This document shows positions 1 to 64,000 of a stretch of DNA of 64,000 nucleotides, piece by piece (the first letter of the stretch is position 1; every line of letters starts with the position of its first letter). Under the pieces are notes generated by a model. The model was given only the letters and a program-made list of their open reading frames with translations. It was not told where the DNA came from and made no database searches. A program made the translations under genes and the position numbers. The DNA lies in assembly GCF_963921235.1 (NCBI RefSeq), contig NC_086108.1, positions 89,220,001-89,284,000 on the forward strand, given 5' to 3'. The stretch is from Mobula hypostoma (Eukaryota).

Positions 1-68
1 GCAGGGCAGGCAGCATCTATGAAAAGAGTAGTCAACATTTCGGGCCGAAACCCTTTGGCAGGACTGGA
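1..68 (-). mobile_element. Penelope-derived short terminal fragment with degenerate hammerhead
   Basis: Resembles the Penelope 3' ends at 23115-23210 and 44466-44570. The reverse complement agtcctgccaaagggtttcggcccgaaatgttgact is a mutated version of the minimal hammerhead. Confidence 0.55.
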
Positions 69-1512
69 GATCACATTAGTGTAATTAGGCAATGCAGGCT
101 CGTTGGGCCAGAAAGGCCTGTTATCTTGCTGTATATCTATTTAAATAAATTTACCTTTTCTATACAGATTACAGTCTTCATTGAAAGGTCACCCTTTGAC
201 CTACCATGGTTGGCATGGACACACCGGGCTGTATTACTCTGGGACTCTAAATGATCCACTGGAGATCCAAGATATAAGAGTGGTGAATCATTGCCACAGG
301 TCGCTGCGGCAGCCAAGTCTTTACATATATTTACTGCAGAGGTCAATGGATTCTTGATTAGTCAGGGCATGAAGTAATTATGGGGGATTGGAGCTCAGCG
401 GGAATATGGATCAGCCAGCGATGATGAAATGGTGGAGCAGACTCGATTGGCCAAATGGCTTAATTCTGCGCCTATATCTCATGGTCTAACTGGTCTTATG
501 TTTCTGGTGTAAAGGGACCAGGTATCAAGTGTATCTGACCACCAATTTCAGTACCTGAAACCTGCTTTGAACTTATTACTGAATCCAAGTGCCCAGCGAG
601 AACCTCAGTATATTCTGTATTTATGTACAATGTATAAATGTGGGGTTAAGATTATGATCTAGCTGGCGTCCCCAGACTACACCCCTCCTTCAAACAGCTA
701 CGTCAATGAAACCCAGCTCACTGTTTCCAGCATTATTTCTCTGACTTTGATGATAAGGTCTGATAAAAACAAATCACCACAGAGCTATACACAGTTAACT
801 ATATTGCTTTAACACTTCAATACTTTGTCCAAACTCAGTTCAACTTTAATCTATTAATTAATTAAATACAAACCACAATGAAGCAGCTATCTATTAATGC
901 TCTCCTCCCTTCCTGATATGCTTATTGAGTAATTTATTTCTCTATCAGCCTCTCAAGTGAAATCCATGAAACTACTGTTTGTGCTCAGCATGTCGTTTAT
1001 TCCTGAGCCAACCTGTTCTCATGACTGGTGCTAAATAGTCCTGGCATGGCCCTGTTTCTCAGAAGGTACGGATAACTTCTACAGGGAATTGATTTCAAAG
1101 TTAACTCTTTACTGCAACAGATGATAGATGCTAACCCTTCTGAAGGTAAGGTGATTTTTTTTGTTCCAGATAAATACATGTATATTTATGTTACAGCCGA
1201 TGCCTAGAAATTGGATTACACGTTTTAAATCACAAGGATACAGAAGTATTCCTGAATGTAGTGCTACTGGAAAGCTGGGACCCCCTCAGAAATGCCAGAA
1301 AGCAAATTAGCTAGAAACAAATGTGCAGCAGAGTTAGATTGTTTTGTGCTAACATGCTGTATAAAATTATGAGAAGCAAAGCTAAGCTGGATGGTCGTAG
1401 TCTCTTTCCTAGGGTAGGGGAGTCTAAAACTAGAAGACATAGCTGTAAGTAAGAGACAAATCATTTAAAAATACCCAGGGGCCAACCTTTTAACACTGTA
1501 TGTGGTGGACAT

Positions 1513-4360
1513 TTAGAACATAGAACTTAGAACAGTACAGTACAGGGACAGACCATTTGGCCAACAATTTTGTGCTGTACCAGCTAGGAAGCAAATCAGA
1601 GATACCTAAATTCTAATCCCTCGTACCTACACAATGTTCATATCCCTCCATTGTACTTACGTCTATGTGTCTGCCCAAACGTCTCTTAAAAGCCTCGAGT
1701 GGATTTGCCTCTTCCACCATAAATGGCAGCGCATTCCACACATTCACCATTCTGAGTAAAAAACTTAGCCCTCACGTCTCTTTGAACCTACCCCCTTCAC
1801 CTTCAATGCATGCCCTCTGGTATTAGACATTTCAACCCGGGGAAACAGATACTCCCGTCTGCTCTATTCATGCCTCTCATAATTTTATAAACCTCTATTA
1901 AATATCCACTCAGCCTCCTGTGCTCCAGAGAAAGCCCAGTCTTTCATGATAGCACATGCCCTCTAAACCAGGAAGCATCCTGGTGATTCTCATCTGCACC
2001 CTCTCCAAAGCCTCAGCACCCTTCTTATAGTGGGGTGACCGGAACTGTGTGCAATACTCCAGAAGTGGCCGAACTATAGTATTATAAATTTGCAATATAA
2101 CCTCCTGACTTTTGGACTCAATGCCTCGACAAATAAAAGCAAGCATTCCATAAGCCTTATTCAACTTATTGACCTGTGTAGCCACTTTCAAGGAGCTATG
2201 AATTTGGATCCCAAGATCCCTCTGTTCAGCAACAGTGTTAAGGATCTTGCCTTTAACAGTGCACTGTCTCCTTGTATTTTCCCTACCAAGGTGTAGCACC
2301 TCATATTTTTGTGGGTTAAGTTCCATCTACCATTTCTCTGCCCATATCTGCAACTGATCTATATCGTGCTGTATTCTTTGCCAGTCTTCTACACTAGCCA
2401 CAACTCCACCAATCTTGATGTAATCTGCAAACTTACTAACCTACCCTTCTACATTTTCTTCCAAACATCACAAACAACAGAAGTCCCAGCACAGATCCCT
2501 GTGAACACCACTAATTACAGACCTCCTGCTCAAATAAGTCCCTTCAACCTCTACCCTCTGTCTTCTATCCAGAAGCCAGTTCTGAATTTAAGCAAATAAT
2601 TTTCCATGGACCCCATGCATCTTAATCTTGTGGATCAGCCTCCTGTGAGGGACTTTGTTGAACACCCTACTAAGATCCATGTAGACAATAGCCGTTGCCC
2701 TACTCTCATCAATCTCTCTCATCACCTTGTCAAAAAATTCAATCAAGTTTCTAAGAGACAACCTACCCCTCACAAAGCCATGCTGGCTCTCCTTAATTAG
2801 GCCATGAGTTTCCAAATGCTCATATACCCTATCCATAAATTTTTTCTCCAGCAGTTTCCCTACAACTGATATGAGACTCACTGGTCTATTGTTCCCACAA
2901 TTTTGTCTTGTTTTCTTCCTAAATAGGTGTACAACATTAGCCACTTGCCAGTCCTCCAGGACCTCACCTGTGGCTAAGAATCACACAAATATACTGGTCA
3001 AGGGCTCAGTAAATTCATCTCCTGCCTCCTTCAATAACTTGGGGACTTATCCACCATAACACTCAATAGGAGGCTCAACACTTCCTCCTCCTTGACCTCA
3101 AAATTCCTCAGCATACTTATACCCTCAGCACAGCTCTAATGGTCCTCCATATCGATTTCCTTGCTAAATACTGGTGCAAAGTACTCATTAAGTACCTCAC
3201 TCACATCCTCCACATCCTAGCGAATGATCACCCTTTATCTTGAGTGGTCCCACCCTTTCCCTAGTTATCCTTTTGTTCACAATATATGTATGCAGTGCCT
3301 TGGGATTCACCTTAATCCTTGCTGAGGACTTTTCATGATCCCTCATGGGTTTCCTAATATCCTTCTTTAGTTTTTTTCTGGTTTTCTTATAGTCCTCCTG
3401 TACTTCGTTTGATCCCAAAATCTGAAGATTTATATACGTTTCCTTTTTCTTCTTGACTAAACTCATTACCTTTCTGGACATCTAAGGTTCTCTTATCTTC
3501 CCATCCCTGTCCTTCCTTCCCTCAGGAACACAGTTTTCCTGTACACTGTGCAATTGATCTTTAAACACCCTCCACATGTCTGATATGGATTTGCCTGAGA
3601 AATGTGTTCCCAATTAAGTCTTTTTTGTTTTTGCCTAATGCCCTCGTAATTTTTCCTACTCCACTTTAAAACTCTCCCACAAGGACCATACCTATTGTTA
3701 TCTATAGCTATCCTGAAAGTTAAGAGTTGTGGTCACTGTTCCATAAATGTTCACCCACTGAAATGTCAGTCACCTGGCCAAGCTCATTACCGAACACCAG
3801 GTCCAGCACAGCCCTTCCTCTCATTGGACCATCCACATATCGATTTCAGAAGCCTTCCTAGATACACTTAATAGATTCTGCTCCGTCTAAACCCCTTGAA
3901 CTAAGAAGGTTCCAAATTATATTAGAGAAGTTGAAATCCCCATGGCAACAACCCTATTACTCTCACACATTTCCTTAACCTGATTGGATATCTGCTCCTC
4001 AAAGTCTTGGTGGCTGCAGGGGTTTCTGAAGTACAAACCGGTCAGACTGATTGCACTCTTCCTATTCCAGAGCTGGACTTCAGTGGGCTCAGCATCTGAC
4101 CCCTCCGTTATGTCTCCCCTGAGTGCGGGTGGCTGTGATATTGTCCCTGATTACTCCACCCTCCACCCCACCGTTTACCTCCTCTATCTTTTCGAAAACG
4201 TCAAAAACTCGATACATTAATCAGCCTTTCCTGCCCCTCTCTCAACCAAGTTTTGGTAATGGCTGCAACATCATTAATTCCATGTACTGATCCACGCTCT
4301 AAGTTTGTTATCCTTACCCATAATACTCCTTGCATTAAAATGTACACATTAAAATTATCC
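1513..4360 (-). mobile_element. Degraded CR1 LINE (ORF2 fragments)
   Basis: Fragmented ORFs 1910-2326, 2588-2944 and 3197-3481 have CR1 RT motifs (RPVSLISVVGKLLE, QHGFVRGR, LEYCTQF..P). A ttcta(a/t)g-type 3' tail lies at ~1513-1530. Boundaries are approximate. Confidence 0.85.
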
Positions 4361-4974
4361 AACCATCATATCTGTTACTTTGATTTTGCTTTTTGATACT
4401 TTACCTTCCAGTCTGATCCCTTACTGACCTGGAACAAAGTGCCAGAGGAAGTGATAGAGGGAGGTGCAAATATAATGTTTAAAAGATGTTTGGACAGGTG
4501 CATGGAAAGGAAAGTTTTACAGCAGGGGTTTCTAACCTGGGGTCCATGGACCCCTTCTTACTAGTATTGGTGAGTGGCATAAAAAAGTTGGAGACACCTG
4601 GTTTTGAGTGATATGGGGCAATGCAGACAAATTGAACTTGCTCAGACAGACATCTTGGTCAGCATGCATGAGCTGTTTTGAAAAGCTTGCTTCTTTGTCA
4701 TGAATAGCTCGGAGACTGCACGATTAAGTAATTGGGTCAGGATTCATTAATTAAGGTGAACAGTTGGTGTAGGTAGAGCTACAAAACAAGATGCGGGCAA
4801 AGTTTATGCAGTGTCTGCGCCCTCCCAGCTGATTATTAGTACGTAGTGAAAATGGTAATGAAGGGACTGTTTACCGAAGTACCTGTTATCACTGGGGTTA
4901 GTGTTTTGCTGGCTACTTATGAGATATCATTCTCTATAAGTGAGATATTACCCTCCTAAATTAGCCTGATGCAA

Positions 4975-5105
4975 AATAAAAACAAACTGCAGGAGAAACA
5001 ATGGGTCAGACAGCATCTCGGGAGGGAATGGACAGTTACCCTTCACCTGGCTGGGTTCCTCCAGCAGTTTGTCTTTTGGTCTGGTTTCCAGCATCTACAG
5101 ATTCT
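4975..5105. repeat. Degenerate fold-back Penelope-derived short repeat
   Basis: aaactgcaggagaaac...cagcatc is followed by the complementary gttcctccagcagttt...ccagcatctacaga. Same family and architecture as 9235-9420. Confidence 0.4.
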
Positions 5106-5817
5106 TGCACGGCTGTGAAGCTAGGCTGATATTGGACGGTGAATCCTCAACAGCATGCAGCTCACCCTTTTCTCCCTGATTCCCTTCAGGACTTGACTCT
5201 GGGCCTCTGGTATTGGGTAACCTCGCTTTCTCCTTCAGCTTTAGCTGCAGCTTGCAAGGAAGGGCAGTGGGCAGTATGCTATGGTGAAGACAATGAACCT
5301 GCTCGGTCATGTAACACAGGGACTCCCTGGACTAATAAATGCAACAGGACCTCATCTTGAGAAGATCAATGAAGTTCTCTACTACTATCCTGATATCTTT
5401 TGGCTTTTGTCATAGCTTCACTCAGCTGGTATAGATGCAGCACAAACTGTTGTGTGTAGACATGGGATTAGAGAGTTGCCTTGATGCCAAGGGTCCATTC
5501 TCCAGGCAGTATTGCCTCTGAAAATGTTCTGAAGATGTGAAAAGCAGCAAACAAAAATATGGCATGGATCTGCTGGTACCAGTTGGATGATCCAATGGCT
5601 AGAAAGTTGAGAGCCATTTTGATCTACACGAAGTGAATAATCTGAATAATCAAGGGCATAGCTGAGATTGTCCCATAAAATGTCTCACATCTCCCTTTTT
5701 ACTGCCTTGTGAAAACTTTAGCTTGAGAATACATTGCTCAGGTTCAGGGACAAACTGTTTCTTGCATCCTGCCCTAAGTGCCCCTTTCTGAATGTCCTGG
5801 CATGCTTTTACCCAAAT

Positions 5818-7071
5818 ATTCTTAGAGATAAGATCTATAGGCATTTGGAGAATCATGGTCTGATCAGGGACAGTCAGCATGGCTTTGTGAAGGGCAGATC
5901 GTGTCTAACAAGCCTGATAGAGTTCTTTGAGGAGGTGACCAGGCATATAGATGAGGGTAGTGCAGTGGATGTGACCTACATGGATTTTAGTAAGGCATTT
6001 GACAAGGTTCCACACAGTAGGCTTATTCAGAAAGTTAGAAGGCACGGGATCCAGGGAAGTTTGGCCAGGTGGATTCAGAATTGGCTTGCCTGCAGAAGGC
6101 AGAGGGTGGTGGTGGAGGGAGTACATTCAGATTGGAGGATTGTGACTAGTGGTGTCCCACAAGGATCTGCTCTGGGACCTCTACTTTTCGTGATTTTTAT
6201 TAACGACCTGGATGTGGGCGTAGAAGGGTGGGTTGGCAAGTTTGCAGACGACACAAAGGTTGGTGGTGTTGTAGATGGTGTAGAGGATTGTCAAAGATTG
6301 CAGAGAGACATTAATAGGATGCAGAAGTGGGCTGAGAAGTGGCAGATGGAGTTCAACCCGGAGAAGTGTGAGGTGGTACACTTTGGAAGGACAAACTCCA
6401 AGGCAGAGTACAAAGTAAGTGGCAGGATACTTGGCAGTGTGGAGGAGCAGAGGGATCTCGGGGTACATGTCCACAGATCCCTGAAAGTTGCCTCACAGGT
6501 GGATAGGGTAGTTAAGAAAGCTTATGGGGTGTTAACTTTCATAAGTCGAGATATAGAGTTTAAAAGTCGCGATGTAATGATGCAGCTCTATAAAACTCTG
6601 GTTAGGCCACACTTGGAGTACTGTGTCCAGTTCTGGTCACCTCACTATAGGAAGGATGTGGAAGCATTGGAAAGGGTACAGAGGAGATTTACCAGGATGC
6701 TGCTTGGTTTAGAAAGTATGGATTATGATCAGAGATTAAGGGAGCTAGGGCTTTACTCTTTGGAGAGAAGGAGGATGAGAGGAGACATGATAGAGGTGCA
6801 CAAGATAATAAGAGGAATAGATAGAGTGGATAGCCAGTGCCTCTTCCCCAGGGCACCACTGCTCAATACAAGAGGACATGGCTTTAAGGTAAGGGGTGAG
6901 AAGTTCAAGGGGGATATTAGAGGAAGGTTTTTTACTCAGAGAGTGGTTGGTGCGTGGAAGGCACTGCCTGAGTCAGTGGTGGAGGCAGATACACTAGTGA
7001 AGTTTAAGAGACTACTAGACAGGTATATGGAGGAATCTAAGATAGGGGCTTATATGGGAGGCAGGGTTTGA
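5818..7071 (+). CDS. CR1 ORF2 reverse transcriptase, C-terminal part (5'-truncated)
   Basis: ORF 5734-7071. Residues from ILRDKIY onward are CR1 RT with the FADD motif. The first ~28 codons are flanking DNA. Confidence 0.8.
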   Translation: MLRDKIYRHLENHGLIRDSQHGFVKGRSCLTSLIEFFEEVTRHIDEGSAVDVTYMDFSKAFDKVPHSRLIQKVRRHGIQGSLARWIQNWLACRRQRVVVEGVHSDWRIVTSGVPQGSALGPLLFVIFINDLDVGVEGWVGKFADDTKVGGVVDGVEDCQRLQRDINRMQKWAEKWQMEFNPEKCEVVHFGRTNSKAEYKVSGRILGSVEEQRDLGVHVHRSLKVASQVDRVVKKAYGVLTFISRDIEFKSRDVMMQLYKTLVRPHLEYCVQFWSPHYRKDVEALERVQRRFTRMLLGLESMDYDQRLRELGLYSLERRRMRGDMIEVHKIIRGIDRVDSQCLFPRAPLLNTRGHGFKVRGEKFKGDIRGRFFTQRVVGAWKALPESVVEADTLVKFKRLLDRYMEESKIGAYMGGRV

Positions 7072-7141
7072 GGGTTGGCACAACATTGTGGGCCAAAGGG
7101 CCTGTACTGTGCTGTACTATTCTATGTTCTATGTTCTATGT
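5818..7141 (+). mobile_element. Young 5'-truncated CR1 LINE
   Basis: Open RT frame to 7071 (QHGF, YMDFSKAFD, GVPQGS, FADD), CR1 3' UTR and (ttctatg)n tail. aaatat on both sides is a candidate TSD. Confidence 0.92.
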
Positions 7142-7384
7142 AAATATCTAATGGTATGATCTTGCCAGTGATGTTGTCATTGAGGTACCATAGAATGAGA
7201 GGCTCAGCACCTAATGACCGAAACCCCTCTCTGTAAGGTTAGGTACACTCTGTGGACTCTGGAGGTTGCACAGCGTTTTGAAACTGCTTGGTCAGCAGAA
7301 TGTCCTTTTAAGTTGGAAATATAATGTGAACATTTCACACTGTACTCCCAATTCTCCTGAGCGGGTTTCATGACAGTTCTTGCT

Positions 7385-7597
7385 TATTTATTTATTTATT
7401 TATTGGCGTACAATGTGGAGCCGGCCCTTCTGGCCCTTTGAGCTGCACTCTCCAGCAATCCTCCAATTTAATCCTAGCCTAATCACGGGACAGTCTTAGG
7501 GAGAACATACATGCTCTTACAGGCACCGGCAGAGATTGAACTCAGCTCACTCGCACTGGAAAGCGATGTGCTAACCATTATGCTGTCGTGCCGCCAC
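7385..7597 (-). mobile_element. tRNA-derived SINE with CR1-like tail
   Basis: The minus strand has A-box-like cagcataatggttagc and B-box-like gagttcaatctc, and ends in (aaat)n. Confidence 0.6.
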
Positions 7598-8124
7598 TTG
7601 TCTGAAGCTTTCGGCTCCAGTTTACGTTGATGCTGCTCAAACAAGCTTTCTGTGATGCCTGGGATCATTAGGTTTGGAAAATGGCAGGCATGGGAGCATG
7701 ATTCAAATCTGGAAGTGCCTCATCCAATTTTGAGGAGTGATTAGTGTAATTTCAACAGGAAATAATAACAAATTCAATTTATTTCTGAATAAAATTGATA
7801 TGGCTTTGCGCCGAAAACCCTCCAGCACAACTTAATCTAAATTCTTGATCCAGGCTTTTTGTCCCTCATCAAGTATGATGATAACCAAAATTAAAAACCC
7901 AGTAATACGTTGTATGTTTTTTTTAAAAAAAGATACTAACCAATCTCAATTGGTTTCAATAAATTATATTTAGAACATAGAAGAGCTCTGAGTTGTTGTT
8001 AATGGTTCTCTTTCAGTTTTAAAACATTGCACTAAATTTCCAGGACTAGTGGAAAGTGTAAACTGATAATTGTAAATTGAGAGACCAGTTATATTTGATC
8101 AACAGTGAATACTGTTATCTGTTT

Positions 8125-8350
8125 ATCTGTGGAATTCTCTGCCCAATGAAGCAATGGAGGCTACCTCTGTAAATATATATAAGACAAGGTTGGATAGATT
8201 TTTGCACAGTAAGGGAATTAAGGGTTATGGGGAAAAGGCCGGTAGGTGGAGATGAGTCCATAGCCAGGTCAGCCATGATCTTATTGGATAGCGGAGCAGT
8301 CTCAATGGACCAGAGGCCTACTCCTGCTCCTATTTATTATGTTCTTATGT
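8125..8350 (+). mobile_element. CR1 3' fragment
   Basis: atctgtggaattctctgccc...ctactcctgctcctatttattatgttcttatg resembles the CR1 3' end at 53540-53773. Confidence 0.7.
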
Positions 8351-8778
8351 AATGGCAATCACAAGGCTCTGTTTAGTCAAGCTGACTAAGAAGAGCACAA
8401 TTGCTTCATTGTTATACCTTTCTCAGACTTACGCAGATGATGGAATTTATCGGGGATGGATCCATGACTTCCATTTCACATCTGTGGCATTGTTTAATCA
8501 TTTTAGTGGCCATACGGCAAGGCAAAACATCTCTTCTAGTGAAGACACCCCTCAATCTGGATTACAAATAGAATGAGGCTTGTAGTTGTGATGATGATTC
8601 AATTTTACATTTTGGATTGGGCATTGAAGGCATTCCGTTTCAATGTAAATACTGAGCTGGGATTTCAAGATTCCAGAGTGAATTTGTAAATGAGAATCGC
8701 ACCATTTCTGATTGTTGGAAGAGCAACAAGGGGATGCATTTAGAATAGAAAGATTTGTTTAGACCTCATGTGCAGAAA

Positions 8779-9545
8779 GGGTTCCTTAGGTTGTCATAAC
8801 TGAGGGAGGTAGTGGGGATAAGCGGTGTGAGTCTCACAGCTCCTCTGACAACAAGTCCAGCTCCTGGCCTTCACTCGTGGCTTAGCTACTGAGCCTGGTA
8901 GAACCATTTCTACTGACAGGAAAAGGGGCAAAGGCAGGTTACTGGCCTTAAAACCAGTCACTTTGGACAGAGGAGGCTTGTCAGTTTTGGTTATCAGCTC
9001 GTCTAGGAAAGGAAAACTCAGATCTTAAACCTCTGCTGTCTTTTGGCTATACCCACTCTTAGGGAAGGCTTTTGGAGTATACTCTGAGGAAAACACCAGA
9101 GCTGGAATCCCTACGGCTGTCCTATGTTGAGTTCAATGCTGACTGGCAACTCCTACAATGCCACTGATGCCAAACTGCATCACTTTCTACTGTCCCTTTG
9201 GATTCATCAGATGCGTGGAGAGGGGAATCGTAACCACAAAATACTCTGCAGATGCTGGGGTCAAAGCAACACGCACAACACGCTGGAGGAACTCAGCAGG
9301 TCGGGCAGCACCTGTGGAAATGAACAGTCAACGTTTGGGTCTCGGCCCAAAATGTTGACTATTCGTTTCCATGGATGCTGCCCAAACTGCTGAGTTCCTC
9401 CAGCGTGTTGTGCGTGTTGTGTGAAGAGGAGAGCCTGCTGCATGGGCAACAGTTTGCTCTCCATATCCTAATGCCCTGGCTTGCGTTTCATGTAAACAGC
9501 AGGGGTACAGCAGCATGGTCGACCCAACCAATGGAGAGCCTCAAG
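8779..9545 (+). mobile_element. Non-coding RTE-type short retroposon, family B, copy 1 (interrupted by Penelope fold-back)
   Basis: Colinear similarity to 51429-51940 over ~500 bp, with no ORF. The RTE affiliation is inferred. Confidence 0.7.
9235..9420. mobile_element. Fold-back (inverted pair) Penelope-derived short insertion
   Basis: Arms caacacgcacaacacgctggaggaactcagcag / ctgctgagttcctccagcgtgttgtgcgtgttg. Absent from the paralogous copy near 51820. Degenerate duplication gtggagagggga / gtgaagaggaga. Confidence 0.75.
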
Positions 9546-9902
9546 TTGTGTAGAACTAGGTCACTCCAAAGGACCCCAAGCACTCACTTAAACTTTTACA
9601 AAGAGTTTTGTATGAAGCTTGAGGACCTGTTGAATCTGTTGGAGGAATGTCTCTGTTCAGTGCTGCATCACAAATTCACGGTATATGTTGCTTTGACATT
9701 GGCAGGGAAAGAGACTCCAATTTCCTCACTATGCAACTTCTATCTTGGGGTCACCAGCAAATTGCATTAAGATCAGTCAACCGATTGTGTAATCATCTCT
9801 TTGATCAGTCTTTCAAAGGCTCATGACATGATTCAGAGTCACTGGATTGTCCAGCATTATTGGACCAAATGATGTTCATGCAGTGTTGTTATTCCTAGTT
9901 GT

Positions 9903-10243
9903 AGAATACACCTTCTGGTGCTAATTGGACATGTCTTCAGTGATGAACCCAGGGTCATAGGGGGTTTCGGGCCTTTAGTCATCAGATAACCTCGACCGGG
10001 TGACCCAGCCGGAGGTGATCAGCCCCTGACTTGTGTCATAGTCGCACACTAATCTACGAATACCCCCTCCGGATCCACAGCCACCGCGAGGCCTTTTCAG
10101 CAGCCTCCAGAATGTTCTGGTGGCTGTTCTATACTGCAGTTCTTTAACTCCAAGGAGATTTAGAGTCCGCTGTAATGAATGGCCCGCAAAGCCCCGGCAC
10201 CCAACTTCGACTGGCTCACAGCGAGCTCTCCAGCCATTGCTCC
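9903..10243 (-). repeat. Hero 3'-terminal repeat unit (downstream copy)
   Basis: Aligns end-to-end with 13509-13848 at roughly 90% identity by eye. Confidence 0.9.
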
Positions 10244-13200
10244 ATCATTCTGCAACAAGATCTGTGCATCTCGCCCTCTTGTGCTCGTTGGCCTCTTCAA
10301 TCCGGTCTTCCCAGGGGACAGTAAGTTCCAGCAGGACCACTTGCTTTGTAAACTCCGATATTAACACCATGTCCGGGCGGAGCGGAGTGGCTGCGATGTT
10401 CTCTGGAAACTCGAGCTGCCTCCCTAGGTCTGCTTGGAGCTACCAGTCTCGTGCAGTGGAAGCAGCCCTCCCAAGGAGACAGGCCGATGTTAAGCCTTCT
10501 CCCCCGCTCTAATAAAGGTGATGGACTGTTTGGGAGCGTGCTGATTTTTGCTGTCTTGAATCGCTGTGCTGATTGCATCCGCCATAGACCTTAGGCCTCG
10601 GTCATGGCGCCAGCGGTATCGGCAGCAACTTAGGATATGCTCCAAGGTGCCCCTCTTCTGGCACAGTTGGCATGCTGGAGTGTTTGCCATGCCCCACCTG
10701 TGCAGGTTGGCCGGGTTTGGGAGAACATCATAGACTGATTGGATAAGAAACTTGATGCGCATTGGTTCAGCTCTCCAGAGCTCTGTCCGGGTGAGCTTGC
10801 GAGGTTCCGCATGCTCCCATCTAGTCCAGGCGCCTTGTTTGTACATGCCGGCCATCTTGCTGTATCGTTCTTCCTCCACTTCCGCTCGTATCTCATCCTG
10901 AACCAGTTGATACTTCTCCTTTCCACGGGTTTTGTCGTAGCGTGGTTTGGGAAAACAGCCCAGTCTTTCCCGCCCCACCGCCACAGTGGCCACCAAAATG
11001 TTGAGCCGCAGCCGTACCTCCGCTCTGTCGACAGCTTCCTGTGCCTGCCACTTCCTTCCGGTCTTTACGCGGATTCCTGCTGAAGCGACTTTAACATCAG
11101 AGGAGTCTCGGTACATCATAACCTCCCTGGCTCGAGTGACTTTGAACTCCTCTGATAGGCCGCTGGCGGGGAGCTGCAGCTTGGTGGAACACCCATACAG
11201 GACAATGCAGCTTGAGGTCCGGGGGAGACCCAGCCACCTCCGGAGAAACTGACTGATGGTCTTCTCCAGAGCCTCCACTGTTGACATTGGCACCTTGTAG
11301 ATTAGAAGGGGCCAGAGTAGCCTTGGCAGGACTCCGTGTTGGTACATCCAGGCTTTGAAATTTCCTGGAAGCCCCAATTTGTCAGTCATGGTGAACCAAG
11401 TTATCGAGTCACTCCTGGTTTGTTGAAGTGCGGCTGTGTCCTTCAGGGAACTGTCAAAGATCTTGCCCAGGCTCTTGACTGGTTTTCCTGTCACTGTTGG
11501 AATCTGGATCCCTCCCAGGGTAAAGCAGAACTGGTCGGCCACTCTTCCCTTCTTCAGGACCAGAGACCTGGACTTGGCTAGATTAAAGCTCATCCTTGCC
11601 CATGAGATGAGTCATTCCAGCCCATGAAGGAGCCATCTGCACCCAGAGACGGATGTTGCCATCACCGTCAGGTCGTCCATGAATGCTCTTATGGGGGCTG
11701 CCGAGTACCAGATCTAGACGTGGAGCCTCTACATCCCACCTCCGCTGACTTGACAATCAGGTTCATGGCCAATCAGAAGAGTGGCACCGAGATTGTGCAG
11801 CCAGTGATTGTGCCCTTCTCCAGCCGATGCCAGGCGGATGTTACTGACCCTGAGGACGCTCTCAACCTGAAGTCGCTGTAATAATCCAGAATGAGGTTTC
11901 AGATCATCTCTGGAACGTGGTGTCTTGTCAGTGCTGTTTCAACGAGTTTGTGTGGGATGGATCCATAGGCATTGGTTAGGCCTAACCAGAGTGCTGCAAG
12001 GTCTCCTTTTGCCTCCCGGATCAGCTGGACCACCACTCCTGTGTGCTCTAGGCATCCGGGTACTCCTGGGACTCCCCCCTTCTGTACTGAGGTGTCTATG
12101 TGTCCATTCTTCAAGAGGAACTCAGTTAAACGATGGACCACAATCTTGAAGATCTTCCCTTCAACGCTGAGCAGCAAGATAATATGAAACTGCTCGATGT
12201 TGCTTGAATCCTCCTCTTTTGGTATCCAGACACCCTCCCCATGCCTCCACTGAGCAGCGACCTTTCCTCTCTGGCAGATCAACTTTAAGATCTTCTAGAG
12301 TCACACAAGAAGCCTTGGGCACTGCTTGTAGACTTTGTAAGGCACTCCACTGGGGCTAGGGGTGGAACTTGCTCTTGCTGCTTTGACTGCTTCTTTGACC
12401 TCCTTCAGGGTGGGTTCAGAAATGTCGAATTGGGTCACCGGTTCTGGAGGTATCACCAGTGCCTCACATGGGCCGAGGTCCTGCTTTCTTGAGGTGGCAC
12501 TGAAAGTGATACTGAGATGGTGGTTTATCTCCTCTACAAAACAAGTGAGGTGGCCATTTCGCTTCTGTCCTAGTATCCTCTTGGTGAAGCCGAAGGGATT
12601 GGTAATGAAAGCGCTGTGCTTTGGGCCCTCTCCTTGCCCTTCCTTCGGTGCCACTCAGCCCACCTGAGTGTGATGAGCCTCCTCCTCATGATATCTGTGA
12701 GGTCTGACAGGCCAGTCTTCTCCTCCTCCTTGGCCAACTTAAATTGGTACTTCAGAGATTTGAGGTCTTGTCTCAGCTGGCTGATCTTCAGTTCCTGCCG
12801 GTTTGGTCTCGCTGGATTACTTGTTCCATGCTTTTCCTTGACGCCAAACCATTCTGAGCCTATGCTCATTATGAGGGTGCACATAGTCCAGAGCCTCTGG
12901 TCAGCATTGACCTTCGATATCACCTCCAGAATTTTGTCTACGTCCTTATCCATCTGGAGCCACTCCTTCTTGTTAGTGGCAGGCCACTTCGCCTGACGCT
13001 GTTCTGACTTTCTGCTCACTGGGAAGACTTGTGTTGCTTGGAGGTTCCGGGCACTGTTGGGTGACTCCGACTGGGCTCCTCCTCTGTCTGACCAGGTTCT
13101 GTAGTCAGCACCACAGAGCTTGTAGTACTAGCTACTGCTCCTGTGCGTTGTTTCACTCGTTTCCTCCTCGAGCAGGCCATCTTTGTCTGGTGGATCTTCA

Positions 13201-13508
13201 GACCTCTCAGGTATTTGTACACCTTGCCACAGATACAAACTACGCTCATAGTCGATCGTCCACCTGCTTGAGTCATTGCCAATAGGTCCGTCCGATTGGG
13301 ATGCTCATCCTCCCCCCCCCTCTCGAGCATCCCTGGGGGTATGTTTCAGAAGGGTTCTTCGTAGCTTGTTTGGGTGCTCCCTCACAGGAGCTGCAGTTCA
13401 GGGTGCTAGCCCTTGCTGCCCCGTTTGCCGTCTTTCCGTGCTGTCTGCTGTCTCTCCAGCCGTCACCATTCTATTCATGGCCGTCATCCAGACTTTCCTA
13501 CAGGTCAC

Positions 13509-13848
13509 AGAATTCACCTTCTGGTGCTACTTGGACACGTCTTCAGTGATGAACCCTGGGTCATAGGGTGTTTCGGGCCTTTAATCATCAGACAACCTCG
13601 ACTGGGCGACCCAGCCGGGGGTGATCAGCCCCTGACTTGTGTCCAAGTGGCGCACAAATCCACGGATCCCCCTCCGGATCCACAGCCACCGCGAGGCCTT
13701 TTCAGCAGCCTCCAGAATGTTCTCGGTGGCTCTTCTGCACTGCAGTCCTTTAACTCCAAGGAGTTTAGAGTCCGCTGTAATGAATGGCCCGCAAAGCCCC
13801 GGCACCCAACTTCGACTGGCTCACAGCGAGCTCTCCAGCCATTGCTCC
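13509..13848 (-). repeat. Hero terminal repeat unit (upstream copy of the element's 3' end)
   Basis: Direct repeat of 9903-10243, placed 5' of the element's 5' UTR. Contains the ORF C-terminus (ARCEPVEVGCRGF...WLW) and the 3' UTR. Confidence 0.9.
13533..13614 (-). ncRNA. Candidate pseudoknotted hammerhead-like RNA motif (Hero family 1)
   Basis: RNA: CUGGGUC..AGGUUG-UC|UGAUGA-UUAAAGGCCC-GAAA-CACCCU-AU-GACCCAG-GGU-UCAUCA-CUGAAGA. Stem I and stem III pair, but stem II is poorly supported. Confidence 0.5.
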
Positions 13849-13860
13849 TCAATATAATAA

Positions 13861-14131
13861 GGGTAGCATAGCGGTTAGTGCAACACAAATACAGCTCGGG
13901 GCGCTCGAGTTTAGAGCTCAATCCCAGTGTCCCCTCTCAGGAGTGTGTGCAATATACGGGTTTTCTCTGGGTTATCTGATTTCCTCCCTCAGTCCAAAGA
14001 TGTACAAGGTAGGTTAATTGGTAATTATAAATTTTCCTGTGATGAGGTCAGAGTTAAATTAGGTTTGTTGGGGGTTGCTGGGCATTGCAGCTAGAAGGGC
14101 CAGAATGGCCTATTCCATTCTGTATCTCTAA
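13861..14131 (+). mobile_element. tRNA-derived SINE with CR1-like tail (tail resumes at 21671-21700)
   Basis: A-box tagcatagcggttag and B-box-like gagctcaatccc. The tail gaagggccagaatggcctattccattctgtatctctaa continues as atctctaaataaaataaac after the RTE insertion. Confidence 0.7.
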
Positions 14132-14768
14132 GTTATTTGAAATGCTACAGAAAACTCTAGATCTAGATTCAAAAGACCTTCGCCTAATCAAAAATCTATA
14201 CTGGGAACAAACTGCCACTGTAAAAATAGATGGAGAAGTGAGTCAGTTTACAAAAATCAAGAGAGGCATTAGACAGGGGTGTGTTTTCTCCCCTGATTTA
14301 TTTAATGTGTACAGTGAAACAATATTACAAAAAATAAGAGACATCTTGGGAATCAAAGTTGGCGGTGAAAGCATCAATAATTTCAGATATGCAGATAACA
14401 CTGTGTTACTTGCAAGTACGGTGGAAGAACTACAAAACTTAATTGATATAATTGTTGAAGAAAGTGCAAAAATGGTTCTATCTATCAATCGCAAAAAGAC
14501 AGAATGTATGGTGATATCCAAAAAGAAGGAGAATCCTATCTGCAGGCTGAGAATAAACAGGGAAGATATAAAACAAATACAGAATTTTTGCTACTTAGGA
14601 AGCTGGCTGACATCAGATGGCAGGTGCAACATGGACATCAAAAGAAGAATAGGGATGGCAAAAGACACCTTCACAAGAATGAGGAGTATACTGTCCAATA
14701 CTAAACTAGGCATGACAACCTGTCTCAGAGTACGGAAACGTTACTTTTATCCTGTTATGTTATATGGC

Positions 14769-14960
14769 GGGGTGTATGGAGTGTCAGGGAGGGGTAGCGC
14801 CTCTGGTGGGGTAACATGTCGCGTCCTTTTCAAGGCGGTTAGTCCACCTTTGGTCCCCACCTGGCACTCAGCTCTCACCTGTGGCTCCCCGTAGTTGTTT
14901 GCATGCGACAGCGGCCACACCCCGGGCAACGGCTTTGACAAGCCGGCTAAACCAGGTGAG
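14769..14960 (+). ncRNA. HDV-like self-cleaving ribozyme at element 5' end
   Basis: P1 GGGGUGU(14769-75)/ACACCCC(14917-23). P2 CUCACCUG(14874-81)/CAGGUGAG(14953-60). P3 GGC/GCC. L3 UCCCCGU. P1.1 CC/GG(14924-25). P4 CGGCUU/AAGCCG. J4/2 GCUAA with C14947. Confidence 0.85.
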
Positions 14961-15610
14961 GGTGGCTGACGGGTCTCAAACCCTCGGTGAGATAGGGAGT
15001 TGTCTATCCCAGCATGTGAAGACAGACTCTGGCGGATTGAGTGGATAAAACCAATGGAAGGTCCAACGGTCAAGAAGGCGGTCTCTGCAAGCGTCGTGGA
15101 ACGTGTAGAGCAGGACAAGACACAGAAGACGTCCTGGTCATCCACTGCGCCTAGTCCCATCTCCAGCCGTCTCAACTCTGTCTTGCCACTGGATCCAGAT
15201 GGGAATTGGGAAGAGGGAGTGAGGCTGACGCTGCGCAACTCTCCCTCACTTAAATCCTTTCTTTTTAAATCTTTTTATTGAGTAAGTATACAAAAAAGGT
15301 AAGCCATATAAACATTAATACAATGTTAAAGTATAATAAAATTCCAAAAGATAACAATACCAAAAAGAAAATACTACAAACAATGTAATTTAAGCATAAG
15401 AAACCAAGATAACATAATAGTATACTAGATTTTATATATATCAATGGAAAAAAAGAAAAAAAAAACCCCCAAAAAAAACCCACCGTGCAACTAACTAAAA
15501 GCAAAGCAAAGCAATGGGCTAACTTGAAACCAAACAGAGTTAAACTTAAAATCACGTCCTCAATCCCGACCTCCATTAAAACAGTGAAAAAAAAACAAGA
15601 AGGGTAAATA

Positions 15611-18600
15611 TTACATTAAATGAAAATATCGAATAAAAGGTCCCCAAATCTGTTCAAATTTAAATGAAGAATCATAAAGGTTACTTCTAATTTTCTCCAG
15701 ATTCAAACATAAAATCGTCTGAGAAAACCAAAAAAAGGTAGTTGGAGCATTAAGCTCTTTCCAATGTTGTAAAATACATCTTTTCGCCATTAAAGTAAGA
15801 AATGCAATCATTCTACGGGCTGAAGGGGAAAGATTACTAGAAATTTTAGGTAGTCCAAAGATAGCAGTAATAGGGTGAGGAGAGATATCTATATTTAATA
15901 CCTTAGAAATAATATTGAAAATATCTCTCCAAAAAGTTTCCAAAGTAGGGCAAGACCAAAACATATGAGTTAAAGAGGCTATCTGCCCCGAACATCTATC
16001 ACAGAAAGGATTAATATGCGAGTAAAAACGCGCTAACTTATCTTTGGACATATGTGCTCTATGCACCACTTTAAATTGAATTAGGGAATGTTTAGCACAA
16101 ATAGAGGAAGTATTAACTAATTGTAAAATCTGCCCCCAATCATCCACAGAAATGGTAAGCCCCAATTCCTGTTCCCAATCTACCCTAATCTTATCAAATG
16201 GAGCTTTCCTGAGTTTCATAATAATATTATAAATCATAGCCGATGCACCTTTCTGACATGGATTAAGGTTAATTATCGAATCTAAAATATATATAGGAGG
16301 AAGCATTGGAAAGGAAGGAAGTATAGTACTTAGAAAATTTCTAACTTGTAAATATCTAAAAAAATGTATTCTTGATAGGTTATATTTATTAGATAATTGT
16401 TCAAAAGACATAAGGGAACCATCTAAAAATAAATCCAAAAACCGTAAAATACCCTTAGTCTTCCAAGTTTGAAAAGCGCGATCCGTAAAAGAGGGAGGAA
16501 AAAATATGTTACCTAAAATAGGAATCGCTAACCCGAATTGATTAAGATCAAAAAATTTTCTGAATTGAAACCAAATACGCAAAGCATATTTAACGATCGG
16601 GTTAGAGACCTGCTTAAGGCGTTTCGAATCAAAAGGAAGAGATGAACCTAAAATAGAACCAAGTGTATAACCCTGAACAGATTGTAATTCCAATGCTACC
16701 CATTTAGGAATAGATAGTATATCCCGGTCAAGTAACCAAAATTTCATATGTCGAATATTAATAGCCCAATAATAAAATCTAAAGTTAGGTAATGCTAAAC
16801 CTCCATCTCTCTTAGCTTTCTGTAAATGTATTTTACCCAGTCTCGGATTCTTATTCTGCCAAATAAATGAAGAAATTTTAGAGTCGACTTTATCAAAAAA
16901 AGATTTAGGAACGAAAATTGGTAATGCCTGAAACACATATAAAAATTTTGGCAAAAAAAACATCTTAACTGCATTAATACGACCAATCAAAGTTAAATAT
17001 AAAGGAAACCATTTAGATGAAAGTTGAGTAATATGGTCTATTAATGGTAAAAAGTTAGTCTTAAATAAATCTTTATGTTTACAAGTAATTTTAATCCCAA
17101 GATATGAAAGGTAATTATTAATCAATTTAAATGGAAATTTATAATATAAGGGAAGATGTTTATTAATCGGAAAAAGTTCACTCTTACTAAGATTTAATTT
17201 ATAACCTGAGAAAAGACCAAATTGTGCTAATAACTCTAAAACAGCAGGAATAGATCTCTCAGGATTAGAAATATATAAAAGTAAATCATCAGCATAGAGT
17301 GATAATTTATGGGACTTTAATCCCCGAGTTATCCCAGTAATATTTGAAGATTCTCGAATAGCAATTGCAAGAGGTTCTAATGCAATATCAAATAATAGGG
17401 GACTAAGAGGACAGCCTTGTCGAGTACCACGAAAGAGAGGAAAAAAAGGTGAGTTTAAAGAGTTAGTACGAACCGAGGCTACAGGGGAGTGATATAACAG
17501 TTTAATCCAGGATATAAATTTCAGGCTAAAATTAAACATTTCAAGCACCTTAAATAAATAAGGCCATTCTACTCTATCAAAAGCTTTCTCGGCATCTAAA
17601 GAAATAACACACTCAGGAACATTTTGTGAGGGAGTAAGAACGATATTTAACAATGTACGAATATTATAAAAAGAGTAACGACCTTTAATAAAACCCGTTT
17701 GGTCTTCCGAAATAATAGAAGGAAGTACTTTTTCTAGTCTATTTGCTAATAACTTAGAAAAAACTTTAGAATCAACATTTAATAAAGATATTGGTCTATA
17801 AGATGCACATTGAGCAGGGTCTTTATCCTTCTTTAGTATTAAAGAAATTGATGCTCTATTAAAAGATTCCGGAAGTTTACCAAGTTTCAAAGAAGCCTCA
17901 AAAACCTTATAGAGCCAAGGAATCAATAAAGAAGCAAAACATTTATAAAATTCAACAGTAAACCCATCAGGGCCAGGAGCTTTCCCCAGATTCATAGAAA
18001 AAATAACATTCTTAATCTCATCCATTGTAATGGAAGTATCTAATAAAGAAGACATATCCTGTGAAATCTGAGGAAAGTCTAACTTATCTAAAAAATCATT
18101 CATATATTTAGAATCTCGAGGAGACTCTGATTGATATAAAGAAGAATAAAAATCACAAAAGGTTTGATTAATCCCCACATGATCCAATATCAATCGATCA
18201 TTTTGGTTATAAATCTGATTGATTTGAGATTTAACATAATTAGATTTCAATTGATTAGCCAGCAGCTTGCCAATTTTATCACTGTGAACATAAAAATCAC
18301 TTCTTGTTTTCTTTAATTGGTTTACAATCGAGGACGAGAGTAGTAAACTGTGTTCCATTTGAAGTTCAGTTCTTTGTTTGTATAGCTCCTCAGAAGGAGC
18401 CATAACATATTTCTTATTAATTTCTTTAATCTTGTCCACAATTGCCATCTCCTCCTGCTTCTGTTTCTTCCTCAAAGCAACGGAATACGAAATAATCTGA
18501 CCCCGAATATAGGCTTTAAAAGTGTCCCAAAGAGTGTTAACCGAAATATCTTCTGTATGGTTAATTATAAAAAAAAGCTCAATCTGTTCATTCATAAAAT

Positions 18601-19387
18601 TAACAAAGTCCGAGTCCTGAAGCAACAGCGAATTAAAACGCCATTGTCTATTGTTTGGTATATTGGCCATAATTTTAATAGAAAGCTTAAGTGGAGCATG
18701 ATCCGAAATGGTTATAGAATCATAATCACATTTAATCACTGAAGGAATGAGACGAGAATCAATAAAAAAATAATCAATTCTTGAATAGGAATGATGAACA
18801 TGTGAAAAAAAGGAAAAATCTTTTTCCTGAGGATGCAGAAAACGCCAAATATCCGTCGACCCAGAATCAGAAAGGAAAAAATTAATCAAATTTGCAGATT
18901 TATTAGGTAAAGTCCGTAAAGGAGCCGAACGGTCCAAAGCTGGAGATAAACAGGTATTAAGATCTCCGCCCCAAATCAATGAAAACTCGTTCAAATTCGG
19001 AAACTGATCAAACAATGATTTATAAAATTCCGGACAATCCATATTAGGAGCATAAACATTAACCAAAACTACTTTTTTATTAAATAGTAAACCACTAACC
19101 AATAAAAATCTACCATTCGGATCAGAGATAATATCCTGTTGTATAAAAGTAACTGAGGAATCTATAAAAATAGAGACGCCTCGAATCTTAGCATTGGAGT
19201 TCGAATGAAATTGTTGTCCCTTCCAGAATTTGAAAAAACGTAGTCTGTCCCCCCTCCGTACATGGGTCTCTTGTAAAAATAAAATTTGTGCTTTAAGTCT
19301 CCGGAACACTTTAAAAACTTTTTTTCTTTTAATAGGATGATTAAGACCATTAGTATTCCAGGAGACAAAATTAATAATAGACTCCAT
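15611..19387 (-). CDS. L1 ORF2p: APE endonuclease, reverse transcriptase, CCHC domain (1258 aa, uninterrupted)
   Basis: SWNTNGL, LQETH, GGDLN, SRIDYF, SDH; KAPGPDG, YRPISLLN, LDAEKAFD, GTRQGCPLSP, YADD; CDRC..HMFWSC. First ATG at 19387. Confidence 0.95.
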   Translation of the reverse strand: MESIINFVSWNTNGLNHPIKRKKVFKVFRRLKAQILFLQETHVRRGDRLRFFKFWKGQQFHSNSNAKIRGVSIFIDSSVTFIQQDIISDPNGRFLLVSGLLFNKKVVLVNVYAPNMDCPEFYKSLFDQFPNLNEFSLIWGGDLNTCLSPALDRSAPLRTLPNKSANLINFFLSDSGSTDIWRFLHPQEKDFSFFSHVHHSYSRIDYFFIDSRLIPSVIKCDYDSITISDHAPLKLSIKIMANIPNNRQWRFNSLLLQDSDFVNFMNEQIELFFIINHTEDISVNTLWDTFKAYIRGQIISYSVALRKKQKQEEMAIVDKIKEINKKYVMAPSEELYKQRTELQMEHSLLLSSSIVNQLKKTRSDFYVHSDKIGKLLANQLKSNYVKSQINQIYNQNDRLILDHVGINQTFCDFYSSLYQSESPRDSKYMNDFLDKLDFPQISQDMSSLLDTSITMDEIKNVIFSMNLGKAPGPDGFTVEFYKCFASLLIPWLYKVFEASLKLGKLPESFNRASISLILKKDKDPAQCASYRPISLLNVDSKVFSKLLANRLEKVLPSIISEDQTGFIKGRYSFYNIRTLLNIVLTPSQNVPECVISLDAEKAFDRVEWPYLFKVLEMFNFSLKFISWIKLLYHSPVASVRTNSLNSPFFPLFRGTRQGCPLSPLLFDIALEPLAIAIRESSNITGITRGLKSHKLSLYADDLLLYISNPERSIPAVLELLAQFGLFSGYKLNLSKSELFPINKHLPLYYKFPFKLINNYLSYLGIKITCKHKDLFKTNFLPLIDHITQLSSKWFPLYLTLIGRINAVKMFFLPKFLYVFQALPIFVPKSFFDKVDSKISSFIWQNKNPRLGKIHLQKAKRDGGLALPNFRFYYWAINIRHMKFWLLDRDILSIPKWVALELQSVQGYTLGSILGSSLPFDSKRLKQVSNPIVKYALRIWFQFRKFFDLNQFGLAIPILGNIFFPPSFTDRAFQTWKTKGILRFLDLFLDGSLMSFEQLSNKYNLSRIHFFRYLQVRNFLSTILPSFPMLPPIYILDSIINLNPCQKGASAMIYNIIMKLRKAPFDKIRVDWEQELGLTISVDDWGQILQLVNTSSICAKHSLIQFKVVHRAHMSKDKLARFYSHINPFCDRCSGQIASLTHMFWSCPTLETFWRDIFNIISKVLNIDISPHPITAIFGLPKISSNLSPSARRMIAFLTLMAKRCILQHWKELNAPTTFFWFSQTILCLNLEKIRSNLYDSSFKFEQIWGPFIRYFHLM

Positions 19388-20111
19388 AAATCCTAAAGTC
19401 AACCCACGACAAGGAGGATTGACAATAGGCGCGACCCACAAACCCGGAGAGGAAACAGAACATACAAAAGATACCGGGGAAAAGGACGCAACCAGTACTT
19501 CAATAATGTATATAGCCCAAAGAAAAACAAACTAAAACGTGAAGCCCCTCCCGCCACCCCCCAGCCCAACACCCCCAGGCAAAATCTAAAGCAGACCCGC
19601 CCGAAAGAAGCAAGCGCAAAAACTACCCCCATGACTTCCGGTATACGCTCCCTAAAAAAAAGGTATAAATATGAAAAGGATCAGCTAATTGTAAAACAGT
19701 AAAAAAATAAGTAAAAAAAAGTTAGCTCAATTAGAATACACACAGAACAGAACAAAAGCCGGAAAATATATATTAAAAAAAAAACCACAATAAACCTCAA
19801 ACTCATGAATAGACACAGCAACAAAAAAAAATAGGATTATTAACATAAAGTGATTATAAAAAGCAAAACAGAATAAAATTTAAACAAAAACTACAAAATT
19901 TAAGGCCGCACAGGAAATACGTAAGATAACAAAAGGGAAGTAACCACCCAGAATCCCCTGGGAAAAGAAAGAAATGACGCAGTTAAAAAGAAAGTTTAGT
20001 AGCCATATTAAGAAATCGAAAGTAAACTTTTCTGCCCAAATAGGGCACAGAAAAGTTAAAACCAACCAATTCACAGCCTCCGATCAACGGAGAAAATTAA
20101 AAAGAAAGCAA

Positions 20112-21011
20112 TTAAGATGTTGGAGATGAAAGTTGATCCAGATAACTCTGGGCATCCGATGGAGAATCAAAAAAACGAAGGGCTCCATCTGACATGCGAA
20201 TCCTTAGACGTGCAGGGTACAGCAGCGCTGGTCTTAAATCCATCTTATAGAATTCCGACATCACGGATCTGTAACGGACCCGTTGGTCCCAGATTGGTTT
20301 ACTGAAATCTTCCACGAATCGGAACTTAAGATCCGAAAAATCAATGAAACCTTTAGATCGAGCGAATCGAAACAGTCTCTCCTTGTCTTGAAAGTAATGA
20401 AAACGTAAGATAACATGCCTAGGTCTATCTGACCTAGACGAGTATGATGGGATTCTGTGAACACGATCCAGTAGCGGTGGTTGGTCAGGAAATACAGTAG
20501 GGAATGCATCTTTTAAAAGTTGGGAGAAATATTTCATGGGGTTGTTACCTTCAGCGGCTTCCCTCACGCCAATCATTCGTAAATTCTGCCGTCGCATTCT
20601 AGATTCCAAGTCAGAGTTTTTAAAAGTCAAAAAGTCAAGTTTCTTCTTCATTACATTAATTGTTTCTTCGATTTTCCCCATCTTAAGCTCACTTTGTTGC
20701 GCGAATTTTTAAAGATCAGATATAGCCGACTGATGTTCCGCAATAGATGTTTGCATCTTATCAATTAAATCGGCAATTTTCTGGAAATTAGTTGAGATTT
20801 CCGTATGAATCAGGTCTTTAACAAAGCCTGCAATTTCCGTACGAATCATCTCCCTAACAGAGGTTGAGATTTCCCTCTGAATTAACTCCGCTATCGCTTT
20901 CAAAGTCACCGGTGATTCAGTCGGAGGGAGATCCGTAGCTTTCGGTTTAACCGGAGGTTTACCATCCTTGCCGTCTTTCTCGTTCTTAGACATAGCAGAT
21001 CTAAGTTCCAT
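20112..21011 (-). pseudogene. L1 ORF1p (299 codons) with one in-frame TAA at 20709-20711
   Basis: ORFs 20709-21011 and 20112-20681 are in the same frame. Motifs DLESRMRRQNLRMIG, DRVHR, EDFS and LLYPARLRI are typical of L1 ORF1. Confidence 0.88.
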
Positions 21012-22504
21012 CCAGTTGTCGGAGAATTCAGTTTAATTCAAAGTATTGTAAGAGTTGATGCCTTAATGGTTAATTAAAGTATAGCTGACCATAGAGAAAA
21101 AAAACTCAGAGGTAATGGAGCGAGTCAAGAACGCGACTTCACTCCATGAGCGCTACCGGAAGTCTCCCCTCCCTCACTTAAATCCAAGTCATGCGCTAGC
21201 CTCGACACCATCATAATGGTGTCGAGGTCCTCATCGACGTACGATGGACAAACAACATGTTATATGGCTCAGAATGTTGGACAATATCTAGTAACATGAG
21301 GAAATGAATTGAAGCAGCAGAGATGTGGTTTTTGAGGAGGATGCAAAGAATATCATGGACAAAACAAATATCTAACAAGGATGTCATGAACAGAGCAAAC
21401 ACAAAACGAGAAATAATATGAGATCATGAAAAGGCAGCATAACTTCATTGGACATGTGATTAGGAAAGAGGAGTTAGAATGCACGGTAATTAAGGGAAAG
21501 ATTGAAGGGAAGAAAGCAAGAGGAAGACAAAGACAAATGATGATGGAGACAGCAGCCAGAGGACTGGAAATGAATACCAATGAATTGATCCGCTTGACCC
21601 GAAACAGGAGTGTGTGGGCCATGGCAGTCAAAGCTCAAACTGGGCACGGCACCTGATGATGCTGATGATGATCTCTAAATAAAATAAACAAATAAATAAT
21701 ATTGATCTAAACTTGAGGGTAATTTTCACCCTGTCCCCAGCAATTAAAACAGTAAGCAGAATGGTAGATGTTTGCTTTTGTTGCACTAATGATATGCTAA
21801 GATCAAATCCTAACTTGGACCATGCAGTTTTTGATTTTTAGAACATAAAACTTTACAGCTCAGTACAGGTCCTTTGGCTCACAACGTTATGCAGACCTTT
21901 CAACCTACTTTAAGATCAATCTACTCCTCCCTTCCTACGTAGCTCTCCATTTTTCTATCATGTTTGTGCCTACCTAAGAGTTTCTTAAATGTCCCTTTTC
22001 CGTCATAAATGTGTGATGATCTTAGCATTCACTCAGATCATCATGGCCAGATTTGAAACCAGGTTGTAGACAGAAATGGCACCAGAGAAGCTGCAGGAAG
22101 GTGAATGATTTTAATTGTTTAGGGATTCCTTAGCCTTCCATTTCCTCTGATCTCTGTTTCCCTGCAATAGATATAGGATTTTTATTCTATTAAATGCATT
22201 CGCTGTGCATTTTGAAATAACCTTACAAGGTCACCAGTGAGAGATTCCAGTGAGGGCTTATTCAATAAATCCAAAGAAGGAATGGAAAAATTCCAGGCTT
22301 ATCTATAGTGAAGTACATATTTGCTAGGTCAAGTGGCTTTCTCCTGTGTGTAACTATTCTATGATTCTATTATACTACAAAGGAAAATTGGTTTCTGCAG
22401 GACCTGAAAGATGGGCTGATAGTATTTTTTGTTTCTATTTGAATGGGAATAGTGATGGTTGTTCCAGTTTTACATCATATAAAATAAACAGCCAGTGTTT
22501 CAGG

Positions 22505-22635
22505 TTCTGATAAAAGATCTTGTCCTAAACCATCAATTGTTTATTCCTCTCCATCGATGCTGCCTGACCTGCTGAATTCCTCCAGCATTTTGTGTGTGTT
22601 ACTCTGGATTTCAAGCATTTTAATAATCTCTTGTA
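22505..22635 (+). repeat. Penelope-derived short repeat, degraded
   Basis: gatgctgcctgacctgctgaattcctccagcattttgtgtgtgtt. Similar pieces occur at ~35825-35960 (-), ~45800-45870 and ~47775-47880. Confidence 0.55.
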
Positions 22636-23114
22636 TTTAGAAGATTTAGTTGGTTTATGATTAGTTCAAACCACAAGTCCTTGAATGGCCAATGGAAGTA
22701 ATGAGCTCTGAAGCAAAATGATTGGCATAATGGTGAAGAGCTCTGTATGTAATTGGTGAAACAATGATCTTGCTTCTCTTAGCTATATTTAATGTTTCTG
22801 AATGCATTTCCTTAATTAAACCACTCTCTGAATGCAATCAATTGTCACCCATTGACACAGCTCTCATCTCAAACAATGTATTTTTTTGCATTGTGTCTCT
22901 CAGAACTGAAGCCCTAAATCAAGGAGACTACATTTTGACTGAGAGCAGGTCACATTTGGCTTTTCAGAATTGGTTGAAGCAAGCTTCATAAGATTCGTAT
23001 TGAGCTTTTTCTCTCATTGGAAATTGCACATGGATCACTTCCCTGCATATAATAATAAACTTGAATTTGACTTTGATGTAGGAGCACAGACTTATATAAC
23101 CAAATATTCAAGAA

Positions 23115-23928
23115 ACACATAAAAAATGCTGGTGAACGCAGCAGGCCAGGCAGCATCCCTAGGAAGAGGTGCAGTCGATGTTTCAGGCCGAGACCCTTCG
23201 TCAGGACTAACTGAAAGAAGAGCTAGTAAGAGATTTGAAAGTGGGAGGGGGAGGGGGAGATCCAAAATGATAGGAGAAGACAGGAGGGGGAGGGATGGAG
23301 CTAAGAGTTAGAAAGTTGAGTGGCAAAAGGGAATAGAGAAGATCATGGGACGGGAGGCCTAGGGAGAAAGAAAGGGGGAGGGGGGAAGACTAGAGGATGG
23401 GCAAGGGGTATAGTGAGAAGGACAGAGGGAGAAATAGGAGAGACAGGAAAAAATTAATAATAAATAAATAAATAAATAAATAATGGATGGGGTACGAAAG
23501 GGAGGTGGGGCATTAATGGAAGTTAGAGAAGTCAATGTTCATGCCATCAGGTTGGAGGCTACCCAGACGGAATATAAGGTGTTGTTCCTCCAACCTGAGT
23601 GTGGCTTCATCTTGACGGTAGAGGAGGCCGTGTATAGACATATCAGAATGGGAATGGGACGTGGAATTAAAATGTGTGGCCACTGGGAAATCCTGCTTTC
23701 TGTGGCGGACAGAGCGTAGGTGTTCAGCGAAACGGGCTCCCAGCCTGCGTCGGGTCTCGCCGATATTTAGAAGGCCACATTGGGAGCACCGGACGCAGTA
23801 TATCACCCCAGCCGACTCACAGGTGAAGTGTTGCCTCACCTGGAAGGACTGTCTGGGGCCCTAAATGGTGGTGAGGGAGGAAGTGTAAGGGCATGTGTAG
23901 CACTTGTTCTGCTTACAAGGATAAGCGG
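23115..23928 (-). mobile_element. 5'-truncated Penelope-like element (GIY-YIG C-terminus, 3' UTR, hammerhead)
   Basis: ORF 23513-23839 has FTCESAGVIYCVRC..C.L.NIGET.RRL..RFAEH (GIY-YIG). 13-bp TSD aaatattcaagaa at 23102-23114 and 23929-23941. Confidence 0.9.
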
Positions 23929-25049
23929 AAATATTCAAGAAGTTTATTACCAAGCCAAATATTTGTGTTTCTAAATGGTTTTAATTATATAGGAATATAT
24001 TGGTAAGTCAACATGGAATTCTTGACATTTCCCTTTGGAGCTGTCAATAAGTTTGAGATATAGAACAAATCCAGAATCTCTGAATGCTTTCATAAGTACT
24101 GCGATTTCCAAGCAATCCTCCTTATAGAGTTTTGTGATGAGAGACGATCACTGAAGACAGACAGAAAAAAAACTGTTCACCTGGAGGGCTGTGAATACTT
24201 GGTCATTGAATATGTTGAAAGCAAAAATTTATTTAAGGGAATCAAGGAACATGGGGTTAGTGCAGGCAATATTATTGAGATCTTGCTGAAAAATAAAACA
24301 AAAATGAGGGGTCTATTTCTTGCATGCAATTACTTTCTCTTGTCTTGATAGATTTCTTTAACCATTCTGTGATATCATTTCAGATAGAATTTTTCTCTTA
24401 ATCCATAAATAAATCTGATGTTCAGGTTTCTTTTTTATGTCCTTATGGCAAAGTAATCTTTCATTTGAATCTCCGTATTGTGTAAAAAGGTTGAATTTAG
24501 TGATAAGCTGCTAAAATCAGTTTGAATGTCACCAGGTATAATATATGTCAGTGGTCCTTTGCGTAATGTGCTGAACTTCAGTACTTAATTATTCACAATA
24601 GTAAAGTCACTTTTCATATTCTTTCGCATGAATAATTACTGGCACTATCTTCTTCAGACAAATTGGCCATATCATTGCAACAGAATAGATGCCCCAGGAG
24701 TCTATATAGGAAGACTTGCATCATGGAAGTACATTTTCCAGGTTGGGCATCCTATGATTCTTCCTGCCCCCTTGTGTATTTGTCCTCACTTCTCACATGC
24801 CTGGTTCTCACCACTTCACTTTACATTTCCTTTTGTTAATTTCTAAACCTTAGGATTACACCTCATTTACCTTTGAAGGCCAGGTTGCTACCTGTGCTTG
24901 ATTTCTTTCCCTAATTAATTGCCTAAATGAGGACCTCATTTATACACAATTATTGATAATAAGTAAATATTGGGGAATAATGTGAGCTGCTTCAACAACT
25001 ATCACTCGGTAGCATTGTGATGTACTGTGATGAAGGGATATGGGTGGTT

Positions 25050-25750
25050 CATGATGGCTAGAATTAAGTCCTGCCTGAGCAAGGACCTGGACTTCAGGCA
25101 ATCTCACTGGCTTTCCACTGGGCTTTGGACTATCTTGGCAGCAGCAATATCTATGCCTGGCTGCTGTTTATTAATTACTGCTTAGTGTTCAACTCCATTA
25201 GACTCTCAGTACTATCAGCAAGATTCAAAACCTGGACTTCTGTACCTCCCTCTTCAACTGAATCCTTCACTCCCTCATCAGGAGACCACAGCCATTAAAA
25301 ATTAGTGATAACATCTCCTCCTCACTGACAATCAGTACAGACACACCTCAAGGATGCACACTTAGCCCACTGCTCTACTCTCCGTACACTCACAACTATG
25401 CAGCTAGGCACAGCTCGAACACTGGCTACAAATTCGCCAATGATTTATCTGAATCCCAGATGGCAATGGGGAGCGAAATAGATTGGCTGGTCAATTGGTG
25501 TCACAACAACCTTGCACTCGATGTCAGCAGGACCAAGGAATTGATTATGGACTTCAGGAAGGAGTGGTGGGGAAAGCATGCCCCAATCCTCATCGAGGGG
25601 ACAGCAGTGGAAGGAGTGAACTGTTTCAAATTTCTGGGCAACAATATCTCAGAGGATCTATCCCTTGCTCAACAGGATCCTGACCATCTAGGACGTGCCC
25701 TCTTCTTATTACTGCCTTCATAGAGGAGATACAGGAGCCTAAATATCCAA
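25050..25750 (+). mobile_element. Degraded Rex1/Babar-like LINE fragment (resumes ~26286-26350)
   Basis: WCHNNLALDVSRTKELIMDFRK and FKFLG, similar to 59375-60570. Confidence 0.7.
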
Positions 25751-25751
25751 A

Positions 25752-26285
25752 CTCTGATATGTCTATCCACGGCCTTCTCTATTGTAAAGATGAAGCCACA
25801 CTCAGGTTGGAGGAACAACACCTTATATTCCGTCTGGGTAGCCTCCATCCTGATGGCATGAACATTGACTTCTCAAACTTCTGCTAATGCCCCATCTCCC
25901 CCTCGTACCCCATCCATTATTTATTTATATACACACATTCTTTTTCTCTCTTTCCTTTTTCTCCCTCTGTCCCTCTGACTATACCCCTTGCCCGTCCTCT
26001 GGGTTTTTCCCCCCTCCCCCTTTTCTTTCTGCCTAGGCCTCCTGTCCCATGATCCTCTCATATCCCTTTTGCCAATCACCTGTCCAGCTCTTGGCTCCAT
26101 CCCTCCCCCTCCTGTCTTCTCCTATCATTTCAGATCTCCCCCTCCCCCTCCCACTTTCAAATCTCTTACTAGCTCTTCTTTCAGTTAGTCCTGACGAAGG
26201 GTCTCGGTGCGAAACGTCGACTGTACCTCTTCCTAGAGATGCTGCCTGGCCTGCTGCGTTCACCAGCAACTTTTAAGTGTGTTGC
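25752..26285 (+). mobile_element. Penelope-like element 3' fragment with hammerhead at 26187-26222
   Basis: Reverse-complement match to 23115-23650 (EATLRLEEQHLIFRLG..., 3' UTR). Confidence 0.88.
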
Positions 26286-26744
26286 TCAGAGTTTTAGGAT
26301 AGTTTATTGCACTCTGCATCAGACTTCTAAACAGACCATGAACCCATGAACCCTTGTTGTTCCTCTTTTGCACTATCTATCTATCAACCAATCTATCTAC
26401 GTGTCTGTTATTGGAACCAATCATATCTATTATTGTGATCTATATTGTGACAGTATTTCTGATTCTGATTGCACCTCTGTTAAACATACAAAATGAGTGT
26501 TGCAGCAACGTACACACATTGAACTCTAGCTCTCCGGTTGATTTACAATACGATCAATGGAATCTAATTTCAGAAGTGAAGTTCAATGTGCCTCCATTTT
26601 ATGTGCAGTTAATACAACAAAGGAAGTAGTTCAGCTCTAAAAAAGAAAGACAATGTTATTAATTCACGGTAGATTGGGAAATATTGATGTTTAAAGGGAT
26701 TTTGGTGTCATCATACACAAACAATTGGAATCAAACATATAAGA

Positions 26745-28045
26745 GTAGAATCAGAATCAGGTTTATTATCTCTACTAATAGGATGTGAAATGTAATGTTC
26801 TGCTGCAGCAGTACAGTGCAAAGAGATAAAAATTGCCACAAGTTATAAAAATAAGTAAATAATGCAAAAAAAAAAGAATAATGAATAGTGTTCATAGACT
26901 GTTCAGAAATCTTATCATGGAGGTGACAAAGCTGAGTGAGGGTCTTAAGGCTTCTGTAGCTCCTCCACAATGATAATAATGGATGGTGATGGTCCTTAAT
27001 GATGACTTCCACTTTCTTGAGTCACTACCTTTGTCATGGTTCGGTCCGTTAACTACTCATTTCAGTTAATTTCCTTTTCCCTGTGTTTCACCGGGCTCCT
27101 TGATTGGATCTCCTGATCTTCATCTGAACCGGCAGGATAAAAACCCTGGCTTACAGCTACTCGGGGCTGGTTCGTCACTGTAGCCAGGGCGGCGATGAAT
27201 GTTCTGAGCCACCAAGAATAAGAGACCGTCTTCCAAGCCGCCAAGAATAAAGGACCGTCTTCCAAGCCGCCAAGAATAAGGGTCCGTCTTCACGAGCTTC
27301 CCTGTGTCAAGATTCGTATTGTCTGTTGTTCTTTGTTTGTGTCGGCTCGTATCCAGCTGAGTGTTGCCGGCCATTTTGCCGCTGCTCTGAGCCGGGATGC
27401 GTGCGGTCTGTCATTGTTTGTTTTTGTCATCTCCTGTCCAGTTGAGTGTTGACGGCTGTCTTGCCGCTGCTCTGAGACATGATGCAAGTGGTCTGTCGTT
27501 GTTTTGTTTTGAAGGCTCCGAGTCCCAGTCCAAGTCAAGGCTCCGAGTCCCAGTACAAATCAAGGCTTCATGTCCAGTCAAGGCTTTGTGTCACGTCAAG
27601 TGATTGCTGCCCGTTTGCCACTTCACGAGCTTCTCTGTGTCAAGATATGTATTGTCTGTTATTGTTTGGTTTAGTCGTCTCATTTCCAGCTGAGTAGGTC
27701 CGGCTGTTTGCCGCTACTCTGAGTTTGGAATTCTGTCTCTTCGTGTCCCACTCCAAGTCCAAGCTCTGTGTCCAAGTCAAGTCCAAGTCCGTCTCCATGT
27801 CAAGTCTCCATGCCTGTGTCCTGCATTTGGATCCGCTTCCCAAATGCCGCATTGCAACAACCTTTTGAAGATGTCCTCAGTGATGTCCCGGGATGGAGCT
27901 GACTAAGTCTACAACACTTTGCAACCTCTTTCAACCCTGCACATAGGGGAGCTTCCACATCAGACTGTGATGCAACCAGTTATACTGTTCTCCATGGCAT
28001 ATCTGCACAAGTTTTCAAGTGACTTTGGTGACATATGAAACTTCC
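26745..28045 (-). mobile_element. Rex1/Babar-like 3' fragment interrupted by a solo LTR
   Basis: (tctgat)n-type tail at ~26750 and similarity to 43155-44135 on both sides of the LTR. Confidence 0.55.
27032..27859. mobile_element. Solo LTR (828 bp) with internal tandem repeats
   Basis: TG...CA termini, 5-bp TSD acctt (27027-27031 and 27860-27864), TATA-like ggataaaaa ~27135, tandem ccgtcttccaagccgccaagaataa units. Confidence 0.8.
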
Positions 28046-29898
28046 TCAGATTCCCAGCAAAGTGGTCTGTAAGGCAAATGTCAGGTTCGTCTTTACTGCA
28101 GTCAAATGCTCTATCAGTGTTACAGCAAGTACTTGCTTCAGTCATAAATCTGCTCATCTTTAAGAGGTGAGATCCAGTTTTAAATAAGGCAGGTAGGCCT
28201 TAGCTAGAACTGGCTATTCATTGTCTCCATATAATCAATACTATGGCTGTGTGGATGAAGCTGGTTTGCTGACTGTTTGATAATCAATTTACTGATTAAT
28301 TGTACAGGTCCATCTGCTGTTGTGACTATTAATTCAGCCCCTCTATTTCTAATAGATGAAGAATTAAAATTGGAAACATTCCATTTATTGCTTTATCACC
28401 TACAGTTCTGGAGTTGTATAATGCAAAAGTTCAAACTGAATAAGGATTTACAGCAGCACCACATCCACTTACATTGATTCTTAAAATTAATATTTTATAA
28501 CTGGTTCAATAAGCCATTTTCTGGATTATCATAATTATAAATTTCAGTTTTATTTATTTTAATAACCACAAATGGTTAGAAAGTTGCATGAACAAACCAT
28601 ATATTATATCCTAATACTTCTTTCAAATGGAAATAGAGTTGCTTACTGATGGTATCAACATTCATTACTGCTATTTAAAGCAAATAATTCAGTCTTCTGA
28701 TGGAAAATAAATCTAATCATTGTCATATAAATAAGCCAAGGCTGAAATTTCCTCATATTTCAACTGAGAAAGGTAGTTATTGTATAATTTTTGTGCTACA
28801 TCAAAATTCAGAATTAGAAGTTAATCCTGGTCTTGCCGCATAGTTTCCAGATATGATTCTTATAGGTCAAAGGTTAAAGCTGTGAAGGGGAAATTTTCAT
28901 GGAGCAAATTTTTACACAGTCAGTGGTAGGATACAAACCTTAGTTCAAAGTTTGGTCAACTGGTAACGTTTATATTAAAAAGTGACTCCCATTCATTATT
29001 GAGTATTCAATCCTTAACCTATATTTTATTTATCAGTGGCAAAACCTTGCACGTTTATCACTGCTACACAATGCAAAATGCAACTTTACTATATAAGGAG
29101 GTTTTAACCTTTTTGCCATAACCAAATCCCGCAAAAGATGCTAACAGTGCAAAGCTGCTGTGTTGAATTTTGCAAGCCATTGTCGGTAAGTTAACTAAAC
29201 TTACCCACACAAGCAGCATCCAAAGTCAGGATGGAATTCAGACATGTTGAAACTGTCCGTAGTGTCAATGAATTACAAGTTCAGTTTGGTAAAGGACATG
29301 GCCCAATGTTAACTCGGTGGAGTACAAATCCATCTCTACTTCAGCCTTTAATTAATAGAGTATTGGTCATGAATTGATTTGGTGTTTGTCTTAATGCACA
29401 TGTGAGCCTTGTGTTGCTTAATAATTGGCTTTGAATCTTTCAACATTTCTCTAGAGCATTATCCAGATGGATTGAAAAGTCCTTACGTGTTCTATGCTAT
29501 ATTTTTATTCTTTGATTCCATCTTTCCCAATAGAGTGGTTGGTGTAGCTAGCCCCTATGTTTGGTAATTTCAGTTTTTGATCCTTATGAGAAAATGCATA
29601 TCCAGTCTAACACAGGCATTTTTGATTCAGCATGTTTTTTTATTAATGACATTTTGCTGAACTTTTTAACGTACATAAAATTTCAAAGGTCAAAGTAAAT
29701 TTATTATCAAAGTACATATATGCTACCATGAGATTCACTTTCTTGCAGGCATTGACAGGAAAGTAAAGAAATACAACAGAATTTTTGTAAAACTATAAAC
29801 AACAAAGTCTGATAAACAGCCAATGTGCAAAAGAAGAAAAATCATACAAAAAAAGACCCTGCCTATAATCAAGTTGTCATAAGCTGTATTGATGTTTA

Positions 29899-30465
29899 TT
29901 GTTGTTGTTCGTCCATCATTGACGTCGATGAGGACCTCGACACCATTATGATGGTGTCGAGACTAGCGCGTGATTTGGATTTAAGTGAGGGAGAGTTGCG
30001 CAGCGTCAGCCTCACTCTCTCTTCCCAATTCCCATCTGGATCCAGTGGCAAGACAGAGTCTAGACGGCTGGAGATGGGACTAGGCGCAGTGGATGACCAG
30101 GACAACTTCTGTGTCTTGTCGTGCTCTACACGTTCCACGATGCTTGCAGAGACCGCCTTGGTGACCGTTGGACCTTCCATTGGTCTCGTCCGTTCAATCC
30201 GCTGGAGTCTGTCTTCACATGCTGGGATAGACAACTCCCTATCTCACCGAGTGTTTGAAACCCATCGGCTATCCTCACCTGGTTTAGCCGGCTTGTCGAA
30301 GCCGTTGCCCGGGGTGTGGCTGCTGTCGCATGCAAACAGCTACGGGGAGCCACAGGTGAGAGCTGAGTGCCACGTGGGGACCAAAGGTGGACTAACCACC
30401 CTGAAAAGGATGCGACATGTCCCCCCACCAGAGGTGCTACCCCTCCCTGACACCCCATACACCCC
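29899..30465 (-). mobile_element. Non-coding RTE-type short retroposon, family A, copy 2 (uninterrupted)
   Basis: Reverse-complement match to 14769-15257 plus 21186-21256, with the same 5' start GGGGTGT and a (caa)n tail. Confidence 0.9.
30274..30465 (-). ncRNA. HDV-like self-cleaving ribozyme, second copy
   Basis: All of P1, P1.1, P2, P3, P4 and J4/2 (GCUAA) are the same as in copy 1. Differences in the core fall in loops or keep pairing. Confidence 0.85.
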
Positions 30466-31166
30466 AATATAAATTATGTTTATATTGACATAATGATCAT
30501 TAACTTCCACTTGAATTATAATTGCTGCATTTTCCTCTATGCTTGAAAGTGGCATAGTTGCTGTTCTTGCTGCTCAAAAGCTATAATTTAGTACAGCAAC
30601 TTTGTGTGCCTCCATTATAAGTAATGGGGAACCCATATTCTGGCTTGCAATCCACAATTTAGCTTTGTATGCTGAAGTTGTATGCCTTTTCTTTCTCCAG
30701 TGGCAGCAGTGCACGACTGACAACCTACTGATGGATGACCTCCAGCACATCAGATACAAATTTTCTCAACAGTCCCACCTGAAGCTAAATTCATTCAGAT
30801 AGTTCAGCCTGCATATCTGAGCACTCACTCTTGCTACAGCTCACTCTTGTAGCATTAATATTACTATTTCTCATTATACTTTGTCTTCTTAGACAATCCT
30901 TCTGGATTCAGAATAACTTGCTTTCACTCCAGCTTTGTGGGTTTTGAGATGACTGGTGAAGCCAACTGCAGACTCTTCCGCAGATGGACATGAGGTAGCC
31001 GCTAGGTTAGGTGGTGTCAATAGTTTGAGAGGGTTTTCACACAGAGAGTGGTGGGTGTATTGGCCAAGCGTTCAGAGAAAGTGGTAGAGAAAGGTACAAT
31101 TACAATGCTTAAAAGATGTTTGGACAGGTACATGGACAGGAAAACTTTAGACGGATATGGACCATA

Positions 31167-34100
31167 TAACCATATAACAATCACAGCACGGAAACAGGCC
31201 ATCTCGGCCCTTCTACTCCGTGCCGAACTCTTACACTCACCTAGTCCCACTGACCTGCACTCAGCCCATAACCCTCCATTCCTTTCCTGTCCATATAGCT
31301 ATCCAATTTAACTTTAAATGACAACATCGAACCTGCCTCAACCACTTCTGCTGGAAGCTCGTTCCACACAGCTACCATTCTCTGAGTAAAGAAGTTCACC
31401 CTCATGTTACCCCTAAACTTTGCCCTTTAACTCTCAACTCATGTCCTCTTGTTTGAATCTCCCCCACTCTCAATGGAAAAAGCCTATCTATGTCAACTCT
31501 ATCTTTTCCCCTCATAATCTTAAATACCTCTATCAAGTACCCCCTCAACCGTCTATACTCCAAAGAATAAAGACCCAACTTTTTCAACCTTTCTCTGTAA
31601 CTTAGGTGCTGAAACCCAGGTAACATTCAAGTACATCTCTCTGTACTCTTTCTATTTTGTTGACATCTTTCCTATAATTCGGTGACCAAAACTGTACACA
31701 ATACTCCAAGTTTGGCCTCACCAATGCCTTGTACAATTTCGACATTACATCCCAACTCTTATATTCAATGATCTGATTTATAAAGGCCAACATACCAAAA
31801 GCTTTCTTCACTACCCTATCCACATGAGATTCCACCTTCAGGGAACTATGCACCATTATTCCTAGATCCCTCTGTTCTACTGCATTCTTCATTGCCCTAC
31901 CATTTACCATGTATGTCCTATTTTGATTAGTCCTACCAAAATGTAGCACCTCACATTTATCAGCATTAAACTTCATCTGCCATCTTTCAGCCCACACTTC
32001 TAACTAGCCTAAATCTCTCTGCAAGCTTTGAAAACCTACTTCATTATCAACAACTCTACCTATCTTAGTATCATCTGCATACTTACTAATCCAATTTACC
32101 ACCCCATCATCCAGATCATTAATGTATATGACAAACAGCATTGGACCCAGTACAGATCCCTGAGGCACACCACTAGTCACCGGCCTCCAATCTGACAAAC
32201 AGTTATCCACCACTACTCTCTGGCTTCTCCCATCCAGTCACTGCTGAATCCATTTTACTACTTCAATATTAATACCTAACAATTGAACCTTCCTAACTAA
32301 CCTTCCAAGTGGACCTTGTCAAAGGCCTTACTAAAGTCCATATAGACAACATCCACCACTTTACCCTCGTCAACTTTCCTAATAACCTCTTCAAAAAATT
32401 CAATAAGATTTGTCAAACATGACCTTCCACGCACAAATCCATGTTGACTGTTCCTAATCTGACCCTGTCTATCTAGATAATTATATATACCATCCCTAAG
32501 AATACTTTCCATCAATTTACCCACCACTGACGTCAAACTCACTGCCGATAATTGCTAGGTTTACTCTTAGAACCCTTTTTAAACAATGGAACAACATGAG
32601 CAATATGCCAATTCTCCGGCATCATCCCCATTTCTAATGACATTTGAAATATTTCTGTCAGAGCCCCTGCTATTTCCACACTAACTTCTCTCAAGGTCCT
32701 AGGGAGTATCTTGTCAGGACTCAGAGACTTATCCACTTTTATATTCCTTAAAAGCTCCAGTACTTCCTCCTCTTTAATCATCATAGTTTCCATAACTTCC
32801 CTACCTGTTTCCCTTATCTTACACAATTCAATATCCTTCTCCCTAGTGAATACCAAAGAAAAGAAAGTGTTCAGAATCTCCCCCATCTCTTTTGGCTCCG
32901 CACATAGCTGTCCATTCTGATTCTCTAAGGGACCAATTTTATCCCTCACTATCCTTTTGCTATTAATATAACTGTAGAAACCCTTGGGATTTATTTTCAC
33001 CTTACTTGCCAAAGCAACCTCATATCTTCTTTTAGCTTTTCTAATTTCTTTCTTAAGATTCTTTTTATATTCTTTATATTCCTCGAGCACCTCATTTACT
33101 CCATGCTGCCTATATTTATTATAGATATCTCTCTTTTACCAAACCAAGTTTCCAATATCCCTTGAAAACCATGGCTCTCTCAAATTTTTAACCTTTCCTT
33201 TCAACCTAACAGGAACATAAAGATTCTGTACTCTCAAGATTTCACCTTTAAATGACCTCCATTTCTCTATTACATCCTTCCCAGAAAACAAATTGTCCCA
33301 ATCCACTCCTTCTAAATCCTTTTACATCTCCTCAAAGTTAACCTTTCTCCAATCAAGAATCTCATCTCTGGGTCCAGACCTATCCTTCTCCATAATTATA
33401 TTGAAACTAATGGCATTGTGATCACTGGACCCGAAGTGCTCCCCAACACAAACCTCCGTCACCTGACCTATCTCATTCCCTAACAGGAGATCCAACACTG
33501 CCCCTTCTCTAGTTGGTACCTCTATGTATTGCTGCAAAAAACTACCTTGCACACATTTTACAAACTCCAAACCATCCAGTCCTTTTACAGTATGGGCTTC
33601 CCAGTCTATGTGTGGAAAATTGAAATCTCCCACAATCACAACCAGGTGCTTACTACAAATATCTGCTATCTCCTTACAAATTTGCTCCTCCAGTTCTCGC
33701 TCCCCATTTGGTGGTCTATAATACACCCTCATAGGTGTTACTACACCTTTCCCATTCCTCAATTCCACCCAAATAACCTCCCTAGATGAGCCATCTGATC
33801 TATCCTGCCAGAGCACTGCTGTAATATTTTCTCTGACAAGTAATGCAACACCTCCCCCTCTTGTCCCTCTGATTCTATCACTAACGGTGCAAACAACTTT
33901 ACTGTTTTCTTTTTCTTCCTTCTCCCCTACATCTGTTCCTACACTCTGGTTCCCCTCCCCCCCCCTTGTATCTAGTTTAAATCCACTGGAGCCTCTCTAG
34001 CAAACCTATCTGCAGGAATATTTGTCCCCCTCCAGTTCAGATGTAAACCGTCCCACCGGAGCAAGTCCCAACTTCCCTGGAAAACTGTCCAATTATCTAT

Positions 34101-34278
34101 AAATCCGAACCCTCCCTCCTGCACCATGTCTTCAGCCACGTGTTGATCTGTGCTATCTTACTATTACTAAGCTCGCCTGCATGTGACACTGGTAGCAATC
34201 CTGAGATTGCTATCCTGGAGGTCCTGTCCTTTAACTTGGCGCCTAACTCCCTAAACTCACCTTTCAGGACCTCCTCAA
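31167..34278 (-). mobile_element. CR1 LINE with fragmented ORF2 (APE+RT) and end of ORF1, inserted in an older CR1 3' fragment
   Basis: ORFs 33322-33816 (YYRPP, GDFNFP.IDW, SDH), 32539-33090, 32297-32542, 32004-32213 (YADD) and 31602-31997. Tail at ~31167-31180. Candidate TSD gacca. Confidence 0.9.
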
Positions 34279-35329
34279 ATAAAGACCAAATACAGACAAT
34301 GGGACTACCTTGGATTGCTTTGACACATTGGGCTGACAGACCTGTTCCTACGTTGTGCAACTCTTTGACCATGACCCCAGGCTGTCTGCACTGCAGGATC
34401 TCTGTTCTCCCAATGCATGGCTTTGAGGTTTTCAACATCATCCTGGATGCTCTTTTTCTCTGTTGAGCTGTCAAAGGCCAGATATTCCCAGTAGTCAGTG
34501 GATACTTTGAGTGCATCCTTGAATCTTGTCTATAAGTTCATGTCAGATTGCCTCCGTGCACACAACAAGATACAAGCAAACATGTAATGCAGTGATATCA
34601 CACTTCTTTTTACACAGAATTATTTCTATAAATCATGGTGCTGGTATTCCTGCAGTGCCTGGCAAATTCTCGATTTTCAGCCAGCAGCAGGGAATGTCAT
34701 GTCTTGTACAAAGTTGCTGTTTCTACAGGATTACTTCAGAAACACAACGGATCAGCTTTAGGGGGCTCTGTACTTGGTGAAGTGTGTGCTCTCTCTTTCC
34801 CCTTGATAAGGGAGAGTTGGTTGCGAAATCTCGAGTCGGAGAACTCAGGGAAAACAAAGCAACATGGCAGACTTAAGCACTATAAATCAGCGAGTTATTT
34901 GTTTTTCTTGGTCTTCCCTCTCTCTGTGAAAGGATGACACCACTTGGTCTCTTTGTTAGGGAGAGAGAGAGAGAGCCCATGGTATGTCAAATTGTTGGGT
35001 GAAAGATTAGTTTTTGTTGTACTGCAGATCATGGTCTTTCTTGGGAGCTTTGCTATTGCTTATGTGGTGGGCAGAGGGTGCTGATGCTTTTTTTATCACT
35101 GAAGTAAGTGGGGTAGGGGAAAGGTCATTGCTTTGCTGCTGCCGTGCTTTGGGGATATAGGGGGGCTTTAGGTTTCTAATATTTTTACTGTCACTCATTC
35201 TTTGGGGCATTCTTCTGTTTTCGCGGATGTCTGCGAAGAACAAAAATTTCAGGATGCATATTATACATATTTCTCTGATATTAAATGGAACTCATAGAAT
35301 TGAAAGGGAACTGGACTTAAGCACAGGGA

Positions 35330-35726
35330 ATATTTTCATTTAATTTGATTTATTACTCTTCCAAATTTTTTTGAAGTTTTAGATTTGATCAGAAAAGTCT
35401 TTCTTTTCTTTTTGGTTGTATCCTCAGAATGGATGCCCAGTCCCTTTTTTTAAAAGTTTTTTTTTACATAGGGTAGTGGGGTTGTTTTTTTCCTTCATTT
35501 AAAATTCAATGTTTTTTCCTTCCTTTTCATGAAGTGATAAGAGGAGAATCGCTGTTTTCTTTTTTTTAATTATATATTTTATACCACCTTAACAATATGT
35601 ATGATTTTGATAATGTCTATCTTAATTTCGGTTTGTATTGTTATTGATATAGATATAGATAATTCTCCTCTTGTTTGTATTTATGTTTCTATTAAATCAA
35701 TAAAAAGATTAATAAAGAAAGAAAGA
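35330..35726 (+). mobile_element. Old L1 3' UTR fragment
   Basis: T-rich UTR ending caataaaaagattaataaagaaagaaag, like the L1 end at 15258-15280. Confidence 0.55.
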
Positions 35727-37034
35727 TCTATTGTTCTACTCTGTGCATATGTTGTCTAAAAGCCAATGTATAATCATATGATTCAGTCCTGCTCCTTCAA
35801 ACCATGTCAGTTAAAAATCTTGAATAATCACAAAAGATTCTGCAGATGCTGGAAATCTAGTGCAACAAACACAAAATGCTGAGGAACTCAGTGGGTCAGG
35901 CAGCATCTATGGAGATGAATTACAGGCTGACAAGTTTCCAGCTGAGACTTTTCATTAGGATTGCATTCAAGAAAAGTCTCGAATGTTTGAAGTAAAGCAC
36001 ATGTTTGAGCAACATAATTATGGAATCAGAACATGCTCAGAACTAATACAGACATTTCTTGGTGAAACATAGTACTCCATTTAATAACTCTATAGTGGAA
36101 GTGTATCTTTATTGCTCAGAAGTCTGCCATTGAATAAAACAGTTAACAATTAGGACCTTTTAAACTATTCTTCATTAGTTCGTAAATGAAGTAACATTGG
36201 GGGAAGATGTTGTAATCCGGATAATTCAGGTAGATTTATTATCGTTCATTGTCAACAGCAAAGTCGAGAAAGAGGAAAATTACAGAAAAAAAGCCAAGTC
36301 CATTTTTGTGCAAAGTGAATGAAGTAGTCATAGTGTTGCTAAGCTGGAGTGTTTAGGGCTTTACTCTGAATGGTTGAAGGAATATAACTGTTCGTGAAAC
36401 TAGTGAGGTGGGATTGCAGGCTTCTGTACCTCTAGCTCAATGGTAGTTGTGAAAAGATAGCAAGGCCTGATAGTGAAGATCTTTGATGATTGATGTTGCC
36501 ATTAGACCACGAAAATAGCAATTATAAGTTTGATGTTTTAGTGAGAAAATGCTTTCCTCCAAAAGTATTTTCCAATGTAATTGAAGAAAATTATTTGTTG
36601 ATGAGAAGATAATGTATTGGGTGGTTATTATTCTAAAAATCCTATACTTTGTTAGACATGTTATAAGATTCTGAGCTATTATAATCGCTTAGCAAATTCT
36701 CTGCCCCTAATCAAGATAAATCTCTGTATGGGTATTGCAATTCCCTCACTTTAATAATTCAACATAGACATTCTTCCACACTGCAAAATGTGTATTAATA
36801 CAGTAATGTTGAAGATTCACAGATGACAACATTCAATGACTTGTGGAGCATAAGAGTCAAGTGAGCCATAAATTGCAGAGCACCTAGAATCAGTACTTAA
36901 TTTTTGTGGTATGGCTGAGGAACTGGTGCAGTGGACAGGGCTTCAGATTTATGGATCATTAGCATCTCTCCTGGGGAAGGTACAGCCCGTACAAAAAGGA
37001 TAGGTTACACCTGAATCCGAGGGTGTCCAATATC

Positions 37035-39010
37035 ATAAGACTGTAAAACCATAAGGTACAGTAGCAGAATTAGGCCATTTGGTCCATCCAGACTGCTCTG
37101 CCATTTCATCATGACCGATCTAATTTTCAGCCCCAATCTGCTGCCTTCTCCCCGCATCCCTTCATGTCCTGAGCAATCAAGAATCTATCAACTACTGCCT
37201 TAAATATACATAAAAGCTTGACCTCCATAGCGGCCTGTGGCAAAGAATTCCATAGATTCACCACTCTGGCTAAAGAAATTTCTCCTCATCTCCATTCTAA
37301 AAGGATGCCCCTCCAAATCATTGACATATAACATAAAAGGAATCGGTGCTAACACAAACGCCTGTGGAACACTGCTATTCACCAGCAGCCAACCAGAAAA
37401 GGCTCCCTTTATTCCCACTCTTTGCCTTCTGTCCATCACCCACTACTTTATCCATGCTAGAATTTTTCCTATAATGCCATGGGCTCATAATTTGTTAAAT
37501 CGTCTCATTTGTGGCACCTTGTCAAAGACATTCTGATAATCCAAGAACACAAAATCAACCAATTCTTCTTTATCTAACTTGCTTGTTATTTCTTCAAAGA
37601 ATTCCAACAGATTCGTCAGGCAAAATTTTCCCTTGAGGAAACTATGATGACTACGGCCTGTTTTATCACGTGCCTCCAAGTACCTTCAGATCTCATCCTT
37701 AATAATTCACTCCAACATCTTCCTAACCACTGAGGTCAGACTGACTGGCCTATAATTTCCTTTTCTCTGCCTCTCTCCTTTCTTGAAGTGTGGAGTGACA
37801 TTTACAATTTTCCAGTCTTCAGGGAGCATTCCAGCATCTGGTGATTCTTGAAAGATCATTACTAATGCCTCCATAGTCTCTTCAACCCTCTCTTTCAAAA
37901 CCCTGCAGAATAAACCATCTGGTCCAGGTGACTTATCCACCTTCAGACCTTTCAGATTCCCAAGAATCTCCTCTCTAGAAATGGCAACTTCACACACTTC
38001 ATGACCCCTGATACCTGGAACTTCCACTATACTGTTAGCATCTTCCATAGTGAACATAGAATAGTACAGCACATTACAGGCCCTTCGGCCCACAATGTTG
38101 TGCTGACCCTCAAACCCCGCCTCCCATATAACCTCCCACCTTAAATTCCTCCATATGCCCGTCCAGTAGTCTCTTAAACTTCACGAGTGTATCTGCCTCC
38201 ATCACAGTCTCAGGCAGTGCTTTCTACACACCAACCACTCTCTGAGTAAAAAAACCTTCCTCTAATATCCCCCTTGAATGTCCCACCCCTTACCTTAAAG
38301 CCACGTCCTCTTGTATTCAGCAGTGGTGCCCTGGGGAAGAGGCGCTGGCTATCCACTCTATCTATTCCTCTTATTATCTTGTACACCACTATCATATCTC
38401 CTCTCATCCTCCTTCTCTCCAAAGAGTAAAGCCCTAGCTCCCTTAATCTCTGACCGTAATGTATACTCTCTAAACCAGGCAGCATCCTGGTAAATCTCCT
38501 CTGTACCCTTTCCAATGCTTCCACATCCTTCCTATAGTGAGGTGACCAGAACTGGACACAGTACTCCAAGTGTAGCCTAACCAGAATTTTATAGAGCTGC
38601 ATCATTACATCGCGACTTTTAAACTCTATCCCTCGACTTATGAAAGCTAACACCCCATAAGCTTCCTTAACTACCGTATCCACCTGTGAGGCAACTTTCA
38701 GGGATCTGTTGACATGTACCCCCAGATCCCTCTGCTCCTCCACACTACCAAGTATCCTGCCAATTACTTTGTACTCTGCCTTGGAGTTTGTCCTTTTTAA
38801 GTGTACCACCTCACACTTCTCTGGGTTGAACTCCATCTGCCACTTCTCAGCCCACTTCTGCATCCTATCAATGTCTGTCTGCAATCCTCGACAATCCTCT
38901 ACACTATCTACAACACCACCAACCTTTGTGTCGTCTGCAAACTTGCCAACCCACTCTTCTACCCCCACATCCAAGTCGTTAATAAAATGAAGACTGACAC
39001 AAAGTACTTA
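37035..39010 (-). mobile_element. CR1 fragment (antisense) nested in CR1 and itself split by a younger CR1
   Basis: ORFs 37707-38093, 37485-37679 and 37200-37439. The sequence tcttccatagtgaa (38041) resumes as tgaagactgacacaaag (38988). Confidence 0.75.
38055..38987 (-). mobile_element. Young 5'-truncated CR1, same subfamily as 5818-7141
   Basis: ORF 38210-38974 is nearly identical to the C-terminal half of the 5734-7071 product, with the same 3' UTR and tail. Confidence 0.9.
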
Positions 39011-39904
39011 TCCTTGGGGACAAACTGTTCAGGAGGGATTAAACTAATTTGGCAGGGACTGCAGTGATAGGGCTGATGATGAGCAGACTCAATGTGTAGT
39101 GAGACTTCTAGCAAGGAGAGGCCGAAAATTGGCCAAAATTGCAATGAACGGGATGAGGTACAATGTAAAAGAGGGACAAAATCGAAAAGGCTGACTAAAG
39201 GTGTTCCATTTGAATGCAGGCAGTTTACAAAATAAAGTAGGTGAACTTGTAGCACAGTTACAGATTGGCATGTGTGAAGTTATGGGCATCACTGAATCGT
39301 GGCTGAAAGAACATTATAGCTGGGAGCTTAACGTCCAAGGATTCACATTGTATCAAAAGGACATGCAGGCAGAGAGGATGGGTGGCTCTAATAGTAAAGA
39401 ATGAAATCAAATCACTAGGAGGAGTTGACGTAGGATTGGAAGGTGGAGAATTGTTGAGGGTAGAGCTAAGACATTGCAAGGGTAAAAAGATCCTGATGGG
39501 AGTTGTATACCGATCTCCAAACAGTAGTAAAGATGTTATATACAAATTACAATGGAATATAGAAAATGCATGTGAAAAGGACAACGTTATGGTAGTCATC
39601 AAGGATTTCAATATACAGGTAGATTGGGAAAAGTAGGTGGTGCTGGATCCCAAGACGGGGAATTTGTAGAATGCCTACAAGATGGCTTTTTAGAGCAGCT
39701 CGTGGTTGAGTCCACTAGGGAATCAACAATTCTGAATTGAGTGTTGTGCAATGAACCCGAATTGATTAGACAGCTTAAGGTAAAGGAACCCTTAGGGGTT
39801 ATAATAATCATAATATGATAGAATTCTCCCTGCAATTTGAGAAAGAGAAGCTAAAGTCAGTTGTGTCAGTATTACATTGGAGTAAAGGGCATTACAGAGG
39901 CATT

Positions 39905-40161
39905 AGGTGCAGAAGAGATGTCAGGGATAGGTTTTTTACGCAGAGAGTGGTGAGTGTGTGGAATGGGCTGCCAGCAGCGGTAGTAGAGGTGGAAATGATA
40001 GGGTCTTTTAAGTGACTCCTGGATAGCTACATGGAGCTTAGAAAAATAGAGAACTATGGGTAAAGCCTAGGTAGTTCTAAGGTAGGGACATGTTCTGCAC
40101 AGCTTTGTGGGCCGAAGGGCCTGTATTGTGCTGCATGTTTTCTATGTTTCTATGTTTCTAT
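39905..40161 (+). mobile_element. Short CR1 3' fragment nested in CR1
   Basis: RFFTQRVVSVWN motif and (tttctatg)n tail. Confidence 0.7.
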
Positions 40162-40708
40162 ATGAGAGAAGAGCTGGGCAGAATTATTTGGAAGGGAACA
40201 CTAGTAGGGTTATGCTAGAGTAGCAATAGCAACTAAAAAAGTCATAAAGAAAGAAAAGATGGAATATGAAGGTAAGCTAGCCAATAATATTAAAGGAAAT
40301 ACAGAGTGATATATATCTTCAGCTATATAAAGTGTAAAAGAGGGGCAAGAGTAGATATTAGCTGCTGGAAAATTATGCTAGAGAGGTAGAAATGGGGGAC
40401 AAGAAAATGGCAGATGAACTGAATAAGTATTTGCATCAGTCTTCACTGTGGAAGACACTAGCAGTAAGATCGAGAGTGCCAGGTGGCAGAAGTCTACCAG
40501 GTTGCCATTACTAAGGAGAAGCTGTTTGGGAAAATGAAAGTTCTGTTGGTAGATAGGTTATTTAGACAAGACAACCTGCACCCCAGTGTCCTGAAAGAGG
40601 TGGCTTAAGAGATTCTAGAGGTATTATTAACGATCTTTCAAGAATCAATGGATTCCAGCATGGTTCCAGAGGACTGGAAAATTGCAAACGTTACTTTGCT
40701 CCTGTTTA

Positions 40709-41832
40709 AGATGTTGCTGGTGATGCCCACTGTCCTACTTATTGATGGCAAAATACAGAACTAGGAAAACTACTGAACACCTTATGAGTGTCACTTCATT
40801 AATAACGATCACCACTAATATTGGGGAGGTGTGCAGAGGTGAGACTAGGGGAGGTAGAGGTGGAAGACAATGCATGGTAGAGGTAAGTGGAAGTGGGACT
40901 GAGGAAAGTCTCGCTGTCAGGTCGGTATAAGTGCCAGGCCAAATTGGAAAGGTCAGGTATTGGCCAAATCGTGGTGGCAGGGTCCAGGTCCCAGAGCTGT
41001 CTGAGAGTGTTTGGATGATTCGAGCGCCGGGGCAGATTGTAAAGGTCAGGGTTTCGGGACTGGAGGTAATGGTTGGGCCAGTTCTGCTCACTGCTCCGCA
41101 AAGTTTACTCAGATCTGCGCTGAACTGAGGCTGCGACTCGTTCCAGCTACAGGGGTGCCTGGCTTTGTGTATGTGGTCCTACAACATTTAATTGGCCCTA
41201 TGATGAACTGAGGCTGTGGGTTGCTCCAGCTTCTGTCATGTCTGGCTTCATTCTGAGTGTTATTTGCTTGCTGACACTGTTTGCATGATTTTGTTTTTCT
41301 CTGTGCATTGGGTGTTTGATGTTTTTTTTAAATGGGTTCTTTTGGGGTTTCTTTGTGTAAAAGAGTTATGTTATATGGCTCAGAATGTGGGACAATATCT
41401 AGGCAACAAATTGCAGCAACAGAGATGTGGTTTTTGAGGAGGATGCAAAGAATATCATGGACAAAACGAATATCTAACAAGGATGTCATGAACAGAGCAA
41501 ACACAAAAAGGGAAATAATGTATGAGATCATGAAAAGGCGATGTAAATTCATTGAACATGTGATTAGGAAAGAGGAGTTAGAATGCACGGTAATTATGGG
41601 AAAGATTGAAGGGAAGAAAGCAAGAGGAAGACAAAGACAAATGATGATGGAAACAGCAGCCAGAGAATTGGAAATGAATACCAATGAATTGATCCACTTG
41701 ACCCGAAATGGGAGTGTGTGAGCCATGGCAGTCAAATCTCAAACTGGGCATGGCACCTGATGATGATGATGAAAGGAGATGAATCTCGGGGTTGTATAAT
41801 GTATACGTACTTTGATAATGTACTTTGAACTT
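40709..41832 (+). mobile_element. Unclassified non-coding retroposon with Rex1-like tail, nested in CR1 and hosting an RTE fragment
   Basis: Interrupts the CR1 frame between ANVTLL and (F)KK. Tail actttgataatgtactttgaacttt. Candidate TSD tt(t/c)aag. Confidence 0.55.
41365..41772 (+). mobile_element. RTE LINE 3' fragment, same family as 14132-21670
   Basis: Near-identical to 21257-21670, with a (tga)n tail. Confidence 0.88.
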
Positions 41833-43154
41833 TCAAGAAGAGAGTGAGGCAGAAGAAAGAAAACTACAGACCAGTTAGCCTGACCACAGTGATTGGGAAG
41901 ATGTTGGAGTCGATTGTTAAGGTTGTGGTTTAGGGATACTTGGAGGAACATGATAAAATAGGCTGTAGTCAGCCTGGTCTCCTAAAGGGAAAATCTTGCC
42001 TGACAAATCTGATGGAATTCTTTGAAGAAATAACAAGCAGGATAGACAAAAGAGAATCAGTTGATGCTGTGTAGCTGGATTTTCAGAAGGTATTGGTTGA
42101 TTGGCAGGAGGCAAAGAGTAGAAATAAAGGGAGCCTTTTCTGATTGGCTGCTGGTGACCAGTTGTGTTCCACAGAGGTCTATGTTGGGACTGTTTCATTT
42201 ATGTTATATGTCAATGATGGAATTAATGGCTTTTTAGCCAAGTTTGTAGACGATAGAAAGATCTGTGGAAATGGAGGTAGTATTGAGGAAGTAGAGAGGC
42301 TACAGAAGGACTTAGACAGATTAGGAGAATGGGCAAATAAGTGGCAGATGGAATGCAGTGTCAGGAAGTATACGGTCATGCACTGTGGTAGAAGAAATAA
42401 AAGCATAGACTATTTTCTAAATGGAGGGAAAATTCAAAAATCTGAGGCCCAAAGATCTTGGAAGCCCTCATGCAGGATCCCCTAAATGTTAATTTGCAGG
42501 TTGAGTCAATGGTGAGGAAGAAAGATGCGATGTTAGCATTCATTTTCAGAGGACTAGAATGCAAAAGCAAAGATGTAATGTTGAGACTTTATAAAGCACT
42601 GGTGAGGTTTCACTTAGAGTATGATGAGCAGTTCTGGGCCCCTCATCTAAGAAAGGATGTGCTGCCATTGGAGAGGGTTCAAAGGATGCTCACGAAAACG
42701 ATTCTGGGATTGAATAGCTTATCATATGAAGAGCATTTGATGGCTCTGGATCAATCCTCACTGAATTTCAGAAAAATTAGGGTGATCTCATTGAAACCTA
42801 TTAAATGTTGAAAGGCCTTGATAGATTAGATTTGGGTCGTTGTTTCCTATCGTGGGGGAGTCTAAGACCAGAGAGCACAGCCTCAGAATAGAGGGATGTC
42901 CATTTAGAATGGTGATGGGAAAGAGTTTCGTCAGCCAGAGAGTGGTGAATCTGTGGAATTTGTTGCCGCAGGCAGCTGTGGAGGCCAAGTCAGTGGGTAT
43001 GTTTAAGGCAGAGATTGACAGATTATTGATTAGTCAGGCATGAAGGGATACAGGGTGAAGGCAGGAGATTGGAGCTGAGAAGGAATGGGGAGTGGACCCA
43101 ATAGGTCAAATGGTCTAATTATGTTCATATATCTTCTCATCTTCTGGTCTTAAG

Positions 43155-44135
43155 TTCAGAATCAGAATCAGAATCAGAATCAGAATCAAGTTTATTATCA
43201 CCAGCATGCGTCATGAAATTTGTTAAGTTATCAGCAGCAGTACAATGCAATACATGATAATATGGAATGAAGAAATAAATACATAAATAAATAAATAAAT
43301 TACGGTAAGTATTTATATGTATATTGAATAGTTTAAAATAGTGCAAAACTGAAATAATATGTATTTTAAAAAAAAGTAAGGTTGTGTTCATGGGTTCAAT
43401 GTCCATTAGGAACCATATGGCAGAGGGGAAGAAGCTGATCCTGAATTGCTGAGTGTGTGCCTTCAGGCTTCTGTACCTCCTTCCTGGCGGTAACAGTGAG
43501 AAGTGGGTATGCATGCCCTGGGTGATGGGGGTCCTTAATAATGGACGTCGCCTTTCTGAGGCACCATTCCTTGAAGATGCTTTAGGTTCCACAGAGGCTA
43601 GTACCCAAGATGGAGCTGCCTAATTTTATGAATTAAGACTAGCTTCTTTCAGTCCTGTGCAGTATCCAACCACCCCCCCCGCCCCTTACTGGGCAGTGAT
43701 GCAGTCTCTCAGAATGCCCTCTACGATACATCTATAGAAGTTTTCAAGGGTTTTAGTTGACAAACCAGATCTCTTCAAACTCCTAATGAAATATAGCCAC
43801 TGACTTGCGGCCTTTATAACGTGGCCAAGTGGTTAAGGCGTTTGTCTAGTGATCTGAAGGTTGCTAGTTCAAGCCCCAGCTGTGGCAGCGTGTTTGTGCC
43901 CTTGAGCAAGGCACTTAATCACACATTGCTCTAGTCTGTGCGAGGAGTGGCGCCCCACACAGACTTCCAATCTGTGCCTTGTAAGGCATGAAAATGCCCG
44001 ACACAGGCCTCTCATTGTCTGAGTCGACGTTCCCTCCCCCCTATATGTTGGGACCAAGTTAGATCCTCAGAGATCTTGACACTCAGGAACTTAAAACTGC
44101 TTACTCTCTCCACTTCTGATCCCTCTATGAGGACT
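43155..44135 (-). mobile_element. Rex1/Babar-like 3' fragment
   Basis: FSLLPPGRRYRSLK..T...R.SFFPSAI motif and (tctgat)n tail at 43158-43188. Confidence 0.7.
43821..44040 (+). mobile_element. tRNA-derived SINE nested in the Rex-like fragment
   Basis: tRNA-like head gtggccaagtggttaaggcg...agttcaagcccc, then body gtgcccttgagcaaggcacttaa. Confidence 0.7.
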
Positions 44136-44431
44136 AGTCTTAATTTTCAGTTTGTAAACTCTCACACCCATACTGACTATCTGTCTTCTGCCTTGTTCAC
44201 TCCACAGTGAGGTCTAATACAAGCTAGAATTGCAGCACCCTGGTCGCATGCAAACCAATGGTATGAATATAGAATACTACAGCCCCGGTAACCCACACTC
44301 TCAGTATTGTTTCTCACTCCCATCAGTCCACCAAGTTTCTTTCTCATTTTCCACACTTTGTACTATCATAAACAGAACCAACTCTACAGATAAGAAAATT
44401 CTTTTGGCCAGAACGGTCTCTGATACAATCA

Positions 44432-44782
44432 CAAACACGAGGAATTCTGCAGATGCTGGAAATTCAAGCAACACACCTTGAAGTTGCTGGTGAACGCAGC
44501 AGGCCAGGCAGCATCTCTAGGAAGAGGTACAGTCGACGTTTCGGGCCGAGACCCTTCGTCAGGACTAACTGAAGGAAGAGCTAGTAAGAGATTTGAAAGC
44601 GGGGGGGGGGGGGGTCTCCTATCATTTTGGATCTCCCCCTCCCCCTCCCACTTTCAAATCTCTTACTAGCTCTTCCTTCAGTTAGTCCTGACGAAGGGTC
44701 TCGGCGTGAAACGTCAACTGGACCTCTTCCTAGAGATGCTGCCTGGCCTGCTGCATTCACCAGCAACTTTGAGGTGTGTTGG
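44432..44782. mobile_element. Fold-back pair of Penelope 3' ends with two opposed hammerheads
   Basis: 13-bp TSD tctgatacaatca (44419-44431 and 44783-44795). Arms ~44468-44600 and ~44650-44781 are inverted copies. Confidence 0.88.
44531..44566 (-). ncRNA. Minimal type I hammerhead ribozyme (Penelope type), consensus-perfect
   Basis: AGUC-CUGACGA-A-GGG-UCUCGG-CCC-GAAAC-GUC-GACU. Stem I AGUC/GACU, stem II GGG/CCC, self-complementary ACGU in place of stem III. Confidence 0.8.
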
Positions 44783-45000
44783 TCTGATACAATCAATTTA
44801 TATCATGATACAGGCTGCAGACAAAGGAGCTACAAAAATACAGAACCGGTCCTACTACAAATAACTGAAAATCCACTGATCCTTTACAGACAAACAGGAG
44901 ATTATACAAAGATATAAGCAAGCACAAAGAAGGTTAAACTACAAGAAAACCATCAATTTAGACCTAATGCAACACTGCCTAATCATCTCCCCTATTCCCA

Positions 45001-45642
45001 TGTAATGCCCTGGTTCGTATCTTTACTGTTATGCTGTAGGTATTTCATTTAGCAGCTCTAAGAACTGTTTGTTCTGCTTTCAGCCTGTTTGGGTTATTGT
45101 TGAAGATAAGAGATGATGTGGAATGTGTGCCATCCAATCTGCTGGAAGTTTTTCTTGGTGAGGGACAATAAGGTTGGTCTTGGGTTTTTTTTGGAGAGGA
45201 GATGAAGAGAGAAGTTGTTGGGAAGAACCGGTCGTAGCATATAATCCAGTGGGAGACCGGTTTGTTCGAGATGGATTGCGAATGACACTCGGAAAGTGGT
45301 GTGTGTTTTCATGTTGACCAAGGACCCAACGCATGAGTGACAGAGAATTTCAAGATGAGCTCCAACTTGTGCACATTTGACTGTTTAACTAGAATGGGCC
45401 CTTTTCTTTTTGCTATTCTTTACTAACCCTTCAGTTAAAATTCATAAATATAATTCCCTTAATCGTATACAGTGTATTGTCTGCTATTTCCTGGCATTAA
45501 TTTGTACAGGGTAGCAAATGACGCAGCATCCACATAAACTGAGGTTTGGGGTGGGATCAGGTGAGCTTCAATCTCTAAAGTTTGGCAGGGCCTGAGGTTG
45601 TCTTCCCTGGACTTACATAGCCAAGGAAACCAGGGTGTTTCA
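45001..45642 (+). mobile_element. Solo LTR related to the Gypsy LTRs at 54988-56913 and 62946-63479
   Basis: TGTAA...TTTCA termini, 4-bp TSD ccca. The start tgtaatgccctgg...tactgttatgctg resembles the reverse complement of 63435-63479. Confidence 0.8.
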
Positions 45643-47889
45643 CCCATTTATAAATTCCCGTCAATTACCTGCCGGTCTCTATCACAACTCCCTTTGCCTT
45701 CCCCACCTGGCGCCATCAGTCGATTATTTAGTTCCTTCTGTCACCAACCAGTCTCATTGAAATACTGGCTATCTTCCCATTACACTCCCAGTTCTGACAC
45801 AGTGTCTTAACCTGAAAGATCAATCATCCCTTTGTTTCCACAGATGCTGCTTGGCTGCTAAGTTCTTCATCCAATTTAATATTTAACACTATTCATAGTG
45901 GGAAAGAGCAGAAATGGGGCCGATGCCAAGCGAGAGGGTGGAGTGTCTGAATTGAGAAGTGTTACACAAATATGGCATTAAGGGTGACTATGATGCTCAC
46001 CATATAGGCTGGAAATTCGGTTGGATGACACTTTTATCAAGGTTATGCAGACAAATTTTGTTTTTTTTTGTTTGGCAGAATGAAGTACACTAACTACAAT
46101 TTTCAACTCTTCCCTTTGATCAGATGCTATGTGGCTAATGTTCCTCATTTGTTGTGATTTCTGCTTCAGCTATAATTAGGTTGATGCCATTCACTATATG
46201 CAATATTTCTCTTTTCTGAGCATCCCAGAGAGACTTGGAGTATGTTGTCCTAGGATCACACTCCACTGGGCACTGAAGTCACAATGTGATCAATCTAGCA
46301 CAGTGCCAGACTAGAACAGCTGTCAGGTACTGTATGTGAATTACCTTCACCACTAGGATCACCTTATTTCACAGAGGCATCCATCCCAGTCACTAACTGA
46401 ACATCACTGACCTGCAACCCTTTTGCCCACACTGCCTCACACTGCCGGATGCCTATTAATATAAGGCTGTATTTCAATCCCAAACATCTTAACACCCAGC
46501 AATCCTCCCAGCCACCCCCTCTTTGCAACTACCAGCTGCTGGCCTTAGCATCCAAATGAATCTCTTTCCTCACACCAAGTCTAGGCTTCAATTCCACTTC
46601 CACCTCCAGCCCAACTTACAGGAGAGCATAAGGTAATCAGAATCGGAGTCACTTTATTGCTAGTATGTGAAAGTGGTTGTGGTTCGATGGCAGGCATAAA
46701 ACACAGTTCAATACCATAACAGACAACACAATAGCAACCAACATCTTACAAGACAATAGTGCAAACAACCATGAGCAATCAACAATTGGCAGAGCGATCA
46801 CATGTGCAAATGTCAATAATTAAGCTTAAATAAATGTGAACAAATGAACAGACTCAATAATTATCAACGGAACAAGGAGAGCTGGGAAGACCATTTAATG
46901 GATGCTTTGCAGGGACAGTTTTGATAAGAAGCTGGAGAGCTACAGGAAAGAAGTTTCAGAGGTGACATGTAGCCCTGGTGGTGATGGATGTGTAGCATCT
47001 CTCTGGCAATTTGGTTAATAGGATGGATGGAGTCAGCAGTAAAATTTTCAGCTCTTTTCTTTGCTCTGGCAATGAACAGGTCTTTTAGTGTTGGCTGCTG
47101 ACAGCCAATGACAGCAACAAAGCCAAAGGGGTCCAGCCTGTCATTGTTTAGTTGTGATTTAATAGATTGAACTGGGATACTTCATTTTCTACCTTAATCT
47201 TGTATCCGGAACTGTGTAAAATATTATGCAATTACCTAAAGATGAGTTTGATCTTTCTGTATCTGAGAACCCTTTAACATATTACCTATCATGCAAATGT
47301 TTATGAAATTAATACTTGTGCTGTTTATTTCTTGTTTATCTCTCTTCGAGAAACCTTTAATGGGATTGGCTGCTCAATCAGCTTTCATTATTAGTTTGCA
47401 GACCCATCAATTCACCAATGTCTCATGTATGCCCAGACTTGAAATCAGACCAAGGAAAAAGGAGTGACAAACAGCATGAAAAAGTGGAGGAGTGGTGGCT
47501 GCATCACTCATGAGAAATGAATGGCTTCAAATCCTCAGCTGTAGGTGTCAATAAGATTTTAATTCACAGATGTGGCAGGTCCAGCACCAGAGGGAAGGAA
47601 ACTCCAAGAAGGGACTAAGGAATGTGAAAGGGAGAAGTGGAAGGCAAAGAAATGATGAACAAAAAGATTGGTGGTATTGTGTTTGGAGCTGATGGTTGTC
47701 ATGGGTTGAAACAGGACATTGACAAGAGGATACACACAAAATACTGTAAGAATTGAGAAGGCAAGTGTAATAAAGATTTTCACCTGAAACATTGACTATT
47801 TGTTCTTTCCTATGGATACTGCCTGACCTGCCGAGTTCCGCCAGTATGTTGGTGTGTTGCTCTGGATTTCCAACGTCTTGCGTTTATGA

Positions 47890-49090
47890 CATAGGTAGGC
47901 TGCAGAGTTGGGCTGAGAGTTGGTAGATGCAGTTAAATTCGGAAAAGTGTGCCATCATACACTTTGGAATGTCGAACTTGAATAGGGGACATGGTTGATA
48001 GCAGGATTCTTAGCAATGTTGAGGAACAGATAGATCTTGAGCTTCCAGTCCATATGTATATTTGTCAAAGGTGCTGTGCAAATTGGTAGGGTGGTTAAGA
48101 AGGTTTATGATATGTTGGCCTTCATTAGTCAACCTTGAGTTGAAGACCCGTGAAGTATGTAAGAGCTCTGTCAAACTCTGTTTAGACCATACTTGTGTTT
48201 GGTCTGGTCACGTCATTATAGGAAGGATGTAGAAGCTTTAGAGAGGTTGCAGTGGAGATTTACCAGGATACTGTCTGGATTAGAGAGTATGTCTTATGAG
48301 GGAAGACTGAGTGAGTGAAGGCTTTTCTGTTTGGAGTGAAGGAGGATTTTTAATGTCGTATAGGATTATAAGAGGCATAGAGTGGACAGCCAGCACCTTC
48401 TTCCCATGGTGAAAATGGCTAATACAAGAGGGCGTAATTTTAAGGTAATTGGATGAAAGTATAGAGGGATATCAGAAGTAGTTTTTTTTTACACAGCATG
48501 GTGGATGGCAGGATGAAGATAAATCTCTACCAATGAAAGTGTCAGATGCTCCTTCCCTCCATTAGCCTAGGGGTCATCCTTAGGCAAGGTGTAGCACCTG
48601 CTTAGCACTCCCCCCCGCCCCCGATCAGGTCACATGAGCAATGGGAGTAGGTGGTGGATGGTCATATGAGCAGCTGGTGCATATCACAAGTCCTGGTAAT
48701 ACAACCACGAACACCAGGCGGACAATCTCTGAAGAGTATTGATAATGGCTAGGGTCACCTGTCTTGTAAAGACTGCACAGAAGAAGGCAACGGCAAACTA
48801 CTTCTGTAGAAAATTTGCCAAGCACAAGCATGGTCATGGAAAGACCATGAATGGTCCATGTCATACATCACGGTACATAACAAATAGAGGATGTGTGAAA
48901 CATGCTGCCAGGGTGGTAGTAGAGTCAGATACGTTAGGTTTATTTAAGATAAATAAACACATGGATGGATGATAGAGAAATGGAGGGCCTTGTGGGAGAG
49001 GAGAGTTAGACTGATTTTGGAGTAGATTAAAAGGTCAGTACAACATTATGAGCTGAAGGGCCTGTACTTTGCTGTACTATTCTATTGTCT
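47890..49090 (+). mobile_element. Degraded CR1 3' portion interrupted at ~48500-48885
   Basis: Nucleotide similarity to 6320-7140. Confidence 0.75.
48500..48885 (+). mobile_element. Non-coding RTE-type short retroposon, family C
   Basis: Interrupts CR1. Contains agaaggcaacggcaaactacttctgta...ttgccaag, resembling the BovB/RTE UTR box. Possible 5' HDV-like fold. Confidence 0.6.
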
Positions 49091-51375
49091 AAAGTGAGCA
49101 AATAATGAAACAAAAGAGTCAGAAGCTGGGCTGAGGTGGTAGGAGTGGGACAGGGTGGAGAGAATGCAGTTTGATTGATGGTAGTTATAGCTGTGGAGGT
49201 TGGAGATTTTGAGAAAGAATTATCTGCACCTCCTACAAGAAGGAAATCATAGCTGAAATCCATATGGGTTTCCATGGCGACATATCTTAGTTGGAGGAGG
49301 TGAGCAGAATTGAAAGCAGGGCTGTTCAAGGTGACAAAAAATTCAGCTAGGTGGAGGAGGATGGTGGTGAATGTGAATTGGGTAATCAGCCAGAAGGAAG
49401 GAGATACTCCTAATGAGAGATGGAGGTGGAGAAAGACTTCAAATTCGAGTTGATAAACAGGTTGTCAAGGTTGAAATCATTAGCCTTGTGATGGGAGCTT
49501 AGAGGAGTCACAGGTATTTAGATAAGGTCGTAGTTCATTCAATTGTATCATTAAGCTTTAAAATCGAAAGAAAAGACATTAGAACTGATTTAAAAGCTAA
49601 TGCAAGCCAAATGGTATTACAGCTATGTTGGTGATGCTAACTATTTAGGAATGAAACATGAAAAATAGTTAGTTAGGGCATAATATAGTGCTTGTGAAGT
49701 TAATTAAGTGTGTTAATCCAACCTGAGTTCAAAAACTTTGATCTTGGTTAACCCCTCCAAAACAAAACTGTTCTCTTCAGTATGGAGAGTTTCAGGCATA
49801 TAATAGAGATGCATTATCAAATACAGGTCACTGAAAGGAAGGCTTCGGAAAGTGTCACATTCAGGTTCATCAGTATAAAGCAATACTCTTCATTAACTCA
49901 AAAACTAATAAGGAGCTTACCTTCTGGATATTATCATTTAATAACATTTAAGAACTTAGCAGGAGCATCTAAATACTACTTAATACGTGAATTCCTTTTC
50001 TGGTTAGAAGCACAACAAGTAAAATCGCCCTGCCAATCTAAGCTCCATATGGCAACTGGCACCTTTATCCACTGTCTCGACTTAACTCTTATGCACTCAT
50101 GCGCAAGTATTCTGTAAGCATAGATACCTCAGACTACTGTGATTCAATGGTGAAAGGTTTTCAACACATGAATCCTTACAGCATCCAGCTGGGAATCATA
50201 AGACCTGACATTTAAAGCTCTATATTTTAAAAATTAATGATTAATTGCAGACTTGAGCTTGATAAACTGGATTTTCAAATGTTTTCCTCCCCTACCCGGG
50301 AGCTAAGGCAGAACAATTCCCCAGGGGGAGTGCTGTCTGCGTCCAGAATTACAATCACTTCAATGTCCTAATTAAAAGTCGTTAAATTTGCGCTGGGGCG
50401 TTGGCATTGCAGGAGCAAAGTTAAAAATCCTGATTCAATTGGGAATGGCGAATGAAGATTTTAAGAAATGTGATCTTAATCTTGTGATCATCAAATCAAT
50501 TAGTCATATTGGCCAGGCATTCTGCTGTAGGGTTCACATATAAGGATAACACTTGAAACTGGAAACAATAGAAATGCTCAATAAAATCCATCTTCTGCAT
50601 TGGGATATTAAGCTAAGGCATCCAGCTTGGATAGAAAATAAATCCCACACAAAATCTTCTTAAAGGAAAATGATTAAAAATAGAAATGTTCTATGGTCAT
50701 CATTTACAGCAATGACAGTTGTATCAGTCTAAAGAAAATACGGGCAAATTGGAGGTGACTTTTAGGTTTTTATCAAATAAATTGAAAAAGATTCAGGCCC
50801 TATCCATATAATGACAATAAATACACCAGATATAATTGATTTACTGCATTAGAAAATCCTGAGAATATGATAAAATTCTACATAAATGATTGTCATCACT
50901 TTGTGTTCTAAGCTTTACTTGTAATACTGTGATGGATATAATGGAATAATATAATATATTCTGGCAATATGTTTAGTTAGAGGGTTATAATAAACAGAAG
51001 TAAAATATACATAAGTGAATTGTATAATATGGGAATAAATACATGTTGTTTGTGATATGCAGAAGATTAAATTTGTCATTAATTCTCCCCGAGGTGAGCT
51101 AATGACTTTGCCAAGACACTTAGTTTGGGAGGATCACTGCGAAACCAACTGCACTATTCTTGGTATTCATTCTCCCCATTATCTACTAAATTGCAGAAAT
51201 GAGGCACTAAAATAAAATATCCCTTTTATGAAATTCGTTTACCATATGCCATTGATCTGCAGCTCCAAACACTTGAGCAGAATCCCCACAGAAAAAAAAA
51301 GTTCACCACTAGCAATAAATCTCTGCCAGTCATTGTGATTTATTTCAAGGCTTAGTGCCAGCATTAATGTACAAT

Positions 51376-51946
51376 GTCAGAGGCTATTTGAGGCGCACGC
51401 CATTAGGAGCATTTAATAGGTAGTGGGAGCCTCAAATAGCCTCTGATAACCAAGGCCAGATCCTAGCCTTCATGTGTGGTTTAGCTTCTAAGCCTGCAGA
51501 ACTATTTCTACTGACAGAAGAAGAAGCAAAGACGGACTACTGGCAGCTTAAAACCAGTCGCTTCAGGCAGATGGGGCTCGTCAGCTATGGTGGGCAGTTC
51601 ATCTAGGAGTATGTAGACTCTGATCTCAAACCTGCACTGCCTTGCAGCTTTACCCACTCATGGGGAAGGCTTTGGGAGTAAACTCCGAGGGAAAAAGCCA
51701 GAGCTGGATTTCCTAAGGCGGTCCTACATTGAGTTTAATGCTGACTGACAGCTCCTGTGATGCTGCTGCTACTAAACTGTATTGGTCTCTGCCGTTCCTT
51801 TGGGTTCATCAGATGTGTGGAGGGGGGAGCTTGGTAAATGAGCAACAGCTTGCTTTACATCTCGTACTGCCCAAGCTTGTGTACCTAGACAGCTGTGACG
51901 CAATATCCGTGGTCAACTCTGACATTAAGGCCTCAACTTAACACAC
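51376..51946 (+). mobile_element. Non-coding RTE-type short retroposon, family B, copy 2, with inverted 5' segment
   Basis: 10-bp TSD aatgtacaat (51366-51375 and 51947-51956). Similar to 8845-9545. Confidence 0.8.
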
Positions 51947-53034
51947 AATGTACAATCTATTCAAATATAAACTTTTCCCTAGAAAACTTAACTAATCAGT
52001 TATATGAAAGACAAAATCCTGATTTAATAGTCCTGTTCAATCCTTTTTAGACAAATATGTTCCCTTATTTCAGGTCTTTCTTTAACTGTTTTTTGACATC
52101 TTTGTGCACACTTCTGAAAGTTTCACAGGATAAGAGCACAGAAAGTTAGAGTCACCCCTCAAAGCTCACTAAAAGTGACCAGTTGACATCCATCTACTTG
52201 CTCGATTTTGGTAGGTGCTCTTATGGTTTACAGATCAGTTGCCCACCAATGTACTTCCCAAGTATGATGAGGCTTTCAACCTCCACTACCTTTTGATACA
52301 GGTTCAAAATCCACGCAACTCTACGAGCTACTACCGTCAGGTTCTTGAATGAAACTGAATAATAGTAATCCATTAGCACTAACCAAGTGAAGCCATTGTC
52401 TTCATTTCCCACCAGCACCAACTTCATTTCATCGACACAATTTCTGATTTCTTCCTGTAACTAACAATGAACTTTTGTTCACAATCTTTGCATTCTATAT
52501 TCATGCTAATATCTGAAATTTATTTGATGATAATCTTCCAAAAGATATCTGAGCATTTCACTAAGTCAAAGTCAGGATCAACTTAAAAAACTTTTCATGA
52601 TTCAAGATTTAATATAGTTTATTGTCATTCTTCAGTACATGTGTTTAAAGACCAAAATCAAGTCAAGTTTACTGTCATTTAACTATATACATGTACATCG
52701 TCAAATGAGACAACATTTCTCTGAACCAGGGCGTAAAGCACAGTGGTACACATAACACACATATAACACGTAATATCTTAGGAAGGTAAGTATAAAATCT
52801 GCAGACGAATTATGCATAAATAAACAAAATTAAATGAATAAGTTAAATTTTTTCAGGTATAGAACAGATGAACCAGTGACACTTTGAATGCAAATTTATT
52901 TTTATTCCTCGTAAATGCAGCATAAGAAAACACTATCAACATAAAACCACAATAAAAAAACACGACACAACGAATATAAATAGAAGCAATCCTATAAAAC
53001 ACAAAATACAAGTATCTGTTATATACATAGACAG

Positions 53035-53773
53035 ACAGATGCAGAGGGACTTGGGAGTCCTTGTGGAGCCCACCCAGAAGGTGAACTCACAGGTTGAATT
53101 GGTGATGAGGAAGGCAAATGCCATATTAGCATTCATTTCAAGCGGTCTAGAATACAAGAGCAAGGATGTGATGCTGAGGCTTTATGAGGCAATGGTGAGG
53201 CCTCACCTTGAGTATTGTGAACAGTTTTGGGCTCCTCATCTTAGAAAAGATGTGCTGGTGTTGGAGAGAGTCCAGAGGAGGTTCACAAGGATGATTCCAG
53301 GAATGAAAGGTTTATCATACAAGGAATGTTTGATGGCTCTGGGTCTGTACTCGCTGGAATTCAGAAGGATGAGGGGGGATCTCATTGAAACCTTTCGAAT
53401 GTTGGAAGGACTAGACAGAGGAGATGTGGAAAGGATGTTTCCCGTGGTGGGAGAGTCAAGGACAAGAGGACACAGCCTCAGGATAGAGTGGCGTCCATTC
53501 AAAACAGAGATGCAGAGAAATTTCTTTAGCCAAAAGGTGGCGAATTTGTGGAACTTGTTGCCACAGGCAGCTGTGGAGGCCAGGTCATTGGGTGCATTTA
53601 AGGCAAAGATTGATGGATTTTTGATTGGACATGGCATCAAAGGTTACAGGGAGAAGGCTGGAAACTGGAGTTGAGGAGGAGATAGAAAAAAATGAATAGC
53701 CATGATTGAATGGCGGAGCTGACTCGAAGGGCCAGATAACTTAATTCTACTCCTATGTCTTATGGTCTTATGG
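53035..53773 (+). mobile_element. 5'-truncated CR1
   Basis: ORF 53039-53674 (QRDLGV, RPHLEYC..FWAP, RTRGH) and (tcttatgg)n tail. Confidence 0.9.
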
Positions 53774-55591
53774 ACTGTATGTGGATAAAGTGACGCCAGG
53801 TGATATTGCATTATTTGTACATTTTTGTTACTCTCATTATCATTTTAAAATGACAAAGAAGATCTCATAAGACAGTGAGCCAATGGGCTAGAAAACTCCT
53901 GCAACATCATTTTGTATTTCAGTTGTATTATCCTACAACTGTGTTTGGGGTATCATTATCTGAGGGCTTGAGATAATCCTTTTATGTTGCCATAGGCTAC
54001 TCCTTTCTAGTGGCCTTGGGGGGAAGTAAGATATCAGAGAGTGGAAGAGAGAAGAATAATAGAGATGGAACTTTCTTTACTTTGACTATCTACTTATAAT
54101 TTTGTTTCTATGTACAAATGCATGTTTCCATCACCCTCAAGGAACACACTAATTTATCTTACAAGGGCAATTAGATTACTAATTTATAATCAAGGTTTTC
54201 GAATCAAAACTTTGCAGATTTAAATCAGTTTAACTGGAAAACTTCTACTGGCCTAATTGTTTCCTACGGATACAAAATATTGCATTATAAAGCCCAAACC
54301 TTTGCTTGTGTTCAGTGTTTTACATTTCATTTCCATACATACTGTATACCTGATCAATTTGTAGCAGGAATTCCCAGAAAAGAGAATGCGCTGGTCTGTT
54401 ATGATTTTCCTTCATATTCATGGCAGTCACATATGATAATAACATTCACAATTTTAATTTGTGGCTGTAAGGTAGCAATACAGTATGTTCTATTGTATTC
54501 TGAAAGAAGATTACTGGACAAAATTAAATGCTGCGTCGTAATATCAGAGATATTACAAAGATAGAGAAGAGTGATTCCATGAGGGATTTGAAAATAAGAA
54601 AACAACGCCTTCCTAAAGACTAGGAGTCAATATTCTTTCATTTAAATGTGTGCTGCACATATACAAAATATCCCCTATTTAGTCAAGTAGTCAGGTAGTG
54701 ATTATTATTTTTCAAAAGGGATCGATATGATTTGCATTTGAATTGCTTAACACCATCTGCTTCCATCACCTCCCTTGGGAGTCCATTCTACGTTTGTTGA
54801 ATTGATGTTTCCATAAATGAGTTTCGAGTTCAACAACCATTTTGTCTTCTGTTGCTAAGTAGGACAAACAGCTTGTATAAGTGTCCACTAACCGAACAAC
54901 TTGAACATAAAGCTGTCATATCCACTTTTCCTTTCTAATTGAGACAGTCATTCATCATAAGGTGATGCGTTCAGATGCTCTTCCTCTTGTAACTCTCTCA
55001 CCGGGGCTCATATACAAACTTGGCTCGTTAACTAACGAGCCAACAGCCACATGACTCAGCGGTTAGAAGGCCACCTTTCATAAACGATATATGTCTAAGG
55101 TCAGTATGATTTGGTGTTTAACCAAACAGGAAAGTTCCACTGAAGGAAGATTGATAGCAGTGAATGCAGCGTAAATACTGCTCCATGCAAAGTTATCATT
55201 CGCCAGAAAATTAACAGATCCTACTCTGGTATAAACTTATAAAGAAATATATTTACCAAATTTACAGTTCAGAAAAAAGGAACAAAAATTAAAAGGGCCC
55301 ATTACAGTTAAACCAGTTCAATGTGTGCATAAGCACTGGAGCTAATTTCTGGAGTAGTCGGGGGTATATCGATTTACTTGCACCCAGAACCAGTAGTCTG
55401 CATGAAAGCACCTGCCACAGCCTGAACTTCCCTTAAAGACCATCTCGAATGAACTGGCTTTCTCAGGAGTATTGGCCCTTCCTCCTTGGAGCCGTTCATT
55501 AGTGCAAAGCACTTCTTACAATGGAGACTCTCCATCCAGCGGCGTTCTGCGGCATCTTCCTTTGTGCCCCGCCCTGCAGCTCCCACCAAAA

Positions 55592-56662
55592 TCAGAAGAG
55601 CCCAAGCTAGAATTGAACTGAAAGTACACGTGGACTAAGGTGTTAACAGTCCTGTGCTATCACCAGTGGGATCATCAGTTGATCTGCCACCTGTCTTCAG
55701 GAGTTTCGGCCTGCTTATGATCAAGACTCCCTCAAGGTGGTGGGCCAGCAGTGCTAAAGCACCACCTCCCACTGGTGAGCTTAAAAACTTGGCATCTGCC
55801 TCTATCAGAGTTGTTGGTCACTTCCATCCAACAGATGGTCTGTTCTTCAGGTGTCTATCCAACTACTGAAGGGTTTGCAAGATATGTATACACTGTCTGA
55901 CTATCCGCCCCTCTGGACATACTTGGTCCACACTCATGCTGATCCTTTCTCTGCTGCCTCAGCTGCAGCCCTGCTGGTTGACCTAATCTCTCTTCTAGTG
56001 AAGCCAAGGTCATGCAGCCACTTCTAGAAAGTGAACGCAATAAAGCCACGGCAGCCTACTTCGAATGGATAGCATGAGACCTTCCACCCTCTGTCTCTGC
56101 ACGCTGATCTTAATTCTGCATGCTTGGTTAACTTGCGCTGATGGACTTCATCGATGTTGTCTTCCCAGGGGACTGTGAGTTCACCAATAACCGCTTCTCT
56201 ACTGGTGTCAGACCATACGATTATATCTGGACGCAATGTGGTGAAAGCTATTTGCTCCGGGACACTGCCTTTCCCATCCAGGTCAGCCTTGACACACCAA
56301 CCATTGGCTGAAGAAAGTATGCTTGATCGTGAGCCTATGCTGCACACCTTTGACTTGGAGCTTTCTTTCACAAGTGATATGCGATGTTCTGTGCAGCATG
56401 GGGCATGAGATAAGTTGTGCTGCAGTACTCTCTGCTCAACCGCTTCTGTTACAACTTTGAGAACATTGTTATGTCTCCAGGTGTACGTGCCGCTGGAAAG
56501 ATTAACTCTGCATGCACTCAAAATATGTTGAAGTGTTCCCTTCTCGCCACAAGCAGCACAGCTGTCTGTCTTATCTTCATACCAGGTGCTGAGGTTGGCA
56601 GGTGTTGGGAGCAGATCGTACGCTGCCCTGTATAGAAAAGAAATGCGGAGCGGTTCCATCTG
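55592..56662 (-). mobile_element. 5'-truncated Hero-type RLE retrotransposon (family 2) inside the LTR
   Basis: ORF 56024-56668: YDLLPTPANL..W, CAACGEKGTLQHILSAC, TWRHN, RPDIIVWS, ELTVPWED, PFEVGCRGF. Candidate TSD ccac(c/a)aaaa. Confidence 0.85.
55665..55740 (-). ncRNA. Candidate pseudoknotted hammerhead-like RNA motif (Hero family 2)
   Basis: RNA: CCACCU-UGA-GGGAG-UC|UUGAUC-AUAAGCAGGCC-GAAA-CUCCU-GAAGAC-AGGUGG-CA-GAUCAA-CUGAUGA. Confidence 0.55.
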
Positions 56663-57599
56663 CCACAAAAACTATCCTTCAGAAATCTGCTCCTGCCCAG
56701 TACTCTCTGATGTTCTTCTGGGCAGAAAATTACAACACATACCAAGAAAACCCTGATCAGCTAACATCACATTCCTAAACTAGACAACATGGCTCCTTAG
56801 CTTTAACCAAAGTCAAAACACTCTGGCTAGTAGGACACATTGCTTTTACAGAAAACTGCTAAAATAAAAATACCTCACAGCATAGCAGTAGAAATCTTAC
56901 CCAGGGGATTATATTCTCTCCCCACTGAAAATTGTCAAGCCCTCATGCCTTTGGGACTTCTTAAACCATTATTAATAACACAGTAGTCAAATGAATTTCA
57001 TGATTTCATGACCCCAATCTATTTTTTAATGGAAGTATCATATCTCACATATGATGCAATACTCTGTTTCCACAGTGCCTCATATGCCAACCTACCTGGT
57101 GGTTTCCTGACTCTCTGAGACATCTCATCTTCAGCTTCTTCCACTTCAATCACTCTTTGTGACCATTCCTCTCGACTAGAAGATGCCTCTCCCTGTCCTT
57201 CACTCGTATCTTCCAGCTGCTCAGGTCCCCCTGCCACCTGACAGAAATCAACTTCGTCCCCAATTGTGTTGGAGCCCAGTTTCACCTCACTGTCTATTAT
57301 CACGTTTGACTGCTCACTTCTTCTTCTCCCCACTTTATCTGAGTCAGGACAGGGAGATTCAGACATCTCTTCATCAATTCTTGAGGAGTTTGTATGCATA
57401 CCATACTCCCATTTCCTCGCCCTCTGAGTCTGTACAATGTTCAGTGGTTGGTTCCTTTTCAAGATTTCCACTGAAATCACACTATTGTAGCTGTTTGCTT
57501 TTCTGTTCTTCCTCTGTGCAGATTTCTCCTAGATGTCAGGCTCTGGGTCAACACATACGTCCCGCCCTAGGAGTAAAAGATGATTCCAATGGAGAATTT

Positions 57600-59375
57600 T
57601 GATTTCCATCCTCTGGCTCCACCCGGAAAACTGGCAAATTTGGCATCTGGCTCTCCACTACGTAAGGCATAGCAACCCAGCGATGGCCAACTTATGCTTC
57701 CCTTGTAACCCTAAATTTCTTATTAGAACTCTGTCTTCAGGCATCAGTTGATGGAACCTAATCTTTTGATCATATCCGTTCTTGTTTCCTTGGATTTGCT
57801 TGGTAGCAGAAACTGCTGCTAGCTCATAAACTTTTTGCAGTTCTTCCCTCATGTCAGACGTATACTTGAGATATGTTTTCTGCAGCAGGTCTTCGCTGCC
57901 AGTTCCAAAACAGAGAGCTACAGGTAATCTTACTCCATGTCCGAACTTCAAATAGTATGGGGAGTAGCCAATGGCTTCATTCTGTGTACAGTTGTAGCGG
58001 TGTATACCAAATGCCCAAAATGCTGACACCACTTGTTCATTTTGCTGATATCCTGAGTTCTGAACATGTCTAACAATGTCTGGTTGAACCTTTCAGGCTG
58101 GGGATCACCCTGAGGGCAATATGGCGTAGTCCTTGACTTCCTGTCTCCAAGCACGACCAGTAACTCATGTATGAGCTGACTCTCAAAATCCCTTCTCTGA
58201 TCACTGTATATCTTTCTTGGGATACTTCTCCCATAACACTTTGGCAACTGTGGACGCTCTCTGATCCTTCATCCGGAAGGCTTGAGCATATCTGGTGTAG
58301 TGATCTGTGATGACCAAGGCATTTGCAGCATTACTGTAATCAGGCTTTCTGGAGAGGAAATCCATACACAGTAAATCGAGTGGTCCCATACTTTGTAAAT
58401 GAGATAATGGAGCAACTCTTGTAGGCAGCATTTTTGCCTTTGAATACATCAAATGCATGACTTAGAGTACTTTTCAACCTCAGACTTCATTGGAGGCCAA
58501 TAGAAATGATCTCGGACCAACTCGAAGGTCTTGTCAAACCCCAAATGACCTGAATCATCATGAAGTGACTTCAACACCATCTTCCAATACTTCTCAGGTA
58601 AAACTAACTGGGAACGTTTAGGTCTGTCTGAAGTAGACATGACCCTGTATAAAACTTTGTTCCTCAACTCCAGTTTGTCCCATTCCCTCATCAGTAGGGG
58701 TATGATAGAGTGTTTTGTCTTCTCAACTTGGGCCATATCCCATTTGATAACAGATGACCAAATGGCACCTGTATAAGGGTTGTCTTGCTGGGCTGCTGCC
58801 AATTCTGCAGGACTCAAGGCAGGCAACTGCTTTGTATTCAGAGTTGTCAAGTTGTAATATGCTTGTGGAATGGCATAGCTAGAAGCTCCAGAATGATCCA
58901 CCGTTCTATCAGACGATAGCATTTGTTCTGATTTCCCTACTGTAGAAAACTGGCACATTGCTTCAGCACCAGAGAGAGGAAAGTCCTCCCACTCTCCATC
59001 CATTTCCAGCACCCCATGTGAATGCCGTGACAATGCATCCACATCAAGATTCTGACTCCCCGGCTGATATTCAAGGCTGAAATCATAAGCAGACAGCACC
59101 ACCAGCCAGCTATGACCTGTAACATCTGACTTTGCTAAGGTCAGAATATGGGTCATTGAATTGTTGTCAGACTTCACCTTGAACTTGGCATCACATAGAT
59201 AGTCACTTAACTTATCCACCACTGCCATTTCAATGCCAGAATCTCCAATTAGTGTGTAGGATAGTTTTGTTCAGATGGTAACAGACCGGCTAACAGAGGT
59301 AACAGGTCTAAACCCTTTACCTTGGTCCTGATATAGAACACTGCCTAATCCCTCATGGCTGGCATCTGTATGCAG
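57600..59375 (-). pseudogene. Gypsy pol remnant: RNase H end and integrase
   Basis: LHDDSGHLG.DKT..LV...FYWP.M, CMDF, DHYTRYAQAF, YSDQ.RDFES, TTPY.PQG..QPERFNQTL, GYSPY.L.FG; frameshifted. Confidence 0.85.
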
Positions 59376-60572
59376 TGCCTACGATGGAAGTTCCCATTTG
59401 CTTCAAAAAGGCAACAATTATACCAGTGCCTAAGAAGAATAATGTGGGCTGCCTTAATGACTATCACCCGGTTCCACTCACGTCGACAGTGATGAAATGT
59501 TTTGAGAGGTTGGTCATGACTAGACTGAACTCCTGCCTCAGCAAGGACTTGGACCCACTGCAACTTGCCTATCACCAAAATAGGTCAATGGCAGATGCAA
59601 TCTTAATGGCTCTCCACACTGCTTTAGACCCTGGACAACACAAATATCTACCTCAGAATGCTGTTCATTGACTGTAGCTCAGCATTTAATACCATCATTC
59701 CCACAATCCTGATTGAGACGTTGCAGAACCTGGGCCTCTGTACCTCCCTCTGCAATTGGATCCTCGACTTCCTAACCCAAAAACCACAATCTGTGGAGAT
59801 TGGTAATAACACATCCTCCTCGCTGACAGTTCACATTGGCGAACCTCATGGGTGTGTGCTTAGTCCACTGCTCTGCTCTCTATATACATATGACCGTGTG
59901 GCTAGGCATAGCTTAAATACCATCTATAAATTTGCTGACGATACAACCATTGTTGGTAGAATCTCAGGTGGTGACGAGAGGACGTACAGAAGTGAGATAT
60001 GCCAACTAGTGGAATGGTGCTGCAGCAACAACCTTGCACTCAATGTCAGTAAGACGGAAGAAATGATTGTGGATTTCAGGAAGGGTAAGATGAAGGAACA
60101 CATACCAATCCCCATGGAGGGATCAGGGTTGAGAGAATGAGCAGCTTCAAGTTCCTGGGTGTCAAGATCTCTGAGGATCTAACCTGGTCCCAACATTTCA
60201 ATGTAGTTATAAAGAAGGCAAGACAGCGGCTATACTTTATTAGGAGATTCAGGAGATTTGGCATGTCAACAAATACACTCAAGAACTTCTATAGTTGTAC
60301 TGTGGAGAGCATTCTGACAGGCTACATCACTGTCTGGTATGGAGGGGCTACTGCACAGGACCGAAAGAAGCTGCAGAAAGTTGTAAATCTAGTCAGCTCC
60401 ATCTTGGGCACTAGCCTACAAAGTACCCAGGACACCTTTAGGGAGCGGTGTCTCAGAAAGGCAACATCCATTATTAAGGACCTCCTGCACCTAGGGCATG
60501 CCCTTTTCTCACTGTTACCATCAGGTAGGAGGTACAGAACCCAGTGATAATAAGCCTGATTCTGATCCTGAA
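59376..60572 (+). mobile_element. Rex1/Babar-like LINE fragment inserted in Gypsy pol
   Basis: CFKKATIIPVPKK..CLNDY.PV.LTS.VMKCFERLV, KFADDTT, FKFLGV, KARQRLYF; tail ctgattctgat. Confidence 0.85.
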
Positions 60573-61439
60573 CTGGGAGTTTGCACAGGAGCTTTATTCA
60601 GCACCTCTTTCAGCAGCTAAAATACTTCTTCACACTTTGCATTCTATCTCTCCCCGAAAGGTTCCGAAGGGCTATGATAAACCTTGCCTTCTTCTCCTTT
60701 CGTTCTCTTCCCTTTCTTCTCCAAGGGAGGTTAACCGCACAGAAGTTGATTCTCCAGTAGTACCCACAGAATCCAAGGAATGAACATAGGGCCCTCCCAT
60801 TCTTGGGCCTTGGCCATGTGGTGACCGCTTCTATCTGGGACAGATCCATAGCCACTCCATCCTCTGCAAGCAACATAGTTTACTAATGTTTTACAGAGAT
60901 GGCAATTCTCCAGTGACAGTTTCAAATCTTCAACTTTCAGGCAGTCTAGCACCTTCAGTAGCCTTGTTTCATGCTCCTCCAGTGTTGACCCGAACATTCT
61001 GAGATCATCCTAGTACACCAGTACCTTAAGCAGGTTCATGCCCCCAACAGTCTTCTCTGTGACACATTGCAAAGTAACCAGTGCTACTGATCAGCTACGC
61101 CAACATCACCTTATGAAACTCCTGTTGCAATGATAAGTAACCATCATACAGGTAATCATTAGAACTAAACCCAGAGATTTCTAGGGCACTGAGTGGCATC
61201 AGTGGTAAATGTGTCAAATACCAGCTGTAAAAGGATCTGCAAATTAAAGTAACTTGAGAACCTGTATCAAGTATGGCTCAAGCATAAATGCCTTCAATCT
61301 GTACGGATACATCTGAGCTTGGTTCCACTAAGCCTTCAGGAACATGGTTTTACACTCTAGTATTTTCCTTGATACCTTGATTGGAATGTGTTCTCTCCAA
61401 GATGCCAGGCCATTCCTTTTTTGGGTCCCTCTGACATTT

Positions 61440-62810
61440 TGCTTTTTTCCTTCTCTGTTTGATTAACCGCTGACTTACATTTTACAGATTTTCGTGTCCC
61501 TCACAGTTCTGCTTGAAATGTTCATCTTCTCCACAATTGTAACTGAAAATACCAGTCACCTCTCTGGTCAAAGGACCCTTTTCAGCAGCATTCCTCCGCT
61601 TAGTAAGTCCTTGGGTTGGTTGGGTTTCCCAATGGATATGTCACGTTTAGCTGAAACGTTTAGCAGACATCCATCAAGTTAGTTCGGCTCGAAGGCTTTT
61701 CACCTCATTCCTCAAAAGCTCTGTCTCTGTGGCATCGGGTTCAGCAACAGAGGCTACCACTGAAGACATTACTCGGCTTTCGGAAATCTTCTGCTTCTCA
61801 ATCATGTTTTCCTCCTCTCTAACTCCTCTGAGTTACTCAGTATAAGATGGAGGAGGGCGCATTTTGTGGGCCACTCGAATACTCGTGCCATGTGAGAGTG
61901 CGCCCTTCACAACTTGCTTCACCCTGAAGGAATTTCTCTCAGACAGTTGAATGCCCCCTTTGTGGCACAAATATTACAGCAATTTCTCCAATTTGAAAAC
62001 GTAGGCAGACAGCTTCTCTTTTTCTTCCTGGAATGTGTGTCTAAACTTCATCTTGAGATCAGCTGAACTTTCAGCAGTGCCAAAAGCATCTTCCAGAGCT
62101 TGCAGGTAATCAGCTGATGGGGTTAATGGGTTTTCTGCCTTTAGGAACCTCACTGTATCAGCTGTCGAACCCTTTAAACTCTCTACCACTTTCTCTTTTT
62201 TCATGTTATCTGAGCATTGCCATAAGTCCAGTAACTGAGATGTCTGCTCAGCCCAATCTTCATATTCTTCCTCCCCATTGAGTGTGGGCTTAAACACTAG
62301 AGAACATTCTCAGCCTATGATAACTTTGGCTTTCTGCAGGTACACCTTGGTATTTATCAACCAGTGATGGAATAGCCAAAGCCAGCATAGGACTTAAATC
62401 AACAGCTGACTTACTAGACTTTTGACATCAAACAGGTCCTTTCCCTCACTCTGCAGAAATGAGAACAACTTGTCCTTAAAGTCTTCACCCTAAGCTACAT
62501 ACAATTTGGCTTTAATGTCTTCATCCTCAGCTACATTCCCTCCCTCCTCTAAAAATATCAACTGCCCATGACTCTTCCTCGTCAAGCTCTCCTATCTTAT
62601 CAGACAGCGTGACTTCAGTCATGTCACTGAGAGTCTGGACGACTGTCAAAACACTGTACAATCAGCTTAATTTTCCTGAATACCTTTACAGAATTCAGCA
62701 CTCTAGGTAGCAGTTCATCAGTAATTCTAATATCCACCCCACTCAGAACACAAGTATTACCTATGATATTCTCTTCAAATCACACCAAAGCATAAGCTCC
62801 ATGGCATCCA
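61440..62810 (-). pseudogene. Gypsy gag remnant (PNMA-like capsid plus CCHC knuckle)
   Basis: ORF 61974-62297 (GEEEYEDW.EQ...W..SD..K...VESLKG, AL..AFG, F..TFQ...EKLSAYV.KLE.LL). Zn-knuckle-like YNCGEDEHFKQNC near 61505-61545. Confidence 0.75.
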
Positions 62811-62945
62811 TAAAAAGTACCTTAATTACAATGCACCTCACTTTCCACAAACACTAGTTTAAACACTGGCTTATAAATAAGCTGATTAATCAATCCTTAA
62901 ACAGCATTCACACAGCTTCTGATTCCCAGGCCAACACCCCAGAAA

Positions 62946-63479
62946 TGTAACCCTCTCACCTGAGTTTGTATGCAAACTTGGCTGGTTAGCTAACTCCGCT
63001 AACAGCCACATGACTCATAAGCAATATACGTCTAAGGTTGGAATGATTTGGGGTTGAACCGAACAGGAAAGTTGGGATGTTCTGATTAATGTACATCAGT
63101 TGTAGTGAATGCTGTGTAAATCTTGCTCCATGGAAAGTTATCATTCGCCAGAAAATTAACAGATTGTATATCAGCAAAAAGAAATATATTTACCAAATTT
63201 ACAGTTACACAAAAAAAGGAAAGAAAAATAAAAGGGCCTAATACAAATAAACCAGTCCAATGTGCAATGCCCAATCCTTGGAGCTTGTTTCCAAAGTAGT
63301 CGTACTAAGACAACTCCAATTGACTAACTCCACATTCCTAAATTGGACAATATGACTCCTAATCTTTAGCCAAAGCCAAAACACTCTTGCTGGCAGAACA
63401 TACCACTTTTACAGAAAAATAAAAATAAAATAAAAATACCTCGCAGCATAGCAGTAGAAATCTTACCCGGGGCATTACA
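62946..63479 (-). repeat. Gypsy 5' LTR (internally shorter than the 3' LTR)
   Basis: TGTAA...TTACA termini; matches both ends of 54988-56913. Confidence 0.85.
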
Positions 63480-63789
63480 CTATACTGCATATGTTTAGTT
63501 TTTACTTCAACTAAAAAAATTGTGCATATTATTCTGAATGTAATGGCACCAATGATTAGTGACAGCTAACACAAGCTCCGGTATTTAGCATTTTTCCAGT
63601 ATATGAAGATTGACTTGCCATTTCCGCTATGAACATTCTATCACACATCATTTTTCAATAATCAGATAATTTCATATTTATTTCTCATTGTTCTTTACAA
63701 CATTTCCATTTGGTAAGTCAAGTCTATGTCAGATCTCAGAGCAAATCTACTCTCTCATTAATTTCCATTCTCTCAAACATGTTTATTAA

Positions 63790-64000
63790 CACCACCCACT
63801 CCCAGATCTCCTTCCAGCCACCTACACATTAGCCAATTGACAGACTGATGAGCACGCCTTTGAGGTGCTGAATGAAACCAGACTGCAGAGGGGCAAACCC
63901 ACATTCTCACAGGGAGAATGTGCAAACTCCACACAGACAGCACAGAGGTCAGGGTTAAAGACAGTCTGGAGCTGTGAAGCAGCTGTACTACCTGCTGTTC
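63790..64000 (-). mobile_element. tRNA-derived SINE (runs to the window edge)
   Basis: acagggagaatgtgcaaactccacacagacagcac...ggagctgtgaagcagc is a SINE body and tRNA-like head in reverse. Confidence 0.55.

Follow-up and report, generated by a model that had tools for sequence, protein, structure and literature searches.

Within a 64,000-nt stretch of the Mobula hypostoma genome (NC_086108.1, positions 89,220,001–89,284,000; hereafter the window) lies a short repeated element whose first base coincides with the predicted cleavage site of an HDV-like ribozyme. The locus raises the question of what such an element is, what sets its 5′ end and which machinery copies it. Here we report that this non-autonomous element derives by internal deletion from an RTE-type retrotransposon of 4.2 kb that resides in the same genome, and that its ribozyme, together with a hairpin next to the catalytic loop L3, is inherited from this parent LINE.

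The element in the window

Once a nested insertion is removed, the element totals 560 bp (14769–15257 plus 21186–21256, forward strand; Table 1). A 12-bp target-site duplication (TSD; 14757–14768 and 21257–21268) places its first base at G14769, as had been proposed in an earlier reading made from the letters alone (the sequence-only reading), and a second copy on the reverse strand (30465→29903), 93% identical to the first over 489 nt, starts at the same base, 30465. A clean TSD around this second copy was looked for and not found. The RTE copy that hosts the element is unrelated and has a different tail, and was for that reason ruled out as the mobilizing partner. Searches of Rfam at the element and of the window with ARAGORN for tRNAs each returned zero matches; calls made by ARAGORN at lowered thresholds on the consensus were judged spurious.

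The element had been described as non-coding. It does contain an open frame of about 92 codons, which is the upstream ORF of the parent minus its stop (83–88 codons where intact in the parent), and to that extent the description is loose. We considered a selected protein and rejected it, as the frame has no homolog among longer proteins, matches no Pfam family and is missing from the older family B.

Table 1 Coordinates of the element, its copy and the nested insertion in the window
Feature	Position	Strand	Remarks
5′ TSD, 12 bp	14757–14768	+	Inside the RT frame of the unrelated host RTE copy
3′ TSD	21257–21268	+	Second copy of the 12-bp duplication
P1, 5′ strand	14769–14775	+	Pairs with 14917–14923; G14769 is the first base of the element and the predicted cleavage site (G1)
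J1/2 domain, 95 nt	14776–14870	+	Multi-helix; basal helix bridges P1 and P2
P2, 5′ strand	14871–14882	+	
P3, 5′ strand	14883–14885	+	Pairs with 14914–14916
L3	14886–14893	+	U-C-C-N-N-G pattern
Extra 6-bp hairpin at the 3′ end of L3	14894–14912	+	
3′ half of the ribozyme	14914–14963	+	P3, P1, P1.1 GG, P4, J4/2 and P2 3′ strands
P1.1 partner GG	14924–14925	+	
P4	14930–14945	+	
J4/2	14946–14950	+	Contains the predicted catalytic C14947
P2b	from 14951	+	
Remainder of the parent's 5′ UTR	14964–15257	+	Upstream ORF with ATG at 15054; no Pfam or protein matches
Nested L1/Tx1-type insertion	15258–21185	−	5.9 kb, antisense; a later event, separate from the element
TSD of the nested insertion, 17 bp	15241–15257 / 21169–21185		
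Intact ORF2 of the nested insertion, 1,276 aa	15611–19441	−	Endonuclease, RT, zf-RVT
Junction helix	21201–21226	+	5′ arm 21201–21211 (parent 5′ UTR), 3′ arm 21216–21226 (parent 3′ end), 4-nt loop
Terminal stem–loop and (AAC)n tail	21231–21256	+	Common to the autonomous element
Second copy, uninterrupted	29903–30465	−	Ribozyme 30465–30271; junction helix 29961–29936

Other repeats share the window. The nested L1/Tx1-type element is a young insertion, with an intact ORF2 and a 17-bp TSD. Two related fragments (12500–13850 and 9903–10243) are non-LTR and restriction-endonuclease-type in appearance, a resemblance that we take to be HERO-like. A dispersed repeat also forms a near-perfect inverted repeat of 146 bp, its arms 21 nt apart (44469–44781), which accounts for the weak Rfam miRNA matches in the window.

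An autonomous RTE carries both ends

A partner search by the 3′ end was uninformative about an autonomous source: all 29 other matches were short elements. The parent was located with a terminal stem–loop pattern designed to exclude the short element, which gave 47 matches, some of them ORF-bearing, and thus the autonomous RTE sharing both ends that the sequence-only reading had called for was found (L221 and L230). Nucleotides 1–521 of the short element align to L221 (4.18 kb) at 95.6% identity and nucleotides 518–559 at 90%, the two segments lying 3.6 kb apart in L221. The short element retains the parent's first 521 nt (about 95% identity) and its last ~44 nt, with the ORF deleted. Because both ends are common to the full-length parent, the short element is an internal-deletion derivative. 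We delimited six parent copies of 3.6–4.2 kb, and most of 30 loci chosen by junction-flanking sequence start at or close to the same G.

RTE-clade elements have a single ORF encoding an AP endonuclease and an RT, no RNase H, and a short 3′ UTR with a microsatellite tail. The parent shows all of these features: in L230 the frame is intact, spans 1,109 aa and encodes Exo_endo_phos and RVT_1 domains, with no RNase H match. We take the parent to be an RTE on its architecture and motifs rather than on a tree of named references. Relatives of its protein are widespread (58–79% identity across the RT half). A Vingi/Ingi element, considered as a partner on grounds of resemblance, was dropped after the parent was discovered.

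Size, non-autonomy and a 5′ end at G1 of an HDV-like fold all survive from the initial description of the locus as a ribozyme-SINE of ~560 bp; a SINE with a head of its own does not, as the element is an internally deleted LINE. The same evidence bears on a classical Pol III SINE in which a small-RNA-derived head has been joined to a borrowed RTE tail. Such an origin would suit a short, high-copy element with a microsatellite tail and 8–13-bp TSDs, but the entire 5′ part is the LINE's own 5′ UTR, no tRNA, 5S or 7SL head and no Rfam or tRNA match is found there, and the full-length parent refutes it, leaving this explanation with hardly any credibility.

The 5′ module and the protein have diverged to different degrees. 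RTE-A (L230) and RTE-C (L312, L317) have 5′ modules of 80% DNA identity and proteins of only 33–39% identity (from decayed copies), and L402, from a metagenome, resembles the parent at 82% in the DNA of its 5′ module and at 62% in its protein. These values suggest that the ribozyme-bearing 5′ module may have been swapped between RTE lineages.

The 5′ end folds as an HDV-like ribozyme

P1 (7 bp), P2, P3 (3 bp), P1.1 and P4 are present in the order of a nested double pseudoknot, and each of the parts previously named (the 7-bp P1, P3, L3, the P1.1 GG, P4, J4/2 and the hairpin) lies at the position given for it. P2, read before as 8 bp, is there but extends to 11 pairs with one bulge, so that J1/2 measures 95 nt (98 nt with the 8-bp P2). 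This J1/2 had been called atypical, a judgement that we do not share: in the available text of two sources, long structured J1/2 regions are ordinary (PMC4908430, PMC3774820), R2 J1/2 loops reach up to hundreds of nucleotides (PMC3774820) and a structured J1/2 speeds cleavage (Webb 2016, PMC4908430). In the element, J1/2 folds with z = −4.6 (0 of 200 shuffles), and the same fold is predicted in families A, B and C.

The core residues U14886, G14891 and C14947, which we equate by HDV numbering with the U and G of L3 and the catalytic C, are present, and they are the same in the consensus sequences of families A–D and in the metagenome elements L402 and L438. We scored the fold on 11 natural copies that represent five lineages, namely families A, B and C plus two metagenome elements. 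Of all cells, 94% are paired, and in 7 of the 35 pairs both partners have changed, compared with 37–49% of cells and 0–2 pairs in slid controls; relatedness of the 11 copies inflates the shuffle control of this test. The two-sided changes are spread over P1, P2, the hairpin and P4, and include two P1 pairs in the metagenome relatives. The second pair of P1.1 is broken in 4 of the 11, which are decayed copies, and intact in both window copies. Relative to A, families B and C keep P1, P3 and P2/J4/2 nearly unchanged (60 of 62 positions), with drift concentrated in J1/2 (77–78 of 95 positions kept), the P4 region (13 of 19) and the body (208–211 of 285).

A fourth family, RTE-D, which was parsed by eye, has a canonical fold with a 7-nt L3, a reversed P3 and other P1, P2 and P4 sequences. 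HDV descriptors applied to metagenome upstream regions gave 2 matches in 41 in strict form (0 in shuffles) and 1 match in a looser form. By eye, candidate canonical HDV-like folds that lack the hairpin were noted upstream of RTE ORFs in the metagenome contigs L446, L449 and L417, where the descriptors did not recover them. Self-cleavage at G1 is very probable.

A paired insertion in L3

A classical L3 has 7–8 nt and joins P3 directly. The element has 8 nt followed by a 19-nt hairpin and 1 nt, and we treat its ribozyme as an HDV-like variant despite this insert. The first copy in the window carries one C→U change in the hairpin that is retained as a U–G pair, in agreement with the wobble noticed earlier. 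Families A and B have identical hairpin sequences, and C differs at 2 of 19 positions, which are partners: the basal pair is G–C in 29 of 29 scored A copies and A–U in 20 of 22 scored C copies (of 30 copies per family, 1 in A, 5 in B and 8 in C fell outside the parsing pattern). A profile run on 71 metagenome loci encoding relatives found a ribozyme head of this type in two, L402 and L438. Both are predicted to fold a 6-bp hairpin there, in a sequence that has diverged, and both are elements whose proteins are 62% and 49% identical to that of the parent. The sister family RTE-D lacks the hairpin, and the family-A core pattern without it has no match in the genome.

The hairpin might nevertheless be absent in the RNA, either because the first bases of the insert close a local P3, the rest then serving as a P3–P1 linker, or because the insert inactivates the ribozyme. 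A local P3 (G–U/G–C/C–G) can be drawn in families A and B, and the isolated hairpin is weak, at −3.5 to −5.7 kcal/mol. In family C, however, the local P3 is broken (A in 20 of 22) while the hairpin is kept by its A–U pair; 98.5% of hairpin cells are paired in the 11 natural copies; and the hairpin is retained in RTEs of 49–62% protein identity, which together make this alternative very improbable. The hairpin is likely a tolerated, selected peripheral element that projects from the solvent-exposed 3′ side of L3. Its loop (14900–14906) contains a 6-nt palindrome that recurs in L402 with both end bases changed; the simple reading is an extra closing pair around a 4-nt loop, and a kissing-loop contact is speculation. 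Our literature search found no L3 insertion of this kind; Ruminski 2011 and Webb 2009 fell outside its scope and may show one.

Genomic copies start at or near G1

The ribozyme core is present at least 1,254 times in the 3.5-Gb genome, counted as exact matches of a 27-base core pattern, against 0 for the reversed control. The consensus of 49 near-full-length copies is 563 nt long with a mean divergence of 2.8%, values biased to young copies because mostly top matches were taken. Family B is older, at about 12% divergence from its consensus, and so is family C; both have the ribozyme head. TSDs, 5′ truncations and 5′ inversions among the copies show that the element is retrotransposed as a unit.

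Copies selected by their 3′ end start at G1 in 14 of 29 cases and within 14 nt of it in 7, the remaining 8 being truncated. When copies were taken in genome order, 21 of 30 start at G1 and 26 lie no more than 4 nt from it; the corresponding counts for de-duplicated young copies are 81 and 98 of 120, and 27 of 65 de-duplicated old copies start at G1. Copies extending upstream of G1, which the sequence-only reading had named as evidence against itself, did not appear among the tabulated ends, and de-duplicated loci share no common upstream sequence, positions −12 to −2 resembling flank. Five family-B copies (L132, L133, L138, L148 and L152) do have common upstream flanks, three of them also downstream, and we rejected these as a 5′ extension: the element is apparently a passenger inside another repeat. 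A separate LINE supplying the family-B tail was likewise rejected (0 of 7 pattern matches), as the tail matches RTE-C instead. L014 and L114 stop at the (CAT)n run within the 5′ part and lack the normal 3′ tail, which suggests priming at an internal microsatellite.

Position −1 is a T in 56 of the 81 young G1 copies. TSDs were detected in 35 of 58 full-length copies, mostly of 8–13 bp, and 13 of these 35 have extra bases between the TSD and G1, the final base being T in 12. Reverse transcriptases can add non-templated nucleotides, and the T excess fits such addition and, equally, a template that starts one base earlier. An internal promoter starting at −1 or G1 could thus set the 5′ end, with the fold acting mainly as a cap substitute, a translation element or a protein-binding site. 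Besides the T excess, this is in line with the expectation, in the part of PMC5786205 available to us, that bipartite LINEs are Pol II transcripts with 5′ control sequences, and with L1Tc, in which a promoter and a ribozyme are reported to share one stretch of 77 nt (PMC3383444). Yet of 22 copies in which the TSD touches or overlaps the element's first base, 9 lack the T; families that differ in P1 sequence likewise start at G1; and conservation across lineages extends to the catalytic residues and to all five helices. A promoter and a ribozyme are, moreover, mutually compatible. We consider it rather improbable that a promoter sets the end in place of self-cleavage.

The deletion junction lies in the loop of a probable helix between the two ends

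The junction of the internal deletion falls within the 4-nt loop of a perfect 11-bp hairpin, the arms of which are 3.6 kb apart in the parent. Family C has different 12-mers at the same two places, again complementary to each other, and full-length copies have them too. Each family's arms pair with their own partner (11 bp for A–A and 12 bp for C–C; 0 of 1,000 shuffles each), whereas six cross-family arm pairings are at chance level. The arms thus change in step from one family to the next, at a constant position behind a motif that is conserved, which points to selection on pairing. In RTE-D the arm pairing is weak, a split helix with a longest run of 7 bp (32 of 1,000 shuffles by energy).

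The geometry of the parent was used to place an 80-nt window in metagenome RTEs, with 4 of 23 elements dropped as too short. This window, which was fixed after four of the metagenome elements had been inspected, outperforms other windows of its own element in 8 of the 19 that remained (p ≤ 0.05 each; combined p ~3 × 10⁻⁶), the other 11 not being significant singly. A second test was anchored on the conserved motif, which 13 of the 19 carry. Own tails pair better than foreign tails (−19.4 versus −14.3 kcal/mol; 7.7 versus 5.1 bp; 0 of 100,000 permutations), and after removal of four by-eye or redundant elements the counts are 36 of 100,000 by energy and 30 of 100,000 by helix length; base composition within an element is uncontrolled in these permutations and controlled in the same-element window test. 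Three of the 13 elements show no tail pairing at all. A raw duplex-energy scan of whole elements is noisy and ranks the helix site first in just 1 of 20 copies from this genome. Overall, the pattern of sequence changes makes a functional long-range helix likely.

Whether the helix also caused the deletion is a separate matter. The 5′–3′ complementarity might instead act in DNA or cDNA, or be a historical by-product, for example of template switching, with the deletion arising by short-repeat recombination at (CAT)n and no RNA helix involved. A short microhomology does lie beside a (CAT)n run at the junction, recombination is favoured for R2 SIDEs by Eickbush 2012 (PMC3414825, in the part available), and the commonest short elements of B and C, which are successful, have the junction helix deleted. 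Against this, the arms change together between families, implying selection on pairing, and several short elements of a second family (L189, L341 and L347) are also joined at the helix. We regard an account without an RNA helix as unlikely, and lean slightly towards the helix as a cause of the deletion. Abundant B and C short elements without it indicate that the helix is dispensable for mobilization in trans.

Other junctions vary. The internal deletions in L210, L305 and L323 break elsewhere. L149:1190–1310 (−), L189, L341 and L347 carry junction-helix variants with varied loop lengths, and the end pair in L149 has gone from C–G to U–A. At 2 of 30 loci (L116:1388–2060 and L129:1475–2086) about 100–135 nt of a tRNA-headed SINE lie precisely within the loop of the junction helix, which probably reflects a composite subfamily or a second template jump at the same site.

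A model for the element and its implications

Taken as a whole, the locus is probably best explained as a deleted RTE derivative with an HDV-like 5′ end predicted to self-cleave and a helix pairing its ends. Cleavage before G14769 would give every RNA the same 5′ end, whatever had been transcribed upstream; the protein encoded by the parent would bind the 3′ stem–loop and tail, and the parent RT would copy the short RNA by target-primed reverse transcription. Mobilization in trans by the parent's protein is almost certain. In the full-length RNA the arms would pair and keep the ends together, and the RT may occasionally jump over the looped-out ORF, thereby founding short elements.

The recurrence of the end match in distant relatives may explain the origin of such short elements. 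A wider proposal, to which we give an even chance, is that a broad subgroup of RTEs circularizes its RNA by pairing the 5′ UTR with the 3′ end in a helix whose sequence is particular to each family; this would be a cis-recognition signal for full-length RNA and the structural reason that RTEs spawn bipartite elements, with one branch headed by a catalytically active ribozyme, a new HDV-like subtype with a functional hairpin in its catalytic L3 loop. Only RTE, Ingi, Vingi and R2 form bipartite elements, a clade bias for which the reason is given as not known in the available part of PMC5786205, and an inter-UTR helix with the junction in its loop makes this question directly testable. If the helix is real, it would also bear on template design for RTE-1 and Vingi writers, which, according to the portion of PMC13708176 available, take templates flanked by both cognate UTRs. 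If the L3 hairpin is a natural part of the ribozyme, the HDV-like fold would be widened, and searches that assume an L3 of 7–8 nt would miss a class of ribozymes.

Comparison with known systems

Bipartite RTEs and RTE ribozymes are already known (PMC5786205, PMC6765202), and the comparisons here refer to the available parts of the papers cited. The closest likeness is to the bipartite RTE LINEs (RTESINE1/2, WALLSI3, MAR4_MD and Bov-A; PMC5786205), in which RTE ends are joined by internal deletion, the original 5′ end is kept and tails are exchanged among relatives; the present element adds a resolved ribozyme, and its junction falls within the loop of a 5′–3′ helix that is conserved. R2 SIDEs and R2/R1 hybrid SIDEs (PMC3414825) and NARTc, RIME and SIDER (PMC4035085) are likewise short, internally deleted non-LTR elements with an HDV-like ribozyme head that are mobilized in trans, and self-cleavage has been demonstrated for elements of the R2 SIDE and NARTc type (PMC3414825, PMC4035085). 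These are rDNA-specific or trypanosomatid, whereas the element described here occurs dispersed, in thousands of copies, and differs further in its APE-type parent and its L3 hairpin.

The same nested double pseudoknot, large structured J1/2 and basal helix bridging P1 and P2 occur in RTE-associated HDV-like ribozymes, drz-Agam-2-1 (PMC4908430) among them; what sets the present ribozyme apart is its hairpin of 17–19 nt inside L3. RTEs and RTE-related SINEs (PMC6007223) also have a conserved stem–loop, the 3′ terminal hairpin, immediately before the microsatellite tail; that hairpin is local, whereas the arms of the helix described here lie in the 5′ UTR and at the 3′ end, with the ORF between them. 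Our literature search, which covered papers, found no description of pairing between the 5′ and 3′ ends of RTEs. The element therefore belongs to a class that is already known, and what it adds is the L3 hairpin and the end-to-end helix.

Follow-up and report, generated by a model that had tools for sequence, protein, structure and literature searches.

The 3′ UTRs of two retrotransposon families from Mobula hypostoma contain the catalytic motifs of the hammerhead ribozyme in the order NUH-GAAA-CUGANGA, and the order CUGANGA-GAAA-NUH with a nested three-way junction, as in hammerhead types I–III, is not found here. This raises the question of whether the two UTRs encode a ribozyme, how its strands are wired, and what such an RNA might do for the element. 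The reading we favour, and hold to be rather probable, is a monomeric hammerhead in which the helix cycle of the published type SGC is opened inside its block C, and which would drive a cycle of cutting, closure and reverse transcription. The parts of this reading carry different weight: the RNA fold is almost certainly real, it very probably cleaves, and operation of the whole replication cycle is modestly probable.

Host elements and window copies

Both families are single-ORF retrotransposons encoding a reverse transcriptase (RT), a zinc knuckle and a PD-(D/E)xK restriction-like endonuclease (RLE), the features that define R2-group (RLE) non-LTR retrotransposons in the available part of PMC3636483. 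Candidate copies of the two UTRs number at least 1574 and at least 457 in the 3.5 Gb genome and are spread across many contigs; the candidate counts for the tail (at least 713) and the upstream half (at least 262) are lower bounds from which we draw no conclusion. Homologues occur in lancelet, sea urchin, fish and bivalves, the same host range that is published for Hero (available portions of PMC9004415 and PMC10294476). The name Hero was given in an earlier note on this DNA, and membership is supported indirectly, by the host range of the homologues and the dispersed copies.

The window (the whole 64,000-nucleotide stretch analysed) contains the family-2 and family-1 strings quoted in the earlier note, at the minus-strand places given there, and the predicted cuts map after C55725 and C13591 as it had placed them. 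A third copy of the motif, which had been overlooked, lies at about 10043–9923 on the minus strand with a cut predicted after C9985; it closes, on the 3′ side, the same family-1 insertion that carries the 13614 copy at its 5′ end. The elements comprise the following features:

55615..56668, minus strand: family 2 element, 5′-truncated, with a zinc-knuckle/restriction-like endonuclease remnant (56668–55922) and the 3′ UTR
13509..13850, minus strand: family 1 5′ terminal repeat of the element's own 3′ end (ORF end and 3′ UTR)
13529..13648, minus strand: family 1 candidate ribozyme copy in the 5′ repeat, decayed
13330..13508, minus strand: family 1 5′ UTR, an array of small UGAC-stem-GRRA-GA hairpins (approximate bounds)
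10069..12995, minus strand: family 1 broken single ORF with RT, zinc knuckle and restriction-like endonuclease
9897..10043, minus strand: family 1 3′ candidate ribozyme copy and element 3′ end

In the 5′ copy of family 1, the stem II 10.x strand is predicted at 13612–13608 and CUGAAGA at 13546–13540, with the cut after C13591; the corresponding predictions for the 3′ copy are 10006–10002, 9940–9934 and C9985. Both copies are decayed and fail the strict descriptor described below, of which 55725 is the only match in the 64 kb window. Compared with 30 genomic copies per family, the window copies carry private changes. The two window 3′ UTRs, which the earlier note had treated as otherwise dissimilar, are homologous, with 70 identities over 127 columns, and do not count as independent cases. 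Rfam returned nothing in the window at gathering score, and merely weak miRNA/sRNA matches in six related loci.

Upstream of the family-2 copy, inspection by eye indicated a decayed Gypsy-like pol region (56900–61100, minus strand) with another repeat inside it. A 1306-aa RT-bearing ORF (15611–19531, minus strand) lies upstream of family 1; neither of the two belongs to the ribozyme finding.

Wiring and covariation of the fold

The strands run in the order P0 (5′), hairpin Pa, stem II (10.x), interaction helix, kink-turn where present, stem III and the NUH at which cleavage is predicted, followed by stem I, stem II (11.x), GAAA, stem III, kink-turn, interaction helix, stem I, CUGANGA and P0 (3′). 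The family-2 copy is laid out as follows:

55767..55777, minus strand: 5′ strand of P0, the closing helix
55747..55766, minus strand: hairpin Pa, flush between P0 and G10.1
55742..55746, minus strand: stem II 10.x strand (G10.1 = 55746), upstream of the cleavage site
55735..55740, minus strand: 5′ strand of the I/II interaction helix (the outer helix of the earlier note)
55725..55733, minus strand: kink-turn GA, stem III 16.x and GUC triplet, with the predicted cut after C55725
55719..55724, minus strand: stem I 1.x strand
55699..55712, minus strand: stem II 11.x, GAAA (55707–55704) and stem III 15.x
55687..55698, minus strand: kink-turn 3-nt bulge and GA, then the interaction helix 3′ strand
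55672..55684, minus strand: stem I 2.x strand and CUGAUGA (55678–55672)
55661..55671, minus strand: P0 3′ strand, directly after A9

Position 55712 is A in the window copy; among 30 copies it is G in 22, A in six, and other or mis-anchored in two. The bounds originally given for the motif were too narrow, the true start lying about 37 nt further upstream at 55777, and the stretch proposed for transcription (55760→55640) excludes the P0 5′ strand and part of Pa.

The CUGANGA, GAAA and NUH core sits at the junction of stems I–III. Much of the original description survives, namely a pseudoknotted, re-ordered core with covarying stems I, III and outer helix, but the order held to be undescribed has been published as type SGC, and the stem II (G10.1:C11.1) thought not to be evident is present and covaries, its partner strand lying upstream of the cleavage site. 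It is with this strand that the five bases ahead of GAAA pair, and those following CUGANGA have their partner further upstream still. A9 and G10.1 are therefore not chain neighbours: A9 enters P0 and a flush Pa precedes G10.1, so that a four-way junction interrupts block C, and it is because of this split that the topology is newer than had been thought. The family-1 outer helix proposed earlier (CUGGGUC/GACCCAG) needs a window-private base and takes the strand that forms stem II across the clade; it is a private alternative pairing, and the homologous family-1 helix is CCCGG/CCGGG.

P0 of at least 6 bp directly follows A9 in 41 of 52 sequences, compared with 13% when strands are swapped in from other sequences, and a hairpin fills the gap flush to G10.1 in 36 of 52. 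We infer that this perfect four-way junction stands in for the A9–G10.1 bond, with the core and stem II stacked and P0 and Pa stacked. The 10.1:11.1 pair is G:C in 41 of 46 sequences and G:U in four. Among the same number the NUH triplets are GUC (17), GUU (15), GUA (12) and AUA (2), with N7 and H17 varying and H never G, which at the level of sequence is the pattern expected of hammerhead catalysis.

A kink-turn comprises a 3-nt bulge and then tandem G.A/A.G pairs between two helices. Its signature separates stem III from the interaction helix in 32 of 52 sequences, the remaining 20 having other linkers. Loci L095, L105, L129, L137, L141, L157, L158 and L167 have no kink-turn signature and a short Pa (13–17 nt), and these lineages may represent a simpler fold suited to crystallography. 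Nested folding yields P0, Pa and the stem III/interaction rod, as well as rods competing with stems I and II; the crossing stems are absent from its output, the program being unable to form pseudoknots.

To assess conservation, 79 related metagenome-contig loci were fetched from the best 80 of 538 confirmed stretches; 53 of the loci could be resolved with a loose parser, and five near-duplicates were then removed. With two further loci, four genomic copies and the two copies of the window, the alignment (MAFFT, without structure) reached 56 rows; 24 of the 79 loci are unrepresented in it. Invariance of the core in this alignment is no evidence, because rows were picked for GAAA and CUGANGA. 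The helices can be judged from it, and across stem II (with its upstream strand), the interaction helix, stem III and stem I, 89.1% of cells are paired, with 266 double-sided cells versus 80 in shuffled alignments, and slid controls pairing at 35–47%. For P0 and Pa together, 75.2% of cells are paired (203 double-sided versus 85 shuffled). The interaction helix alone is 88% paired, giving the stem I–stem II contact that marks a hammerhead, and its three-dimensional role would by analogy be that in type SGC.

We controlled for kinship by mapping changes on a tree of 51 endonuclease fragments (33–82% identity, median 42%), which leaves out L080, L082, L114 and the window rows. In stem II, both sides of a pair changed on the same branch 25 times, with pairing kept in 20; the null gave 5.1 on average and at most 13 in 2000 draws. 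The corresponding values are 27 versus 7.6 for the interaction helix, 17 versus 5.5 for stem III and 20 versus 3.9 for stem I. The canonical SGC stem II was tried and rejected: at offsets 0 and +1, 47.5% and 50.7% of cells are paired and the first pair is broken in 49 and 27 of the 56 rows, respectively, while on the tree these registers give 13 same-branch changes versus 8–9, within the null. The +1 value compares with 43.8% in shuffles and is no better than slid controls, and only one of its 13 same-branch changes kept pairing.

A strict four-helix descriptor was then run on the 65 loci with at least 330 nt past the endonuclease match, near-duplicates included. It matched 47 of the 65. Among the controls, none of the 65 reverse strands and none of 1300 shuffles matched, and 24 of 4700 shuffles with the cores left in place did; in upstream stretches the descriptor matched once in 299, at a real repeat at the start of contig L104. 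The 18 misses comprise five loci parsed by a looser descriptor, seven that look decayed by eye and six that are blank in the stretch examined. With helices only and free spacer lengths, 44 of 65 loci scored at least 22 (reverse strand, 1 of 65). The 26 loci at 3/7 nt spacers gave CUGANGA in 26, GAA in 25 and GUH in 26, the remainder being mostly the same site in a shifted register; the search thus returned GAA, CUGANGA and NUH without their letters being specified. In viral contigs, 11 pattern matches yielded no confirmed case.

These results bear on the idea that the structure is a hammerhead look-alike, a non-catalytic docking site for the RT/endonuclease of the element. The structure lies 45–60 nt from the priming end, structured UTRs are bound by R2 proteins (part of PMC6765202), and P0 takes the canonical SGC place of the 10.x strand, in a register that does not pair. 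The conflict between P0 and stem II vanishes because stem II uses the upstream strand, with which all six helices occupy separate nucleotides. In addition, helices alone sufficed to retrieve the complete catalytic core, spaced as in hammerheads; N7 and H17 are unconstrained and H is any base but G, the conservation expected of catalysis. We regard the docking explanation as quite improbable.

Minimal stems force dimer action in hammerheads, and Hero-like stems differ. Every stem is complete within a single copy, at 4–7 bp, and the dimer action considered in the earlier note is not needed. A dimer or trans-acting hammerhead formed between two terminal repeats, with block C completed by another molecule, would have precedent in the dimer-acting hammerheads of Penelope elements (cited in PMC10085705 and in the available part of PMC6765202), and many Pa loops are palindromic (UGAUCA, GGCC); set against the complete stems, we consider it very improbable, and retain the monomeric hammerhead.

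Relation to type SGC and other ribozymes

The order NUH-GAAA-CUGANGA is that of the type-SGC hammerhead (HRIMA-1 and variants; Eckert et al. 2023, PMC10085705), which cleaves in vitro and is known there from metatranscriptomes only, with none in genomes of known organisms. That study counted six hammerhead permutations on the assumption that CUGAnGA and the adjacent stem I and II strands cannot be interrupted (block C), and noted that the gap from CUGAnGA to its stems never exceeds 1–2 nt in known hammerheads, a point that counts against tolerance of a break at A9/G10.1. Its search patterns, in the part available, place the stem II strand within 0–1 nt of CUGAUGA, and the Hero-like form is outside their reach because they need that strand next to CUGAUGA.

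The Hero-like form shares with type SGC four helices, the core, the block order S, G, C, and the sequence III - NUH - I - II - GAAA - III - interaction - I - CUGANGA ... II - interaction. It differs in that the 10.x strand follows CUGAUGA in type SGC (as far as the available text describes it), whereas here this strand is upstream and P0 and Pa come between A9 and G10.1. Unlike in SGC, the interaction helix is joined to stem III on both strands, often with a kink-turn signature, and the hosts are animal retrotransposons as opposed to metatranscriptomes. Since block C is not intact, the form is SGC-like in its working and no member of the type as defined.

Pseudoknot-containing hammerheads described in the accessible parts of Zhan et al. 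2024 (PMC11300833) and Perreault et al. 2011 (PMC3088659) share a base-paired I/II interaction helix. In the former, A9:G12 and G10.1:C11.1 form one short stem, unlike in the Hero-like form, and core insertions in the latter are 1–2 nt. HDV-like ribozymes of R2, L1Tc, RTE and related LINEs also release the element from a longer transcript; they belong to another ribozyme class, lie in the 5′ UTR and cut at the element start (PMC6765202, in part), whereas the Hero-like ribozyme is in the 3′ UTR with its predicted cut 87–112 nt inside the element. Closer in arrangement are the hammerheads of Penelope-like elements and retrozymes, which likewise place a ribozyme in the terminal repeat of a tandem or partial-tandem retroelement (portions of PMC6765202, PMC11167929 and bioRxiv 10.64898/2026.07.22.740005), and for which, in the same portions, internal priming and a circular RNA or rolling-circle step are proposed. 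The elements in question are GIY-YIG or non-coding ones, and their hammerheads are of the classical kind (in animal retrozymes type I, according to the part of the bioRxiv paper available), unlike the split-core pseudoknotted hammerhead of an autonomous restriction-like-endonuclease LINE.

We found no description of this Hero/split-SGC hammerhead in the literature covered, a scope that excludes most subscription journals and Repbase Reports, where HERO terminal repeats may figure. A split-core hammerhead is absent from the available parts of PMC7650587, PMC3636483, PMC3088659, PMC11300833, PMC13725137, PMC13580325 and PMC4640811. The predicted ribozyme is accordingly presented as a new, split-block-C form of the hammerhead SGC cycle in a new host class, and the route by which this LINE clade replicates is probably new as well. 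If true, a natural split form, present in animal genomes in thousands of copies, would widen the six-permutation rule and give eukaryotic genomes a pseudoknotted hammerhead. PMC10085705 raised a steric problem concerning stem III and the interaction helix, to which the kink-turn may be an answer.

Terminal repeats and the proposed replication cycle

We searched the genome with the family-1 5′ region and fetched the best 30 of 40 matches, among which 22 copies from three subfamilies reach the 5′ junction. In 20 of these 22 the element's own 3′ end lies directly upstream of the 5′ start, as a repeat of 23 to ~1060 nt (~1060 nt in L063, at least 270 nt in L080 and L082), joined at the same base in most copies. 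Subfamily 1a has the repeat in 11 of 12 copies. Of the 20 repeats, 15 run past the predicted cut, and in 14 the length suffices to hold another complete ribozyme. When the two terminal repeats of a single copy were compared, in five pairs, they had 14 common variants versus ~3.8 expected (7 versus 0.6 without CpG), with no common non-CpG variant in two of the five; the window copy and L062 are not independent pairs because they are related. In metagenome contigs, which collapse repeats, 12 of 41 loci have a 3′ UTR that continues into the conserved hairpin array of the 5′ UTR. For family 2, inspection by eye found no shared 5′ start after any of 30 3′ ends.

From the predicted cut to the element end the distance is 87 nt in family 1a and 112 nt in family 2, so the template must retain the 3′ piece. 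The 5′ ends do not cluster at the cut, with just two of 20 lying 6–9 nt from it. The window family-1 copy combines a deletion at its junction with an intact 3′ tail, and one circle does not account for both.

The proposed cycle, the simplest that would sustain itself, would start with transcription of a terminal-repeat copy through two ribozymes, with the RNA cut at both. The resulting unit-length RNA could be closed by ligation or held shut by pairing alone, since four helices (P0, stem II, the interaction helix and stem III) bridge the cut. The element RT would then prime at a fixed internal site 87–112 nt past the cut, cross the cut (if ligated, or by a template jump) and continue beyond one round. 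The 5′ repeats left behind would vary in length, and any that included another complete ribozyme could restart the cycle. Such a scheme parallels models for Penelope elements and retrozymes (PMC6765202 and bioRxiv 10.64898/2026.07.22.740005, in part). Against the cycle stand the scatter of 5′ ends relative to the cut, the junction deletion beside an intact tail in the window copy, the missing junction in 30 family-2 copies, and an anole Penelope element for which hammerhead cleavage is dispensable for insertion in vitro (available section of PMC11167929).

Alternatively, a real ribozyme might do no more than trim transcripts of a tandem parent at their 5′ end, or aid cap-independent translation, with no circle formed and with repeats arising from uncleaved read-through RNA or end-to-end template jumps. 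The unmarked cut among the 5′ ends and the missing family-2 junction in 30 copies fit such trimming, as do the reports that Penelope-like elements have unprocessed RNA as their main substrate, with no reads ending at the cut (PMC11167929, in part), and that hammerhead cleavage is able to drive translation (PMC13725137, in part). A cut upstream only, however, allows a repeat of at most 87 nt, which 15 of the 20 repeats exceed. Read-through by itself should only shorten repeats over generations, and sloppy jumps would not be expected to give a junction identical to the base in most copies. We therefore judge trimming alone to be unlikely, and keep to the cut-closure-reverse-transcription cycle.

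In its fullest form, to which we lean slightly, the proposal is that the Hero clade of autonomous RLE LINEs replicates via an RNA that is cut by a ribozyme and is circular or pseudo-circular. The ribozyme would be a seventh hammerhead permutation, its fold closed by a kink-turn. The block split at A9/G10.1 would be rebuilt by the four-way junction, and the kink-turn possibly bound by a host L7Ae-family protein. If true, this would break the six-permutation rule for hammerheads as well as the LINE rule that a linear RNA is primed at its 3′ end. It would account for the way in which an R2-group element lacking site specificity might produce unit RNA and keep restoring its terminal repeats, and would represent convergence with Penelope elements and retrozymes. 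R2-group proteins are under development as gene-insertion tools (PMC13580325, in the text available), which would make an internally priming R2-group protein acting on closed RNA of practical interest.

The window copy (13509) and L062/L032 (G000:C50, ~2.7 Mb apart) have different flanks and the same short deletion where the repeat joins the 5′ UTR. The 5′ ends of the window copy and L062 are 96–99% alike, versus 87–92% for other copies, a likeness that reads as a shared parent or gene conversion. L097, L099, L104, L109 and L111 are metagenome contigs of ~3.8 kb (8 kb for L097) that open with their own 3′ UTR, as expected from assembly collapse of tandem or circular units.

The array of three to six small UGAC-stem-GRRA-GA hairpins in the window (13500–13330, minus strand) recurs in divergent Hero-like 5′ UTRs (L063, L082, L096, L100, L112, L113, L120, L133, L135, L143, L146, L152 and L166). 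It is without an Rfam match, and in the three loci translated the long ORF has no obvious early AUG; the array could be a protein-binding or cap-independent translation element. By eye, tRNA-like A-box/B-box stretches lie in the 3′ UTR just upstream of the ribozyme, before P0, in L113, L127, L148, L151, L159, L166 and perhaps L101, and could form an internal pol III promoter for the next unit; ARAGORN called no tRNA gene in eight loci with such stretches. In L161 the element 3′ end is followed by a long (TTG)n/(TTA)n run, and microsatellites are the target of some HERO families (available part of PMC4640811).

Finally, at 55622–55703 contig depth rises 3- to 30-fold in three of four runs guessed to be RNA, and contigs depart from the reference at exactly 55703 into similar foreign sequence. 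This interval may represent a SINE-like element with the family-2 tail only, minus blocks S and G.
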